Below are positions 1-64,000 of a stretch of 64,000 nt of DNA, one piece after another. Source of the DNA: a virus; IMG/VR virus record IMGVR_UViG_3300034072_000373, positions 12,030-76,029 of that record; one strand, 5' to 3'. The stretch's first letter is position 1; each line of letters opens with the position of its first letter. The translations under genes were made by a program, and so were the position numbers. The notes under the pieces were generated by a model that was given only the letters and a program-made list of their open reading frames with translations, did not search any database and was not told the origin of the DNA.

Positions 1-1
1 A

Positions 2-70
2 ACCCTTAAAGCATTTGCTGAGGAACTCGTTGCTATTAAAGCTCGACTCACAGCACTGGAAAATGGTTAA
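2..70 (+). CDS. 3' end of an upstream gene (partial, ...TLKAFAEELVAIKARLTALENG*)
   Basis: Open frame from the window edge to TAA at 68-70, which overlaps the AGGAG RBS of the next gene. Confidence 0.6.
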   Translation, partial: TLKAFAEELVAIKARLTALENG

Positions 71-81
71 GGAGAAGTGTT

Positions 82-420
82 GTGACCACATCTGTAGAAG
101 TGCAGCTTGCGCGTATGGAAGAACGAATGGAAATCATCCTCGCTGATTTAGCTGAAGCTAAGGAGCGTAGGAGAGAGCAATACGTCTGGAATGAAACCAT
201 CAAAGGTTCATTGGCTGTTTTGAATGGTCGTCTTGCTAACGTAGAAAGCAGCATGTCTGAGGCTAAACCAACTCTAGCTGAATTCACCAGAATGAAGCAT
301 GAAGTGAATGGCGCAGGTAAGTTGGGTAAATGGGTGTGGGCAATTGCTGGTGCAGTAATCGGTGCCATTGCTACATCAAGAGGATTCATTTTGCATATGT
401 TAGGATACAATCCATCATGA
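82..420 (+). CDS. Coiled-coil protein with C-terminal TM helix, putative holin/lysis accessory
   Basis: AGGAG RBS; hydrophobic C-terminus WVWAIAGAVIGAIA; ATGA overlap with the endolysin. Confidence 0.55.
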   Translation: MTTSVEVQLARMEERMEIILADLAEAKERRREQYVWNETIKGSLAVLNGRLANVESSMSEAKPTLAEFTRMKHEVNGAGKLGKWVWAIAGAVIGAIATSRGFILHMLGYNPS

Positions 421-986
421 CCGATCTACTAACTGTGAAGGTGGCAGCAGAACTCATTGAGCATGAGGCCATCGTTCTGGAAAGTTATTACGATAATGCC
501 AATCCCCCAAGGCTAACTTGGGGGATCGGTGTAACTGATGCCTCTGGCCATAAGGTTGGACGGTATAAGGATAATCCCCAGACGATTCAGCGTGTGCTTG
601 AAATTTATCTCTGGCTCCTGAGAACTGTCTATGTTCCTGATGTCCTCAAGGCTTTTCAGGGTTACAATCTCACTGAAGCTGAATTCGGTGCTGCTCTCTC
701 ATTCCACTATAATACTGGTGCAATCCTAAAGACGGATTGGGTTAAGCTGGTTAAAGCTGGGAAGCGTAAGGAAGCACGGGAATTTCTAGAGACTCACTAT
801 CTTAATGGTGGTTCTCTCACTAAGCGTCGTAAGCTGGAGGCTTCACTCTTCTTCGATGGACGTTGGACTACGGATTTCCGTGCCACTGTCTTCAGTGTGA
901 AGAAGCCAAGCTATACTCCTAATTGGAGCAGTGCTAAGACGGTCGATATTCTCGAACCTCTGAAGAAGGCTATGCTTGCAAAATGA
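417..986 (+). CDS. Endolysin, GH24/T4-lysozyme-like muramidase
   Basis: HEAIVLESYYD...TWGIGVT (E-D-T catalytic spacing), ALSFHYNTG, L.KRRKLE; start moved to ATG 417. Confidence 0.85.
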   Translation: MTDLLTVKVAAELIEHEAIVLESYYDNANPPRLTWGIGVTDASGHKVGRYKDNPQTIQRVLEIYLWLLRTVYVPDVLKAFQGYNLTEAEFGAALSFHYNTGAILKTDWVKLVKAGKRKEAREFLETHYLNGGSLTKRRKLEASLFFDGRWTTDFRATVFSVKKPSYTPNWSSAKTVDILEPLKKAMLAK

Positions 987-1243
987 ATAAGCTTCTAGGC
1001 GCACTGAAAAGTGCTGATGGTGATTATGAAATTCAGCGAACTCTCGGTGCGCTTGGAACCATCACATATATTGTCACAGTCCCTCTCCTGATCTGGCTCG
1101 ATAAGATTACAGTAACTCTCACTGAATTCTGTTTAGCCTACCCATCAGGATTGGGTGCTTGTGTTTTGACCACTGCTGGTTCTATCGCCCTAAAGGATAG
1201 ACAGATTGCTAAGGCAAAGAAGGAGGAACTACCCGGTGGCTGA
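983..1243 (+). CDS. Small two-TM membrane protein, putative holin
   Basis: Two hydrophobic segments, basic C-terminus, ATGA-coupled to the endolysin. Confidence 0.55.
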
Positions 1244-3533
1244 ACCAGAATCATCAGGGTTTCGACCAACAGAGAGTCAATCTCAGAAGCTGACAGAGTG
1301 GGAGAATGAACCCTCTCTGTTGGACCTGAAGAGTGATTTCGATGTGTCGAAAGATACTCACAATAAGCAGATGGTGAAGATTGACCACTGGAACGATCTT
1401 ATGTTCGTTCGTGGTAGGGCTAAACCTAATGCACCAAAGAATCGCTCTCAGGTGCAGCCAAAGCTCATTCGTCGTCAGGCTGAATGGCGTTACTCTGCAC
1501 TGACTGAACCATTCCTTGGTTCAAATAAGCTGTTCAAGGTTTCTCCAGTTACATGGGAAGACGAAGAGGCAGCAAAGCAGAATGAGCTACTTCTGAACCA
1601 TCAGTTCAGAGTAAAGCTGAATCGTGTCAAATTCATTGACGATTTCGTCCGTTCTACGGTCGATGAAGGGACTGCCATTCTTCGGTATGGTTGGCTCCGT
1701 AATGTCACGACTGTTAAGGAAACAGTTCCTACCTTCCAGCATTTTGCAATGACTACGGAAGAAGAGGCACAGGCTCTACAGCAGGCACTCCAACTTCGCG
1801 AAGAGAATCCCAGAGGATATGAAGATCAGGTTCCTCCTGAACTGAAAGCTGCTGTCGATTATTTTGATCAGACTCAGCAGCCTACTGTTGCTGTCCAGAA
1901 TGGTGTGCAGGAAATTGATGTAGAGAAGATTCTACAGAATGAGCCTACTGTTGAAGTGCTCAATCCTAAGAATGTGTATCTTGATCCCACCTGCAATGGG
2001 GACATGAATAAAGCACTGTTTACGGTTGTTGCTTTTGAAACCAACAAGGCTGAATTGCTGAAGAATCCAGAAACCTACAAGAATCTTGATAAGGTCAACT
2101 GGTCTACCAACACTCCAATTTCGGATGCTGAATATGAAACCCAGACACCAAATGTCTTCGAGTTCAAAGACGACTTGCGTAAGAAAGTCGTGGCGTATGA
2201 ATATTGGGGATTCTACGACATTCACGGTAACGGTGAACTTGTTCCCATTGTCGCTACGTGGATTGGTGACACCATCATTCGACTGGAAGAAAGTCCCTTC
2301 TCAAATAAGAAGCTTCCTTTCATCGTGGTTCCCTACCTCCCCGTTAAGCGTGAGCTATACGGTGAACCAGATGCCGAACTCCTAGAAGATAACCAGAAGA
2401 TTCAGGGTGCCCTAACTCGCGGTATCATTGATCTCTTGGGTCGATCTGCCAATAGCCAGATTGGTTTGGCTAAGGGTCTATTGGACCCTATGAATCGCAA
2501 TCGGTATGATCGTGGTGAGGATTATGAATTTAATCCCAGCATGAATCCTACTTCCCATATTATTGAGCATAAATACCCTGAACTACCTCAGTCAGCTATG
2601 ATTATGCTGAACTCTCAGAACCAAGAAGCTGAAGCACTGACTGGTGTGAAGAGCTTTGGTGGAGGTATGTCAGGTGAAGCTTATGGTGAAGTTGCTGCCG
2701 GTATTCGTGGTGTTCTGGATGCTGCTTCCAAGCGGGAAATGGCGATTCTCCGTAGGCTTGCTAAAGGCGTTACTGAATTGGGTCAGGCAATCATTTCGAT
2801 GAATGCCGATTTCCTGTCTGAACAGGAAGTGATTCGTGTAACCAATACTCAGTTTGCTGTAATCAAACGTGAAGAGATTCAGGGTCAGTTTGATCTTGAA
2901 GTGGATATCTCCACGGCAGAAGTCGATAATCAGAAGTCTCAAGATTTGAGCTTCATGCTTCAGACCATTGGTAACTCAATGGACTTTGGTATGACCAAGA
3001 TCATTCTGTCTGAAATTGCTGAACTGAAGCGTATGCCTGCCTTGGCTTATACGATTAAGACATTTGAGCCACAGCCTTCACCTGCACAACAGCGTCTAGA
3101 AGAACTGGCTATTCAGAAGGCTGAACTGGAGAATGAAGAACTCCAGTCACAGATTGAACTGAATAGGGCTAAAGCTCGTCAGGCAGAAGCTCAGGCTGAT
3201 AAGACTGATCTTGATTATGTTGAGCAGGAAACTGGCACAACTCATGCCAGAAACATGCAGAAGCAGAAAGCTCAGAGCGAAGGTAATCAGAATCTACAGG
3301 TTACTAAGGCTCTCACTACTCCAAAGAAGGAAGGTGAAGCCAAGCCTGACATTGATGCTGCTGTTGGTTTCAACGAACTAAGTAAGCGTCTAAGTAACGA
3401 TGGTATCCCTGATCGTGTTGACAACAGTTTTGAAAGGGACCAACAAGCAGAAAGTGATCCAAGGTTTAGCATCTATAGTAGGTTCTATCAGCCAAGCCTT
3501 GATCCAGCGTCTAACCCAAATATGAGTATTTAA
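1236..3533 (+). CDS. Portal protein (N4 gp59-like)
   Basis: [37 protein letters not shown] motifs typical of N4-like portals; GTG at 1236 after GGAGG RBS. Confidence 0.9.
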
Positions 3534-3534
3534 G

Positions 3535-3864
3535 ATGTCCCGACTAATTGAACTAGAAATGCAGAAGCGTGGTCTTGAAGAGCGTCTTGCGTATAAGGAC
3601 AAGTTTGATCGTCTTTTCGCAAATCCCGATTTTCAGGACGTGGTTCAGAAGCTGTTCTGTGAACAGGAAGCACTGGCTTATCTTGGCCGATATGTTGATT
3701 CCAATCTCAGTGACGATGCTCGTGCTGAAGGTCTGGAAATGGCAAAGGCAGCAGCAAGTCTGAAGCTTTGGTTCCAGATTCAGGGTCAGCTACTGGATCG
3801 GACCCCCGGTGATCTCCAGAAGGTCAAAGATGAAATTGAATGGACTCGTCAGGAAGGGAATTAA
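3535..3864 (+). CDS. Hypothetical protein (N4 gp58-like position)
   Basis: RLFANPDFQDVV motif; synteny between portal and gp57-like gene. Confidence 0.65.
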   Translation: MSRLIELEMQKRGLEERLAYKDKFDRLFANPDFQDVVQKLFCEQEALAYLGRYVDSNLSDDARAEGLEMAKAAASLKLWFQIQGQLLDRTPGDLQKVKDEIEWTRQEGN

Positions 3865-3868
3865 TTAA

Positions 3869-5065
3869 ATGAGTGGTATGACCCAGCAGACCTCGGATAC
3901 TCTTTCGAGCATGTCTGATGAGGACTTCCTAAAGGCTCTTCCATCAGCGGTGGAAGAGTCTACTCAGACGGAAGAATCTTCACAGCAGGCTCCAGCAGAG
4001 GAACAGACTGAGGAAGTCGAAACCCAGACTGAAGTTCAGACGCCTACTGAGGAATCTCAGGAACAGGCGGAAGAACAGCCTGAAGAGAAGGTTGAAGGTG
4101 AAGAAGCACCTACTCCTGATGAACAGGTTCAGACTGAAGAACAGCCTCAGCAGCAGCCAAAGGTTGAAGAACCTAATGCTCTGAAGGAAGGGGAAGAAGC
4201 CCCTAAGCAGGAAGAACAGCCTAAACCAGAGGCTAAATCACCTACTGATCTTCAGGCTTTCCATGATAAGATTCTGGCTCCATTCAAAGCGAATGGTAAA
4301 ATGCTTCAGGCAAAGGATGCCGATGAAGCAATTCAGCTTATGCAGATGGGTGCTAACTACACCCGTAAGATGCAGGAACTTCAGCCAGCCCGTAAGACCA
4401 TTATGCTCCTAGAAAAGCACGGTCTTCTGGATGAAGAAAAGTTGTCCTATCTGATTGATCTTCACGAGAAGAATCCAGAGGCAATTAAAAAGTTGGTTCA
4501 AGAGTCTGGTATTGAACCAATGGATATTGATCCAAATGAAAAATCAAACTATGTAAGTGCTAATCATCAACTCTCTAACGAGGAATTTGCGTTCAGAGCC
4601 GCTGTTGAGGAAGTATCTACTTCGACCAACGGGCATGAGACGATCAAAGCTGTTAGTGGTTGGGATCAGACTAGCCAAGACTTCATCTGGGAAAACCCAA
4701 GCGTTCTATCAATTATTCACGAACAAAAAGAGAGCGGTGTTTACGATCTCATTGTTGCTGAAGTTGATCGACGCAAGACCATGGGTCAAATCCCAGTTAA
4801 CGCTCCATTTATCGCTGCTTACGAAACTGTAGGTAAGGAAATGGCTGAAGCAGAATTGGCAGCTAAGAAGGTGACAGAGCAGCCCAATGTGGTTGTTGAA
4901 CCTAAACCAGTAGTAGCCACTACTGTTGCAGCCCCTAAGCCAACAGCCGCTAATGGTGATAAGGCTAAAGCCGCAAGTCCAACCAGAACCAATGGAGCCA
5001 AGGCTCCTGTAGTCGATTTCTCCAAGCTTTCAGATGATGAATTCTTGAAGACATTCAAAGCATAA
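3869..5065 (+). CDS. N4 gp57-like protein (acidic N-terminus; scaffold-like, often annotated tape measure)
   Basis: MSDEDFL...PFKANGK...LMQMGANYTRKMQ; E/Q/P-rich region; directly upstream of the capsid gene. Confidence 0.8.
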   Translation: MSGMTQQTSDTLSSMSDEDFLKALPSAVEESTQTEESSQQAPAEEQTEEVETQTEVQTPTEESQEQAEEQPEEKVEGEEAPTPDEQVQTEEQPQQQPKVEEPNALKEGEEAPKQEEQPKPEAKSPTDLQAFHDKILAPFKANGKMLQAKDADEAIQLMQMGANYTRKMQELQPARKTIMLLEKHGLLDEEKLSYLIDLHEKNPEAIKKLVQESGIEPMDIDPNEKSNYVSANHQLSNEEFAFRAAVEEVSTSTNGHETIKAVSGWDQTSQDFIWENPSVLSIIHEQKESGVYDLIVAEVDRRKTMGQIPVNAPFIAAYETVGKEMAEAELAAKKVTEQPNVVVEPKPVVATTVAAPKPTAANGDKAKAASPTRTNGAKAPVVDFSKLSDDEFLKTFKA

Positions 5066-5077
5066 GGATCGTAATTC

Positions 5078-6289
5078 ATGCTAAATTATAACGCCCCTAT
5101 TGATGGTGCTAAGTCCACCATCGACAATGCTCCCGGCAATAGCTCGGATCAGATGAACAGCTACCACTGGCTGCGTAAGAGCATCATCACTGCTCGTAAG
5201 CTTCAGTTCTTCACGCCTCTGGCTCGCACTGAGAATATGCCAAAGAACTATGGTAAGACCATGAAGCTCTATGAGTATGTTCCCATTCTCGATGACCGCA
5301 ACGTCAACGATCAGGGTATTGATGCTGCTGGTGCTACCATTGCCAATGGTAATCTGTATGGCTCAAGCAAGGATATCGGCACCATTACTGCCAAGCTCCC
5401 TGTCCTTCAGGAAGGTGGCGGTCGAGTGAACCGTGTTGGCTTTACTCGTATCCAGCGTGAAGGTTCGCTAGTTGAATTCGGTGAATTCTATGAATTCACT
5501 AAGGATTCGCTGATGTTCGATTCAGACCCTGAGCTTATGAGCCATCTGAGCCGTGAACTGGTGAACTCAGCCGTTCAGATTTCAGAAGCTGTTCTACAGC
5601 GTGATATTCTGGCCGCTGCTGGTGTTACCGTGTTTGCTGGTGCAGCTACCTCAAACGGCACTGTGACTGCTGAAGGTGCAACTCCTTCAATCGTGGATCA
5701 TGATGATCTGGTTCGTCTGGATCAGATTCTGACTGATAACCGGACCCCAATGCAGACCACTGTTATCAGCGGTTCGCTCTACACTGATACCCGCACCATT
5801 CCTGCTGCTCGTATCATGTTTGTTGGTTCCGAACTGGTCCCAATGCTGAAGAAGATGCAGGACTCATTCGGTAATCCTGCCTTCATTGCAGTCCAGCACT
5901 ACACTGATGCTGGCACCGCTCTGAATGGTGAGATTGGCTGCATTGACAGCTTCCGTCTGATTCAGGTTCCTGAAATGCTGCATTGGGCTGGTGTCGGTGC
6001 AACTGTAGGCACCAATCCCGGTTATCGTGCATCGAATGTCGGTAACGGTAATCGTTACAACGTCTATCCAATGGTCGTTGTGGGTGAGGACAGCTTTGCC
6101 ACTATCGGTTTCCAGACCGATGGTAAGTCAGCGAAGATGAACGTCCTGACCAAGATGCCCGGTCGTGAAACTGCTGATCGCAATGATCCATACGGTAAGA
6201 CTGGTTTCAGTTCTATCTCTTGGTTCTATGGCTTCCTTGCCAAGCGTCCAGAACGTATCGGTCTGATCAAGACTGTTGCACCCATCTAA
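5078..6289 (+). CDS. Major capsid protein (N4 gp56-like)
   Basis: [45 protein letters not shown]; followed by a terminator. Confidence 0.92.
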
Positions 6290-6313
6290 TAGATGGTGCT
6301 AACTCCACAAAAG

Positions 6314-6347
6314 AGGGAGGGGGATTAACTTCCTCCTCCCTTTTTTT
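6314..6347 (+). terminator. Rho-independent terminator after MCP
   Basis: AGGGAGGGGGA-TTAACT-TCCTCCTCCCT followed by a T run. Confidence 0.85.
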
Positions 6348-6372
6348 ATTCCCTACATAAAGGTGTGTTATC

Positions 6373-6990
6373 ATGAATCTTGAACCAAATGCTCTAGATC
6401 AGAGTGATGCCGAAATGGAAGTTATCCCTGCTGCTGAAGCAAAGGATGAACTGACTGTTCTCAAAGAACGTGCTCGTAAGATGAACATCACGTTCTCAAA
6501 CAACATCAAGGTCGATGCTCTTCGTGAGAAGATCGAAGCTGTGATGAATGGTAATAAGACTACCAAGGCTGAGCCAGAGACGGATGAAGGTGGCAACTCA
6601 GTTGCCGACATTCGTAACAAGGTTTACCTCGAAGCAATGAAGCTGGTCCGTATTCGTATTACGAATATGAACCCTGCCAAGGGTTCTCTGTTTGGTGAAT
6701 TCTTCACTGTGGCAAATCGCTATATCGGCACTGTCACAAAGTATGTCCCATACAATGAAGCCTCCCAAGAAGGCTATCATGTTCCTCACTGCATCTATGA
6801 AGCGCTGAAGGAAAAGGAATATCTTCATGTCCGCACCAAGACCAATCCTCGGACTGGTGCTGCAATTCCTGAAACCAAGTATGTGAAGGAATTTGCTATC
6901 GAAGTTCTGCCTCCCCTGAGTGAGAAAGAACTGAAGGATTTGGCACTGGCTCAGGCTGCTGCCGGTTCAATTGAACCAACCAACACTTAA
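6373..6990 (+). CDS. N4 gp55-like protein
   Basis: LKERARKMNITFS...KLVRIRITNMNPAK...EFAIEVLPPL; synteny. Confidence 0.75.
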   Translation: MNLEPNALDQSDAEMEVIPAAEAKDELTVLKERARKMNITFSNNIKVDALREKIEAVMNGNKTTKAEPETDEGGNSVADIRNKVYLEAMKLVRIRITNMNPAKGSLFGEFFTVANRYIGTVTKYVPYNEASQEGYHVPHCIYEALKEKEYLHVRTKTNPRTGAAIPETKYVKEFAIEVLPPLSEKELKDLALAQAAAGSIEPTNT

Positions 6991-7005
6991 TAAGGATGAT
7001 GCGTC

Positions 7006-8565
7006 ATGAGTTGTGGTGCTGAAGTAACAGCCAAGAGATTGTATGATGCCCTCAAAGCAGACGCATCATTTGATTTCCCTGAACTGGATTGGGATGATCC
7101 AGATTTGCAATTTCCCCCTACAACGGGGGAATTGTATGAGCCAATTGAGAAGCTGAAGGATGAAGACCTAACCACTGGACTAATCAACGGTGATGGCACA
7201 TTCGATAAGCTGATGGCTTCAATCAAACATCACCTTCGTGGTGAATTTGAAGATGGCCGAATCACTGGTCGGGAATTCTCAGAAGCATATACCCAGAGCA
7301 CAGTTGCTGCTCTGGGAACTGCTGTTCAGTATCTTCTGGGTAAAGATCAGGCTAACTGGCAGGCAATCCTTCTACAGCTTCAGGCTAGAGAAGCTGCTAT
7401 TGCTGCAATCAATGCTAAGGTCACACTACGGACTTCAATGCTTCAGTATGAAGTTGTCCGTATGCAGGCTGAAATGTCAGTTATTGATTATGCCAATAAG
7501 AAGATTCAGTTGGCTATCGCTGATGAAGATTACTGCCTGAAGATTCAGCAAGGTGAACTGAATGAGATTGAAAAATCAACTCGTCAGTATAATCTTGATA
7601 CGATTCTCCCACTCCAGTCTCAGATGCTGACTGAACAGATTGCTGGGCAGGTTCTGGATAATACCGGACAGGGTATTCAGAATGATACTGCAACATATAA
7701 TCTAGATGAGATTCTGCCTAAGCAGGCTGCACAGCTTACAGTTCAGACTGATAATCTGACCAAGCAAGGTTTGGGCATCGTGGCTCAGACTGCAAATGTT
7801 GAATCTGACACTGCCATTAAGGGTTATCAGCTTTCGGATATGCTTCCTGCTGAACTGGCTCAGACAGAGGCTCAGACTACGAATCTTGGTAAGCAGGGTA
7901 TCATTCTGGATGATGAGCATGATCTCAATCTGCTGCGTGCTACAGGTCTTGGTATTGATAATAATACAAAGACTTACAATCTGAACACCATGCTTCCTGC
8001 ACAGATGGCAGGGGTTGTGGCACAGACTGATATGGTCACTGCACAGATCGTCAATGAAAGTAAGCGTGGTCTGGTTTTGGATCAGAATGTCCTTCAGCTT
8101 CAGGCTGAGATTCTGGGCATTGGTCTGGATAACGATACCAAGACTTACAATCTGGCCAACATTCTGCCTAAGAATCTTGAGCTACTGACGGCACAGGTTG
8201 CAGGTGTTGAAGCAGATACTGACGGTAAGATTTATAATGTTACCTATGTTCTGCCTAAGCAGCTTGAACTGGTTAGTGAACAGGTTGAGTCAACCAGAGC
8301 GCAAACCATGGATACCAGAACTGACGGCACCACTGTCATTACTGGTCTGCTTGGTAAACAGAAGGCACTCTATGAACAGCAGATCACCAGCTATCAGCGT
8401 GATAGTGAAGTGAAGGCTGCAAAGATGTTCATTGATGCTTGGATCACACAGAAGACCATTGATGAAGGTCTGCTCCCACCAGAGGGCTTCGAGAATGACA
8501 ATCTCGATTTGATTCTGGCGAAGCTGATCTCTAACAACGGTTTCGGAACAATGATTGCGGATTAA
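7006..8565 (+). CDS. Virion structural protein (N4 gp54-like) with internal repeats
   Basis: GDGTFDKLM N-terminal and GLLGKQKALY..QITSYQRD C-terminal motifs; six YNL..LP repeats in between. Confidence 0.75.
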   Translation: MSCGAEVTAKRLYDALKADASFDFPELDWDDPDLQFPPTTGELYEPIEKLKDEDLTTGLINGDGTFDKLMASIKHHLRGEFEDGRITGREFSEAYTQSTVAALGTAVQYLLGKDQANWQAILLQLQAREAAIAAINAKVTLRTSMLQYEVVRMQAEMSVIDYANKKIQLAIADEDYCLKIQQGELNEIEKSTRQYNLDTILPLQSQMLTEQIAGQVLDNTGQGIQNDTATYNLDEILPKQAAQLTVQTDNLTKQGLGIVAQTANVESDTAIKGYQLSDMLPAELAQTEAQTTNLGKQGIILDDEHDLNLLRATGLGIDNNTKTYNLNTMLPAQMAGVVAQTDMVTAQIVNESKRGLVLDQNVLQLQAEILGIGLDNDTKTYNLANILPKNLELLTAQVAGVEADTDGKIYNVTYVLPKQLELVSEQVESTRAQTMDTRTDGTTVITGLLGKQKALYEQQITSYQRDSEVKAAKMFIDAWITQKTIDEGLLPPEGFENDNLDLILAKLISNNGFGTMIAD

Positions 8566-8569
8566 GTCG

Positions 8570-11254
8570 ATGGGTTTGTTTTCGTCTAAGAAGAAGATTT
8601 TCGTAGCCACCTCCGTCTATAATATGGCGGGGGATGAGCTAGAGAGACGTAACTACCTCAAAGACATGATTATCAACAATGTCTTAGCCCCCCAGCCAGC
8701 AAGCTGGGGGGATTTGATCAATCAGAACTACCTCTATGGACCCGGCATGAAATTACGCCGTTGGTTCAAATGGGTAACTAAGCCCGGTAACTATAATCAT
8801 GTAGGGCTGCCTACTGGTGTCCTCTACGGCTCACTCTCACTAGATAATGATCTAGTTATCCCTCAGCTTCCTGAAGACCCTAGCGCTACCATTCTGGTGC
8901 AGGAGTCTCATGTTGGTGGGGGTGATTTCTCATGGTGGGCAGATCAGTGGATTCTCCAGAATGAGCCAGACCTGATCGACACGGAATTTAAAATTGACTA
9001 TGACGATACAACTTCTCAGATCGTTATCACTCGTCCAGATGCTTCTACAGTGTCTTTTGCTCCAGTGGGATATAATCAGAACCAGAACTATATCTTCGTC
9101 AATTATGTTGTGGCAGAAGATTTGGCAGATGAAAGTGTGGTCACAGGCACACCTACAAACAGTGATCCACTCCCTTCAGAGTCTGGATGGGATTTGGTAT
9201 CTACTAACACAACCAATGTTCCTGTTACGCTGAAGACGTATGAGAAGGTTGATATCACCTATAGTGATGCCACACCTCCGTCTTCATCTGGACCCAATGA
9301 GACTGGTTCTACAGATACAAATTATGACCTCATTGAGCGTCATCTACGTAAAGAAGAATACACTGGTAGCTCATCTACTGGTGATGAAACTGCATCTGTA
9401 AAAACAGAGCGATATACCAATGATGGTAAGAAAGTAGTGGCCGTAGAAGATGTGGATGTTGTTAATGAAGACATTGGGGGTGGTGTCACTAAGACAACTA
9501 CTACAACTACTTATACCGATACTTTGGTTAATGATCGTTGGTATCGTGATGACACGCAACGTGTGAATATCCGTAGCTGGTCTACGGCTAAGATTTTCAT
9601 TTATCAGATTGGTTCAGGCAATGCTGCACTGGATGCTTTGATTGATGAATCTGCCATGAGTGGGACTCAGTTCTTCCCACACATTCCAGTCCGTATCGAC
9701 AATAAGATGATTAGCGAAATGGGTCCAACCTATGACGCTGCATTTGCTCAAGCTGATAAAGCCTATAAGCGTGCTGTCGGGGATCATATTGATACCCTGA
9801 TTGAGAAGGTAGCTGAGAATGAAAGTCTGAAAGATATTGACTACACCATGGTTGTCTTTGGTGTTCAGGCCAATGTCATTGAGAACGCATGTCGGAAATA
9901 CATGTTCAGATTCTTCCAGAAGCTGTCCGAATCTCAGTTTGCTGACCAATCTGATTATGTCACTTGGGAAACCAAGAAGACCGGATTTGAGGCAGCAATG
10001 CAAGCATGGCTAGATTGGAAAGCTGCTCAGAGCAATGAGTCTGATCCAGACTTTGGCACTCCTGAACCGACGATTCCTGACTATAGCTATCTGCCCAGCA
10101 ATCTAATGCGGGTAGCTACTACAGGTGACTATGGTTCAGAATTCAATATGGAAATCTCATGGGCTGCTATTGAGCATGAGGAATTCACTGGTGAGGCTAA
10201 GCCTAATGTAAAAGTTGGGGAGGTTTGGTTCCAGCAGATTGGGTTCGAGGACACTCTCTACAATATGTATGCTAAGAGAGGTAAGCTGGGTGAGTATGAA
10301 TCACGGGTCAATGTTGTCCGTGGATATTACCAGACAAGTGCCAATACGTATGAACGTCTGACCATCATCAACATGATTCATAAGAATTATGTGTATAAGG
10401 GTAAATCTGTCGAGACTGACTTTGCATTTGGTCTGACTGATCCAGAAGAGTCAGAATTCATTGTGCCACTGCATTACCCTACTTTCAGGGAAATGAGTCT
10501 GGTGGATTCTACCCAGATGGCAACAGCATGTATCTTGCTGGCATTTAATTGCTACAAGGTAAAGAAGATCAAATGGTATCAGCGGGGCATCTTCAAGATT
10601 GTTCTGGTGGTAGCAGTGATTGCTGTTTCCATTGCCTTGGCTCCAACCACTGGTGGTGCTTCACTTGGTATTCTTGGAACTAATATTGCTGTGGGATCAG
10701 CCATTGGTTTGACTGGTCTAGCTGCTGCTATTGCTGGGGCCATTGCAAATGCAATCGTTGCTGCAATCATCATGCAGGCAGTGAGTATGATTGCTACCGG
10801 AATCTTTGGTGCAAAGATTGGTCTGATCCTCACAGCTATTGCTGCTGTCGTTGTCATGAATGTTGGGTCTATGTTTGGTCCCAATGGTTCCATGGCTTTG
10901 AATTGGGACAGCCTTATGAGGGCAGATAATCTTCTCAAGATGACTAGCTCTGTAGGCAATGCCTATCAGGCATATGTCGGCGGGAAGATTATGGATTATC
11001 AGGAGAAGACTGCTGACCTCATGAAAGAGTATCAGTCTAACCTGAAGGATATTCGACAGAGCTATATTGACCAAGGGTTGTATGGTAATGCAACGATTGA
11101 CCCAATGCAGTTTGTCCAAAACAACTTTGCATTGGAAAACTCTGATACGTTTTTGGCTAGGACACTTTTGACGGGGACAGATATTGCAGAGATGAGCCAG
11201 AATCTCTTGACTGATTTCTCGACTTTAACCCTCAGCACTGAACTCCCAATATAA
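8570..11254 (+). CDS. Virion protein (N4 gp53-like) with hydrophobic C-terminal region
   Basis: MGLFSSKKKIFVATSVYNMAG start, KWYQRGIFK followed by long Ala/Gly/Ile TM-like stretches. Confidence 0.78.
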   Translation: MGLFSSKKKIFVATSVYNMAGDELERRNYLKDMIINNVLAPQPASWGDLINQNYLYGPGMKLRRWFKWVTKPGNYNHVGLPTGVLYGSLSLDNDLVIPQLPEDPSATILVQESHVGGGDFSWWADQWILQNEPDLIDTEFKIDYDDTTSQIVITRPDASTVSFAPVGYNQNQNYIFVNYVVAEDLADESVVTGTPTNSDPLPSESGWDLVSTNTTNVPVTLKTYEKVDITYSDATPPSSSGPNETGSTDTNYDLIERHLRKEEYTGSSSTGDETASVKTERYTNDGKKVVAVEDVDVVNEDIGGGVTKTTTTTTYTDTLVNDRWYRDDTQRVNIRSWSTAKIFIYQIGSGNAALDALIDESAMSGTQFFPHIPVRIDNKMISEMGPTYDAAFAQADKAYKRAVGDHIDTLIEKVAENESLKDIDYTMVVFGVQANVIENACRKYMFRFFQKLSESQFADQSDYVTWETKKTGFEAAMQAWLDWKAAQSNESDPDFGTPEPTIPDYSYLPSNLMRVATTGDYGSEFNMEISWAAIEHEEFTGEAKPNVKVGEVWFQQIGFEDTLYNMYAKRGKLGEYESRVNVVRGYYQTSANTYERLTIINMIHKNYVYKGKSVETDFAFGLTDPEESEFIVPLHYPTFREMSLVDSTQMATACILLAFNCYKVKKIKWYQRGIFKIVLVVAVIAVSIALAPTTGGASLGILGTNIAVGSAIGLTGLAAAIAGAIANAIVAAIIMQAVSMIATGIFGAKIGLILTAIAAVVVMNVGSMFGPNGSMALNWDSLMRADNLLKMTSSVGNAYQAYVGGKIMDYQEKTADLMKEYQSNLKDIRQSYIDQGLYGNATIDPMQFVQNNFALENSDTFLARTLLTGTDIAEMSQNLLTDFSTLTLSTELPI

Positions 11255-11265
11255 AGGATTATGAA

Positions 11266-11757
11266 ATGGGACAACCAACTCCTGATAACCCTCTGGGTCT
11301 AGATTACACTGGTGGCAATGGGTTCGGTGCGTCAACACTGCTCAGCCCCGGACAGATTACATCAAAAGCAATTCCAACCCTTGGGTATGATACAAGTGGA
11401 TTTTGGGGAGGCTCAAGTGATGTTCTCACTAATGGTTCCTCAACTATTCCAGTTGGTTCTGGTGGGCAGGGTGGTGGATTCTTCGGTGGCATGAATGGGA
11501 TGCAATCCGTTGGTGCTGTTCTGGGTGGTCTACAGTCACTCAGTAACATGTTCCTCGGATTCCAAGCTCTGAGCCAAGCAAAGAAGCAGTTTAAGACACA
11601 GCGTGCATTCTCAAACGCAAATCTTGAGAATCAGGTTAAGAGCTACAATACTGCTTTGGAAGATAGGGCTAGAAGCAGGGCTGCTGTTGAAGATCAGTCT
11701 GCATCCCAAGCTCAGGGTTACATTGATAAGAACCGTCTGAACTTCTCTAGAATCTAA
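11266..11757 (+). CDS. Internal virion/ejection protein (N4 gp52-like)
   Basis: Gly-rich, Cys-free; NLENQVKSYNTALEDRARSR motif; position. Confidence 0.7.
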   Translation: MGQPTPDNPLGLDYTGGNGFGASTLLSPGQITSKAIPTLGYDTSGFWGGSSDVLTNGSSTIPVGSGGQGGGFFGGMNGMQSVGAVLGGLQSLSNMFLGFQALSQAKKQFKTQRAFSNANLENQVKSYNTALEDRARSRAAVEDQSASQAQGYIDKNRLNFSRI

Positions 11758-11768
11758 GGAATATTAAT

Positions 11769-13844
11769 ATGGCTGCACTAACTTGGAGAAACGTTGCTGC
11801 CCCTGATTTCTCAGGAGTTCAGGGGGGCATCAGCAATGCTGGTGAATTCTTTAATCGTGCTTTCTCCGGTGGTCAGAAGACTGTGGAGAATATTCAGAAT
11901 ATCCGTGAGGATAATGCTGTAAAGGAAGTCTTGGGCAGAGCCTTGGCTTCCAATGATCCTGCTGCAATTCAGGCAATGGCTGCTGAAGCTGCTCAGAATC
12001 CTAATTTCACTCTTCGTGGTTTGGATACTCTGAACCGTCAGGTGGATACCCTTCAGCGTAGGAATCTTACTGAAGAACAGATTCTTGGTGCCAGACAGGG
12101 TAGAGAACAGGGAGCTACTCTGTTTAATCGTGGTGAGCAGGAATATAGCGCAAGAGAAGCTGCCAGAGGTGAAATCCTGAAACTATATGGTTCAGGTATG
12201 ACACCTGATAAGATTGCTCAAGCTGCTGCATCCAATCCAATTCTGGCTGCATTGCCTACCAAGGATTTGATGGGAATTATTGATGACTCCTACAATCGTA
12301 GGGATCGCAATCTAAATTATGATATTCGCTCAACTGAATTTGCAAACAGTCAGGCAGATCGTAATGACGCATTTGTGGTAGCAGACGCTCTATCCACCAT
12401 TGACCAATCTTCATTGACTGATGAAGAAAGATTCTCCGCACTTGAGAGAATGCGGGGTAATCTCACCCCTAGACAATATACACTTGCCCGTAATCGTCTT
12501 ATGGGTGGTGGAACAGGTGGTGCTGGCGGAGGTGAATTTGCTGCTCCTGCATCTGGCTCATTTTCTGCTGGTGGTTCCAATTATGCTTTTGGAGCGCCAC
12601 AGAAAGCATATGCAGATGTCTTCTCCAGTGCTGGTGTCAGTAACAATGTTGTCGCTGGTCTACTAGGTAATGCCCACGTTGAGGGTGGTTGGACTGGTAA
12701 AGAAGGTGACGGTGGTGCTGCTGGTGGTATTGTCCAGTGGAGGGATGGAAGACGGGATGCTTTCATTCAGCGTAATGGTGTTGACCCAACAAAAGCATCA
12801 CCTGAAGTTCAGGCAAGACATGTGATGTGGGAACTTTCTACTCCTGAAGGTAGAAAGGTTGCTGGTATTACGGAACAGCAAGCCAATGCCATTTTGAATG
12901 CTAAGTCACCTGAAGAAGCTGCTGAATATATTGACCGTTTTTATGAGCGTTCATCTGGTCAGCATCGTCAACAGCGTATTGCTGCTGCGGCTGCATATGG
13001 TCAATTGACTCGTCCCGGTGATCCTGTTGCTAATGGGCTTCAGGGAATTGCAAACAGTGTGGACACTGATCGTGCAAGAGCACAACAGGGCGGTTCAGTT
13101 GGTGCCAGAATTCTCCGTGAGAATGCTGGTTCAAAGAAGGATCGTGCTGATGTTATCAGTGATGTGATGACTTCTCTTGGAGCCTCTGACAGAGGAACAG
13201 TTGAGAATATCTTCAATGATATGCGTAACCGTTTCCTTGCCAATGGTTGGGAAGCTCCAAATGATGCAATCATTGGTGCCGCTCTAAAGACTGGTTCAAC
13301 CTATGATCGTAGACTTGGTGATCGTATCTGGGATTGGACAGGTAATCTTTTTGGAGCCACGGATGCTGTATCAGGCGGACTTCAGGTAGATAGAGATAAT
13401 CTCTATAATCGTCTGAAGGATATTGTGCAGAGTCCTCAAGCTTCAAATGTGGCTGTTGTGGAAGCTCAGAGAAATGCTGGGGAACAAGCTGCATCTGTTG
13501 CAGATGCACAGTATCAGCAGGCAAGAGCACAACGTGAATATGCAGAGAATGAGGTTAGATCAGGCCGTAGACCTAACATCAATCTCAAACCATATTATGA
13601 TCGTGAGAACCAAGCACTAGCAACTTCACAGGCTGCAAATGCTGCTGTTAGGAATTCAGGTTTGACTAATCCCGGTGTTCAGCCTGTTGGTTCCTCAACA
13701 GGTAAACCTACTCAGGGAACACCTAAGTCAACTGATGACTTTGTGCGTAATGCTGCTGATCGACGTAGGCAAACTGCACCGCCTCCAAGAGCATCCAATG
13801 GATGGCAATTGCTCAAAGATACGGTAACTGGTATCTTCGACTAA
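11769..13844 (+). CDS. Ejection protein (N4 gp51-like) with a phage tail lysozyme-like domain
   Basis: LTWRNVAAPDF start; AGLLGNAHVE..GGIVQW..FYER..R motifs; Cys-free. Confidence 0.75.
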   Translation: MAALTWRNVAAPDFSGVQGGISNAGEFFNRAFSGGQKTVENIQNIREDNAVKEVLGRALASNDPAAIQAMAAEAAQNPNFTLRGLDTLNRQVDTLQRRNLTEEQILGARQGREQGATLFNRGEQEYSAREAARGEILKLYGSGMTPDKIAQAAASNPILAALPTKDLMGIIDDSYNRRDRNLNYDIRSTEFANSQADRNDAFVVADALSTIDQSSLTDEERFSALERMRGNLTPRQYTLARNRLMGGGTGGAGGGEFAAPASGSFSAGGSNYAFGAPQKAYADVFSSAGVSNNVVAGLLGNAHVEGGWTGKEGDGGAAGGIVQWRDGRRDAFIQRNGVDPTKASPEVQARHVMWELSTPEGRKVAGITEQQANAILNAKSPEEAAEYIDRFYERSSGQHRQQRIAAAAAYGQLTRPGDPVANGLQGIANSVDTDRARAQQGGSVGARILRENAGSKKDRADVISDVMTSLGASDRGTVENIFNDMRNRFLANGWEAPNDAIIGAALKTGSTYDRRLGDRIWDWTGNLFGATDAVSGGLQVDRDNLYNRLKDIVQSPQASNVAVVEAQRNAGEQAASVADAQYQQARAQREYAENEVRSGRRPNINLKPYYDRENQALATSQAANAAVRNSGLTNPGVQPVGSSTGKPTQGTPKSTDDFVRNAADRRRQTAPPPRASNGWQLLKDTVTGIFD

Positions 13845-13850
13845 ATAAGA

Positions 13851-13876
13851 AAGCCCTCTTAACGGAGGGCTTTTTT
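13851..13876 (+). terminator. Rho-independent terminator
   Basis: AAGCCCTC-TTAACG-GAGGGCTT-TTTT. Confidence 0.85.
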
Positions 13877-13914
13877 ATGCTATGTGAGGTCAAAATCACC
13901 TAAAGGTATTGTGT

Positions 13915-16900
13915 ATGGCAAACCCCTCTTCCACCATTATGAATGAGTATCTGTCTAAGGCTAAGCAAACAGGTGTTGCTAATGCCACTGCACAGAAGAA
14001 GCAGACTATGGCTGCTCAAGCATCTGTAAATGATGATGCTCTTTACCGTATTGCTTCTGCTCAAAGTAATGGCACTGGCAATTCCATGGAAGGTTACGAA
14101 CGTGACCTTAGAACCATGGGAACCTTTGATCTAATCGGTAAGTATGGTTCGGGGATTGTTGGTGATCTGTCACGGCTAGAAAATGCTAGAGAGCGTTATC
14201 GTGGTGATGAGTCATCCCAGCGTGGTTTTGGTGATGTAGTTGGGGATGCTGCTATTGGTGTGCCCACTGCATTTGCATCTGGTATCCATTCAATTGCAAA
14301 TTTGATCGAAGCCCCATTTGCTCCAGAGACTGCTGCAAGAGATGCGTTGGCAAATGCTAAGTTTGGTGAATGGGCTAACTCATTCCAGAGTGATGCACTC
14401 AATCAGCGTAGACGTGCTGCTGGTGCCGATCTCCAAAATACTCAAGCAGATAATAAGGCTGCACAGGAAAGAGGTGAGATTAACTCGCTAGAGCGTATGG
14501 GCAGAGATGCCTATGATGCTGCTGCACGTTATCTGGATGATGGTGCGCTTACATCAGACGTTGTTGCTCAGGGTGTTGGTTCACTCTTTATTGGTGGTCC
14601 AATGATTAAGGGCTTCAGTAAGGTTGGTCAGGGTATCCTGAAAGCTGCTGGCCGTGGTGAATCTGTCCTAGCTGGTAGGGTTGTTAATGCTGCTGCTGGT
14701 TCACTAGGTGTAGGCACACAGGAAGCTGGTGGTGCTTACGATCAGACTGTTCAGGCTGCTATGGAAAGAATGGCAGATAGAACTGATCTCACTGAAGAAC
14801 AGAAGCTGGAACTAGCTAATAAGGCTGGTCTGGAAGCTGCTGCTATTCAGGGAACTGTTGCTGCTGGGATTGGTCTAATTCCCGGCATGACTAACCTTGA
14901 ACGTGCTCCACTTGCTCTTCGTGGTTCAGTCCGCAATTCAGTCAAAGCTATTCTGGGTGAGACTCTTGAAGAAGCTACTCAATCAACTTCAGGTCAGTTG
15001 GCTCAGAATCGTGCTATCCGTGATGTGGTTGATCCAAATCAGGATATGCTTGAAGGTGTGGGTGAACAGACTGCTCTCGGTGCAATTGGTGGCTTTGGTT
15101 CTGCTGGTATGGTTCAGGCTCCAAGCCTTGCAGCTAATACTGCAATGGCTCCTGTCCGTGCTATCATGGCTAAGGGTGCTGAAATCAATTCACGTAGGGA
15201 AGCTGCACAGGTTCAGGAATTCTCCAATAATGTAGAAACTGTTCGTGCTGCTGGTCCTGTGAATATGGATGCAGTTAACACTGCCATTGATAACTCTGAT
15301 CTTGATCCAGAGATTAAGAACACTGCTCGTGCTCAGATTGATGGGATGATGCAGCGTGCTTCATACACCCCTGAACAAACACGCAATTATTCTCCAGAAC
15401 TTCAATCATATCTGGAAGATTCAATTGATAAGTTTGATGCTCTCGACACTGCTATGGCAATTGTGGAAGATTCTGACTTCACAAATGCACAGCGTCTGGA
15501 AGCAGGTGCTTATATCGCACAAACTGTTCTTCAGAATAATTCTCAGATCAAAGCTGATCTAGATGAAGCAATTGCTGCTATTCATGAGGATGACCCTGAA
15601 TTTGATAAGCTCATTGAATACAATGATCTTATGGATAAGATGGGTAGCCATCCTATTGTTCAGCGCATGGTTCAGCAGTTTAGGGAACAGGTTGCGGCAG
15701 TCACCCCTGAACAGGTGAATGCTGAAGCTATGGCAACTCCTGAAGGTAAGCAGACTGCTAGTGCAGTAGCTACTGCTGTGGCTTCTGATCCTGAAGCTGT
15801 AAGCCCAGAGGTTATCTCAACCATTTTGGAACATGATGAATCTGATCCTGAATTCTCACCAGTGAATCGTAAGATTCTGGAAGGTGCTCAGGCATATCAT
15901 GATATGAAGGAAACTCTGCGTAAGAATGCAGAGCAGATTGCCATTCAGAATATCAATGCTGTCACTGACAACATGATTAAGTCACGCTTTGAGGATAACC
16001 CACAGGAAGGTTCTCCTTTGGCTCTATCACTGCGTGACCATTACACCCGTTTCTATAATGCACTGATGGCCAATGATGATGTCTCTGCAAAGGATTACCT
16101 AGATAATCTAGGTTTCTTTGCTGCACACATGCAGAACAAGTTGGCCACTGTGAACTCAGCTATTGAGGACAATGCTTATAGTGAAAAGCTGGCTAAGCCT
16201 TATATGGCAGTGGTTCCAGCCAGAACTGCTGCACAGCGTAAGTGGGTTCCATCCAATCTCAAGATTTGGATGAATGGCAGAGCAAAGGACAGTGTGCGTC
16301 TGGCTAAGCGTATCCAGCTAGAAGCTCAGGCAATCACCAATACCTATAACAACCTTGTGGAGCAGAATCCTGAATTCAATCTTCCTACGATTGATGTAGG
16401 CACACTGAACCCTCTCTTTGATGGTTCAATTGATGAAGTCGTAAATCGGTATAAGGGTCAAAAGAATGTTCAAACGTCTACTTCTGACAGTAGCGGAAAC
16501 GCTAATCCTCAGCGGACTCAACAGTCTGAAGGAACGTCAGTCACGCAAAGCAGCCGAGAAGGCACTGAAGAAAGCGGAAGCGAAACTTCAGGAACAGAAT
16601 CCCGTGGTTCCAGAGTAACTCCTGAACAGGCACGGGGTATCTCTGACAGAGCACTACAGTCACGAATCACCAGTCTCGAATCAATGATCGAAGACAATAA
16701 GGCGACTGTGCAAGACAGAGCTACCCTTGCCGTTCTCCGTAAGGAGAATGCCAATCGTAATGCTGAAGCAATGCAGCGTGAACGAGAGGAACAGGAAGCT
16801 GAAGCTAAGGCTAGAGCGACTGAATCAAATCAGGATCAAAAGCCTAAAACTCCAGAAGTCACTGATTCTTCAGAAGATAATTCTGAGGAAAGCACTGATG

Positions 16901-19900
16901 CGTCTGAAGAATCAAATGTGGATGAAGAAGTTGAGGAGCCAAATGCTCCTACCCTTCAGTCAGTTTACACTGATCTTCATGAAGGCTCTAACTTCCTGAC
17001 TATGTTCAAGGCTAAGTTTAAGAAGAGCCGTATTGCAACGAACACTTCACCGCAGGCTTTTGTAGGTGATGCACTATTCGATAAGGAAAGTCTGAAGAAG
17101 GTTTCTGGAACCAATGCAAATGGTTATACCAAGAAGGTAGCTCAGGCTTATCACAATCTATTCCGTTCAATGGGTGTTGTTCAGGATGCTCTGAACAGGC
17201 AGCTTGCTGCTGCCATGAAACAGAATCCCAACATGTTTAAGCGGGATGATAGATTCAACTTGGTTCAGGGTAAGGTTCTGAACTTCGTTGGTCCTGATGG
17301 TAAGTGGAATCCTCAGATCATTGAGAAGGCAATCATGGCTGCAATGCAGTTTGTGATTACCGGCAACAGTGTCCACTACAACAAGGATAAGGAAGATATT
17401 GCCAAGGCATTTGGTATGGACCCTTCCAATGTAACTCCTTGGATTGAAGGCGTAGTCAACAACACCATCATGTATAATGATGCGGTCTATCAGCTATCAC
17501 GTAAGATTGCTGATTACCTTGGTGTGTCTGTTGATCCTAATGCCCCAATGGGCATTGCCAACGGCATGATGGATGGTCTGGCTATTGAAGTGCTGAGAGC
17601 CTTTGAGACTGCTGGCTATATTGAATCTGGTATTCTCAAGACTGGTAAGAGCCAGCATGGTTATCTCGATTTCCGTGGCTTCACTCCCGGTAAGAAGACT
17701 AAGCTACAGAATGAGGCACGCCAGAGAATTAAGGATGTGTCTTCATATCCCAATGCAATGGATGACATTGTTCTGACTGAGAGAGACAATCCAGTCTCGA
17801 TTGGTGAGCAGTTGGATCGTATGCCTAAGACTCGTCTGCGTCAGGATACTCCCCTTACTCGTGATGAGCAGCGGGCTGTTAGACTGATCCAGAATACTCC
17901 ACTGTATGCCAATACAACTATGGCTAATCTGTATCAGAAGCTGGGCAAGGATAATCTTGTTCGTCTGTTTGGTTCACCAATTGCTGATCCAGCTAAGTTG
18001 AACAGGGAAGACCTACTCTCAAAGGAAGGCAAGAACCTCACTGTGATTTCTGCCTTTGATGCCTTTGAGAAGTATTTCTCCATGCTTCAGGAATATGCCA
18101 ATGACACCAAGGATGCTCTGGGCAATGTTCCAATGTATTTTGGTTCAGAGATTACCTCAGTCGGTCGTCTGATGATGATCGGTGAGCAGAACCCTGTTGC
18201 TGCTAAGATCATTCGTGAATTCCTCCTACCTACTAAGGCAACGGTGGATATGAATGATCCAGTCAATGAGCATAATTACTATCTCATGATGGCTCAGGCT
18301 TTGGGTAAGAAGCTGGACAAGATGACTCCAGAACAGGCTGTTCAACAGGCTAAGGATACCCTGTTCTCTGAGGACATGGGTAATCTGCTGGAGACTCTTG
18401 AAACTCTGATGGGTGATGGTGAAGTCACTGTAGAGGCAATGAATGTCCTACAGGATAATATCAAATCGCCATTCATGCTTCATGCTCTGACTGATTTCAT
18501 TCGTTACAATCAGGCTAAGGCTGAAGGCAATCTTCAGAGATTCACCACCTCACTGTATCTGGAAGCTGATGGTAGAACCAATGGTCCTGCTGGTGCCCTG
18601 TTCCTGTATGGAACTGGTGCATTCACTTTGAACCAGCTTCGTGATTTCCAGAGAGTAGGTGTGTTCCCCGGTGATGCTGCTGGGACTGAAGCTGAGCCTA
18701 ACTTCTCAGGTAAGCAGAAGATTGCTGATCTTTATGAACTAACTGCTGATCGCTTTACTAAGCGTCTTGGTTCACTGGTCGATGATATTCTGAATACTGC
18801 ACGGGCTGCTAATCGTAAGGGTCAGATCACCGATAGATATGAGAACCAAATCCGTAACATGTTTGGTGCGGTGACTACGCTTATCCACGATACAGGTAAT
18901 GGCATTGTCACCAATGCAAAAGGTAAGCTGGAGACTACTCGTGGTTCTGTGAAGAATCCTCTGACCAAGTTTATCTATGGTGCAGGTGAAGCCTCAATCT
19001 CTGCTGGCATCACTCAGGATATTCTGGCCAGCTTCTATGAGGCAGTTTCAGAACATCTGACCACAGGCAGCAATCCAGTAGCTTTTGCTAACATGCAGAA
19101 TCTCATTGGACACTTGGTTCATAATAAGCTGGGGACTCGTAAGTCTGATGGTGTGAGCTTTGTTTTTGACAAGCAGAACACCGATTTCTCATTCCCTGCT
19201 GATGAAGCTGGTTGGAGAAACTTCAAGTTTACTTCTGAACAGGTCAACACAATCAATGCCAATGTCAGAGCAATGTATGTGAATCCTATGGTTCGTTCCA
19301 TCAATTCAGTGATGGTCGATACTCTGGGAACCACTGGTCTGCTTATCGCAGCTTCCAACATGCAGAATGAACTGTATGCAAAGCTGATGGATGAAGCGAT
19401 CAAGAATGCTTTGAAGGAAAAGAAGCGTGCTGATCCTAAATTCCAGAACCATCACTTCCTGTCAGAGAATGAACTGAAGAAGATCAAGAATTCACTCAAT
19501 TGGGTTAAGCCCCAGATTGATGAGAATCTCCAGTCATTGAATCTCAGCCCTACTGAGGCTGGTCTGACTATGGACAGTGGTAGTGAACTGAAGTTTGTGA
19601 GCAGCCTTGATGGCAATCACAATGTTCCCGGTCAGGTCAATCTTCCCGGAGCCATGGGTGTTAGAGCAGTGCCTCTGACCACCATTAACTTTGGTGATGC
19701 CAGAATGGTAATCAATGCTTTCATGAAGGGTATTGAAAAGGTTCTGGCTGTCTATGACGGTATGCACATGTCACTGGATCGTATCCCTGTGGATTCGGTC
19801 AAGTATAATGAAGCTGTCAGTGAAGCATGGGACTTCAATGCTCTGAAGGTTTTCACTGAGCAGTTTGAAGGTATGGTTAAGAACCTGTCACCTGAAATGC

Positions 19901-22900
19901 TGGCTGATATGGCATCAGATGAAAATACTCCTGAAAGCATTCTGCGTGATTTGCAGAGAGCTTCACGGGAGATTGATGCTCGTCAGTATGCACTTAATCA
20001 GGTTGCACTATCTGTAGACCAGATGGCTGCTACTGGTTCATCATTCACCAAGAACATGGATAAGACCGCTGTTGATGAACAGCAGACTTTTCAGATGCTG
20101 AATGATGCCTATGATGAATTCATGGCAAAGCAGGAGCCAAAGGAAGTATCTAACTTTGAGCTTCCTTCACGTATGAAGGGTCTTGCTGTTGTCCATAAGG
20201 AATCTGGTGCATATGTAATTCGTGCTAATAAGCTGATTGAGAACATTGCAGCATTGACCACCGATAAGAATCTTATCTCATTGGTTCAGTCACTGAAGCT
20301 GCCTAATAGCGAAGATGTAAAGATCATCTTTGGCTCAGCAGAAGCTCGTAGAAAATATGCTCCTGACCTAATGGCTAAGAGCAAATCAACTACTCGTGGT
20401 CTGTCTGATCCAGCTACCAATCGTATTCTATTGAACACGCAGTCAATGGAAACACTGGTGCATGAACTTATTCATGCTGCCACTTTCAATACTGTTTACA
20501 ATAGCTTGAATGGTTCTGCTTCAGAAGAACAGATGGATGCTGTTGAACGTATTGAAGCTTTGATGGACCAGTTCATTAACATGGATTATGATACGACTGG
20601 TTGGTCAGATAAGGCTAAGACTGCATATCGTCGTCTAACCAACGTCATTAATAATGCACTGTCTCAGAATGAGAATGATCTCTTTGTTGATGAGATTCTC
20701 AATCGAGCAATTGCTGTTAATGAATTTATGGCTTGGACACTTTCCAATCAGGAGTTGGGATATGTTGCATCGAAGACGCAGGCTTCACCAGAGATTGTCC
20801 GCTGGACTCAAAAGGCTTGGAGAGCGGTTCAGCAATTCTTCCGTGCTGTTAAGTTCTGGGAACCCAGACATGATATCCTTAGCAATCTGCGGTTTAACAC
20901 TCAGATTCTGACTACAGAGACTGAGGCACCTTCGGTTGCTGATATCGCCAATGGTATCTCACTGGCTCATGAAGAGGCAGAAAGCCCTGTGCTGCGTAAG
21001 CTGTTCTCTCAGTTGAGCACTGCTCTTCAGGGTAGAAGAGAAGAAGCCAATGGCACTGCTAACGTAGAGAGCATTGGTATCGGTGGTAGGGTAGCAAATG
21101 ACTTCAGTGCTGCATTCCCAATGGATGCTGAACAGAAGAATCAGTTTGCTGTAATGGTTACTGCTATGTCTCAGGGTATGGGCCTTGAAGGCAATGCCTT
21201 CGCTCGTATCGCTGATATCTATCAGACTGTTCTGGAGAAGCTGGATGTCACTGACTTCCTAGCAAATCCTGAATCAACCAACCCTGCTGAGATTGCTACG
21301 GCTACTGCAAAGTATAATGCTGTTATGGGTAACACCACTGCACTCACTGGTGCAGATGGAGTGTCAACCCGTATCCCAGCATTCTTGGCTCTGTCACTAA
21401 TTGATCCAGAATTCAGAAAGGTTCTTGAGAAGCTCAAGACTCCTAAGAATAAGGATTGGAAGTTTGAAGGTGTTGGAGCCACTCTGAATGATCTTGGCTC
21501 AAGAGCTATGCAGGGTCTGAACAACTATGTTGCTCCTACCGGCAAAGCTACCAATGCTAAGGAAGCAGTGGACAATCTCATTGGGCATATGACTCGTGAT
21601 CTGTCCAAGGCACAGACTGCTGCTGAAATGGCATCACGTAAGGGTCATGGTTATCTGGACAAGGCGAATGATTTCTTTGTCGAGAACATGGAACGTCTGA
21701 GCAAGATTGCTGATGAGAAGCTCTCACGGGTAATGGATACTACCCAGAATAAGTATGTGAATATCGCTGCTGGTGTCGGTAAGATGCTGACAGGCGTTAT
21801 CAATGCTGAAGTGGGTGAAGCCAACTCAGAAAGCATGATGCAGATGATTAACCGTCTGAAAGGTTGGGATACTATCCGTGCAGCCTATTCAGATATCGTT
21901 GGTAGAACCAAAACCAATGCTGGCGTCTATGATCTTATCAAGCTTGTGAAGTCAGTGGTTTCACAGGGCCGTGAGAAGTATCGTGAGCAGTTGCCCAAGA
22001 TTATCAAGGGTAAGTTCAAGAAGGCTCCTACGGCTGCACAGTGGACTTCACTGTTCCGTGGTATTGCCAAGACTGACATTGCTGCTCTTCGGAACCATAT
22101 GACCCAGAGTGAAATGCTTGAGGTCATTGGTTCAGATGCAAATGTCCGTGCAGAGATTGCTAGACTGGAAGGTATCCTGCCTGACAATGTTCTGAAGGCT
22201 GACAGAATTGCTAAGGCTAAGCAGCTTGCCAATTTCATGAACACAGGTGTTTATGGCGATATGCTTCTGCGTAATGCAAAGGCTGTTGCTGATCTGAGAG
22301 GCATGAACAATCAGGCGAATTCAACTGTTGATGAAGTTCAGACAATTGATTCACTGATTTCCCTTTATGCTTTCCAGAGCATGGATGCTGCACATCGGAA
22401 CACCATTCGTGAACTGATGACCAATGAGCCAGATGCTATGAAGTATCTGATTGCTCAGGTGCAGGGTGCTAGACAGGATGAATTGGCCAAGGTCACTGAT
22501 GATGTCGCCTACAATGTTTATAAGGGCTATACCCCTTCTGAACAGCGTGAAGGCATCAGCTTGATCGTTGCTGAAGATACCGACCGTGCAAGACTGGAAC
22601 GTCTGGGTTATGTCCGTAAGGGTGACTACAATGGCTCAAACAAGGAGACTCGTGCGAGCTTCAATACCAAGGGCTATTACTATTCACCTGTGACTGGTAA
22701 CAACCCATTCACTCAGGGCATTTCACAGAATGTGAATGAGACTGTCGGCGGTGTTGATCCTATCCGTGGTTTCAGCTTTGGTGTTCGCCATGCTGGTATC
22801 ATTATGGACCCACGTAAGGTTCAGCGGATTGCTAATAGCCCACGGACTGATCGTGGTAATGAGAGCCTGTCACCCATCTTCAACAAGGATGGGGATATCA

Positions 22901-24282
22901 TTGCCTTTGAGCGGACTATTGATCCTGCAATGGATGCACTGCTGGATCGTAGCACTGATCTTGCTGATATGCTGGGTGCATGGAGAGGTCGTCAGTTTGA
23001 GGAAGAGAATGCAATCGTCTTCAATACTGAGCTTCTGGGTGCTCTGAAGGATATGCACGATAGACGCCCTGCTAATAGCAACGGTGACTATATCAATATT
23101 CTGGATGATGCTGAGTTGGCTCGTGATCCAGTGTTGGCTGATGCTGTGAAGCTGCTGTCTCCTAGAATGAAGGCAGAAGCTGCTGAACTGTTCGGTGAGA
23201 ACAATTTCATTCCTGTCCGTAAGGATATGCTGAATGATGTTGTTGGTTATCGTGCTGCATCTGTAGGTGACTCATGGACTGGTGTTACCCGGTTCAATGA
23301 GAACACACAGAATGCAATCGTTAATCTGGCAACTGGTTTTCTGGGGAGGGATGCCTTCAAGAAACTGGTTCAGGCTGAACGGTTCGTGGAAGGTGTAGTG
23401 GGCGATATTCGTAAGACCATTGTGGTTCGGTCAGTGATCGTCCCATGGGGCAACTTTATCTCTAACATGGGTCAGCTACTTACCCGTGGTGTTCCACTAC
23501 ATGCTTTGATCTCTGGTGTTCCAAAGAAGCTGAATGAAATTCAGACCTACGCTAAGAGCCAGAGAGATCATATTCGTTATGAGTCTGATCTGCTGGCAGC
23601 TAAGGGTGCTAACGATACTAGAGGAATTGCTCAGGCTGAAGCTAAGCTAAAGACAATTGAGGATATGCAGAAGCGTCTAAGCATCTGGCCTCTAATTGCT
23701 GCTGGTGAGTTCAGTTCAATTGCTGAAGATTTGGATAAGGCTGATAATCCACTTGCCACTGGTAGATGGATGGATTGGATTGAATCCAAGATTCCTCAGT
23801 CTGGTATGTTGAAGGAGCCACTGAAATACTATTGGCTGGCTTCAGATACCCCTCTGTTCAAAGCACTACAGACTTCAGTGAACTATGGTGACTTTGTTGC
23901 AAAGGCTGTCCTGTATGACCATATGACCAAGACTAAGAAGATTTCAAAGGAAGATGCTCTTCCCAAGATTTCTGAAGAGTATGTCAATTACGATAAGGTT
24001 CGTGGTCGGGTTAGACAGAAGCTGGAGAATGTTGGCTTGCTCTGGTTCTGGAACTTCAAGCTTAGATCAACAAAGGTTGCGCTAAGTATGATCCGAGAGA
24101 ATCCAGTCCATGCCCTGTTCTATTCCTTGGTTCCAACTCCAGATATTCTTGGTGATATTGATTCACCACTTCTGGATAACATCTTCTATCAGGCAACCGA
24201 TGGTTCGCTAGGATATTCGATTGGACCGGGGATGGCAGTTCAGGGATTCAATATGAATCCATGGAACAGTTTGATCTTCTAA
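13915..24282 (+). CDS. Virion-encapsidated RNA polymerase (vRNAP, N4 gp50-like)
   Basis: ~3455 aa; T7-superfamily motifs ITSVGRL, LYLEADGRTNGP (A), RGSVKNPLTKFIYG (B), VYDG (C); no Cys seen when started at ATG 13915 (AAGGT RBS). Confidence 0.95.
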   Translation: MANPSSTIMNEYLSKAKQTGVANATAQKKQTMAAQASVNDDALYRIASAQSNGTGNSMEGYERDLRTMGTFDLIGKYGSGIVGDLSRLENARERYRGDESSQRGFGDVVGDAAIGVPTAFASGIHSIANLIEAPFAPETAARDALANAKFGEWANSFQSDALNQRRRAAGADLQNTQADNKAAQERGEINSLERMGRDAYDAAARYLDDGALTSDVVAQGVGSLFIGGPMIKGFSKVGQGILKAAGRGESVLAGRVVNAAAGSLGVGTQEAGGAYDQTVQAAMERMADRTDLTEEQKLELANKAGLEAAAIQGTVAAGIGLIPGMTNLERAPLALRGSVRNSVKAILGETLEEATQSTSGQLAQNRAIRDVVDPNQDMLEGVGEQTALGAIGGFGSAGMVQAPSLAANTAMAPVRAIMAKGAEINSRREAAQVQEFSNNVETVRAAGPVNMDAVNTAIDNSDLDPEIKNTARAQIDGMMQRASYTPEQTRNYSPELQSYLEDSIDKFDALDTAMAIVEDSDFTNAQRLEAGAYIAQTVLQNNSQIKADLDEAIAAIHEDDPEFDKLIEYNDLMDKMGSHPIVQRMVQQFREQVAAVTPEQVNAEAMATPEGKQTASAVATAVASDPEAVSPEVISTILEHDESDPEFSPVNRKILEGAQAYHDMKETLRKNAEQIAIQNINAVTDNMIKSRFEDNPQEGSPLALSLRDHYTRFYNALMANDDVSAKDYLDNLGFFAAHMQNKLATVNSAIEDNAYSEKLAKPYMAVVPARTAAQRKWVPSNLKIWMNGRAKDSVRLAKRIQLEAQAITNTYNNLVEQNPEFNLPTIDVGTLNPLFDGSIDEVVNRYKGQKNVQTSTSDSSGNANPQRTQQSEGTSVTQSSREGTEESGSETSGTESRGSRVTPEQARGISDRALQSRITSLESMIEDNKATVQDRATLAVLRKENANRNAEAMQREREEQEAEAKARATESNQDQKPKTPEVTDSSEDNSEESTDASEESNVDEEVEEPNAPTLQSVYTDLHEGSNFLTMFKAKFKKSRIATNTSPQAFVGDALFDKESLKKVSGTNANGYTKKVAQAYHNLFRSMGVVQDALNRQLAAAMKQNPNMFKRDDRFNLVQGKVLNFVGPDGKWNPQIIEKAIMAAMQFVITGNSVHYNKDKEDIAKAFGMDPSNVTPWIEGVVNNTIMYNDAVYQLSRKIADYLGVSVDPNAPMGIANGMMDGLAIEVLRAFETAGYIESGILKTGKSQHGYLDFRGFTPGKKTKLQNEARQRIKDVSSYPNAMDDIVLTERDNPVSIGEQLDRMPKTRLRQDTPLTRDEQRAVRLIQNTPLYANTTMANLYQKLGKDNLVRLFGSPIADPAKLNREDLLSKEGKNLTVISAFDAFEKYFSMLQEYANDTKDALGNVPMYFGSEITSVGRLMMIGEQNPVAAKIIREFLLPTKATVDMNDPVNEHNYYLMMAQALGKKLDKMTPEQAVQQAKDTLFSEDMGNLLETLETLMGDGEVTVEAMNVLQDNIKSPFMLHALTDFIRYNQAKAEGNLQRFTTSLYLEADGRTNGPAGALFLYGTGAFTLNQLRDFQRVGVFPGDAAGTEAEPNFSGKQKIADLYELTADRFTKRLGSLVDDILNTARAANRKGQITDRYENQIRNMFGAVTTLIHDTGNGIVTNAKGKLETTRGSVKNPLTKFIYGAGEASISAGITQDILASFYEAVSEHLTTGSNPVAFANMQNLIGHLVHNKLGTRKSDGVSFVFDKQNTDFSFPADEAGWRNFKFTSEQVNTINANVRAMYVNPMVRSINSVMVDTLGTTGLLIAASNMQNELYAKLMDEAIKNALKEKKRADPKFQNHHFLSENELKKIKNSLNWVKPQIDENLQSLNLSPTEAGLTMDSGSELKFVSSLDGNHNVPGQVNLPGAMGVRAVPLTTINFGDARMVINAFMKGIEKVLAVYDGMHMSLDRIPVDSVKYNEAVSEAWDFNALKVFTEQFEGMVKNLSPEMLADMASDENTPESILRDLQRASREIDARQYALNQVALSVDQMAATGSSFTKNMDKTAVDEQQTFQMLNDAYDEFMAKQEPKEVSNFELPSRMKGLAVVHKESGAYVIRANKLIENIAALTTDKNLISLVQSLKLPNSEDVKIIFGSAEARRKYAPDLMAKSKSTTRGLSDPATNRILLNTQSMETLVHELIHAATFNTVYNSLNGSASEEQMDAVERIEALMDQFINMDYDTTGWSDKAKTAYRRLTNVINNALSQNENDLFVDEILNRAIAVNEFMAWTLSNQELGYVASKTQASPEIVRWTQKAWRAVQQFFRAVKFWEPRHDILSNLRFNTQILTTETEAPSVADIANGISLAHEEAESPVLRKLFSQLSTALQGRREEANGTANVESIGIGGRVANDFSAAFPMDAEQKNQFAVMVTAMSQGMGLEGNAFARIADIYQTVLEKLDVTDFLANPESTNPAEIATATAKYNAVMGNTTALTGADGVSTRIPAFLALSLIDPEFRKVLEKLKTPKNKDWKFEGVGATLNDLGSRAMQGLNNYVAPTGKATNAKEAVDNLIGHMTRDLSKAQTAAEMASRKGHGYLDKANDFFVENMERLSKIADEKLSRVMDTTQNKYVNIAAGVGKMLTGVINAEVGEANSESMMQMINRLKGWDTIRAAYSDIVGRTKTNAGVYDLIKLVKSVVSQGREKYREQLPKIIKGKFKKAPTAAQWTSLFRGIAKTDIAALRNHMTQSEMLEVIGSDANVRAEIARLEGILPDNVLKADRIAKAKQLANFMNTGVYGDMLLRNAKAVADLRGMNNQANSTVDEVQTIDSLISLYAFQSMDAAHRNTIRELMTNEPDAMKYLIAQVQGARQDELAKVTDDVAYNVYKGYTPSEQREGISLIVAEDTDRARLERLGYVRKGDYNGSNKETRASFNTKGYYYSPVTGNNPFTQGISQNVNETVGGVDPIRGFSFGVRHAGIIMDPRKVQRIANSPRTDRGNESLSPIFNKDGDIIAFERTIDPAMDALLDRSTDLADMLGAWRGRQFEEENAIVFNTELLGALKDMHDRRPANSNGDYINILDDAELARDPVLADAVKLLSPRMKAEAAELFGENNFIPVRKDMLNDVVGYRAASVGDSWTGVTRFNENTQNAIVNLATGFLGRDAFKKLVQAERFVEGVVGDIRKTIVVRSVIVPWGNFISNMGQLLTRGVPLHALISGVPKKLNEIQTYAKSQRDHIRYESDLLAAKGANDTRGIAQAEAKLKTIEDMQKRLSIWPLIAAGEFSSIAEDLDKADNPLATGRWMDWIESKIPQSGMLKEPLKYYWLASDTPLFKALQTSVNYGDFVAKAVLYDHMTKTKKISKEDALPKISEEYVNYDKVRGRVRQKLENVGLLWFWNFKLRSTKVALSMIRENPVHALFYSLVPTPDILGDIDSPLLDNIFYQATDGSLGYSIGPGMAVQGFNMNPWNSLIF
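16466..16618 (+). CDS. Putative overprinted 50-aa ORF nested in vRNAP (+1 frame)
   Basis: AAGGGT RBS, ATG, MFKRLLLTVAETLILSGLNSLKERQSRKAAEKALKKAEAKLQEQNPVVPE*; the vRNAP frame becomes S/T/G/E low-complexity over this span. Confidence 0.55.
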   Translation: MFKRLLLTVAETLILSGLNSLKERQSRKAAEKALKKAEAKLQEQNPVVPE

Positions 24283-24287
24283 AAACA

Positions 24288-24321
24288 AAATACCCCCAGA
24301 GAGAAATCTCCGGGGGTATTT
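24288..24321. terminator. Probably bidirectional terminator between convergent late and middle blocks
   Basis: AAATACCCCC..GAGA-AA-TCTC..GGGGGTATTT inverted repeat with A-rich left flank. Confidence 0.8.
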
Positions 24322-24323
24322 CA

Positions 24324-24488
24324 TTACGTGGTAGCAGGCGGATCATCGTCATGGAGTATGACCCATCCGATAAGACAGATCACAACGAATGCCGCTATGT
24401 AGGGGGCCGCAACTACAATGGCTGTCGAGAGAACCATGAATAGTCCCAGAGCCACTAATCCTAATAGCAGCTTACCGGCCACACCCAT
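24324..24488 (-). CDS. 54-aa two-TM membrane protein (not in ORF track)
   Basis: MGVAGKLLLGLVALGLFMVLSTAIVVAAPYIAAFVVICLIGWVILHDDDPPATT*; TAATG coupling to the upstream gene. Confidence 0.7.
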   Translation of the reverse strand: MGVAGKLLLGLVALGLFMVLSTAIVVAAPYIAAFVVICLIGWVILHDDDPPATT

Positions 24489-24982
24489 TAGTTGTTAACT
24501 GGCTTCTTCAAACCAGAGAACAGTCCACGCTTTGGTGCTGATGGAGGTGCTTCCTCCACAACGGCTGGAGCCTTGTCTTCCTGATATTCAGGGGCAAGCT
24601 CTTCGCCAACAGGAGTTTCTTCTTCGACTGAGACGGGTTCACCATCTGGCTCGAATGGAAGTTCTGCCTGTCCCTCATCGGCTGGTGTTGGTTCTGATTC
24701 TGGCTCAGGAGCCTTCTCAGCAACCTCGACAGTCCGACGAGTATATTTACGCTTCGGCTTCTCTTCAGCCTCAGCGGGTTCCGCAGGGGCGCTGGTGACA
24801 GTGTTTGCAGGGATGATGTTTTCCGCAGTGGGAACAACGTCGCTTGCATTGACAATTGCCACAGTCACGCCCTCTTCACTGAATGAGATATCCAGTGATG
24901 CGTTGGGGTTGATTGTGATCAGGGCTGAAACGTGGTCCTGCACCAGTGATGCAATGACCGACTTTTCGATGGTAAATTTCAT
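24488..24982 (-). CDS. Hypothetical protein with acidic, Pro-rich C-terminal half
   Basis: ORF with RBS, in the middle-gene operon. Confidence 0.7.
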   Translation of the reverse strand: MKFTIEKSVIASLVQDHVSALITINPNASLDISFSEEGVTVAIVNASDVVPTAENIIPANTVTSAPAEPAEAEEKPKRKYTRRTVEVAEKAPEPESEPTPADEGQAELPFEPDGEPVSVEEETPVGEELAPEYQEDKAPAVVEEAPPSAPKRGLFSGLKKPVNN

Positions 24983-24983
24983 T

Positions 24984-25550
24984 TCACACCTTTTCCAAAA
25001 GCCGCATTAGGGTCTGGAATGCCGGAGTGTGGACTCCAGCATGAATTGCAGCGATAGCGTCTGCGGCATGTTCTGCCTTGCTGGTAATCTCAACCTTGCC
25101 CTTTAATTTCCGAGTAGGCCAATTTGAGTTGGGATACAACTTGACCGCCTCATCAATCATATTCTGCTTAGTGGCATTCTTGTTTCCGGTCAGATGGTAT
25201 TTCACTTCTGATGCGGTCACTTCAATTATTTGGTGTCCCATGGACCTAAGCATTCCAAGGATACCGACGCACACCCCATATGAGGTCATAGCTCTTGCTG
25301 ACTGTGAGCCAACAGGAACTTCCACAAACATGACCTTACAGGATTGGGCGACTCTCAGAACCTCCTCAGCTAACTGCTCTGATCTGAACATGTCAGAACT
25401 ATTAACCCTTACTTGCTTTGTGTTAAGCTTTTCTGGTTCAATAACAGTCAACTGAGGGGTGCTGAGTTCGCCAGAGTCAAGGCAAAGATTAGCCTTGGCA
25501 ATACCCCAATGTGTGAAGCTGGGGTCCATTCCGGCGACTGGAATGATCAC
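24984..25550 (-). CDS. RuvC-like Holliday junction resolvase
   Basis: AGMDPSFTHWG, FVEVP, ATKQNMI, HAADAIAA catalytic pattern. Confidence 0.8.
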   Translation of the reverse strand: MIIPVAGMDPSFTHWGIAKANLCLDSGELSTPQLTVIEPEKLNTKQVRVNSSDMFRSEQLAEEVLRVAQSCKVMFVEVPVGSQSARAMTSYGVCVGILGMLRSMGHQIIEVTASEVKYHLTGNKNATKQNMIDEAVKLYPNSNWPTRKLKGKVEITSKAEHAADAIAAIHAGVHTPAFQTLMRLLEKV

Positions 25551-26305
25551 TTCTTCTGGAACAGACCAGACTTCTTGCGTTCACCACCTTCCTGTGGAGG
25601 TGAACCGGGCTTACCGGACTTGCCGCCGCCCTTTGCACCAGCAGTCTTGTCGATGCACTGGCCCTTGTTCTTTTCGAGCCACTTGTCCCAGAAGACGCCT
25701 TCGACTTCTGAAACGTCACCGTCAGGATTGTCCTTCAGGAACTTGGTGATTTCGCTGACAGTAGCCTTGGCTTCTGGATGCAGAACCTTGGCAATGTTGT
25801 TCCGCTTCACGGTCTTGCCGGTGGGAACATATTCACCGTTCTGAAGCTCAGTCTTGTCTTCCAGAGTTTCCAGAATGGCCAGTGCCACTTCACCACCTAG
25901 CAGAGCAGTGATGACAGGAACGCTCTTGGGCAGTTCCTTCTTCTCGTCTGGATCGTATATGTTGACCTTCTTCTCTTCGACATACTGGTCCATCTCTTCC
26001 AGAGCTTCGCCAGTGATCAGGATGCAGAGATCGTTCACGGTATAGAAACCGGGAAGACCATAGTTCTTACCATCCTTCTCGTAGAAGTTGTCACCCTTTG
26101 CATTGGTGAAGTAGACCTGTTCCTTGTGGGTCTTACCACCATGCTCGAATTCCAGACCGAGGAACTGAGCACCCTTCTTCGATTCGCCTACATAGGCCAT
26201 CTTGATGGTGCCGGTATAAATGTCTGAGGGAACTGTGAAGCCACCACCAACAAAGTCGGTGTTTTCTTCCAGATTGTCAGTTCCCATTTTCTTGAAAAGT
26301 GCCAT
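25547..26305 (-). CDS. Single-stranded DNA-binding protein (N4 gp45-like)
   Basis: SDIYTGTIKMAY, LPGFYTVNDLC, basic C-terminal tail; synteny. Confidence 0.8.
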   Translation of the reverse strand: MALFKKMGTDNLEENTDFVGGGFTVPSDIYTGTIKMAYVGESKKGAQFLGLEFEHGGKTHKEQVYFTNAKGDNFYEKDGKNYGLPGFYTVNDLCILITGEALEEMDQYVEEKKVNIYDPDEKKELPKSVPVITALLGGEVALAILETLEDKTELQNGEYVPTGKTVKRNNIAKVLHPEAKATVSEITKFLKDNPDGDVSEVEGVFWDKWLEKNKGQCIDKTAGAKGGGKSGKPGSPPQEGGERKKSGLFQKK

Positions 26306-26317
26306 TATATTCTAACC

Positions 26318-27058
26318 TCAGTTGTAAAAGTCGTTAAGACGATCCAGAAGAAGCTGTGCATCGTTGTTGATGTAAGTTTCTTCCCTGCTGAACAGACCCA
26401 TTGGTGAGCGGATACGTTCGTGTATTGTTGCCTTCGTCAGACGAGTCTGGAAGACATGCTTGTAGCCGAGAATCTCATCATCTTCCGTGATGGTGAGTAG
26501 ATCATTCTCATATGGCTCAAGGTCTTTGAGAGTCATCTTCTTCGTGGAAACCACGGTGGAGAAATATGACTCAATGCCATTATTGGCCAATGCACCCTTA
26601 ACGGGAACACATGTTACGTTGGCCAGAAGTTCCTTGTCATAGCTGGTCTTGGTATGAGCCAAGATGATGACAGGTTTCTCGAACAGAACCACCTTCGTCT
26701 GAAGGAGATTCTTCCAATACTGAGCATAGTCAGACCATGCTTTCTGGCCGTTCGATGATGGGAGAACATACTGAGACTCATACATATCCATTAGATATGT
26801 TGAAGTATCAATGATGATCCCCTTGGTTTCATCTGCAATTTCACCGTCTCCGGTAGCAGCATCGAACCCTTCATAAACCTGATAAGGATCGCTGATACGA
26901 ATATCGTTGAACTTGTTTCTGAATGGTAGTCGCTTACCAGCCTCACACCCAAGATACAGCCAATCAGGCTGATCTCGGATGTTCATGAGGCTTGTCGACT
27001 TGCCTGACGCAGATTCACCACTAATTAGAACGAGTTGATTGTTTACATCTTCGGACAT
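26318..27058 (-). CDS. P-loop ATPase, Sak4/AAA_24-like (N4 gp44-like)
   Basis: GESASGKST Walker A, IIIDT Walker B, ILAH, ESYFSTVV; start at MSEDV. Confidence 0.8.
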   Translation of the reverse strand: MSEDVNNQLVLISGESASGKSTSLMNIRDQPDWLYLGCEAGKRLPFRNKFNDIRISDPYQVYEGFDAATGDGEIADETKGIIIDTSTYLMDMYESQYVLPSSNGQKAWSDYAQYWKNLLQTKVVLFEKPVIILAHTKTSYDKELLANVTCVPVKGALANNGIESYFSTVVSTKKMTLKDLEPYENDLLTITEDDEILGYKHVFQTRLTKATIHERIRSPMGLFSREETYINNDAQLLLDRLNDFYN

Positions 27059-27059
27059 G

Positions 27060-29207
27060 TTACGCCTTATATTTTTGGGCAACAGAACGAAGAATGGTAG
27101 AATCAATCTCGTCCGTTGGTAGTGGGGAATCTAGCTTCTTATTGAAGCTATGGACTGCGTTTGAAACATCAATGAAATCCATTCCACTATCTACAAGAGC
27201 TAGTGCGAACTTAATCATATGATTGTTTCTGCTGCCTGATACCATTCGAGCAGCAAACCACCGTTCCAGATTATCGAGACTGGACAGACTCTTCATGCTG
27301 TTTTTGTATTGTTCATGGCGTGAAGTCTTAGGGATGAATGGCAACACATCCAGAAGATCACCTTCCATGTTCAGTGTGAACTCACCATTATGGTAGGTTT
27401 CCCACTTCTTACTTCGTTGGTTCGCTGCTTCGTCAGTGGGGAAAGGCAACCATTCCATCACTGCATTCATGAATTCCTTATATTCATCGGAATCCAGTTC
27501 AAGGTGATAATTTGTTGGAAGCATCAACCTGAAACGATTTTCCTCTTCGGTATGTCGTTTCGTTGTGTAGGTAATGAACTTGTAGTCTTTCAACAGTTCA
27601 TGAACCAACGACAATGATGTTCCACCATCCACATCAATCGTAATGAGGTTGAATCCCGGAATGGTATTCTCTTCCTTACGATGCTCACCTTTGAAGTGAT
27701 GGTTCGACCAGTGAAGACCTTCTGCCTGAGTGAGAATGTCTAGGTTCTCAAATGGAACCATTTCTGGTTCATAATGATAAGCCCAATTGTCACTGTGGGA
27801 TAGAATGATTTCCTGAAGGTTAGTTTCCTTCAGAGTTTCACCTCTGAAGAATTCGATACCTTCAACGAAAGTCTTCTTAATGATGATGTGCTTCTTATAG
27901 CCCCATGCTGTGGCCAGAGACATCATTTCATTTCTACGGCTACTGGTAGAGCTATAGAATGGTAGGGCTTCGAGAAGATCAGCATGTGTGACTTCAGTGT
28001 CAACGTCAGCGATATACTTCGCCAACTTCACATATGCTTTCTCACGATCCAAGATAACTTGGAAAGCCTTACCTGATTCCTCAACAAGCAGGATAGCACG
28101 ATGGAGATTTTCCATCGAGATATACTGAAGTTGATCCACGAAGGAATAAGCACCAGCCAGCTTGAGTGCTTTGAAATAACGATGAGAGATTTCCGCTTTA
28201 CGGATATCTTCATGTTCTTTCATTTTGTCAGCTTCACGCTCACAAGCAATCTTATACTGGATCAGTTCAATTGCCACATCATCAGGCATTTGCATCTTCC
28301 ATCCATGGATCGTAGCATCTGCCAGCTTCATGAAATGGGAATACCATTTGTTAACGGTATCAGATTGATCCCTGCTGATTAGGGCATTGAAGATTTCTTC
28401 TGGTGTCATGGAATCGGATGCACGAATTGTGTGCTGGCCAAAGCCAAACAAACAACGTCTTGCATATCCTGTCTCAAGGAATGAGTAGAATTGATCTTCA
28501 GTCTGACCACCATCCAACAGCTTGCTTGGAGTGCCAAACAGCAGTGCATTGGTTGGAGTCTTACCGGTGATCTCTTCACCTCGTTTGTTTTCCTGAGTGT
28601 TCTTGGTCAGCTTGTTCTTCACCATCCCTTGGTCATACAACTCAAGGAATAGATTCAGCACATCGACTGAGCCAATGAGGTTGGAACCGATTTCGTCAAT
28701 CTGAAGATTGAGACTGCCAGCCTTTGCCATCAGCAACTTATTACGAAGTTGCTTAACGGCTGGAGGAGTAGCACTATCAAAGGTGAACGCATAAGCACCA
28801 CCTGAGTTATACTCCTTCAGAGCCTGATCGTATTCCTCCTGTTGATCGGTGCCATTTCTGACAGCACGATCATCAGCAATTTCCCACAAATGCTTTTCAG
28901 CAATGATGGGCATTGTTTCTTCGATAAAGCGTTTCTCGAAGCCTTGGAGGAATTCCTGTTCAACGATGTTGACGGAATATCCCTTACCAAAGCCAGAGGT
29001 AGCTAGAGCCAGTGCATAGATATTTACCGGCACTTCCCCACGATCTTTCGTGACAATGACAGCCCTCTGACAGCTTGCCATCTTAGCAAGGAAATAGGCC
29101 ACCTCTGTTCTAAAAAATCCTTTATCTTTGTTTTGGGTCTTTGCACATAAGACCTCGACTATTTCTTCAATGGCGGGATGATGGCCCGTATCCATTAGCT
29201 CAATCAT
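27060..29207 (-). CDS. DNA primase (N4 gp43-like)
   Basis: SGFGKG, IDEIGSNL, IDVDGG, RFRL, GSRNNHMIKFA (PriCT-like) motifs. Confidence 0.85.
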   Translation of the reverse strand: MIELMDTGHHPAIEEIVEVLCAKTQNKDKGFFRTEVAYFLAKMASCQRAVIVTKDRGEVPVNIYALALATSGFGKGYSVNIVEQEFLQGFEKRFIEETMPIIAEKHLWEIADDRAVRNGTDQQEEYDQALKEYNSGGAYAFTFDSATPPAVKQLRNKLLMAKAGSLNLQIDEIGSNLIGSVDVLNLFLELYDQGMVKNKLTKNTQENKRGEEITGKTPTNALLFGTPSKLLDGGQTEDQFYSFLETGYARRCLFGFGQHTIRASDSMTPEEIFNALISRDQSDTVNKWYSHFMKLADATIHGWKMQMPDDVAIELIQYKIACEREADKMKEHEDIRKAEISHRYFKALKLAGAYSFVDQLQYISMENLHRAILLVEESGKAFQVILDREKAYVKLAKYIADVDTEVTHADLLEALPFYSSTSSRRNEMMSLATAWGYKKHIIIKKTFVEGIEFFRGETLKETNLQEIILSHSDNWAYHYEPEMVPFENLDILTQAEGLHWSNHHFKGEHRKEENTIPGFNLITIDVDGGTSLSLVHELLKDYKFITYTTKRHTEEENRFRLMLPTNYHLELDSDEYKEFMNAVMEWLPFPTDEAANQRSKKWETYHNGEFTLNMEGDLLDVLPFIPKTSRHEQYKNSMKSLSSLDNLERWFAARMVSGSRNNHMIKFALALVDSGMDFIDVSNAVHSFNKKLDSPLPTDEIDSTILRSVAQKYKA

Positions 29208-30189
29208 CGGGGAAATACTCTCTACGCTGGTTGCAGATATCGTAAGCGGGACAGAATGGACACCGCTTCACTTCACCGGGGACAGTGACGACAACGCCTT
29301 TTCCCTTTTCAGCTTTGAAAGCAGCAGCGTCAGCTAGTGTCTCAAAGTTCTTTGTGGATCGAGCAGTTGGGTCTTTGGCTTTCTCTGGATCGCTATAGTA
29401 TTTGAACTTAGGATCAGACCGCCAAAGGTCTTCATCGGAACATGGTGGAAGCTGATCTTGAGGAGTCTTAGAATACTTCTCAAGTTGTTCCAGCTTATGA
29501 GTTACCCATTTTTCAGTGTCACTCAAGGAATTAAGCTCATGATCCTTATGTAGAACCCGTTGCTGAGGATATGCGGGATTTGTTTTGGCTGACATTTTCT
29601 GCCAGTCAGTGAACACATAGTTCACCCGCATGAAACCTTCAGTAATTATCGGGGTCTCGGATACCGAGTCGATCCATCGGTAAAGAGATGTCTGAAGTAT
29701 ATGTTCTTCATCTCTTGTTCCGTATAACCAGTTAAAAGCGGAAGTAGACTTATTGTCTTCGACATGGCCTTCCGCCACCAGATCGAACTTGCCACCAATA
29801 GTATATCCATTGAACTCTCTAAAGATGCGTTGTTCGATGTAGACTGGAATGTCATCATCGGTGACTGTCGATGGATCAGGATTGATCTTGATCCGGTCAA
29901 TGGTCTTTGGACCATAACCTAGCTTTTCAAGATTAGTCCGATAGTTTGTGACCCAAGCTTTCTCAATGCTATCGTGAACTGCATTCCCTAATGCACGATT
30001 CACATAATCAAGCACATCTGATTTCTGCTCATCATATTTCACTCTGCGTGACATGATGAGTTGCTTCAGCGGCTTCATCAATGTGGTAACACTGATATAG
30101 TTTGGCTGATAAACGTAATCGTAATCATCGTTTACCAGCCAGACTGCTAGGGACAGGGAAATGTTATTAAAATTCGTGATCATTCCCAT
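29200..30189 (-). CDS. PD-(D/E)XK nuclease (N4 gp42-like)
   Basis: ISVTTL, GNAVH, GGKFD...EDNKST, C-terminal CxxCxxxxxC. Confidence 0.8.
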   Translation of the reverse strand: MGMITNFNNISLSLAVWLVNDDYDYVYQPNYISVTTLMKPLKQLIMSRRVKYDEQKSDVLDYVNRALGNAVHDSIEKAWVTNYRTNLEKLGYGPKTIDRIKINPDPSTVTDDDIPVYIEQRIFREFNGYTIGGKFDLVAEGHVEDNKSTSAFNWLYGTRDEEHILQTSLYRWIDSVSETPIITEGFMRVNYVFTDWQKMSAKTNPAYPQQRVLHKDHELNSLSDTEKWVTHKLEQLEKYSKTPQDQLPPCSDEDLWRSDPKFKYYSDPEKAKDPTARSTKNFETLADAAAFKAEKGKGVVVTVPGEVKRCPFCPAYDICNQRREYFPDD

Positions 30190-30198
30190 GGCTCCAGA

Positions 30199-30669
30199 TT
30201 AGGAAGTTCTTGAGATTCTTCTCAAGATGCGTCCAGCATAATGGACGATCTTCTGCGCTCCATAGAGAGCAGTGTGACCGGGTTTACCATTGTGCTTTCG
30301 GGCATTGGCTCCACGCCAAATTTCCTTGAAGATATTAGCCTCATCTGGATTCAGTTCAAGTGCTTCGATGATGTCTTCACACTCTGCCTGATAAGGTTCC
30401 TGATCTTCCCTTTGTGGGTGATCCACATGAACTAGATAGTAGTTCACACGGCCACCCTTAACTTCAGTTTCCTGAGCGAGCTTAGCTGGTAAGCCCTTCG
30501 CTAGTTCCTGCTTCGCCAGCTTCTGCACTATCTCCGCCATCGACTGATTCTCCGGTGGTGGATTCAGCTTCTCCAGCGCTTCCCGAAACTCCTGTTCCTG
30601 TCTCGACGCTCCCATCATTTCCTCCTGTATCGCTTGAAAGAACTTCGGATGCCTTGCTGCGAGTCCCAT
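30199..30669 (-). CDS. Hypothetical protein (ECEDIIEAL..EANIFK family)
   Basis: GAGGGAG RBS inside the upstream ORF; GGRVNYY motif. Confidence 0.7.
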   Translation of the reverse strand: MGLAARHPKFFQAIQEEMMGASRQEQEFREALEKLNPPPENQSMAEIVQKLAKQELAKGLPAKLAQETEVKGGRVNYYLVHVDHPQREDQEPYQAECEDIIEALELNPDEANIFKEIWRGANARKHNGKPGHTALYGAQKIVHYAGRILRRISRTS

Positions 30670-30991
30670 TGAATGCTCCCTCAGCCTGTGCCTTCAGTTC
30701 TGCTTCTTCGGTGCCAGCACGGAAATCTTCTTCCGACATACGGCCCAGAGGAACCAGATTGGTGATGATCACATCCATGATCTTTGGGTTGTTTGGGTTG
30801 CCCTGCATCTTCTGAAGGAACTGCACCTGAAGTGCCTGTTGGATACGGCCAACTGCCTTGAGATTGAAAACAGGATCATCATTGATGATGAGTGCATTGC
30901 TGTCCACTCGCTGAGCGAAGGTAGCCTCATCATCCACAAAGATGATGATGCCAGCAGCAATGAAATAGTTGTGTAGCTTCGTGTCGGTCAT
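30482..30991 (-). CDS. Hypothetical protein
   Basis: GGAG RBS; last ~62 codons overlap the next gene. Confidence 0.7.
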   Translation of the reverse strand: MTDTKLHNYFIAAGIIIFVDDEATFAQRVDSNALIINDDPVFNLKAVGRIQQALQVQFLQKMQGNPNNPKIMDVIITNLVPLGRMSEEDFRAGTEEAELKAQAEGAFNGTRSKASEVLSSDTGGNDGSVETGTGVSGSAGEAESTTGESVDGGDSAEAGEAGTSEGLTS

Positions 30992-31002
30992 TTAGATTCT
31001 CC

Positions 31003-31042
31003 AAAAGAAAAGGAACCAAGAGACATAATCCCTTGGTTCCTT
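31003..31042 (-). terminator. Terminator after the fibre genes
   Basis: AAGGAACCAAG...CTTGGTTCCTT plus T-rich tail on the - strand. Confidence 0.8.
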
Positions 31043-31061
31043 ACTTTCACTCTAATGTCTA

Positions 31062-34000
31062 TTAGAGCGGGTTTGCTAGGGTTTGTGATGAAGTCTGGGA
31101 ATAGATGAACCAAGTTGAGCCAGCAGCCCTACCTAGTGCTTCTTGTTCAGCCAGCTTCGTTGCAAACGCATTGTCTGCGATCACCTTAGCGTTCTGCATT
31201 TGTGTATCAGTGTAGCCCATACGAATGAGCGTATCTGGTGCAGCCAGAAGCAAGTCAGTTCCCTGACCGTCTCTGGAGTTTGACGTTGAACTGCCGGGAA
31301 GAGTGTATCTATCCCATGTAGCTGTATAACCGTCAGTCAACATGCGTGCTCTTGAGGCAGCATATGAATGTGGCAAGGCAGCTACGTCTGACATGTCATT
31401 AAGATTAGTCATCCAGTTCTGACGCCATACTGAAATGCTGTAATACTGATTATCAGCAGGTGGGATATCAAACCCATTGTTGATTCTCTGTCTTACACGC
31501 TCTGCATGTGCATCACACATGAAGTCGAACACTTCACCAGCAATAGAGCTTCTGGCTCTGATAGCTGCATCCATGCCATAGAACTTCATGGTGAACAGTG
31601 ATGCCAGCCAATAGCCAGCTTGGAATTCGGAGTAGCCTACGTCCTGATATGCTGCACCTGAAGTTTCATACTTCACTGCCATGCCAAAGACATTGCAGAC
31701 ATATGAGTCCAGCTTCAGAATATCAATTTCACCTTCAGTAAAGATATCTGAGGGTGGATTGAAATAGACATCACCATAGTTAGCTGCCCAACCTTCATAG
31801 TCAGCAACCAACCAATCCAAGATTTCACTACGGCTGTAGAGACGATCACTATTCTGTGAACCATAATGCCAAGCCAATGCAGCATGTTGGTGAACCCAAG
31901 CTGCTGATCGACCAGCCCATTCGGACTGATTGACATTGATGATTGCACTGGAACCGCCTGAATAGAGTCTGGTCTGATCGGTAAACTGATTACCCATCAT
32001 CGCAAATTCAGGAGTCTTGAACAGTGAACTACCCCAATATGGGAACTGATGCCCATGGAGTGAGTCGATACCAAACCCACCAAAATATGGATGAGTTGGA
32101 TCAACAGCCCAACGAATACCGTAAGTGTCAGGGGTTGCCCTCCAACGCATTGGGTATTCTTGGGTAATCCAGTCAGCACGATTATCCAACGATGCCATTG
32201 CATACCATGCACGTTCTGGTGGGGTGTATGATTCACCAGCACCATAATAGTGATAGCGCATTGAGATTGGTCGGGTTGGATTCCCCTTATACAGAGGCTT
32301 ACAACGACCATTCTCCACTGAGTGATATGGCTCAGAAGCATATGAAGTCAGATAGTCTAGTGCAATGTTAAGCAGAGGAGTCTGATCAACATGACGGACA
32401 CCATTCACATCCTGACAGTAGATTGCCACTGGTTCAGGAATTGCCTGACGCTCATTACGAGTGCCACCATTACCTGTCAGTGGTGATTTACCACAGATAT
32501 TGAATGGGGTGTATTTGAGCCAAAGCCCAGCATTAGGCTTAGTTGAATTACTGGTATAAGGACCAGTGACGGTATTACCGTATGGGTCAGTATTGTTGGG
32601 TGAATTAGCCCATTCAGTAATTGAACTGTAGCCTACCTCGAATGGCTCCCATGGCATGTTAAGCCAGTTACCATAACCATTCTGCTGGAAAGTCCCCATG
32701 ACTCTCGCATCACCACCATTCACTGAGAAACCAGTGTATGAGTTAAATGGGATACGAGCCTCAAACACAGGCATATTTTCATACACTTGGTTCTGAGTAT
32801 AGATTTGGGGATTACGATTTCTCCAAATGATAGAGCAACGAGCAGTGCCTTGTGGATACCACCAGTTACCTGTGTCTACCATTGGATTGGCTCGACCATC
32901 ATAGTCACCTTCCCAGACATTAGGAATGTCTAGGCCATTGAGTGGGCCACCATCTGGACGTTCGATAGTATCCAAGAGGTTATTATCTTTGTCGTAGATT
33001 TTCCACTTATGAGGAACCATGTAGGTATTCTTGCCCTGTGGATCACCAAATGGTGATTCAGGGACATTGATCCAGTAGACGAACTGGAAGACTGAGTATG
33101 TGCCCATACGGATACATTCACAGCCATAAGCCAGATCGCCAATGATTGGGACCGGACCCTTTGGAATACACTCAAACCATTTATAGTTCAGGCTATCGGC
33201 CTCAAACCGACAGTTCTGAGCTTGCGGTAGAGTCATGACCAATTCGTTTGGATGAGGAATCCCTACGCCAGTAGACCAGTCTTCGAGGACTGCCTTATAA
33301 GCGTCACCGGGTTCCACATCATACTCATCCACAATGACGGTGATGATCTTGTCTTCAACGTCTGTGGTATTGGTGATTGTCACAGGTGATGGGGCACGGA
33401 CAACATTGTCTGTAGCATCCACAACAAGGCGTGAAATTACCAATGGAGTGATTGAGCCTTCAGGAACAGTTTCATAGGTGTAGTCGATACCGGGGGTATC
33501 ATAGTCCACCTTCAGAGACTTGAACTTACAGACCCGTGCATCACTGAGATTGCCGATAGAACCATTGACCCAGATAGCCATGCTTGGCGTGATCTTTGGC
33601 CTATCATATGCTGTGACATCAACAGTGTTGATAAGCACATCATCAATAGTCAGTGTTACAGTTCTCGTGGTTCCATTGTCCGCATATTCCACGACATACT
33701 TATGAATGTCAGGGAGGAATGGGGCAAAGGTTGCGGGATCACAAAGCTGGATGCTTGTAAAATCAGCAGCAGTTTTGTTTCGTCCCATTTCTAGGACGAG
33801 AGTGTCACCTGTGCCACCAGCCCAACGATACTGAATGTTGAAACGATCTGAGGGATACTCATACATTTCAAACAGACGAACACCGTAGTTGATAATGGCA
33901 CCTGTCCACTCAACCCTGAACCTTGAAGGTGCAAAGGTAGTTGCTGGATCAGAGGTTTCCTGAAGCAAAATTCCAACCACATTTGCAAACATGGCAACAT

Positions 34001-35504
34001 CAGTATCCAGATTCACACACTGGTTTACTGAATCCCATGAAGCATTTGCAGCAGCAGCTTCACCCTGAACTGAGTTCGAGGTGTAATAGCCCAAAGGCAA
34101 GCTGTTACCGAAACCTTCAGTCATTGAATCAGGAACATGGCCTGTCCCAATAACCCCACCATCATTGGCCAGATTCCACAGACAGTTACGAGATAGAGTA
34201 ACGTCGAATGGGCGCTTCTCTCTCAAGTTAAATGCAGTGTCATCATAGGCAATGCTGTAGGACTTCCCTACTTCGGTGATAGCACCGAGAGGTAGGATAA
34301 GACCGGGAGCAACGTAGAGTGTATCAGGAGTATCAGCGTCTGCTGGATTCAGAACAACACTTGCACCCTGAGCCACTGTCCAAGCAGACCAACCTGCTGA
34401 ATTACCAGCCCGAACCTCACAACCGATTACATAATCGGTATCACCCTGAATGGGTGTGTAAGTGTTCTGATCAGCATTCAGAATAGGATTGGATGCTCTT
34501 GTCCAACGATACTCATACATAGTTGGGATTACATCCCATGAGCCATTGTTTACAGAGAGTTCTTCCCCATAAATAAATGAGCCTGAGATAGTTGGTGCAG
34601 TGACATTGACGGGGAAATCATCCGAAGGAATCTCTTCACCATCAACAACACCACCGCCTGTAGCAGCGACATAAGCACTGTTACCTGAAGCGTTAGTAGC
34701 TCTTACCTTGGCTCCAATTGTAGTGCCTTCATCAATTGCTAGAAGGTTATATGTGTTTCCGTTGGCTCCGGGAATATCAATCCCATTTCGAGTCCACTGA
34801 CGTGAGAACGAAGTAGGAGAGTTAGTCCATGTGCCTGTGGATACACTGATCGTCTGACCCACAACAAGTGAGCCAGAGATAGCAGGGGCAGAGAGATTTG
34901 CTGGAGCTTGAGGAACCGTCTCTGGATTGACGACACCCCCACCTGTGGCATTGACCCAGATGGATTCACCAGCAGCGTTTTCTGCACGAACCTTGGCACC
35001 AATCACACTGTCTACATCACTGTCGAGCAGTGTGTAGATCGTGGATGTTGCACCAATGATATCAACGCCACCAAGGGTCCACTGATAGTCGTAATCAGTG
35101 GGATTGCCTGTCCATGAACCAGTGGACACTGAGAGGGTAACACCCTCTGTCAGTGTGCCTGTGATTGCTGGAGCAGATACGAGAGTTGGAACCTGAGTGA
35201 CAGGGGGAAGCCCATCACTAGCAACACCAATGACGAGGTTTACACCTGCGTCATCAGTGGTTGCATACAGACCAATTCTCTTCTCTGGATCAGAGAATGG
35301 AAGCTGAATATCAACTTCATCCCCCAATTCAGAAGCTGGTGCATCAGTGATGACGGGAACCATCAGATAGGTTCCCGTCCCAATAGCTTCTGGACCCTCA
35401 ATTGCTGAGAGGTCCACAAGATGGAGTTTGCCTCCATCACCATCATTACCCTTGGGTCCGGGCGGACCCTGAATAGGTGTGCCAACAAGATCGACTTTGA
35501 TCAT
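31062..35504 (-). CDS. Large fibre/adhesin protein (1480 aa) with three Ig-like repeats
   Basis: Short GPPGPKG collagen motif; 3 repeats of P.I.G...LSV..G.W...PT...QWT...I.GA...Y...D...IG..VRA.N; large aromatic-rich C-terminal domain. Confidence 0.7.
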   Translation of the reverse strand: MIKVDLVGTPIQGPPGPKGNDGDGGKLHLVDLSAIEGPEAIGTGTYLMVPVITDAPASELGDEVDIQLPFSDPEKRIGLYATTDDAGVNLVIGVASDGLPPVTQVPTLVSAPAITGTLTEGVTLSVSTGSWTGNPTDYDYQWTLGGVDIIGATSTIYTLLDSDVDSVIGAKVRAENAAGESIWVNATGGGVVNPETVPQAPANLSAPAISGSLVVGQTISVSTGTWTNSPTSFSRQWTRNGIDIPGANGNTYNLLAIDEGTTIGAKVRATNASGNSAYVAATGGGVVDGEEIPSDDFPVNVTAPTISGSFIYGEELSVNNGSWDVIPTMYEYRWTRASNPILNADQNTYTPIQGDTDYVIGCEVRAGNSAGWSAWTVAQGASVVLNPADADTPDTLYVAPGLILPLGAITEVGKSYSIAYDDTAFNLREKRPFDVTLSRNCLWNLANDGGVIGTGHVPDSMTEGFGNSLPLGYYTSNSVQGEAAAANASWDSVNQCVNLDTDVAMFANVVGILLQETSDPATTFAPSRFRVEWTGAIINYGVRLFEMYEYPSDRFNIQYRWAGGTGDTLVLEMGRNKTAADFTSIQLCDPATFAPFLPDIHKYVVEYADNGTTRTVTLTIDDVLINTVDVTAYDRPKITPSMAIWVNGSIGNLSDARVCKFKSLKVDYDTPGIDYTYETVPEGSITPLVISRLVVDATDNVVRAPSPVTITNTTDVEDKIITVIVDEYDVEPGDAYKAVLEDWSTGVGIPHPNELVMTLPQAQNCRFEADSLNYKWFECIPKGPVPIIGDLAYGCECIRMGTYSVFQFVYWINVPESPFGDPQGKNTYMVPHKWKIYDKDNNLLDTIERPDGGPLNGLDIPNVWEGDYDGRANPMVDTGNWWYPQGTARCSIIWRNRNPQIYTQNQVYENMPVFEARIPFNSYTGFSVNGGDARVMGTFQQNGYGNWLNMPWEPFEVGYSSITEWANSPNNTDPYGNTVTGPYTSNSTKPNAGLWLKYTPFNICGKSPLTGNGGTRNERQAIPEPVAIYCQDVNGVRHVDQTPLLNIALDYLTSYASEPYHSVENGRCKPLYKGNPTRPISMRYHYYGAGESYTPPERAWYAMASLDNRADWITQEYPMRWRATPDTYGIRWAVDPTHPYFGGFGIDSLHGHQFPYWGSSLFKTPEFAMMGNQFTDQTRLYSGGSSAIINVNQSEWAGRSAAWVHQHAALAWHYGSQNSDRLYSRSEILDWLVADYEGWAANYGDVYFNPPSDIFTEGEIDILKLDSYVCNVFGMAVKYETSGAAYQDVGYSEFQAGYWLASLFTMKFYGMDAAIRARSSIAGEVFDFMCDAHAERVRQRINNGFDIPPADNQYYSISVWRQNWMTNLNDMSDVAALPHSYAASRARMLTDGYTATWDRYTLPGSSTSNSRDGQGTDLLLAAPDTLIRMGYTDTQMQNAKVIADNAFATKLAEQEALGRAAGSTWFIYSQTSSQTLANPL

Positions 35505-35516
35505 TTTCGTTATCCC

Positions 35517-37949
35517 TTACGCAGTTGCACGATTTGCGAAATTATCCACATACGGAGTGAAACCAGCTTCGATAGTGTTATTCGACAGAGTAACATCATC
35601 TACATACCAGTTTGTCACAAAGTTTGTGGGGAATGACCAACCGACAGGGTAATTCGCAAAGGATACCGTGTTGTCGCTAATCACCAGACCATCAGCCGAC
35701 CAGAGTTGGCCTTCAGGACTGATTGTGATTACAGTCAGAGCATTGTCCTTATAACGTCCTTGGATCAGGATGTTATTATCAATTACCCCTGTTGCACCAT
35801 TCGACAAGTCGATCAGATAGTTCACACCCTGACCGAACGTATCGTCAATGGAGCAATTCCGCATATTGATAGCTCTTGCACGGCACTTCACATAGTGACC
35901 ACCAGTGCCACGATCAAACTGGCAATTATCCAGTGTGAACGTGTTAATCTGCCCAATGTAAACACTATGAGCAGGACCACCTTCTGTGTAACCACAGCGG
36001 GTGAATCGGGTATTCTTGATTGTGATAAAGCTGTTGGCTCGATCACCACCAATGATTAGACCATTGTAACTATCTCTGAAGATGCAGTTCTCAACGAGCA
36101 GAGCATCAGATTCATGTCTGATACCAGCTTCATTGGTTTCATCACCCTTCATGTTGCGGAATTCGATATTGCGGACAACAGACTCTACACCACGAAGAAC
36201 GAGTGCAGCTTTCTGTTCAGCAATACCACCATCAAAGATGACAGGACCAAGGGTTGAACCTTGGTAAGTAATGGAGCCACCATTCTGAACCACGGAATCA
36301 CCATAGACACCGGGTTGAATTTCAATGGTTCCAGTCCCGTTACCAATTGCCCAAACAGCATCTGCGAGTGTGGCATATGAAGTGCCAGTCTCAAGGACAG
36401 TGAATGGGTTAGCTGGAGGGGGTGAGCCTTTGACACCATCAGGAACAATCAGAAGATAATTGGCTACACCGTCGATGGTGTAATCCAATCTCTGGTTCCC
36501 TCTATCTGTGGTCAGAGTTCTGGTATCGACATACAAGCTCTCAAAGGTAGCCTTCGAGATTGTCCCATTTGACACGGGAGCATAGCTGATTACTGGATCA
36601 AGCCGCTTATATGAAAGGCGAAGGTAATTGATTTCCAGATTGTCTACGGAAGTCAGATAGCTACCCAACACATTGTTTGAGTAAAGTGTGCTATTTGCGG
36701 TTACGTAAACTTTGGTTGCAGTAAGTTCAGTAATACCGAACTTCACACCATTCACATAGAATTCAACATGACCACCATCGCTTTCTGGATCATTGACCCA
36801 TTCAGCTTCGAGTAGCATTTCCCCTGTATGGGGATTGAATTGATTGATGAGGGTGGAAGGGGTATAAACAGTTTGTGTTACACCATTGGCGCTTAGTCTG
36901 AAGAACAGAGCCTTCGACCAGTGGATACCAAAGGTAGCTTCACAAACACCACTTTCACCAATGCCAAGAAGAATCGTAGTGCTATCTTGCTGATGGGCAT
37001 AGACCATAGCAGAGAAGCGGATTCTGGCTGGCATATCTGGTTGTGATGCTCCTGAGAATGCTAGTCCAGCAGCAGCGGATACAAGCCCTGAAGTCTTGGA
37101 GAGCACAACCTTATTCCCATTGTAGGTGGCTCCAGTGCCATCCACAGTGAGGGGAACAGATACCTCACCACCACTTGCAGCAAAGCTACCGCCAATGACG
37201 GAATTCCACTGAGTGGTGTAGGTGGGCTGTGACGTATCAACAACACGCTGAGCCAGAGTTACCCCTGACTCAAATGCAGTTGTGATGTTGATTGTGGGAT
37301 TGGCTGCCAAGACTGTCAGATTCAGCGGAGTGAGTTCACCACGATAAACATACAGAAATGGTAGATAGTCCCATTCAGGAAAGATGGAGGCAGGGTCTTG
37401 AAGGACACCACCACCAGTTGCAGCAACGGCTGGGCTTTCGCCTTCATCGTTGGTTGCATAAACATTCAGGCCAATGACCTTCAGTTTATCGTCTGTTGAT
37501 GTAGCATATGAAACACCAACAGCACCGGGAATTGCCACACCATCCAAAGTCCATTCATATCTGAATGATGTTGGATTATTGAGCCAAGTGCCATCGGTTG
37601 CTTTAAGGAGAGTCTCCCCAGCAATTAGCTGACCTTGGATCGTTGGTGGCACGGTATTGATAGGGGTGAGGACATCTCCATCAGAGATGCCTACCACCAC
37701 ATCAACCCCTTCAGTATTGGCATAGGCATACATAGCAATCCGCTTATTCAGATTGTTGTATGGAAGCTGTAGATCGACTTGATCGACCATGGCTTCATTT
37801 GGCACTGACCGAACTACTGGAACCAACAGATAAGACCCGGAGCCAATAGACCCCGGACCTGAAATGTCGGATAGATCGACCAGATGCACATATCCATCTT
37901 TGCCCTTTGGACCCTCTAGAGGAGTCCCCACTAGATCAAACTCAATCAT
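35517..37949 (-). CDS. Tail spike/fibre with Ig-like, lectin-like and right-handed beta-helix domains
   Basis: N-terminus paralogous to the 1480-aa protein; C-terminal VRNIEF, LVENCIF, IKNTRF, LDNCQF beta-helix rungs. Confidence 0.75.
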   Translation of the reverse strand: MIEFDLVGTPLEGPKGKDGYVHLVDLSDISGPGSIGSGSYLLVPVVRSVPNEAMVDQVDLQLPYNNLNKRIAMYAYANTEGVDVVVGISDGDVLTPINTVPPTIQGQLIAGETLLKATDGTWLNNPTSFRYEWTLDGVAIPGAVGVSYATSTDDKLKVIGLNVYATNDEGESPAVAATGGGVLQDPASIFPEWDYLPFLYVYRGELTPLNLTVLAANPTINITTAFESGVTLAQRVVDTSQPTYTTQWNSVIGGSFAASGGEVSVPLTVDGTGATYNGNKVVLSKTSGLVSAAAGLAFSGASQPDMPARIRFSAMVYAHQQDSTTILLGIGESGVCEATFGIHWSKALFFRLSANGVTQTVYTPSTLINQFNPHTGEMLLEAEWVNDPESDGGHVEFYVNGVKFGITELTATKVYVTANSTLYSNNVLGSYLTSVDNLEINYLRLSYKRLDPVISYAPVSNGTISKATFESLYVDTRTLTTDRGNQRLDYTIDGVANYLLIVPDGVKGSPPPANPFTVLETGTSYATLADAVWAIGNGTGTIEIQPGVYGDSVVQNGGSITYQGSTLGPVIFDGGIAEQKAALVLRGVESVVRNIEFRNMKGDETNEAGIRHESDALLVENCIFRDSYNGLIIGGDRANSFITIKNTRFTRCGYTEGGPAHSVYIGQINTFTLDNCQFDRGTGGHYVKCRARAINMRNCSIDDTFGQGVNYLIDLSNGATGVIDNNILIQGRYKDNALTVITISPEGQLWSADGLVISDNTVSFANYPVGWSFPTNFVTNWYVDDVTLSNNTIEAGFTPYVDNFANRATA

Positions 37950-38280
37950 GAGTTACCTCCGTTCTGAAGATGAAAGGGATGGTCTGAGTTCGAGTCTCAT
38001 ATCCACCCGGAGCAGTCAGAAGAATATCTAGATCGTTACGACCTAGAGGCCAGTCACCAGTTAGGTTGTGGTAAACCAATAGTGCTGTGTAATCTTCATT
38101 GACCCAATAGCAGGAGATATCTGCAATTGGTGGAGCACAGCCCCTGCTACGTTCTTTCCTCAGTTGAGCAGTGGGAACCCAATGCTCGAAGAATTTCGGA
38201 GAGAATCCCTCCGGCAATTCTAGAGAGAAAATGTATGCGAACGTATTCCCTCGTTTGAAAGTGATTGGTTTGGTGATCAA
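37942..38280 (-). CDS. Fibre adaptor/BppU-like small protein
   Basis: ITFKRGNTF...W..TAQLR..T..WP.G..DI pattern; TTG start after GGAGGT; precedes the fibre genes. Confidence 0.55.
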   Translation of the reverse strand: MITKPITFKRGNTFAYIFSLELPEGFSPKFFEHWVPTAQLRKERSRGCAPPIADISCYWVNEDYTALLVYHNLTGDWPLGRNDLDILLTAPGGYETRTQTIPFIFRTEVTHD

Positions 38281-38281
38281 C

Positions 38282-40876
38282 CTAACCTCCTGTGGCTTCT
38301 GATACGATTTCAACTATCTCTTCTTCTGATGCTCCATTGGGTATGGTGACTTCCTTTGACCAGTCTGGAAAACAGACAAAGAAGGTTCCACCCAGCTTCA
38401 CATCAGGATGATATATATCAGGATGGTTCTGCCACCTAGCTGCATTAACCAAATGCTCATTGGTGAACATAACCGCTTCAATATCATCTGGAATTAGGAA
38501 ATAGTTTGCATCATGAATTTGAGCACAAATCTTGATCTTATGTTTCCACTTGGACTTTCGCACTTTACCCATAAATTCTGAGCCAGCACGAGAGTTTAGT
38601 AGACACCAAGATTGTCCCAAAGCATTGCCTGCTGTTCTTCCTTCAGCTTGGGCTTGATAAGGTGTCTTGGAGGTTCCCCGTATTACCTGATGGAGCAACG
38701 GAGTTCTGACACGCAAACCAAATGCAGCAGTGATATAGCCCACCTTAGAGGCTTTATCTAGCTGAGTATCGACCCATGTATCACTAACCACATATAGTTC
38801 GTGATAACGCTGTTCGATCAGCTTTGCTTTCTCTTCAGTAAAACCACAATTCGCCATGAGGGTAACGTATGTGCCTGCATATGTCAGAGCAAAGGTAGGA
38901 ACCTTAGATTCCTGCCTCAAATGCTTATAAACATCTGCAATGCTATTGATGGACTTGACACAGTTTGGATCAATGCCAGTCATCTGATCCTTGAAGTAGG
39001 CATATGCACGGAGGCAATGGCCATCATACCCATCGGTATAGACCTTCAGCTTCATTGGGTCTTTGGTAGTCAGGGCAGAGATTCGATCCTCAAGAGAGTC
39101 GAAATCCAAGCCACAGAACAGCCAGCCCGGTGGAGCTTTGAAGCACTTCTTTAGAATCTTCGCATACTTGGTTCCTGTAGACGGTAGATTCTGTAGGTTA
39201 GGCTTACTGGAAGATAGTCTGCCTGATACAGTTCCACCGAGGTTGAAATTGCCGAATAGGTAATGCCAACCGTCTTTGCCTTTCTGAGCACCTTCCAATG
39301 CTGGAATGAATGTAGAGAGAATCTTCTCCACATCCTTATATGCTAACAGAGCATCAAGGAAATCTAGGATATCCTGATTGTCTGTATGCTTCTTCAGAGA
39401 CTTCAGGGTGTCAGCATCACAGCTTGGCGCTTTGCTATCTGTGTATGCAATGACAGGCAGTTGCAGGAACTCATAGAGAATTTCCTGAATCTGTGGCCCT
39501 GAATTGGGATTGAATGTCTCATTGAAGTCAGAGGCATAAACACGTTTCTTAACGTATTTCTTATTGGCCTTATAGGCCAAGTTATGATTGAGAATGTCCC
39601 TGTATTCTTTGATGATAAGGGAATTCTGAATCTTGGTAAGAGCTTCGTCGTAGTCTTTAGTCAAGGCTACCTTAGCTCTCTTCACTTCTTCCATATCGAC
39701 AGGCAGACCAGTCAACTGCATCTGAATAATGTCCACCATCGCTGGTTTGAAGACAGTATTGTAGATGTCGTTTTGCTGGTCATAGACCATGATGGGATGG
39801 TTCTTATTGAACACATACCATGTCGCTAGGCCGTCAGTGAGATTGTATGTGAGTAGTTGTCTCTTTGGTATCTTTGTAATGTCATTGATTTCGTCTTGTG
39901 CGTAATTTCCTGCATATTCATGAGCCAATGTCTTCAGAGACAGATCATTCCCTGCACAGCTATTGGTTGCAAGATAGCTGATTAGCTTCGTGCAATCCCA
40001 ATAGGTGAGTAGAATTTTCAGACCTTCATGCAGACCTTCTTGGTCAAGTAGGTCATCCATGAATAACTGATAGATCAAAGCATAAGCATCGTAAGCGATG
40101 TTATGATAGATGATCGTCCGTTTCTGCTTATACATTGCTATAAGGAAGTCTTTTAGATACTTCCTGATGATGAGGTTCTTACGATTTACACCGTAATCAT
40201 CATCACCCTTCGCATGGTAATCAACAGGAAAGGCAATTCCTTCATGTTGGTTCCAGCAAAGAGTTACGGTTCCAATCCCACAAGACCAATGCTTCAGTGA
40301 GAAGCCTTCAATGTCCAGTGTGATAGCACCTTTCATAGCTAGGATATTATCCAGCCATGCTTTGATCTCCTTTGGAGAATCAGGATATGCAGCAACCTTA
40401 ATGATGTCACTGCCCAAGGCTTTGTAATTACTTTCCATGGTTCCCTGAAGGGCATCCATGGCAACCTTGATCTGGTGAGTCACCTTTTCAGGATTGTAAA
40501 ACATAGCTTGGTAATTGGGGATGTAGAACACCTTTTGCTTACCAAACTGACTATCCACAGGATAACCAATAAATGGTTCTGCTTTGGACTGTTTGGTATA
40601 TGCTTTGAAGTATTCCGAATCCCCACAGAGAATATACTCTACACCGCAATCATCTAATACATCTTGGAGTTCTTGCGTGATATACTCACGCATTTCCGCC
40701 ATTGGTGTCTTCTTCTTGCCGGGGGCTTGGAACAGGTCAATGACTACGAAGTCTGACCTGTCCAGAGTTCGATTAACAAAATATGCTTTTGCTATTTCCT
40801 CTGTTTTGATTTTGGGAACCAAGATGGCAACTTTGTATTTGCCATCCTCTACATCAGAGAAAATATCATATCTCAT
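38282..40876 (-). CDS. DNA polymerase, family A (N4 gp39-like)
   Basis: Exonuclease LDIEG, YHN..YD, YN.TD; polymerase GTVSGRLSSSKPNLQN, DFDSLE, RQESK..TFALTY, QIHDA. Confidence 0.95.
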   Translation of the reverse strand: MRYDIFSDVEDGKYKVAILVPKIKTEEIAKAYFVNRTLDRSDFVVIDLFQAPGKKKTPMAEMREYITQELQDVLDDCGVEYILCGDSEYFKAYTKQSKAEPFIGYPVDSQFGKQKVFYIPNYQAMFYNPEKVTHQIKVAMDALQGTMESNYKALGSDIIKVAAYPDSPKEIKAWLDNILAMKGAITLDIEGFSLKHWSCGIGTVTLCWNQHEGIAFPVDYHAKGDDDYGVNRKNLIIRKYLKDFLIAMYKQKRTIIYHNIAYDAYALIYQLFMDDLLDQEGLHEGLKILLTYWDCTKLISYLATNSCAGNDLSLKTLAHEYAGNYAQDEINDITKIPKRQLLTYNLTDGLATWYVFNKNHPIMVYDQQNDIYNTVFKPAMVDIIQMQLTGLPVDMEEVKRAKVALTKDYDEALTKIQNSLIIKEYRDILNHNLAYKANKKYVKKRVYASDFNETFNPNSGPQIQEILYEFLQLPVIAYTDSKAPSCDADTLKSLKKHTDNQDILDFLDALLAYKDVEKILSTFIPALEGAQKGKDGWHYLFGNFNLGGTVSGRLSSSKPNLQNLPSTGTKYAKILKKCFKAPPGWLFCGLDFDSLEDRISALTTKDPMKLKVYTDGYDGHCLRAYAYFKDQMTGIDPNCVKSINSIADVYKHLRQESKVPTFALTYAGTYVTLMANCGFTEEKAKLIEQRYHELYVVSDTWVDTQLDKASKVGYITAAFGLRVRTPLLHQVIRGTSKTPYQAQAEGRTAGNALGQSWCLLNSRAGSEFMGKVRKSKWKHKIKICAQIHDANYFLIPDDIEAVMFTNEHLVNAARWQNHPDIYHPDVKLGGTFFVCFPDWSKEVTIPNGASEEEIVEIVSEATGG

Positions 40877-41364
40877 ACAATCAACCTCAATGCCGAGTAA
40901 TATTCGATTAGCTCCATTCCTTGGACAATATCGTCAGGTATCGGTGGCTCAACGATAGAGCGTGATAGAGACGATATTTCCTTGGGGAAGCAATCCACTA
41001 TACAGTCAGGAGAGTAATCACGGAAGGCTTGATAATTCCCACAGTGTTTCAATCTGATGGATAGGGTCTGTTTGCAGACTTGATAATCTGCATCCAATCT
41101 CTCTTCTTTTTTGACGAGAAAGTGGAATTTTTCCGCCATTTCCTCTGGAACATGATGGAAAACTCTTTTACCTCTAGGCATATTCTTGAGGGTATATCTA
41201 TGACCCTCTGCAAAAATGGCACTGCACTCTAGTCCCAGATACCTCTTAGCTTCTGAGACATATCTGTCTGCATCGTCCTTCAGCCCTTGCTGTTGGACGG
41301 AGAATAGCTTCTCTAATGCAGACAGAATGAATGCAGTGGACCATTGAGTTCTGATGACCTTCAT
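40873..41364 (-). CDS. Hypothetical protein
   Basis: ORF between helicase and polymerase with ATGA overlap. Confidence 0.65.
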   Translation of the reverse strand: MKVIRTQWSTAFILSALEKLFSVQQQGLKDDADRYVSEAKRYLGLECSAIFAEGHRYTLKNMPRGKRVFHHVPEEMAEKFHFLVKKEERLDADYQVCKQTLSIRLKHCGNYQAFRDYSPDCIVDCFPKEISSLSRSIVEPPIPDDIVQGMELIEYYSALRLIV

Positions 41365-41371
41365 GGTTCAC

Positions 41372-42667
41372 CTATCGGACAAGACCGCCATATTTTTCTG
41401 TCAGGGAGCCATGGAAGCATACACGCTTCCTTGCACGAGAGCAGGCCACATACAATGCACGGGCTGCTTCATCAGGCTTATTCATCTTGCTAAGGTTCGT
41501 AGCGTCGATGTAGACAGTCTGATAGGAGCTACCCTGAGACTTATGGAACGTGGAAGCATCACGTTGGCGAAGATCAGGATAACCTTCCTTTAGGCCAAAC
41601 AATGTTGTCCAATCCTTCTGACGACCAGCATATTTGATGAGGTCTTGGAAGTGGTTTCGATCCAATGGAGCTTTCATCACAGGATAGCGAACGCCATACA
41701 TGGATTCAAATTCCACAGGAACACAAGTCATCTGAGCGTCTCTGCCTACTTGAACAAGTTCCGTAGTATCTCCGACCCCAACAATAAGGACTTCCTGTTC
41801 GATAGATAGGCGGCCAGAGCTACCGATCTTGATTGCTGAGTTGGAGACGAGAGTTTCCCCAATGACGTAAGGCTGTGTATTTCCTCGTAGATCATGGATA
41901 TGGTCATTAAAATCGAGGACACGCTCATTGGTGTAGGCAAGAATTCTGGACTCATGCCTTGGGTCTTGGAAGTTGTTGGCAATTTCATCCTCGAACTCCT
42001 CATCACTGAGCCAGTCAATGATGCCGGGAACTATCTTAATCGGATTGAACACTAGCGATTCAACGCTGGTTCGAAGCTGATTGTTTAGTCCCATGAGGTG
42101 TGGACAGGTTGTCCGCATTGGTTGCTTCAGTTCTAGCATCCGTAGATTACGGCGATAGATTGGGCTGAGTGATTCCATAACTGGAGCCAACTGACAGTGA
42201 TCCCCGACATACACGATCTTACATTCGTGAGTCCCTTGCAGGATATACTTCAGAAGATCGGAGTCGATGTAGGAACATTCATCAATGAAGATGATGACGT
42301 TCTGATGCACACGCCAGTTACCAGATGGACGAACTGATGAACGACCAGTTGAATAGTCATTCTTCACCACCAGATTCAGGAATGAATAAATGGTGGAAGT
42401 TGGACGTTTTGTAGCTTCACCAAGCACAGCAGCAGCTTTGTTGGTGGTAGCTGTCATTTCAACATCTGTATATCTTGGCTCAATGTCCATGAGCTTACAG
42501 GTGCTGAGATATTGGGGGATGATGTTGTCGATGAGATAGCCCATTAGGACTGTCTTACCTACACCACCGGGACCAGAGATAATGATCTCTGGTTCATCAT
42601 CATTGAGCAGGAACTCAAAGAAGGCATCAGCAGCAGCTTGCTGATCGGAATTCAGGGTTACACTCAT
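41372..42667 (-). CDS. SF1 DNA helicase (Dda/RecD-like)
   Basis: GPGGVGKT, IDECS, GDHCQLAPV, TFHKSQGS, LYVACSRAR. Confidence 0.92.
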   Translation of the reverse strand: MSVTLNSDQQAAADAFFEFLLNDDEPEIIISGPGGVGKTVLMGYLIDNIIPQYLSTCKLMDIEPRYTDVEMTATTNKAAAVLGEATKRPTSTIYSFLNLVVKNDYSTGRSSVRPSGNWRVHQNVIIFIDECSYIDSDLLKYILQGTHECKIVYVGDHCQLAPVMESLSPIYRRNLRMLELKQPMRTTCPHLMGLNNQLRTSVESLVFNPIKIVPGIIDWLSDEEFEDEIANNFQDPRHESRILAYTNERVLDFNDHIHDLRGNTQPYVIGETLVSNSAIKIGSSGRLSIEQEVLIVGVGDTTELVQVGRDAQMTCVPVEFESMYGVRYPVMKAPLDRNHFQDLIKYAGRQKDWTTLFGLKEGYPDLRQRDASTFHKSQGSSYQTVYIDATNLSKMNKPDEAARALYVACSRARKRVCFHGSLTEKYGGLVR

Positions 42668-42681
42668 AGATACCTCTAGCG

Positions 42682-42713
42682 AAAAAATAAGCCCCCATTA
42701 CTGGAGGCTTATT
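42682..42713 (-). terminator. Rho-independent terminator
   Basis: AATAAGCCTCCA-GTAA-TGGGGGCTTATT-TTTT on the - strand. Confidence 0.8.
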
Positions 42714-42715
42714 GT

Positions 42716-43162
42716 TCAAATGAATGGGTAAAGCTGTGGGGGCTTGTAATTTGGCCCCTTCATGATTTTACCAACTTCATTCAGAATTGGTTCCCCATCG
42801 ACAAACTTGGACCAGTTAGAAGCATCGACTTCTTCCGTGGCACCTACAATGTCGGTTTGAACCATATGAGCACAACCAATGTTGGTCACAATCTGATCGC
42901 ATAGAGCGTCCAGATAGTTCAGACGATTAGGAATCGAGAAGACTCCTTCACTCTGATAGCAATAGTCTTTCAGACCCATCAGGGCCAGCTTGGCTTTTGC
43001 TAGGACAACTTCACCTTCTGGTGAGTTTGATTGGATTTCCTGAACCATTTCAAGAACTTCCTCAAAGTGAGCACCCAATTGGGTGTGGAAGTCCTTGTTT
43101 GATACAGGCTGCTTCTTTCCTTTCTGAAACCATGAAAGGATACTGGCAATAGTGTTGGTCAT
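42716..43162 (-). CDS. MazG-like NTP pyrophosphohydrolase
   Basis: HFEEVLE, LDALCDQIV, EVDASNWSKF, GKIMKGPNY. Confidence 0.85.
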   Translation of the reverse strand: MTNTIASILSWFQKGKKQPVSNKDFHTQLGAHFEEVLEMVQEIQSNSPEGEVVLAKAKLALMGLKDYCYQSEGVFSIPNRLNYLDALCDQIVTNIGCAHMVQTDIVGATEEVDASNWSKFVDGEPILNEVGKIMKGPNYKPPQLYPFI

Positions 43163-43485
43163 GAATGTCTCGTGTTATATGCCTCGACAATCAGGTTGGT
43201 CAGCCACTTTTTAATGTGGATAGTTTCTACCTGATCGGCAAGCCATTCTTGCTGATCTTCGGTTAATGTGAGGAATATATCCTCAAAGAACGAACGGCGG
43301 GTATCACATGGCTGGATACCAATATCGACCATTCGTGCTTTCACGGAGGTTTGATGGACGCCCAGAGCTTGTCCAATTGTCTTCAGAGATAGACCAACAT
43401 TATTCAGTTTGATTAGATCAGCATCTGTAAATTTACGAGATTTTCTTTCGGTCTTGGCTCTCTTACGAACGGTATTTGTGGTCAT
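43159..43485 (-). CDS. HTH DNA-binding protein
   Basis: LIKLNNVGLSLKTIGQALGVHQTSV HTH, DTRRSF motif; start MTTNT after GGAG. Confidence 0.7.
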   Translation of the reverse strand: MTTNTVRKRAKTERKSRKFTDADLIKLNNVGLSLKTIGQALGVHQTSVKARMVDIGIQPCDTRRSFFEDIFLTLTEDQQEWLADQVETIHIKKWLTNLIVEAYNTRHS

Positions 43486-43495
43486 GTCTAACTCC

Positions 43496-43527
43496 AAAGA
43501 AGACTCCCCCATTTCTGGGGGAGCCTT
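43496..43527 (-). terminator. Terminator-like hairpin after rIIB
   Basis: CTCCCCCA-GAAA-TGGGGGAG followed by TCTTCTTT on the - strand. Confidence 0.65.
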
Positions 43528-43531
43528 TCAT

Positions 43532-44971
43532 TTATGCTGGCTTGGAAGCCACAATGATTTCCTCTTCGGAAGGACTGAAGCCCAGCTTATGCCAGCCGAC
43601 CTTCTTTTCCTTCTTGAAGGCGTAGAGCTTCGCCCACTCTTCATTGTCGAACATTGCACGAGCAATGCCATTACGGCTCATGGATTTGGCCGCTGTCACT
43701 TCAGCAACAGCAGTCTTAACGTCCAGTGCCTGAGACTTATCAAGAGTCACGTTGTCCGTGTCCTTGACGATAGCAGCCGATTCCACCGTCTCTTCAGTGG
43801 TCTTTTCGATCACTTCCTGAGCGTTGGTTTCGGCATCCAGATCGGTGATAACCAGACCGCCGCCGTAGCCTTGGGTGATTTCCACCAACTGGACAGGTGC
43901 AGGATAGTTACCTGCCACTGCTGCTGCCAATGTCCGGGTGATGACATGATCGGCAGGGAACGAGACGTTGTTGGTCAGGTCAGTGTAGGTATCCTTGGGG
44001 ATTTCTGCAATGATCTGATAACCACAGACTCGAACCTTGTCTGGCTCACCATGGGGAACCGCAAGAATATCCTCTGGTCGAATGACACAGAGAACAATCA
44101 CATCATTGCCGTGGAAGAAGCCACGAATATACTTCTTCCGAGCAATGTGCAGGCCGTTGGAACAGCTTGCATTGCGATTCAGGTCAACAAGGCTATGAGC
44201 CATGAAGACCTTGGAACCGACCTTCTGGAAGACCTTGCCGGTGTGCTTATCAGCAAACCGACCGTCATTAAGGCGACGAAGCACCTTATATGCCAGAATG
44301 TCACCAGCATTGGTGAAGGGCAGATCGTTCTTCTGAACGAACGTCAGACAGTCCTGAACGGAATGCTTACGTGAATCAATCACTGCACTGAGTCGTGCAA
44401 TGAAATTGTTCAGCCCTTCTGGGTTATCGGTCTTGGCAGCATGAGCCACATGATCCTTCAGCTTTTCCATTTCTGGAACGACCTTATCACCCACAACAGC
44501 AATGATGGTTTCATCGCTATTGATCTTGGATGAAGTTGCAGGAGTTGCGTGCTTCATGATGTCTGCCACAGCATTGTCGATCTTGTCCGACTTTGCCTTG
44601 TCAGCCGTCACTGGAACGGTGACAACTTGTTCCACCTTCTTAGGAGGAACTTGACCGACTCGACCCTTTGGAGTCTCATCGTCTCCACCGAAGATAGCCT
44701 TGACGGCACTCTTCAGAACGCGGAAGAACTTGACCATGCCCTTGCCTTCAGTCTTTTCAGCATAGGTAGCGAATGGATCAGAATCCTCCCGGATTTCAAT
44801 ATCGGCATAGCCGTTATTGATGATGGGGTCTTTGCACTGAGCATAGACACCCTTCAAACGCTCATCCCCTTGGAGGATGACCATCTCTTCGATTGTTTCA
44901 CTGCCTTCCTTGGCGTAAAACAACTGGAGCCTCGTTGTGTTGAGGTCCAACGCATATACACGGATTTTCAT
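43532..44971 (-). CDS. rIIB: rIIB-like protein
   Basis: GDILAYK, CSNGLH, PEDILAVP..DKVRVCGY. Confidence 0.85.
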   Translation of the reverse strand: MKIRVYALDLNTTRLQLFYAKEGSETIEEMVILQGDERLKGVYAQCKDPIINNGYADIEIREDSDPFATYAEKTEGKGMVKFFRVLKSAVKAIFGGDDETPKGRVGQVPPKKVEQVVTVPVTADKAKSDKIDNAVADIMKHATPATSSKINSDETIIAVVGDKVVPEMEKLKDHVAHAAKTDNPEGLNNFIARLSAVIDSRKHSVQDCLTFVQKNDLPFTNAGDILAYKVLRRLNDGRFADKHTGKVFQKVGSKVFMAHSLVDLNRNASCSNGLHIARKKYIRGFFHGNDVIVLCVIRPEDILAVPHGEPDKVRVCGYQIIAEIPKDTYTDLTNNVSFPADHVITRTLAAAVAGNYPAPVQLVEITQGYGGGLVITDLDAETNAQEVIEKTTEETVESAAIVKDTDNVTLDKSQALDVKTAVAEVTAAKSMSRNGIARAMFDNEEWAKLYAFKKEKKVGWHKLGFSPSEEEIIVASKPA

Positions 44972-44974
44972 GGG

Positions 44975-47494
44975 TTAAATACTTTCGATGAAAGTGGTGA
45001 TGAGTTTCACACCCTGTGGTGCTAAGTCACCGGAGAAAATATCCTGATAGCCGTATTCGTCTATCTTATTGAGGACTTCATGCTTCCTAAAAGCCTGCAT
45101 GAATGCGATCATACGTTCGCAAGGTTTGATCTTGGCGAACTTAGCTTCGACAGCTTGAATCTCATCGACATACTCTTTCGAGTAGCGATGAATGTGCTGC
45201 TTCTTCATATATTTCCAAAGCTCGTAGTAGACTACATCTAGTTCGTTCTTTGGAGTATGAAGACGATACTTCTTCTGGATATCTTCATGTTGCAGCATAG
45301 GCAGAACCATGTCTGCTACATTTTCAGCAACATAGCCGGTTACACCCAGACTAACTGGCACCATTGGATGGTGTGGGTGGGTGGCATGAACAGCACAGAT
45401 AGTCTTGCTGTTCAGGATGTGATCGAACATCTTCTTAGCAAGATAGCTGTTCAAGTTCATGGCTCCCTTTTGCATGTATTTGTCACGCTGAGTCGTAGTC
45501 ACAGCGATACCGATTACATCACCAAACTCCTTGATGACGAAATCATGCAGCTTTGTGGGCATACGAATCATATCATCACACTGACCATCACCCTTACGGA
45601 TGAGAGTCACTGCTTCAGGCTTGGAAACTCGATTAGCTGTTTGAACAGCAATAATCGTTTCATATTGTGCCCTTGGCAGATATGCCTTCATTGAAGTCAG
45701 CGTTGGAATGCCGATCTTCTTTGGGACAGCCTTGGTTGGATCACCAGCAGCTACAACAGGACGTTCTACTTCGCGGCAGTTGTCGATGACCTGATAGCCC
45801 AAGTCCTTGAAGAACTGAACAATCTCATCCTTCTTCTTCGTATTCCGAGGAATGACGTAGGTAAGGAAGTCACCTGACTGATGATGCTTCTTCAGTTCTG
45901 GCTCATAGATGGCGTCAGTGATGTCGCTGGTATTGTGACCAATGACGATGAACCTCCGAAGGAAGTTCAACTGAGCATCAATGTTGAATGAAGTATAATA
46001 CTTCAGTTCCACCAGACCAGAACGGTGACGACTCCGCCAACCATTCTTCTCAAGCTCATAGATAGTATGAGCATAGACCTTCAGATGCTTCAGGTTCACC
46101 TTGGGGTTTGCCTGAGCAGCCTTTATGATAGGCCAGAAGTGGTGACGAACGATCCAGTTATTGTGTGAATATATCTGGTTGTAGCCATGATAATAAACAC
46201 GAGAGGTGTTGTTATCCGTGGTGGTAAGCTGATTACGGAAAGCCGTAGCCAACTTACGATCCAAGAGCTTACCCCGAATGGCTCGATTGATTCGCCACTT
46301 ATATTCTTTCAGAATAATGTTGGGGTAAAAGGATTCGCTGAGACTGCCCAACAACATTGCACGATTCAAGGTATAGTTATCCTCGATTCGTTCACGGTTG
46401 GTGAAGGCATCATCATTCCGCATACGGGCAATATGACCCGGCGTCATTGCCAAGATGGCAATGGGATTCATGTGAGCGAACACTTCCTTATGAAGCTCAG
46501 TAATCACTGGAGCAGCGAATTCAGGCTTCAGCTTGGAATAGAAGTTCTCACAGAAATCCTTCAGAATCTTATTGACCGTATTAACAGTCAATTCTGACAT
46601 GCTCAGACCTTCACGGGAAGGCATGATAGACAGTGAATCTGGTTCAGCCATAACCACAAGGCGATATGCCCGTGAGCCATAACGATTGCCCTGTGCAGGA
46701 ATGTCACGGACAAAACGAACTGCCTTTTGAAGCATTTCGTTTGTCGATTCGTGAGATTCCAGAGGATACACCACATTGCCATAACGAACAAAGATTGTGT
46801 TATTAGCATTGTCAATCGACAGTGGCTCAGTGGTGATGAAGAATCCATGCTTCGATTGGCTAAGTGGCAGAGTCGGGAGCAGTTCATCATTCAGGGTAGC
46901 TGAGATTTCACCATTGAAGACTACCGAACGGATAGCAGCCATGATGTATGATTCATCATGTGGCTTGATTTCGATCTTCACTTCCAGACCTGATTCATCC
47001 CCACATGGCATGGAAATGATAGGCAGCATTGAAGGCTTACCATTGACCTCAGCAGAGGACTTGGAAGCCTTGTAGATCGTCTTGGTTCCTTCGTGGTATG
47101 ACGACACCTGAAAACTATCTACATAGGCCCATGGGCTTTTACAGCCCAATCCGAAGCCGCCTGTGACACCAGAGTCATTGGTCTTGGTGGAACCACCATA
47201 GACGCAATAAATCTTCTGAATCTTGTCAGGGTGAATACCCTTACCAAAGTCACGGATAATGAGAACATTATCCCGAAGAGTGATTGAACCGGGGGTATCC
47301 GTCTTACCTGCATCAATATGGGCATCCCACATATTACAGATAGTTTCACGGATCATTGCCAGACGAGGATTGCTGTAGAGGGCAGTGGACAGGATGTGAG
47401 CCAAGTGGGCTGAATCATCGAACGAGAAGTCCATAGCCTTATTCTTCGATACCGTAACATGGGTTACGTGATCGGCAGACTGAGATACTTGCAT
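44975..47494 (-). CDS. rIIA: rIIA-like protein (N-terminal GHKL ATPase)
   Basis: LYSN..AMIRETICNMWDAH, IRDFGKGI, GGFGLGCKSPWAY; upstream of rIIB. Confidence 0.88.
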   Translation of the reverse strand: MQVSQSADHVTHVTVSKNKAMDFSFDDSAHLAHILSTALYSNPRLAMIRETICNMWDAHIDAGKTDTPGSITLRDNVLIIRDFGKGIHPDKIQKIYCVYGGSTKTNDSGVTGGFGLGCKSPWAYVDSFQVSSYHEGTKTIYKASKSSAEVNGKPSMLPIISMPCGDESGLEVKIEIKPHDESYIMAAIRSVVFNGEISATLNDELLPTLPLSQSKHGFFITTEPLSIDNANNTIFVRYGNVVYPLESHESTNEMLQKAVRFVRDIPAQGNRYGSRAYRLVVMAEPDSLSIMPSREGLSMSELTVNTVNKILKDFCENFYSKLKPEFAAPVITELHKEVFAHMNPIAILAMTPGHIARMRNDDAFTNRERIEDNYTLNRAMLLGSLSESFYPNIILKEYKWRINRAIRGKLLDRKLATAFRNQLTTTDNNTSRVYYHGYNQIYSHNNWIVRHHFWPIIKAAQANPKVNLKHLKVYAHTIYELEKNGWRSRHRSGLVELKYYTSFNIDAQLNFLRRFIVIGHNTSDITDAIYEPELKKHHQSGDFLTYVIPRNTKKKDEIVQFFKDLGYQVIDNCREVERPVVAAGDPTKAVPKKIGIPTLTSMKAYLPRAQYETIIAVQTANRVSKPEAVTLIRKGDGQCDDMIRMPTKLHDFVIKEFGDVIGIAVTTTQRDKYMQKGAMNLNSYLAKKMFDHILNSKTICAVHATHPHHPMVPVSLGVTGYVAENVADMVLPMLQHEDIQKKYRLHTPKNELDVVYYELWKYMKKQHIHRYSKEYVDEIQAVEAKFAKIKPCERMIAFMQAFRKHEVLNKIDEYGYQDIFSGDLAPQGVKLITTFIESI

Positions 47495-47503
47495 TGTCTT
47501 TCC

Positions 47504-47857
47504 TTAGCAGGAGCAACTGAAGAAGTGACGATGAGTTGATTCATCATCCACATCCTTATCGAGCAGGACGTTCATGGCTCGGAAGAAGCCCTGATCTACG
47601 CCCACACCTTCAAAGGCACCGCCACGAGTGATGTAGTCACCACCCCAACGTGTATTAGGGTCCATATGGCTCAGGTGAGTGTCGATGAGTTCATCGGAAG
47701 TTACGGGATGGTTCCCATATTCTTCGTCCTCACACATGTCGGACAGGTTCTTGGCATAACCCTCAATCCACTTGAGGGCTTCAGCCTTGGAATCACCCAG
47801 CAGAAGTCGAGCAGTATGCTCTTCCTCTGGGTATCCAGCGATAGGATGGTAGCTCAT
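47504..47857 (-). CDS. Hypothetical protein
   Basis: ORF ending FFSCSC, ATGA-coupled. Confidence 0.65.
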   Translation of the reverse strand: MSYHPIAGYPEEEHTARLLLGDSKAEALKWIEGYAKNLSDMCEDEEYGNHPVTSDELIDTHLSHMDPNTRWGGDYITRGGAFEGVGVDQGFFRAMNVLLDKDVDDESTHRHFFSCSC

Positions 47858-48189
47858 TCAGCCTCCGGGAAATCTGGATGGGACCAGACATGGCGAAGTG
47901 AAGTGATACGGCGTGGATAAACCACCAGCCAGAATTCTTCACCACGGGGAACACCGCTCTTTGGTAGGAACGGATCAACGATGCCGACATAAGCAGGGCT
48001 ACCCCTGAGTCGAGTATGGAAAGCCTGACCACTTTCAGCGATATAAATATCCTGTCCGGGTTTCAGGTCTTCACCGGCTGTGATTGGCTCTACTGCCAAA
48101 TGAATTGCGTCACGATATTCCTTACGGAAATGGACCATGCCCAATGTTTCAAGGGCGTCAGTTGACACTGACCGATTATCACCGCTCAT
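47854..48189 (-). CDS. Hypothetical protein (RDAIH..GIVDPFL..TSLRHVWSHPDF family)
   Basis: AAGGA RBS; start MSGDN. Confidence 0.7.
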   Translation of the reverse strand: MSGDNRSVSTDALETLGMVHFRKEYRDAIHLAVEPITAGEDLKPGQDIYIAESGQAFHTRLRGSPAYVGIVDPFLPKSGVPRGEEFWLVVYPRRITSLRHVWSHPDFPEAE

Positions 48190-48323
48190 TTCTTTTTCCT
48201 TTAATTTAGAGTTTTTTATCTGTGCTGGACTATCCAATTCTGACCAGCAGATCGGACCAGTGTTTCATAGTTTCGGCTGGACCCCGTGAGTCAACGGCAC
48301 GTTTAGAGAGTGTGACTCTATAG

Positions 48324-48400
48324 TGGCGCTCCCTGAAGGACTCGAACCCTCAACCAACCGACTAGAACTCGGTTGCTCTATCCATTTGAGCTAAGGGAGC
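48324..48400 (-). tRNA. tRNA-Arg(UCU)
   Basis: GCTCCCT/AGGGAGC acceptor + G + CCA; D arm GCTC/GAGC with A20; anticodon stem ACCGA/TCGGT, loop GT-TCT-AG; T arm GAGGG-TTCGAGT-CCTTC. Confidence 0.92.
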
Positions 48401-48407
48401 GTAACAC

Positions 48408-48629
48408 TTATTCATCCACTACAGGAGGTGTAGGGATGAACATGAACTTTTCGAGGAACTCAGGAACAGCCCGGTAAAATACCAGACCGTTATTGGGTTC
48501 AGTGGTGTAACGAACAGTGGGGAACCACTCATCGTTATACTGGCTCAGATTCTTTTCCAGAACCGAGTTAACCCGATATACCTTGCCCTTGTAGGTCCAG
48601 ATACTATCAGGAGGGATTAACTGTGACAT
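48408..48629 (-). CDS. DUF1653-like small protein
   Basis: WTYKGKVYRV...VRY...FYRAVPEFLEKF pattern. Confidence 0.55.
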   Translation of the reverse strand: MSQLIPPDSIWTYKGKVYRVNSVLEKNLSQYNDEWFPTVRYTTEPNNGLVFYRAVPEFLEKFMFIPTPPVVDE

Positions 48630-48861
48630 CTGCCGATTCCAGTTCTTCGAGCGTAATTCTGATAGCAGAGCCATCAGCGAATTTAACATCCCGTTCAACA
48701 CGTTTGGTTCCTGATTCCATAACCAGATCAGCACATAGTGCTAGATAAACATGTTGTGTGATGTTGGCGACACGTTTGATTGGCTGACGGTATTTTTCTT
48801 CCGTCAGCCAGAGATCACCCGTTTCTGTGTCCATACGGACAGACAGCTTGTTTGGGTTCAT
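48607..48861 (-). CDS. Hypothetical protein
   Basis: ATGA overlap with thyX. Confidence 0.6.
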   Translation of the reverse strand: MNPNKLSVRMDTETGDLWLTEEKYRQPIKRVANITQHVYLALCADLVMESGTKRVERDVKFADGSAIRITLEELESADVTVNPS

Positions 48862-49736
48862 AGTCCAAGAATCTTTCGATGCTGGATAAACCCAACAAAA
48901 TTACCCCATTTGGAAGTATCATCAGAATTGAGGACACCCTTTGGATCAGGGGTAGCCTGATGCTCACAAGGTGAAGCATGAGCAGGCTTTGCCACGATCA
49001 GCTTAGCATACAGCTTGATATCGTCACTGATGGTGGTGGGCTTACCTTCATGAGTAAAGTAAGACACACGAGCACATCGAGCCACGGAAACCTGAAGCAG
49101 TAGAAGCTGCACTTCAGTCTTGGAGACTGGATAGTTTTCATGGTGACATGCCTTAATGTAGTCATGGGCAGCCAGTTCATCCTCAGCGGTGACATATGGT
49201 AGATGCCATTCACCAACCTTCAGATACTTTGGCTTGGATGCTTCCATGGCTGCTTTCATCTGAATAGCAAGCTCATGAATCTCAGGCTGTGCATCTTTAT
49301 GAGCACGAAGCTCAAAGAAGTTATCCCATTCGGTCGAGGTAACGACCACACGGATATGTGCCCATGGTTCCAGAATACGATTGGCAATCTGCTTATGCAG
49401 ACCATGCTTAATCATATTCTCAGCAACCAGAATGTTTAGGTTCATAGCTTGGAGCCAATGAGCCTTAACACTTTCCAGTGCATCGCCTTCCAATTCAGGA
49501 CCAGCCTGCATACCGGGTTGATGACTGCCCCAATAGATTGGCCATGCTGGTTCACGCTTCAGATCAGCGATCATACGAGCAATGGGAATTGCACGACTGG
49601 ATGAGGCATTACGACTCATACAACGATGAGTCATAAATTCAGAGTGGATGAACCGTGGATACAGCAGTTCCATGGTTGTGATTCGCTTACCGTCTGGGGA
49701 GACGGAATCAGCGATAATCTTTGCAGAAATCGTCAT
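48858..49736 (-). CDS. thyX: FAD-dependent thymidylate synthase
   Basis: IHSEFMTHR.MSRNASSSRA, HKQIANRILEP, NFFELR...AQPEI, HASPCEH. Confidence 0.88.
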   Translation of the reverse strand: MTISAKIIADSVSPDGKRITTMELLYPRFIHSEFMTHRCMSRNASSSRAIPIARMIADLKREPAWPIYWGSHQPGMQAGPELEGDALESVKAHWLQAMNLNILVAENMIKHGLHKQIANRILEPWAHIRVVVTSTEWDNFFELRAHKDAQPEIHELAIQMKAAMEASKPKYLKVGEWHLPYVTAEDELAAHDYIKACHHENYPVSKTEVQLLLLQVSVARCARVSYFTHEGKPTTISDDIKLYAKLIVAKPAHASPCEHQATPDPKGVLNSDDTSKWGNFVGFIQHRKILGL

Positions 49737-50233
49737 TTACGGTTCCTTCGGAGATAGTTTGTGTAGGCTTCCACCTTTGCAAGTTCTGGATGATTATGAA
49801 TCCAGACACCTGTTGATGGATCGAATTCTTTTCTGAAGAAGTCATCCAGATCAGGACGACTGGTGGGAATTGAAACATCCACCATTTTACATGCTTCATC
49901 GAATTCACCATCAGAACACAATGGTTCCTCATTTGGTTGTAATTCGTAAGCAAATGCTGCCGCTGACAGCATGATACGGAGCTTAGTCTGTATCTCTGAG
50001 GGGTTTCCCCACGAAGCCATATCAATATAGCTCCCGAATAATTGAATCATTCGCTTACGGTGTAGATACCGTGTGATTTGATAATCCCACTCACCGGACC
50101 ATGCGAATTCTGCCGTGTCTCTTGCTTCTGGAGATTCCATGGCTCGAATGTTGCATAGAGTTCGCCTTAACGATCCCATTTTCCAGTTATGGTCACGAGC
50201 AAGAATCTCTAAGGGAGTCTGCGTTCTAGCCAT
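49733..50233 (-). CDS. Hypothetical protein, C-terminal half resembling the NAD-ligase Ia-like helical domain
   Basis: AFAYE....PLCSDGEFD motif. Confidence 0.5.
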   Translation of the reverse strand: MARTQTPLEILARDHNWKMGSLRRTLCNIRAMESPEARDTAEFAWSGEWDYQITRYLHRKRMIQLFGSYIDMASWGNPSEIQTKLRIMLSAAAFAYELQPNEEPLCSDGEFDEACKMVDVSIPTSRPDLDDFFRKEFDPSTGVWIHNHPELAKVEAYTNYLRRNRK

Positions 50234-50249
50234 GGATCACCTAACAAAT

Positions 50250-50283
50250 AAAAAAAGGGAGCGGATTTCTCCACTCCCTTTTC
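50250..50283 (-). terminator. Rho-independent terminator
   Basis: AAGGGAGTGGA-GAAA-TCCGCTCCCTT plus T run on the - strand. Confidence 0.85.
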
Positions 50284-50302
50284 TTGTTGCTCTAAACAGA
50301 GT

Positions 50303-50686
50303 TTAGATCAGAGTCAGGTGCTCCGCAGCACGTTCGAGCAGGAAATCCTGTTCATCGGCATCCAGAAATTCCCAACGGACACCGTGGGAATGGAATGCCA
50401 GTGCCTTGGCGTAACCCTGAATCTCACCCTGAAGGAAGCAGCCACATGGGCCTTCTTCTTCTTCAGGAGCTTCTTCGACTTCGGCTGGATATTCACCAGC
50501 CTGATCGACAGGAGCGGTAGCATATGCCGAATCAGTGTCAGGACCGCTGCCGATGATAGCAGCACCAAGCCCACCAAGGGCAGCATCACCGAACAGTTCC
50601 GAGATTGGAATGTGTCGCACGGTGATATTCTGATCGGCTGCAAGTTCGTTCAGCAGGGCTGCAATGAAATCTTCAGGCTTTTGCAT
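50303..50686 (-). CDS. Acidic hypothetical protein
   Basis: Start reassigned to MQKPEDF; the upstream extension overlaps another gene. Confidence 0.6.
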   Translation of the reverse strand: MQKPEDFIAALLNELAADQNITVRHIPISELFGDAALGGLGAAIIGSGPDTDSAYATAPVDQAGEYPAEVEEAPEEEEGPCGCFLQGEIQGYAKALAFHSHGVRWEFLDADEQDFLLERAAEHLTLI

Positions 50687-50723
50687 TTGAGTTCTCTCTG
50701 TTTGAGTTCCGAAGGACTGGGGA

Positions 50724-50921
50724 TCAGTCTTCGGTCTGTGCTTCGCCAGCCTTTGCGATGGCTGAACGGACGGCACGATTGGTTTCCGCCACTTCGACCG
50801 CACCACCATTGGTGAGGTTGATACGGCTGCCACCGGCTTCAGTTGGGATGAAACCGACGATCTTGTCAACAGCCAGATTGACTTCTGCGCCGTTGTTCTT
50901 GAGACGAATGAATGCTGACAT
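50724..50921 (-). CDS. Small FlbD-like protein
   Basis: FIRL...VNL..DKIV......SRINLTNG..VEVAET pattern. Confidence 0.5.
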   Translation of the reverse strand: MSAFIRLKNNGAEVNLAVDKIVGFIPTEAGGSRINLTNGGAVEVAETNRAVRSAIAKAGEAQTED

Positions 50922-50968
50922 TGTTTGCACTTTCTATCAAAGGGTATGAAACACCCGAAAAACAAACG

Positions 50969-51292
50969 CTAGACGAAAATGAATTTCCGCCTGTCGTTAT
51001 CACCGATGAGGTTATGCAATTCATTTGCTTCCCTCAATCGTTGTTTGGCATCGTCACCATGAGCTTTATTCAAGTTCGTGATGACAACACCTAGCGCACT
51101 CTGAATCAGATTACGCTGGGAAACAGTGAGAACAACCGGGGTTGGACCTTCACTTGCTCCCACATGGTTCAATTCAAAGCAGGCTTCACAGGCATCCGCA
51201 AAGGGAGGCGCTGGATAGACCTTCTTCTTATCGAAACCGATTTCGGCTCCACACCTGTCACAGTAGTGGACCACCACATTCTTTGCAGCCAT
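50969..51292 (-). CDS. Zinc-finger hypothetical protein
   Basis: CDRC...CEAC. Confidence 0.65.
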   Translation of the reverse strand: MAAKNVVVHYCDRCGAEIGFDKKKVYPAPPFADACEACFELNHVGASEGPTPVVLTVSQRNLIQSALGVVITNLNKAHGDDAKQRLREANELHNLIGDNDRRKFIFV

Positions 51293-51807
51293 CAGTGAGT
51301 TACCTCCATGATAGCTTCTACAGGACGATCAGCTTGATTCTGATACTTGCCTGAGTAGTGGGCTGGAATAGCCAGTTCATGGAACAAGACTTGTGCAATG
51401 CCTGAACCAGCAGGAATATGCACACCTTCTGAACCATGGAAAACCAGTTCCAAGGTGAGGAAGCCTTTCCAACCTGGTTCGATTACCGTGTTGAAAACAC
51501 TCAGACCCTTACGAGCCAAGGTGGATTTGTCATGGACAATTCCAACCAGATTCTCAGGCATCTGAAATTCTTCGATAGCTGAAGCTAGACAGAACCGACC
51601 GTAGATACGTTCACTATCCACCATGAGATATGGTGTAGGCGGGTATCCTCGATCATATTCCACAAAGCGGAATCGAATGTCCTGCTTCAGTCGAATGTCG
51701 TAACCAGCTTCGGTCAAGCCGTAGCTAGTTCCATGTGCAACACGCTTGCACTCTTCCATATTCTTGATTGGCTCAAGAGCTAGAAGCTGTGACCCATTGA
51801 TAATCAT
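51292..51807 (-). CDS. dcd: dCTP deaminase
   Basis: SYGLTEAGYDIRL, DKSTLARKGL, TVIEPGWKGFLTLEL, YSGKYQNQ; ATG 51807. Confidence 0.92.
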   Translation of the reverse strand: MIINGSQLLALEPIKNMEECKRVAHGTSYGLTEAGYDIRLKQDIRFRFVEYDRGYPPTPYLMVDSERIYGRFCLASAIEEFQMPENLVGIVHDKSTLARKGLSVFNTVIEPGWKGFLTLELVFHGSEGVHIPAGSGIAQVLFHELAIPAHYSGKYQNQADRPVEAIMEVTH

Positions 51808-51908
51808 TACTGACAACCTTTATCGTGCTTAAAGAGCCAGCAGAATCCAATGTAGACTATCAGAAGAATTCCTATGTGAATTAGGAAATCAATAAGATCA
51901 GGAGACAT
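51807..51908 (-). CDS. 33-aa single-TM peptide (not in ORF track)
   Basis: MSPDLIDFLIHIGILLIVYIGFCWLFKHDKGCQ*; GAGG RBS; TAATG coupling to dcd. Confidence 0.6.
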   Translation of the reverse strand: MSPDLIDFLIHIGILLIVYIGFCWLFKHDKGCQ

Positions 51909-52206
51909 TTTCCTCTACCCATTTTCTGAAAGCAGATGGGAGGAATGGGCCAGCATATTTTGCAACTCCATCACCTTGGATGAGTGCAAGCATTGGAACC
52001 TTCGTGACAGTGAAGTATGAAGCCAATAGATCGTTGTCTTCAATGTTCGCTTCCACAAACTCAATGTCTAAACGCTCTTTCGAGTATTCAGCAAAGATAG
52101 GTGCAAATGCTTTGCATGGCGCACACCATGGAGCACTGAACTTAATCAGCACTGGCTTGTCTGACTTCAAGATAGTCTCGAAATCAGAATTGGTAATCTC
52201 ACGCAT
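51898..52206 (-). CDS. trxA: Thioredoxin
   Basis: FSAPWCAPCK active site, cis-Pro VP motif. Confidence 0.88.
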   Translation of the reverse strand: MREITNSDFETILKSDKPVLIKFSAPWCAPCKAFAPIFAEYSKERLDIEFVEANIEDNDLLASYFTVTKVPMLALIQGDGVAKYAGPFLPSAFRKWVEENVS

Positions 52207-52384
52207 CGACTGTCTCCATAAGAGCCAAGACATTCACCCCCAACGGGAATGCCTTAAACGCAGCTTTCTCTAAACGAATTAGTTCTGCGTAAGAATAGCC
52301 CTTGGGGTTGGATTTATGCGTGATGATTACCCTACCATCACGGAGTTTCCCCCGGATGGTAATCTTTTTGAACCTATGCAGCAC
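52199..52384 (-). CDS. Hypothetical protein
   Basis: Overlap-coupled small ORF. Confidence 0.55.
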   Translation of the reverse strand: MLHRFKKITIRGKLRDGRVIITHKSNPKGYSYAELIRLEKAAFKAFPLGVNVLALMETVDA

Positions 52385-52559
52385 GGAGTCGATTGATCCT
52401 GCGTTGCTTACGAGCCACTTTGTTGGCTTTCCGACGCTTCAGATGAGCACGGAATTTGTTGATCAGACGATCATATTCATGCTGAGGAAGCTGATACTTC
52501 CATGAAATGATTCCCTGTGCCTTCAAGATGCGGTTCAGTCGTTCGTGAATCTGTGCCAT
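52374..52559 (-). CDS. Basic hypothetical protein
   Basis: K/R-rich C-terminus; AGGA RBS. Confidence 0.6.
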   Translation of the reverse strand: MAQIHERLNRILKAQGIISWKYQLPQHEYDRLINKFRAHLKRRKANKVARKQRRINRLRAA

Positions 52560-52567
52560 TAGTTTTC

Positions 52568-53734
52568 CTACTGTATTGATGATGATTTTACGTGAACCTT
52601 GGTTCCAAATGGAACCGTGGCAGTGGGATTGTCCAGAACCACCCAGATCAGGGGGACTTCGTAAGACAGTGGTTGCATTTCAGGAACGTGCATATCTGAG
52701 AAGATAATGACGCCTGTGGGTTTGGTGTCCTCAATCCTTGCATGGACTGGAACCAGAGACGTTCCGCCTCCACCGTGGATTTCATATTCTGAAATATCGG
52801 TGTTTCGATCAATCACCTCAGTGTGGGTGATACGAGTATCGAATTGACTGAAGGTCATCTTGTCAGGCTTATATTGCTCTTTGAGATATACAAGCTCAGA
52901 GAGAATACGCTGGATTTGGCTTCGAGAGATTGAGCCAGACACATCAATGTAAACATCAATGTGGGCCAGCTTTCCCTTATCCTTGGCTCGATGGGGAAGA
53001 TACATATTGGTGTATCGTCTATTGGGACGAGTCCACTTGTATTTGATATGACAGAGTTCCGTGAGGAACTTCTGAATATGCCTTTCCCATGGGACAGCAG
53101 GATTGAGATAGGCATTCACTGTCTCGGTTACTTCACCGGGAAGTGTGCCTGCCTCTCCAGCTTGTTCAGCAGCATGGATAGAACGGATGATATTATTTAC
53201 CGTCTTCTGTGGTGTGGGACATTCTTGCATGTCCCCACCATCTTCAGCATTGCCCCATGAACCGGGAGCAAGCCCTCCAAGCAGTGGAACAATCTCATAG
53301 ATTTCCTCTTCAGTTTTGCCGAAGAGACTCTGATCTTTCCAACAATTCTCAAACCCTTTGAATGAGTAACCATCCCGTTCAAGATTGTTGTTGATGACGA
53401 TATCGCAGGCGACATTCCATTGATATGGATCACGATCACCACGACGCTGCATGTGCATTCTGGCTGGGTGCCAGACTTCGTGCATCAGAACAGTCGGCCT
53501 ACACTCAACGTCAAGTTCTAGGAACCACTGAGGATTCCAAGCATAGAACTCACCATTGGTGCAGGCCGTCTGGATACCAGTCGTCCAAAAGAAATTCATG
53601 CCACAGAGCATTGAGCCAAAGAATGCTGAATTCTTGCCTAAATAGATTCTTGATCGGGTGATATCCAGAAGACGATTTAGCTCACGCACATCTAGGCTTT
53701 GAAAGTCTTCAAGTGGTTGGACTGGTTGTTCCAT
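52568..53734 (-). CDS. Metallopeptidase + vWA domain protein (N4 gp25-like)
   Basis: TACTNG, HEVWH (HExxH), WNVACD..IN, IDVSGSI (MIDAS), GGGGT, FSD. Confidence 0.88.
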   Translation of the reverse strand: MEQPVQPLEDFQSLDVRELNRLLDITRSRIYLGKNSAFFGSMLCGMNFFWTTGIQTACTNGEFYAWNPQWFLELDVECRPTVLMHEVWHPARMHMQRRGDRDPYQWNVACDIVINNNLERDGYSFKGFENCWKDQSLFGKTEEEIYEIVPLLGGLAPGSWGNAEDGGDMQECPTPQKTVNNIIRSIHAAEQAGEAGTLPGEVTETVNAYLNPAVPWERHIQKFLTELCHIKYKWTRPNRRYTNMYLPHRAKDKGKLAHIDVYIDVSGSISRSQIQRILSELVYLKEQYKPDKMTFSQFDTRITHTEVIDRNTDISEYEIHGGGGTSLVPVHARIEDTKPTGVIIFSDMHVPEMQPLSYEVPLIWVVLDNPTATVPFGTKVHVKSSSIQ

Positions 53735-54770
53735 TGAGATACCTCGCAAGGTTGATGAAAGCCTTCTTGAATGCTGGATGTTCTTCCAGCGCAGGCTGAC
53801 GAATCTTCACACCCCGATAGAACAGGATGCGGAAATCGAGAGACATACGGTCGATATATTTTGCCATGGTTCCGAAATTCTTTTCGTCCACATTGCTCAT
53901 GAGCATACCGACAGTAGCCCAATTTATGTCGTTGGAATGTGAGATTTCAAGGGTTTCTGCTTCACGCAGAATACGGGCAAGGGTTGGAACCTTGTGAGAT
54001 ACCTTGGTGTATTGCACGAAAGATGCTGCCACGCCTGAAGTGATAGTCCCACCGAACAGGGTAGCATCCAGATCAGTAAGCTCTGGCTTGTTCTTCAGGA
54101 ACCTGTTGATGAATGACCATGTGCGAGGACAGCAGAATGTCCTATCCTGATGCTCAGGACGGAAATCATGCAGTTCCTCTCCCTTGGTTCGAGCCAGATA
54201 TGTGACAAGGCGATTGTCATAATTCTGAGCCAAAGCAACATCTTCCAGCCATTCCTGCCAGTCGATACGTAGGTTGATGTGAATCACACGAGACTGCATT
54301 GCAGTGCTGAGATCATTCACAATTGCGTTTGAGGTGGTAAGATTACCAGCAGCAGTGATGACACAGCGTTCATGCAGAGGATGCTGACCAACAAAGTGGT
54401 CCAGAACTGGCTTATATGCAGCAGCCTGAACATCCCGCTCACATGAGTTGAACTCATCCAAGAAGAGCATAAAGCCCTCCTTACCATCAGGAATGGGAGT
54501 ATCCTGCATGGGGAAGATTTCATCGAATGGAGCAAAGCGAGCTTTACCATCTTCAGTGAATCGGGGAAGACCGCTGAAGTCTTCTGGAATTGATGTGGAC
54601 ATTCGGTGATCGACCATGTGAAGGCCATAGTCATCACATACATTGTGCATGATGGCTGACTTGCCCATACCGGGATCACTGGTGACGAATGGAACCAGAC
54701 CTACCTCGATACAGTCTGATACCAGAGTTTTCATCTGCCGTGGTGTGGCAGAAAACATATCTATGCTCAT
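53709..54770 (-). CDS. MoxR-like AAA+ ATPase (N4 gp24-like)
   Basis: SDPGMGKS, LFLDEFN, AAGN, CPRTW; paired with the vWA gene. Confidence 0.88.
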   Translation of the reverse strand: MSIDMFSATPRQMKTLVSDCIEVGLVPFVTSDPGMGKSAIMHNVCDDYGLHMVDHRMSTSIPEDFSGLPRFTEDGKARFAPFDEIFPMQDTPIPDGKEGFMLFLDEFNSCERDVQAAAYKPVLDHFVGQHPLHERCVITAAGNLTTSNAIVNDLSTAMQSRVIHINLRIDWQEWLEDVALAQNYDNRLVTYLARTKGEELHDFRPEHQDRTFCCPRTWSFINRFLKNKPELTDLDATLFGGTITSGVAASFVQYTKVSHKVPTLARILREAETLEISHSNDINWATVGMLMSNVDEKNFGTMAKYIDRMSLDFRILFYRGVKIRQPALEEHPAFKKAFINLARYLNGTTSPTT

Positions 54771-54786
54771 GGATTTCCTTACAAAT

Positions 54787-54819
54787 AAAAAAGCCCCCTA
54801 GATTTCTCTAGAGGGCTTT
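54787..54819 (-). terminator. Rho-independent terminator
   Basis: AAAGCCCTCTAGA-GAAA-TCTAGGGGGCTTT plus T run on the - strand. Confidence 0.85.
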
Positions 54820-54823
54820 AATT

Positions 54824-55249
54824 TCAGAACGTTCGGATTTCGCCGGAAAGCTCAATAGTAGTTTCCCTATTAGGCTTAGTGCGAATCCTGCCGATAGATA
54901 CGACCTTATTTGGATCATATCCGTTAGCCTTGAGGCGGGAACGAATAGCTCGTGCAGATTCCTTCATGACATAACCCACATGGGTCCAATCATATCCGGT
55001 CTCTATTTCACCAAATTGGACTTTGGGAATTGCTGCATAGACAGCAATTGCATTATCCTTGTCGTATGGGTTTCCGGGTTCAGGAACAAGTTGAACCATG
55101 TTCCCTATATTCTTCTTCTGCCACTTGTCGAAGTCTTTCCGATGGTGAGCACCAACAGCAGAGACTTTTATGAACGCAATTTCATTTGCGTATCTTTCCG
55201 ACCAAGTGCCGAGTTCGAGTTTACGGATACCCCACAGATCACCAGACAT
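54824..55249 (-). CDS. HIRAN-like domain ORF, probably expressed as a -1 frameshift extension of the upstream gene
   Basis: LVPEPGNPYDKDNAIAVY...HVGYV motif; no SD before ATG 55249; frame open and protein-like for 42 codons upstream. Confidence 0.7.
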   Translation of the reverse strand: MSGDLWGIRKLELGTWSERYANEIAFIKVSAVGAHHRKDFDKWQKKNIGNMVQLVPEPGNPYDKDNAIAVYAAIPKVQFGEIETGYDWTHVGYVMKESARAIRSRLKANGYDPNKVVSIGRIRTKPNRETTIELSGEIRTF

Positions 55250-55308
55250 TACATCTGTAATCAGTGCATTATCGTCCGGGATTTCTCCCGTCTCTGGGTC
55301 AAATGATT

Positions 55309-55375
55309 CCCCTGAATCATAGAGTTGAAAGATACTTTCCTTCTTCCCTTTTGGTTCAGGGGTTACTTGAAAGGG
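55309..55375 (-). promoter_or_regulatory. Putative -1 programmed ribosomal frameshift signal
   Basis: C CCT TTC heptamer (55375-55369), 6-nt spacer, 8-bp stem CCCCTGAA/TTCAGGGG. Confidence 0.7.
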
Positions 55376-55983
55376 TTCTTGAAACCGCCATCCCCCATGA
55401 GCATCATCAGCATCATGGGATTGGAGAACAGACCTCCGGCATTACCACCGCTCATCATGAGCAGAGGCAGCATGGAGGACATATCCTTGTCACCACTCAT
55501 CAGCATGAGAGGCAGGAGGCTATTCATGTCCATGGTTCCAGAGTTACCTTCACCACCGAACATCGAACCGAATGAACGAACGACAGTCAGACCGTCCTTA
55601 ACGCCCAGCATGGAAACACGCTTGGGACGGAAACGGCTGATATGGCCCTGAACATTGATCGTCTGAATCGAAGCCTTTGCAGCTTCTTCGTCGGAAACCG
55701 ACTTTTTGTCGCCGTCTTCCAACAGGAAACCATATGCCCTGCCATCGGATACAAGAATGTCCCCACGCTTCACTTCGGTAGCAGGCGTCAGCATTGCAAA
55801 TGCTGGGATTTCCATCGAGAAGAAATCCAATGGATTCTGGTCCAGAACATCATCCTTGCCCAGAGTCACCAGACCAGCATTGGTCTTGATGCCTGAAGTG
55901 CCGGATGCAAGATCGTAGCTCACATTGTCGATGGGACGAAACATCGTCTGCATCGCCTTATTCATCGTGCTTTTCATATCCAT
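55363..55983 (-). CDS. Hypothetical protein with Met-rich repeated C-terminus
   Basis: AAGGA RBS; LLPLMLMSG / MLPLLMMSG / NPMMLMMLMG repeats. Confidence 0.75.
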   Translation of the reverse strand: MDMKSTMNKAMQTMFRPIDNVSYDLASGTSGIKTNAGLVTLGKDDVLDQNPLDFFSMEIPAFAMLTPATEVKRGDILVSDGRAYGFLLEDGDKKSVSDEEAAKASIQTINVQGHISRFRPKRVSMLGVKDGLTVVRSFGSMFGGEGNSGTMDMNSLLPLMLMSGDKDMSSMLPLLMMSGGNAGGLFSNPMMLMMLMGDGGFKNPFK

Positions 55984-56068
55984 TTTCAGTCTTCCTTCTT
56001 TGTAGGGTTCGGTCGTGGTCTTATGCTATCACCGTTCTAGCGCTCAAAATCAGATACCACTTCAGTCT

Positions 56069-56445
56069 ATCAGCGCCTAACCACACCAATAGAATACAAT
56101 CCGCATTTCCTATCGTTACCGAATAGGAAGCCGTAGCGGAGGTTAGCTGATGAAATTTTAGAGGCCACATCCCCCGATGTGATTAAGCATTAAGCACCTC
56201 TGCCCTGATCCAAGTGAGACACACCACATAACGCCGGGGAGAATTTCGGCAGATGGTAGTCATCTTCTTGGTTCGGGAAACTAAGTGGGTATCATCGTGG
56301 ATCATGACTCCATCACATCAGCCTACCCAAGCTATCCCGCTGCTATATCCGACTACATGGCCCATTGGGATTGAGCGTCATTAAACCATGCAGAAGCATT
56401 CCATTCTCAGAGAGCTACTCCGATTCCAAAGCCCGTTGCAACAGG
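56069..56445 (-). ncRNA. Cluster of putative structured RNA modules 3' of the hammerhead
   Basis: No plausible ORF; abutting closed stems at 56353-56393, 56275-56338, 56210-56271, 56160-56201 and 56069-56151. Confidence 0.55.
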
Positions 56446-56462
56446 TCTATGTATTTAGGAAT

Positions 56463-56510
56463 GTATGTGACACCTAAGTGTTTCGGCTCATTAAGCCTCA
56501 TCAGACATAC
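56463..56510 (-). ncRNA. Type I hammerhead ribozyme
   Basis: GTATGT-CTGATGA-GGCT(TAATG)AGCC-GAAA-CAC(TTAG)GTG-TC^ACATAC: complete core, three stems, GUC cleavage site. Confidence 0.9.
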
Positions 56511-56515
56511 TTGTA

Positions 56516-56848
56516 TTGGCACTTCTGTTGTCAGGCAGTTCCCGCCCCTGTGCTTTTACGCAGCCATGCGGTAGTCGGAGACTACATCGTTGTCGTTGAC
56601 ATTTAAGTTTCAACTGTCAGCTTAGGGCTGCCAATCCGATAGCGTTCTGAATCAATCCACATAGTCGATCCTAGTTCACCCCCATCAACTACATTGGTTC
56701 GAAGTGTTCATACCACGTATTCGGGCGTCTCCGGGTTTCCAACCCTAGTATGGCGGATACCATACCGAACCAATGCAGATGGTGGAGGTGACGGGTGCTG
56801 CCCCCGTGTCCTCATGCTTCAATCATCATTCCGAATTACTATCATCGC
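56516..56848 (-). ncRNA. ssrA: Circularly permuted (two-piece) tmRNA, alphaproteobacterial type
   Basis: Acceptor piece ...GACACGGG-GGCAGCA-CCCGT-CACCTCC-A-CCA (ends 56780), intervening hairpin, then GGGGGTGAACTAGGATCGAC (starts 56683); G3.U70; tag VNDNDVVSDYRMAA* at 56600-56556; outer ends approximate. Confidence 0.92.
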
Positions 56849-56898
56849 TTTAAGGTAGTCCATCCTCTGGAACGTGTCCAGAGGAACGATAACGAGAA

Positions 56899-57147
56899 CT
56901 ACCCTAACCAAATATTCCTGCCGATGATGTAGCCACACATAATGAGGGCTATAATAATGATTCCATTTAGGAACCAATTGAAGATACGACCAATCCATGT
57001 TGGGATTTCGAGTCGCTTGATCTTCACTGAAGCGAATGTGTCATAGAGCCATGCCAGTCCAGCAAAGATGCTGACCATCGCTACAACAGCCATAATCATG
57101 GCACATATACCAGTGAGAATGAGGCCAAGGCCAATCAGATATTCCAT
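56899..57147 (-). CDS. Small membrane protein inside the RNA island
   Basis: GGAAGG RBS; two long hydrophobic segments. Confidence 0.65.
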   Translation of the reverse strand: MEYLIGLGLILTGICAMIMAVVAMVSIFAGLAWLYDTFASVKIKRLEIPTWIGRIFNWFLNGIIIIALIMCGYIIGRNIWLG

Positions 57148-57708
57148 GGTTCTTCCTTCCATAATTTATGAGGACCGTGAACAAGCTCTCTGGCTCTGGT
57201 ATTGCTTACAGCATTGTCACATTCCAACGGTGGCCTACCGTGGTTATTCACGGCCCGCATAAAATATGCTTTGGTGCCTATCAGGGCGTTAGTCCTAATA
57301 AATTAGGTAACACTCCTGATAGGACACGCTCTAAAACCCGCTGCGTAGGCGAAGTGTTAACCCGCATAGGGATTACTCCCATTAGTGCTTTGTTTCGTCT
57401 TCATGTTACTACCGTTGGGTTGGCGAATTTAGCGGATGACAGTCTGTCTCGCCACTAGACAGACCTCCTGCTCAGATTGGCGGGAATGCTAAACCGATAG
57501 TCCTCATTAAGTCTGGCTCACAGACACCAAAATCTTTGAATGAATAGCGCCCAGATGAGTAGCGTTATCTCTCATCCTATATATCTTGCAGGATATACTA
57601 ATCTCCTGCTGCAACAGGAAATGGGCACGACAGCATTGCATGGTATCCTCCCTGATTACGGGAACCATGGAAAGGATTGACCATCCTTCAATGCTGTAAT
57701 TTAATTTT

Positions 57709-57807
57709 GAACCAGACGCTCTCGCTAATTGATTAGAATCAATTATTTGAATTGAGCTACTCCGACTGATGCCGGAGACAGGAATTACACCTGTAACCTT
57801 CTGGTTC
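57709..57807 (-). ncRNA. Permuted tRNA-like element with closed acceptor stem (Y RNA/YrlA-like topology)
   Basis: GAACCAGA-AGGTT-ACAGG(TGTAATT)CCTGT-CTCCGGC(ATCA)GTCGGAG-TA-GCTC(..)GAGC-G-TCTGGTTC. Confidence 0.75.
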
Positions 57808-57981
57808 CGGTTTTCCCTCATCTAACAGGTCATGACTCCGTTAGGTCGTCACAAATGAGATAAAACCAATTCTAATAAGGCAGGTAGGCAGGCTACAGGC
57901 CAATTAAGTATCGCTCTACTGAAAGGTTCTTTGCGATACACCCTTTACAGATTCAGTTCTAACCGCCTTTGAATCTCGTAG

Positions 57982-58015
57982 AAAAGCCCACCAGCCATGA
58001 AGCGACTAGTGGGCT
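57982..58015 (-). terminator. Terminator-like hairpin inside the RNA island
   Basis: AGCCCACTAGTCG...TGGCTGGTGGGCT-TTT; short U tract. Confidence 0.45.
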
Positions 58016-58337
58016 AACTCAGAATCTCAACAGGAAGATTGTGCGGCTATAAGCCATCCTGTTAACCGGCTCTGATACCGGATCGGGTAACGGGGGTTTC
58101 CATTTCCATCCCATTGGCTCTTACGAACCAAACGAAACAAATATTTCTACCTAAGTTACATTGGGCTTCTCACCCCTTTGCTCCGTTCTCGGAGCATCTG
58201 AAATGAGTCCGGGGACTCGAAGACTCAGATGCTTCAATTGGTCGAGGACACCAATTCGCTTGACGGACCAGCCCGGTCAGACTTTGGGCCTGTCCTAGTT
58301 CACTCATTGTGAGCGAACCCAAAAAACATACGGCTGA

Positions 58338-58880
58338 TTACGCAGTAACGTTGATCGTAACGGAATCAGTCATACCGGAATCAAGCACGGTAATTTCAAC
58401 CGTGGTGGTTCCAATCTTCTTTGGCACGATTGCACCAGTCTTATCGACTTCAGCAATAAGTGAATCTGCACTGACCAGCTTCACATCCTTCTTCGTGGCT
58501 CCAGCAGGGGAGACAGTGAAGACAGGGTGGAATGCACCAGTTGCAAGGGAGATATCGTATGAGGTGGCACCAAATTCAACACCAGTGCTACGCACATAGG
58601 TTTCATCAATGATAGTCACCTTCGCCATATCGGTGATATTATCAGGCCACTGAAGATCACTGGTGGCAACTGAACCATCGACATTGGATACCTTATAGAG
58701 AATATCCCGGACATGCTGATAAAGCACATGGCTCAGATCAGCATGATAACCGAACTCTTCATCAGTGGGACCATGAGAGAACTTACCGATGATTTCAGAA
58801 CCACCGGGAGCAATAGCACCGTCAACCTGAACAGTTGCAGTGCGTGTATCGAAATTGAAGGCTACCTGAAAATCTGCCAT
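58338..58880 (-). CDS. Ig-like (Big_2) capsid decoration protein (N4 gp17-like position)
   Basis: TVSPAGATKKDV...S....AEVD..G.I.....GTTTVEIT..D; start MADFQ after AAGGA; follows RNAP2. Confidence 0.78.
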   Translation of the reverse strand: MADFQVAFNFDTRTATVQVDGAIAPGGSEIIGKFSHGPTDEEFGYHADLSHVLYQHVRDILYKVSNVDGSVATSDLQWPDNITDMAKVTIIDETYVRSTGVEFGATSYDISLATGAFHPVFTVSPAGATKKDVKLVSADSLIAEVDKTGAIVPKKIGTTTVEITVLDSGMTDSVTINVTA

Positions 58881-58893
58881 CTTGACTATCCTT

Positions 58894-58930
58894 AAAAAAA
58901 TACGGCCAACAGGGGAATACCCTGTTGGCC
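58894..58930 (-). terminator. Terminator after RNAP2
   Basis: GGCCAACAGGG-TATTC-CCCTGTTGGCC-GTA-TTTTTTT. Confidence 0.85.
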
Positions 58931-58945
58931 ACATATATAGAATAA

Positions 58946-60172
58946 TTAACTTAAAGCATACTCTGCATTCAGAATCTCATCAGCCATGGTGGGATCAAGC
59001 TTTTCAGTCTTGATTTCCCGACCAGTGATCTGGCTGAGAATGTAATCGAGCATCTTGCTCTTGCCGATGAGGTGAAGCTGCATATTGTATTGACGACGAA
59101 TCTCGTTACCATAATTGGGATGGACACGGAAACAGTCATGCACAGCGATCACCTTGAATGGCTTCTTAGCGAAGCTGTTAAGCAACTCCCTAATGACCGC
59201 AACATCCACCAGATGGATATTATCGGCATTCAGATGATCAACGATCCGGGCAGAGAGATACCCGGATTGCTCGTAATGGTTCCAGAGGGTAGCAACGAGC
59301 TTGTCGTTATAAGTGAGGCTACGCTCTACGGTCTGCCCCTTAACGGGTAGTTCCAGCAGTCCCTTAACGAACAGCAGTCGAGCAGGATCATAGTCACAAC
59401 GACGAGTGATTTCACGAACCACCATGCCGTCAATGCTATGAACCATGTTGGGTCCAAGTGAACGGCCAGTTTCAGTCGGTGCATTCTCCTTGAAGAACAC
59501 ATCGAAAGGCTCATTCAAGAAGTGAACCTTCTCAGTGAAAGTGTTCATGACCTTGCACTTCACATGGAAGTTATCAGGCAGAACCCAATCATTGGAGAGA
59601 GCTTCAGGATTCCAGAAGTTCACCATAGCTTCGTTCAAGTCCCATGCTGCGGGGGCAACATACTGCATAATCTCATAGAAGAGATCAAGCAGCGGACCTT
59701 CACCGAAGATTTCCTTGGGTTGAGCCTGTGAGCCGTAGAGAGCAGTCATGATTGCTTTCTTGACATCATCACGCTTGATCTTGGACTTTTCACCCAAGAC
59801 ACTAAGCATGAGATTGTAGATGACAGTATAGCCATCCATACGTTGTGCTACAGCTTTGTCGCTGAAGTCGAGGATGACATTGCAGAGCTTTGCAGCAGAA
59901 CGATCACCAGTGAGACAGGCGAGCAATTGCATACCTGAAGCAGTAGCGTCCAAGCTGATCATATAACCGCTTGGACGCTTTGCGAGGTAGTCTTCATATG
60001 CTTTGATACCAGCATAGAAGAGTGCAGGCTCATCAGCTTCTTGAACCAGATTGTGAAGATTGTTCTTATTGTCATTGAACCAATCGAGACGCTCATTCCA
60101 AGTCAGTTTGTCCAGACCGAAATTGTTAGCAATGTCGATCATGAGATACTGAGAAGCGGTGAATTCCTGCAT
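58946..60172 (-). CDS. RNA polymerase II subunit 2 (N4 gp16-like)
   Basis: SLDATASGMQ (A), RDDVKKAIMTALYGS (B), PNMVHSIDG and VHDCF (C). Confidence 0.92.
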   Translation of the reverse strand: MQEFTASQYLMIDIANNFGLDKLTWNERLDWFNDNKNNLHNLVQEADEPALFYAGIKAYEDYLAKRPSGYMISLDATASGMQLLACLTGDRSAAKLCNVILDFSDKAVAQRMDGYTVIYNLMLSVLGEKSKIKRDDVKKAIMTALYGSQAQPKEIFGEGPLLDLFYEIMQYVAPAAWDLNEAMVNFWNPEALSNDWVLPDNFHVKCKVMNTFTEKVHFLNEPFDVFFKENAPTETGRSLGPNMVHSIDGMVVREITRRCDYDPARLLFVKGLLELPVKGQTVERSLTYNDKLVATLWNHYEQSGYLSARIVDHLNADNIHLVDVAVIRELLNSFAKKPFKVIAVHDCFRVHPNYGNEIRRQYNMQLHLIGKSKMLDYILSQITGREIKTEKLDPTMADEILNAEYALS

Positions 60173-60182
60173 TTTGGTTCCC

Positions 60183-60371
60183 TTACTTTATGAGTTCTCG
60201 AAGCTTCAGGATTACATCCTGTGGCTGGCCAAGCTTTACGACAGAACGAGGCACACCATTTGCATTGGTGTTCACTGCATACAGTGTGTTGTCACGTTCC
60301 AGATGGAGTTCCTCAAACTTTGCAAGCTTGAGCACCTTGGTTCCATCTTCTCTAAATGTGATATCCGTCAT
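60183..60371 (-). CDS. Hypothetical protein
   Basis: GGAG RBS, small ORF. Confidence 0.6.
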   Translation of the reverse strand: MTDITFREDGTKVLKLAKFEELHLERDNTLYAVNTNANGVPRSVVKLGQPQDVILKLRELIK

Positions 60372-60741
60372 AATAATTCTCCGTCCAATGCACGTTCTTT
60401 ATTCCAAAGGCCGTTATGGCCCGGAAACACCCATTACAGGGTTTGGCTAACATAGGTAAGCCTGAACGATTTACTCTTGCAATGAACATCGACATGCCTT
60501 CGACAGATTGTCGGGCATTTACTATGGCAGCTATTTCAGCGTGAATCTTCAGAGCATGAACATTCTTCTGAAACTGTTTGGCTAGAGGATGGGTCTTGTG
60601 ACTGTTCAAGCCAATCGAAATGAGTCTGTTGCGATCATAAATGACCGCTGCCATCTTGGACAGACCCTCAATCGGATTGGCTTGTGCAGCTTTGATTGCT
60701 GTGAGCAGCTTAGGCGAGATTACCACTTTTCGTGGTTCCAT
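60352..60741 (-). CDS. Zn-dependent cytidine/dCMP deaminase-fold protein
   Basis: IHAEIAAI and AKPCNGC motifs. Confidence 0.8.
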   Translation of the reverse strand: MEPRKVVISPKLLTAIKAAQANPIEGLSKMAAVIYDRNRLISIGLNSHKTHPLAKQFQKNVHALKIHAEIAAIVNARQSVEGMSMFIARVNRSGLPMLAKPCNGCFRAITAFGIKNVHWTENYYDGYHI

Positions 60742-60916
60742 TACCGACAGGCAGATCGGACTTGTCCATATCCTTGTAGTCGGTGATCAGTTTGGAATAT
60801 GCCAATGCCTGAGCATAGTCATCGAATTGTTCGATGCCAGTTTGTATCTTGTTGTCATCAAAGTAGATGATCGACCAGATGCCGAAGACAAGTCGGAGAC
60901 GAAAATAGCCCTTCAT
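60710..60916 (-). CDS. Hypothetical protein
   Basis: AAGGA RBS, TAATG coupling. Confidence 0.55.
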   Translation of the reverse strand: MKGYFRLRLVFGIWSIIYFDDNKIQTGIEQFDDYAQALAYSKLITDYKDMDKSDLPVGNGTTKSGNLA

Positions 60917-61050
60917 TATGATTTCCTTGCATCGGAGAGAAGTTTTTCTGCTTCAGCACATGCTTCAGCAAATTCTTCGGTGTAATAAGGATCATTCACC
61001 AAAGATTCGAGAACCTTATAAGGAACTGCAATATATCGCTCTTCTTCCAT
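60916..61050 (-). CDS. 44-aa acidic protein (not in ORF track)
   Basis: MEEERYIAVPYKVLESLVNDPYYTEEFAEACAEAEKLLSDARKS*; AGGGTG RBS. Confidence 0.55.
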   Translation of the reverse strand: MEEERYIAVPYKVLESLVNDPYYTEEFAEACAEAEKLLSDARKS

Positions 61051-61097
61051 GGTTCACCCTACCGTAAATTGAGCCAGAGTAACGAGATTGACGCTCT

Positions 61098-61292
61098 TCA
61101 TAGCATTATCCCATACATACGCTGCTTTTCATTAAAGCGCTCAGGTAGATAGGTTTTGGGATCAGTTGCATCACAGTAACCAATATCCACATCTTGCTCA
61201 GGAGTTTCTCCGAGAAGAACCAAGCGATTATCGCCAGTCACAGCAAGTTTACAAAAAGGAATGACGTAAGCGCATTGAATGTCAATCTTCAA
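61098..61292 (-). CDS. Hypothetical protein
   Basis: GGAGG RBS. Confidence 0.55.
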   Translation of the reverse strand: MKIDIQCAYVIPFCKLAVTGDNRLVLLGETPEQDVDIGYCDATDPKTYLPERFNEKQRMYGIML

Positions 61293-61491
61293 AGCCAGTC
61301 CTCCTTATAGTCTGACTGTTGTAGTTGACCCATGCACTGATGCCGCAGACTGGACAGTCAACATACTGGACAGCAAACATGGTGGTTGATGGTTCAAAAG
61401 GTTTGTGACCACAAGGAGGTGTGACCCTCCAACGATTGGTTCTATAGTCTGAAGACAGACCAAGATGTTGAAGAGTCCATTCTCTCGTCAT
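61282..61491 (-). CDS. Zinc-ribbon hypothetical protein
   Basis: CGH...CPVC; ATGA overlap with RNAP1. Confidence 0.6.
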   Translation of the reverse strand: MTREWTLQHLGLSSDYRTNRWRVTPPCGHKPFEPSTTMFAVQYVDCPVCGISAWVNYNSQTIRRTGFED

Positions 61492-62306
61492 TCGATGATC
61501 TCCTTATCAGCAAGCTCAACGACTGCCTTATTCCATGCTGTGCCTTGATAGTTCACATGATAGCCCTGACAGTAGATACGACCACGCTTGTCATACTTAT
61601 GGGTGAGATAGAACTCATTCCCACATGTATCCAAGGTGTCGATGACCTCCTTAGAGACTCGGTTATACTTATCGAATGCACGCTTACGAGCATCGAAAGA
61701 TTCCACCGATTCACCGGGCTTAGCCTTATCAAGATTACGCCACTCATTCTTAATCATGGAGGCAGTATCTTGATTGATGGTCAGCTTGATCTTGTTCATG
61801 CGATTCAAGTGATCGAGACACACATCACCATCATGATGGTTATTCCGAAGAATAACACTACCTTGGTTTGTGATATAACCAGTGTCACGATTGGACTTGA
61901 TCTTCCTTGGTTCAACCACCATCGGGAGCGGATATTGATAGGTATCAATCTCACGCTGCACATCTTTCGATATGGTGTAGCGAACAATGAACAGACGATA
62001 CTGAGGATTCCAATCCAGCACATCATGCTGTGCAGCCTTGAGAATCATATCGACAGTCTGCTGACTGTCTTTGAAATGATGGCGAAGAAGACCAACCAAT
62101 GTTGGTAGGTTGGTCCTCTTATAGATTGCCATCTGAGTGAGAATGTCGAAGCCAAATGCTACAGGAATCTCAATCTCATTGAACCAGTCAATGAAGTTGA
62201 ACTCCTTGCAGTTAATGAACTCCGACTTCACACGAGGGATAAGTTGATTCTTGTTGAAGAGCTTTTCCAAGTCGATCTGGGTATTAATATCCACACGCTC
62301 ATTCAT
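61488..62306 (-). CDS. RNA polymerase II subunit 1 (N4 gp15-like)
   Basis: YQYPLPMVVEP, FYLTHKYDKRGRIYCQGYHVNYQG (DxRGR motif). Confidence 0.92.
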   Translation of the reverse strand: MNERVDINTQIDLEKLFNKNQLIPRVKSEFINCKEFNFIDWFNEIEIPVAFGFDILTQMAIYKRTNLPTLVGLLRHHFKDSQQTVDMILKAAQHDVLDWNPQYRLFIVRYTISKDVQREIDTYQYPLPMVVEPRKIKSNRDTGYITNQGSVILRNNHHDGDVCLDHLNRMNKIKLTINQDTASMIKNEWRNLDKAKPGESVESFDARKRAFDKYNRVSKEVIDTLDTCGNEFYLTHKYDKRGRIYCQGYHVNYQGTAWNKAVVELADKEIIE

Positions 62307-62332
62307 GAATCTTATCCTTCTTATTTATTGGT

Positions 62333-62446
62333 TCAATCTTCAAAAATAATCTTACACAGTATGACTGTGAGGATTATTATAATGATTGTGAATATTACCG
62401 CGAAGACGGGTAGATAACCGGGAGTATAAAATACCTGTTCTTCCAT
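62333..62446 (-). CDS. 37-aa single-TM peptide (not in ORF track)
   Basis: MEEQVFYTPGYLPVFAVIFTIIIIILTVILCKIIFED*; TAAGGA RBS. Confidence 0.55.
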   Translation of the reverse strand: MEEQVFYTPGYLPVFAVIFTIIIIILTVILCKIIFED

Positions 62447-62457
62447 ATACCCAATCC

Positions 62458-62547
62458 TTATCTACTGATTACCAAGCCGAATACGAGAACGCATACGGCT
62501 ATGAGGAATGTGATACATTCCATTGCAGTGGTGATGATCTCAACCAT
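62458..62547 (-). CDS. 29-aa single-TM peptide (not in ORF track)
   Basis: MVEIITTAMECITFLIAVCVLVFGLVISR*; fills the gap between neighbours. Confidence 0.5.
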   Translation of the reverse strand: MVEIITTAMECITFLIAVCVLVFGLVISR

Positions 62548-62550
62548 TTG

Positions 62551-62724
62551 TTAAGTCTTCCATGGAAGCAGTTGATGCTCCACTTGCCATTCGGCTAACT
62601 TTCTGTTGACCTCATTAATCTCTGCAAGAGTCATAGGCACAGTCACCATGATTTGAGTAATCATGTCGACTTTAATGCGCCTACCACTATCGAGTGTCAC
62701 GAAGACTGTTCCAAGCTCAACCAT
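62551..62724 (-). CDS. 57-aa hypothetical protein (not in ORF track)
   Basis: MVELGTVFVTLDSGRRIKVDM...; TGATG coupling. Confidence 0.55.
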   Translation of the reverse strand: MVELGTVFVTLDSGRRIKVDMITQIMVTVPMTLAEINEVNRKLAEWQVEHQLLPWKT

Positions 62725-62969
62725 CAGTCATTGATCCTAGGACCACGTTCCACACGATTCATCATGATGAGGCGTGCTACATGATTGTTATCACTGAAAT
62801 TCAGAGTGTCTGTGATTTCCTCATTGGTCTTGCCCAGCTTTGCCATGCACTTGATGGCATACATCCGTGCAGTGAGGAACTGTGACCACCAGTTGTAGGA
62901 CTCTGCCTCTTCCATGGTGACTTGGCGAAGACGTTCTTCCTCTTCTGCCCTACGCTTTGCTTCACCCAT
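62724..62969 (-). CDS. Small HTH-like protein
   Basis: MGEAKRR start; LGKTNEEITDTLNF; AAGGA RBS. Confidence 0.6.
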   Translation of the reverse strand: MGEAKRRAEEEERLRQVTMEEAESYNWWSQFLTARMYAIKCMAKLGKTNEEITDTLNFSDNNHVARLIMMNRVERGPRIND

Positions 62970-63014
62970 GTCTTATTCCTTCCACTATTGTATATATGAG
63001 GATGTGAAACACCA

Positions 63015-63031
63015 CACAGCCGAAGGCTGTG
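63015..63031. promoter_or_regulatory. Intergenic hairpin: candidate vRNAP promoter (template C-GAA-G triloop) or UUCG RNA hairpin
   Basis: CACAGCC-GAA-GGCTGTG on the + (template) strand. Confidence 0.4.
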
Positions 63032-63041
63032 AGGGATGATC

Positions 63042-63452
63042 TTATCCCTCACCCCAATACTGACGCTTTTCGCCTATATCAGTCATGTTGCCCAACCAAT
63101 GTTGCCACTTCAAATCGAAGTAGCAATTGAATGGTGCTGCATGGAATAGATTTGCCATGTCCTCATGTTTCAGTCCTGCCAGACCACAACCGATACATGT
63201 CACCTGAAAGTTAAGATGACTGTTCTCGATTGCATACTGGATGAACCTATCGACATAGCGTTTGATATCGCCCATAGCGAGCGTGTGACGTATCTGACGA
63301 TCCTTGGTAGGGATTGCATAGCATTGGCCCATTGGGCCTTCAGATTGTCCCCAGACGGCTCCACGATGAAGACGTGCAAATGCTGCTGCACCTGCACCGT
63401 GGATACCACCTTCATTCGATCCGAACACAAACACCATTGCGTTAGTATTCAT
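63042..63452 (-). CDS. Macrodomain-like phage protein (FVFGSN..G.HG.GAA family)
   Basis: VFVFGSNEGGIHGAGAA, YAIPTK, VTCIGCGLAG. Confidence 0.75.
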   Translation of the reverse strand: MNTNAMVFVFGSNEGGIHGAGAAAFARLHRGAVWGQSEGPMGQCYAIPTKDRQIRHTLAMGDIKRYVDRFIQYAIENSHLNFQVTCIGCGLAGLKHEDMANLFHAAPFNCYFDLKWQHWLGNMTDIGEKRQYWGEG

Positions 63453-63643
63453 CAGAACCACCTGTAAATGAAATCAACCGTCCAGCCGATAGCTGCACCG
63501 ATGATTGCCCAGAAGATCAGGCGGTAGATCACTGCTTCCCAGATGATTCCGTTGCCACGCTTACGGATAGCAGTCATCTGAGCGAGTAGGAACATCACGT
63601 TGAGTAGGGTGATAATCCCTACAGAGATAAGAATGGTATTCAT
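63452..63643 (-). CDS. Two-TM membrane protein
   Basis: Two hydrophobic helices; coupled overlaps. Confidence 0.6.
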   Translation of the reverse strand: MNTILISVGIITLLNVMFLLAQMTAIRKRGNGIIWEAVIYRLIFWAIIGAAIGWTVDFIYRWF

Positions 63644-63849
63644 GCTGATTGTGGTCCCTCTGTTGGTTTGAATGGTTTGCGATATTCTCGCTGGAGCCGT
63701 GCTTGAGTAGCACGGTGTTCAAAGAACTTACGCCCATCGAGAACATTAGGAGCCGAGGCAATTGAATCATTACGCTCTTTCCTATCGAGGCTCTTCATAG
63801 CCTTGGCTCTCTCAATACGAGAGGCCATTGGCACTGGTTCATCAGACAT
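63640..63849 (-). CDS. Hypothetical protein
   Basis: Start MSDEP via TAATG coupling. Confidence 0.55.
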   Translation of the reverse strand: MSDEPVPMASRIERAKAMKSLDRKERNDSIASAPNVLDGRKFFEHRATQARLQREYRKPFKPTEGPQSA

Positions 63850-63944
63850 TAGCCTATCCAATATGCTAAAGAGAAGAATGCGACGAGAACCAAGAAGGTG
63901 AAACACCCATCAGGTTCTGGATCGTAATCAGTGGTCAGTGCCAT
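63849..63944 (-). CDS. 31-aa single-TM peptide (not in ORF track)
   Basis: MALTTDYDPEPDGCFTFLVLVAFFSLAYWIG*; GAGGGA RBS. Confidence 0.5.
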   Translation of the reverse strand: MALTTDYDPEPDGCFTFLVLVAFFSLAYWIG

Positions 63945-64000
63945 TGGCAATTCCCTCAATGATTCTCATGCAAGCATGAGCATGTGTGATCCAAGGATCA

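What the first reader, a model, noticed from the sequence alone, without database searches (positions are those of the whole stretch)
57709..57807. Circularly permuted tRNA mimic with a looped-shut acceptor stem and no anticodon
Seen (- strand): 3' anticodon strand GAACCAGA, variable AGGTT, T arm ACAGG-TGTAATT-CCTGT, acceptor 3' strand CTCCGGC, 4-nt loop ATCA, acceptor 5' strand GTCGGAG, TA, D stem GCTC/GAGC, G, then TCTGGTTC. The spacing is exactly tRNA-like, but the chain opens at the anticodon stem, there is no CCA, and the D loop carries an inserted hairpin (TAATTGATT-CT-AATCAATTA). Established: YrlA-class bacterial Y RNAs have this topology and usually lie next to a Ro60/Rsr gene; none is seen in this window. 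Inference: a tRNA-elbow decoy for anticodon nucleases or tRNA-targeting toxins, a Ro ligand, or an RNase P processing signal.
Basis: partly seen in the sequence, partly recalled or inferred. Interest (0 to 1): 0.82.

Follow-up and report, generated by a model that had tools for sequence, protein, structure and literature searches.

The report
Ro60-less tRNA-mimic RNA in phage
An N4-like phage encodes a small, conserved RNA shaped like a tRNA with rewired ends, a capped acceptor stem and no anticodon; this is the known YrlA/Y-RNA design, but the phage lacks the Ro60 gene and Ro60-binding handle that normally go with it.

Summary
On the minus strand, 57807-57709 folds exactly as described: an 8-bp closing stem, AGGUU, a T arm, a 7-bp acceptor hairpin capped by AUCA, UA, a GCUC/GAGC D arm with a hairpin in its loop, G, then the closing stem. 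Its fold z-score is -6.5.

It is a conserved RNA. A model built from it finds the same architecture at the same place in a diverged N4-like relative. It also finds three copies in a jumbo-phage tRNA array and others elsewhere. Across six members, 16 of 24 testable pairs change on both sides, and the 15:48 tertiary pair covaries.

The same searches also retrieve RNAs upstream of TROVE/Ro60 genes in five viral contigs. Two bacterial hits lie on contigs that also carry TROVE. The class is therefore the known YrlA tRNA mimic.

This copy fails the family's other defining tests. It scores 19 bits against a threshold of 69. It has no Ro60 handle, and there is no TROVE gene in the complete 76-kb phage. 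Its T loop is non-canonical and its D loop lacks GG.

Best reading: a stand-alone tRNA-like effector module. What it does is unproven.

This scan has noted Ro60-less phage tRNA mimics before on other DNA. Verdict: a new variant of a known kind, of moderate interest.

The parts
57800..57807 (-). closing stem, 5' strand GAACCAGA (takes the place of the anticodon-stem 3' strand)
   Evidence: Pairs with 57709-57716 in the MFE and centroid folds. The inner 5 bp covary across six members; the outer 3 bp are specific to this phage.
57795..57799 (-). variable-region analogue AGGUU; its last U is position 48
   Evidence: AGGUY is conserved in the family. U48 goes with A15, and C48 with G15, in relatives.
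57778..57794 (-). T arm ACAGG-UGUAAUU-CCUGU, with a non-canonical T loop
   Evidence: Folds. Stem pairs covary. The same odd loop recurs in metagenome member L285.
57760..57777 (-). 7-bp acceptor-like hairpin CUCCGGC-AUCA-GUCGGAG, closed, with no CCA
   Evidence: Folds. Six of 7 pairs change on both sides across members, with 97.6% of cells paired. Relatives cap it with UACG, GAAA, CAAA or CACAUU.
57758..57759 (-). UA, the analogue of tRNA U8-A9
   Evidence: Invariant in all aligned members. The search pattern required it, so this is partly ascertainment.
57718..57757 (-). D arm GCUC ... GAGC with a 32-nt loop
   Evidence: Matches the YrlA consensus GUAGCUCAauu...GAGC. The stem is invariant in the family.
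57726..57745 (-). perfect 20-nt palindrome (hairpin) inserted in the D loop
   Evidence: Unique in the window and absent from every relative found. ARAGORN accepts the re-permuted sequence only when it is removed.
57717..57717 (-). single G between D stem and closing stem (analogue of position 26)
   Evidence: One nucleotide (A or G) sits here in five of six aligned members.
57709..57716 (-). closing stem, 3' strand UCUGGUUC
55984..58337 (-). context: a 2.3-kb non-coding RNA island between the Big_2 protein gene and a 206-aa gene, downstream of RNAP2
   Evidence: ORF list. It holds a permuted tmRNA at 56514-56884 and a hammerhead-like motif at 56464-56534. A syntenic island in relative L004 carries the homologous element.

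Best explanation
It is a real, selected small RNA of the YrlA (Y RNA-like A) design. It is a tRNA body written in permuted order, with the acceptor stem capped by a loop and the anticodon arm replaced by a closing helix. Here it has been reduced to the tRNA-like 'effector' module alone. The phage has no Ro60 gene, and the RNA has no Ro60-binding handle.

Inferred mechanism: the RNA is transcribed with the neighbouring phage tmRNA from the RNA island downstream of RNAP2. It folds into a tRNA-like L shape. It acts in trans by occupying a host factor that recognises the tRNA body (the acceptor/T stack and the D stem), independently of a phage Ro60.

Shown: the fold, its conservation, its tRNA geometry and its kinship with Ro60-linked YrlA-type RNAs. 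Inferred: expression, the L-shaped fold in vivo, the trans action and the identity of the partner.
For: Fold: z = -6.5.

Conservation: a homologue lies in the syntenic RNA island of an N4-like relative whose RNAP2 is only 60% identical. It scores 36.9 bits (E about 2e-6) with a model built from the window element alone, and shows 7 compensatory pairs. Further members are three copies in the tRNA array of a complete 360-kb phage and one in a complete 56-kb phage.

Covariation: across six members 94% of cells are paired, against about 38% when partners are slid. Sixteen pairs change on both sides, and 0 of 500 shuffles reach the observed values.

tRNA geometry: the Levitt pair covaries as A15:U48 (5 members) or G15:C48 (7 members), Fisher p = 0.005. 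All re-permuted members are accepted as tRNAs by ARAGORN.

Kinship with YrlA: the model built only from the window and L004 finds L175 (48 bits), which lies upstream of a TROVE gene on the same strand. Four more viral elements lie upstream of TROVE genes, and two bacterial hits lie on contigs that also carry TROVE. The permuted, closed-acceptor layout is how YrlA is described in print (PMC4201824; bioRxiv 10.1101/312249).

Orphan state: no TROVE, DUF2828, RtcB or CCA-adding enzyme was found in the complete genomes of the window phage, L004, L084 or L144. The phage's other genes are ordinary N4-like genes. The handle motif and basal stem of Ro60-linked members are absent here.
Against: There are no expression, binding or processing data. 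The partner is unknown. YrlA's tRNA-like domain has no known effector in the papers read here.

This copy's elbow is degenerate (T loop UGUAAUU, no GG in the D loop, hairpin insert). It may therefore not mimic what most tRNA-binding proteins read.

All members are tRNA-like, so part of the model similarity could reflect independent descent from tRNAs rather than common descent with YrlA.

The search patterns demanded AGGU, the T-loop frame and UAGCUCA, so conservation of those letters is partly ascertainment. The alignments used for pair counts were fitted to the model.

The host is unknown and may encode Ro60.
Confidence: 0.55

Rival explanations
1. It is a true Y RNA that works with the host's own Ro60/Rsr. 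The phage supplies only the RNA, to gate or redirect a host Rsr-PNPase type complex.
For: The class is tied to Ro60. Five of the closed-acceptor elements found in viral contigs lie just upstream of TROVE genes, and both bacterial hits lie on contigs that also carry TROVE. Metagenome member L285 shares the window's unusual T loop and has a full Y-RNA layout, with an 8-bp basal stem and a GAUACUUCA handle. The permuted tmRNA scores best against the alphaproteobacterial model among its Rfam clan. Chen et al. report a putative YrlA RNA in Rhizobium etli (PMC4201824). A phage Ro60-Yrl complex binds host PNPase (PMC12135203). A GUUA word lies 17 nt before the core, at the position of the GGUUAC handle in linked members.
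Against: The window element has no convincing basal stem. It has neither GNCGAAN0-1G nor GGUUAC. The upstream CUGUUAG pairs into a neighbouring hairpin in the fold. Only about 5% of bacterial genomes encode Ro60 (PMC4201824). Four complete phages carry such RNAs without TROVE. The host is unknown.
Confidence: 0.2
2. It is an RNase P substrate. The enzyme cuts 5' of G57766 inside the AUCA loop, giving a two-piece, tRNA-like molecule whose 3' end may be trimmed and CCA-tailed. Alternatively, the cut serves as a processing point for the island transcript.
For: The acceptor stem is 7 bp. M. smegmatis YrlA, which has a 7-bp stem, is cut by RNase P in vitro and is cleaved and CCA-tailed in vivo (PMC4201824). 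The loop AUCA has the length of N-CCA. The permuted tmRNA about 830 nt downstream in the same island is, from established knowledge of two-piece tmRNAs, matured by the same kind of cut.
Against: Relatives cap the stem with stable UACG and GAAA tetraloops, which argues for a closed stem. The loop sequence is not conserved and is never CCA. The degenerate T/D-loop elbow should weaken RNase P recognition. After a cut the two halves would stay paired, so it is a poor punctuation mark.
Confidence: 0.12
3. It is a functionless scar of tRNA gene rearrangement in a phage tRNA/tmRNA island, for example the inner halves of a decayed tandem duplicate.
For: Most pattern and model hits elsewhere are simply abutting tRNA genes. 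Such islands turn over quickly: the contents of the window and L004 islands differ.
Against: No tRNA halves flank it. Compensatory changes keep every helix between phages whose RNAP2 is only 60% identical. Closure by tetraloops is not expected from decay.
Confidence: 0.05
4. It is protein-coding (the 104-aa ORF 57507-57821 on the minus strand), or a DNA-level site, with the perfect palindrome acting as an operator.
For: An ATG-started ORF overlaps it. The 20-nt palindrome is perfect, as protein-binding sites often are.
Against: The ORF has no Pfam or PHROG match. The L004 homologue is not inside any same-strand ORF of 70 aa or more. The substitution pattern is that of RNA helices. The palindrome is absent from all relatives.
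Confidence: 0.03

Closest known systems
YrlA (Y RNA-like A; Rfam RF02553; Chen et al. 2014, PMC4201824; structure paper bioRxiv 10.1101/312249)
   Same: Permuted tRNA order (T arm before D arm), closed acceptor stem-loop, no anticodon loop, the UA-GCUC...GAGC D arm, and a covarying 15:48 pair. Models built from this element retrieve RNAs next to Ro60 genes.
   Different: No Ro60 gene in the phage. No basal stem or Ro60-binding motif. Only 19.3 bits against a threshold of 69. T loop UGUAAUU instead of UUCRANY. No GG in the D loop. A 20-nt hairpin inserted in the D loop. An 8-bp perfect closing helix where the Rfam YrlA consensus has a helix of about 4 pairs.
Mycobacterium smegmatis YrlA (PMC4201824)
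   Same: [quoted passage not shown]
   Different: That RNA is bound by Rsr and encoded beside rsr. Cleavage of the phage RNA is untested.
tRNA-like domain of two-piece (permuted) tmRNA, as at 56514-56884 in the same island
   Same: The same gene order: helix strand, T arm, acceptor 3' strand, intervening loop, acceptor 5' strand, D region, helix strand.
   Different: No encoded CCA, no G3:U70, no tag reading frame, a 4-nt rather than a long intervening segment, and a full D stem. Rfam tmRNA models do not match it.
Thermus phage phiLo Yrl1/Yrl2 with phage Ro60 (PMC12135203)
   Same: Phage-encoded Y-RNA-like RNAs.
   Different: Those lie upstream of a phage Ro60 gene and are defined by a stem-bulge-stem with a CGAA motif. 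Here neither is present.

Membership tests
YrlA (RF02553) | tRNA-like domain in permuted order: variable region and T arm, then a closed acceptor stem-loop, then the D arm, with no anticodon loop | tested here: met
   Folds; full-length alignment to the YrlA model; re-permuted sequence accepted by ARAGORN after removal of the D-loop insert.
YrlA (RF02553) | tRNA tertiary pairs kept, notably a covarying Levitt pair 15:48 | tested here: met
   A15:U48 here. Across members A:U 5, G:C 7, others 3; Fisher p = 0.005.
YrlA (RF02553) | Nearly invariant T arm and D loop forming a canonical elbow (UUCRA T loop, GG in D loop) | tested here: not met
   T loop UGUAAUU, T stem ACAGG/CCUGU, D loop without GG and with a 20-nt hairpin.
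YrlA (RF02553) | Score at or above Rfam's gathering threshold (69 bits) | tested here: not met
   19.3 bits; E 0.13 on 351 nt and 0.75 on 2 kb.
YrlA (RF02553) | Ro60-binding module: long 5'/3' stem with GNCGAAN0-1G near the 5' end | tested here: not met
   No motif within 70 nt. No stable basal stem. Ro60-linked members instead show GGUUAC(U/C), which is also absent here apart from a GUUA word.
YrlA (RF02553) | Encoded within about 4 kb of a Ro60/TROVE gene on the same strand | tested here: not met
   No TROVE (E <= 1) and no DUF2828 in the complete 76-kb phage.
YrlA (RF02553) | Bound by Rsr/Ro60 | not testable with these tools
   Needs immunoprecipitation or a gel-shift assay. The host is unknown.
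tRNA (RF00005) | Contiguous cloverleaf with an anticodon loop and free acceptor ends | tested here: not met
   No call by ARAGORN or Rfam. The order is permuted, the acceptor is capped and there is no anticodon loop.
Permuted two-piece tmRNA (RF04321 / RF01849) | Alanine identity pair G3:U70, encoded CCA, tag reading frame, model match | tested here: not met
   The tmRNA models match only 56514-56884. The acceptor here is G1-C72, U2-G71, C3-G70, with loop AUCA.

The most novel reading that the evidence does not exclude
Phages of unrelated types (N4-like, jumbo, and a 56-kb siphovirus-like phage) carry a Ro60-independent class of capped, anticodon-less tRNA mimics. In three of the four phages found here these lie inside tRNA/tmRNA gene islands. 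On this reading the tRNA-like module of Y RNAs is an autonomous effector. It would bind a still unknown tRNA-body-reading host factor, for example a tRNA-directed defence nuclease or a tRNA maturation or quality-control enzyme, and phages would use it alone during takeover.
Probability: 0.3. Interest if true: 0.7.

Novelty: new variant of a known kind. Interest (0 to 1): 0.45.

Why it matters
The effector bound by the tRNA-like half of bacterial Y RNAs had not been identified in the papers read here. Copies that keep only that half, in complete phage genomes without Ro60, suggest the module can work on its own. They also offer a simple system for finding its partner: one RNA in a lytic phage. 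This copy further shows how far the design can drift and still be kept: a rewired T loop, a D loop without GG and an extra hairpin. On the practical side, such elements are missed by Rfam's threshold and are easily confused with abutting tRNA genes.

Tried and rejected
1. DNA similarity: blastn of the island against GenBank phages found no match. An exact 31-mer in IMG/VR found none.

2. Single-protein locus search with RNAP2 found nothing. An alignment-based search was needed.

The closest RNAP2 relatives (about 62% identity, from Logan assemblies) could therefore not be fetched.

4. A loose structure descriptor written in Python gave mostly chance hits and was dropped.

5. Pattern and model hits were mostly tandem tRNA genes. 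They were filtered by ARAGORN overlap and acceptor complementarity. L054 was a false hit inside a coding region.

6. The element is not a recent derivative of the phage's own tRNA-Arg(UCU).

7. Searches for the window's T loop in metagenomes and IMG/VR found one more member (L285). None had the D-loop hairpin.

8. Looking for a partner protein found no TROVE, DUF2828, RtcB or CCA-adding enzyme. Neighbouring and other phage genes are ordinary N4-like genes. DUF7873 could not be searched by name.

9. Rhizobium N4-like phage RHph_I1_6 has no RNA island after RNAP2.

10. Two reviews on bacterial Y RNAs were not held in the paper library.

Full report
**What is there.** The window is bases 12030-76029 of a 76,029-bp virus record rated complete. 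It is an N4-like (Schitoviridae) phage. It has a 3,457-aa virion RNA polymerase ORF, RNAP1 at 61488-62306 and RNAP2 at 58946-60172. Its other genes are ordinary for the group. Between a Big_2 protein gene (58338-58934) and a 206-aa gene (55363-55983) lies a 2.3-kb stretch without credible genes. On the minus strand this stretch holds a circularly permuted tmRNA at 56514-56884 (RF04321, 90.8 bits; RF01849, 76.9 bits) and a sub-threshold hammerhead-like motif next to it. The finding lies about 830 nt upstream of the tmRNA.

**Check of the observation.** The 99-nt core folds, in both the minimum-energy and centroid structures, into a four-way junction: an 8-bp closing stem, a 5-bp/7-nt T arm, a 7-bp hairpin with a 4-nt loop, and a 4-bp D stem whose loop holds an 8-bp hairpin. 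The energy is -36.3 kcal/mol against -18.4 +/- 2.7 for shuffles (z = -6.54, 0 of 200 as good). The fold persists with flanks. No tRNA is called here. The overlapping 104-aa ORF matches nothing.

**Relatives and covariation.** Sequence searches found nothing. I therefore fetched 80 IMG/VR loci around RNAP2 relatives and searched them with a covariance model of the element.
- One locus matched: L004 9174-9255, in the closest relative available (RNAP2 60% identical). It lies on the same strand downstream of RNAP2 and a Big_2 gene, inside that phage's own RNA island.
- The two islands otherwise share only the hammerhead-like motif and the start of the downstream gene.
- Window and L004 differ by seven double compensatory changes in the helices.

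A pattern taken from both sequences found more candidates in IMG/VR. Most were abutting tRNA genes, the same false positive that Chen et al. warn about (PMC4201824). After removing hits that overlap ARAGORN tRNAs, closed-acceptor members remained:
- three copies in the tRNA array of a complete 360-kb phage (L084);
- one upstream of the terminase genes of a complete 56-kb phage (L144);
- L175, L112, L152, L163, L182 and L129.

On the six-member model alignment 94% of cells pair, against 35-44% when partners are slid. Sixteen of 24 informative pairs change on both sides, and no shuffle of 500 reaches the observed values. The alignment was fitted to the model, which favours the structure, but the margin is large. 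Only the inner 5 bp of the closing helix are family-wide, which is the length of an anticodon stem.

**How tRNA-like it is.** Each member was re-ordered as acceptor 5' strand, D arm, closing stem, artificial anticodon loop, closing stem, variable region, T arm, acceptor 3' strand, CCA.
- Every member was then accepted by ARAGORN. The window copy passed only after its D-loop hairpin was removed. The loop and CCA were supplied by me; the arms and spacing are native.
- The Levitt pair covaries as A15:U48 in five members, including the window, and G15:C48 in seven, with three exceptions (Fisher p = 0.005). Chen et al. reported the same covariation for YrlA.
- The window copy departs at the elbow. 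Its T loop is UGUAAUU and its D loop has no GG.
- The four members without GG include all three with a non-canonical T loop (the window, L285 and L084-9473). All members with GG have UUCRA.

**Relation to YrlA.** Rfam's YrlA model aligns the element end to end but scores 19.3 bits against a threshold of 69. It matches the tRNA-like part and fails on the stem. Other members score 22-41 bits, mostly over model positions 23-85, which is the tRNA-like domain.
- L175 is found at 48 bits by the model built only from the window and L004. It lies a few hundred bases upstream of a TROVE (Ro60) ORF on the same strand.
- L112, L152, L163 and L182 lie likewise upstream of TROVE genes.
- The only two closed-acceptor hits among 46 bacterial matches lie on contigs that also carry TROVE.

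The window element therefore belongs structurally with the known YrlA tRNA mimics. The literature already describes these as resembling circularly permuted tRNAs with closed acceptor stems (bioRxiv 10.1101/312249).

**What it lacks.** The complete phage has no TROVE gene, no DUF2828, no RtcB and no CCA-adding enzyme. The same holds for the L004, L084 and L144 phages, all 99-100% complete.
- Ro60-linked members carry a 5' GGUUAC(U/C) word 10-17 nt before the core, plus a basal stem.
- L285 shares the window's odd T loop and has an 8-bp basal stem and a GAUACUUCA handle.
- The window has neither this handle nor the published GNCGAAN0-1G motif. Its upstream CUGUUAG pairs into a neighbouring hairpin.

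It is thus the tRNA-like module alone, closed by a strong 8-bp helix.

**Mechanism.** The fold, the selection on it, the tRNA geometry, the kinship with Ro60-linked RNAs and the absence of Ro60 and its handle are shown. What follows is inferred.
- My preferred reading is that the module acts by itself as a tRNA-body mimic. It would bind a host factor that reads the acceptor/T stack and the D stem. It is probably expressed with the tmRNA from the same island.
- Rival 1: it is a ligand for a host Ro60. This is possible if the host is an Rsr-bearing alphaproteobacterium, but the handle is missing.
- Rival 2: it is an RNase P substrate that becomes a two-piece molecule. The 7-bp stem matches M. 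smegmatis YrlA, but relatives cap the stem with UACG or GAAA tetraloops and the elbow is degenerate.
- The scar, coding and DNA-site readings fit the substitution pattern poorly.

**Novelty.** The class has been known since 2014. I found no description of Ro60-less copies in phage tRNA/tmRNA islands in the papers I could read. However, two reviews were not available. Earlier notes of this scan report Ro60-less phage tRNA mimics, and mimics with other candidate partners, on other DNA. I used those notes as leads only. I rate this a new variant of a known kind, with a distinctive D-loop hairpin and a rewired elbow, and of moderate interest.

Noticed in passing
window 56514-56884 (-): Phage-encoded circularly permuted (two-piece) tmRNA (RF04321, 90.8 bits; alpha_tmRNA, 76.9 bits) with tag VNDNDVVSDYRMAA. 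Relative L039 (9343-9716) carries a similar one with tag VNDNDESVPVLRLAA, 74-86% identical over the conserved blocks.
   Followed up: partly
window 56464-56534 (-); L004 8764-8808: Hammerhead (type III / RAGATH-1-like) motif directly 3' of the tmRNA. It is below Rfam's thresholds (about 27 bits) but 84% conserved over 38 nt in L004, where it follows a tRNA-Arg by about 360 nt and no tmRNA is present.
   Followed up: partly
L004 9631-9700 and 10282-10351: Two further sub-threshold tRNA-like matches (RF00005, 23.7 and 25.2 bits) in the relative's RNA island. ARAGORN does not call them tRNAs.
   Followed up: no
window 57726-57745: The hairpin inserted in the D loop is a perfect 20-nt DNA palindrome (TAATTGATT-CT-AATCAATTA). 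It is unique in the window and absent from all relatives. It could be a recent insertion or a protein-binding site.
   Followed up: partly
L084 8291-8376, 9473-9557, 10137-10217 (-): A complete 360-kb phage with terminal repeats and no TROVE gene carries three closed-acceptor tRNA mimics interspersed among about 20 tRNA genes. Two are paralogues. The third shares CCAGAAGGU...GAGCGUCUGGUU with the window element.
   Followed up: partly
L112, L152, L163, L182, L233, L254 (5' flanks of the elements): Ro60-linked closed-acceptor RNAs share a GGUUAC(U/C) word 10-17 nt upstream of the tRNA-like core, rather than the published GNCGAAN0-1G. L254 (an Anaerolineae MAG) has three tandem model hits on a contig that also carries TROVE.
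   Followed up: partly
window about 57977-58013 (-): A GC-rich hairpin followed by UUUUCU, about 325 nt after the stop of the Big_2 gene, looks like an intrinsic terminator. If so, the RNA island would start as a separate transcription unit. The consensus scanner did not list it.
   Followed up: no
window 52568-54770 (-): An AAA ATPase and a DUF2201 (vWA-like plus metallopeptidase-like) gene pair lies just beyond the island. It is not a TROVE/Ro60 protein.
   Followed up: partly
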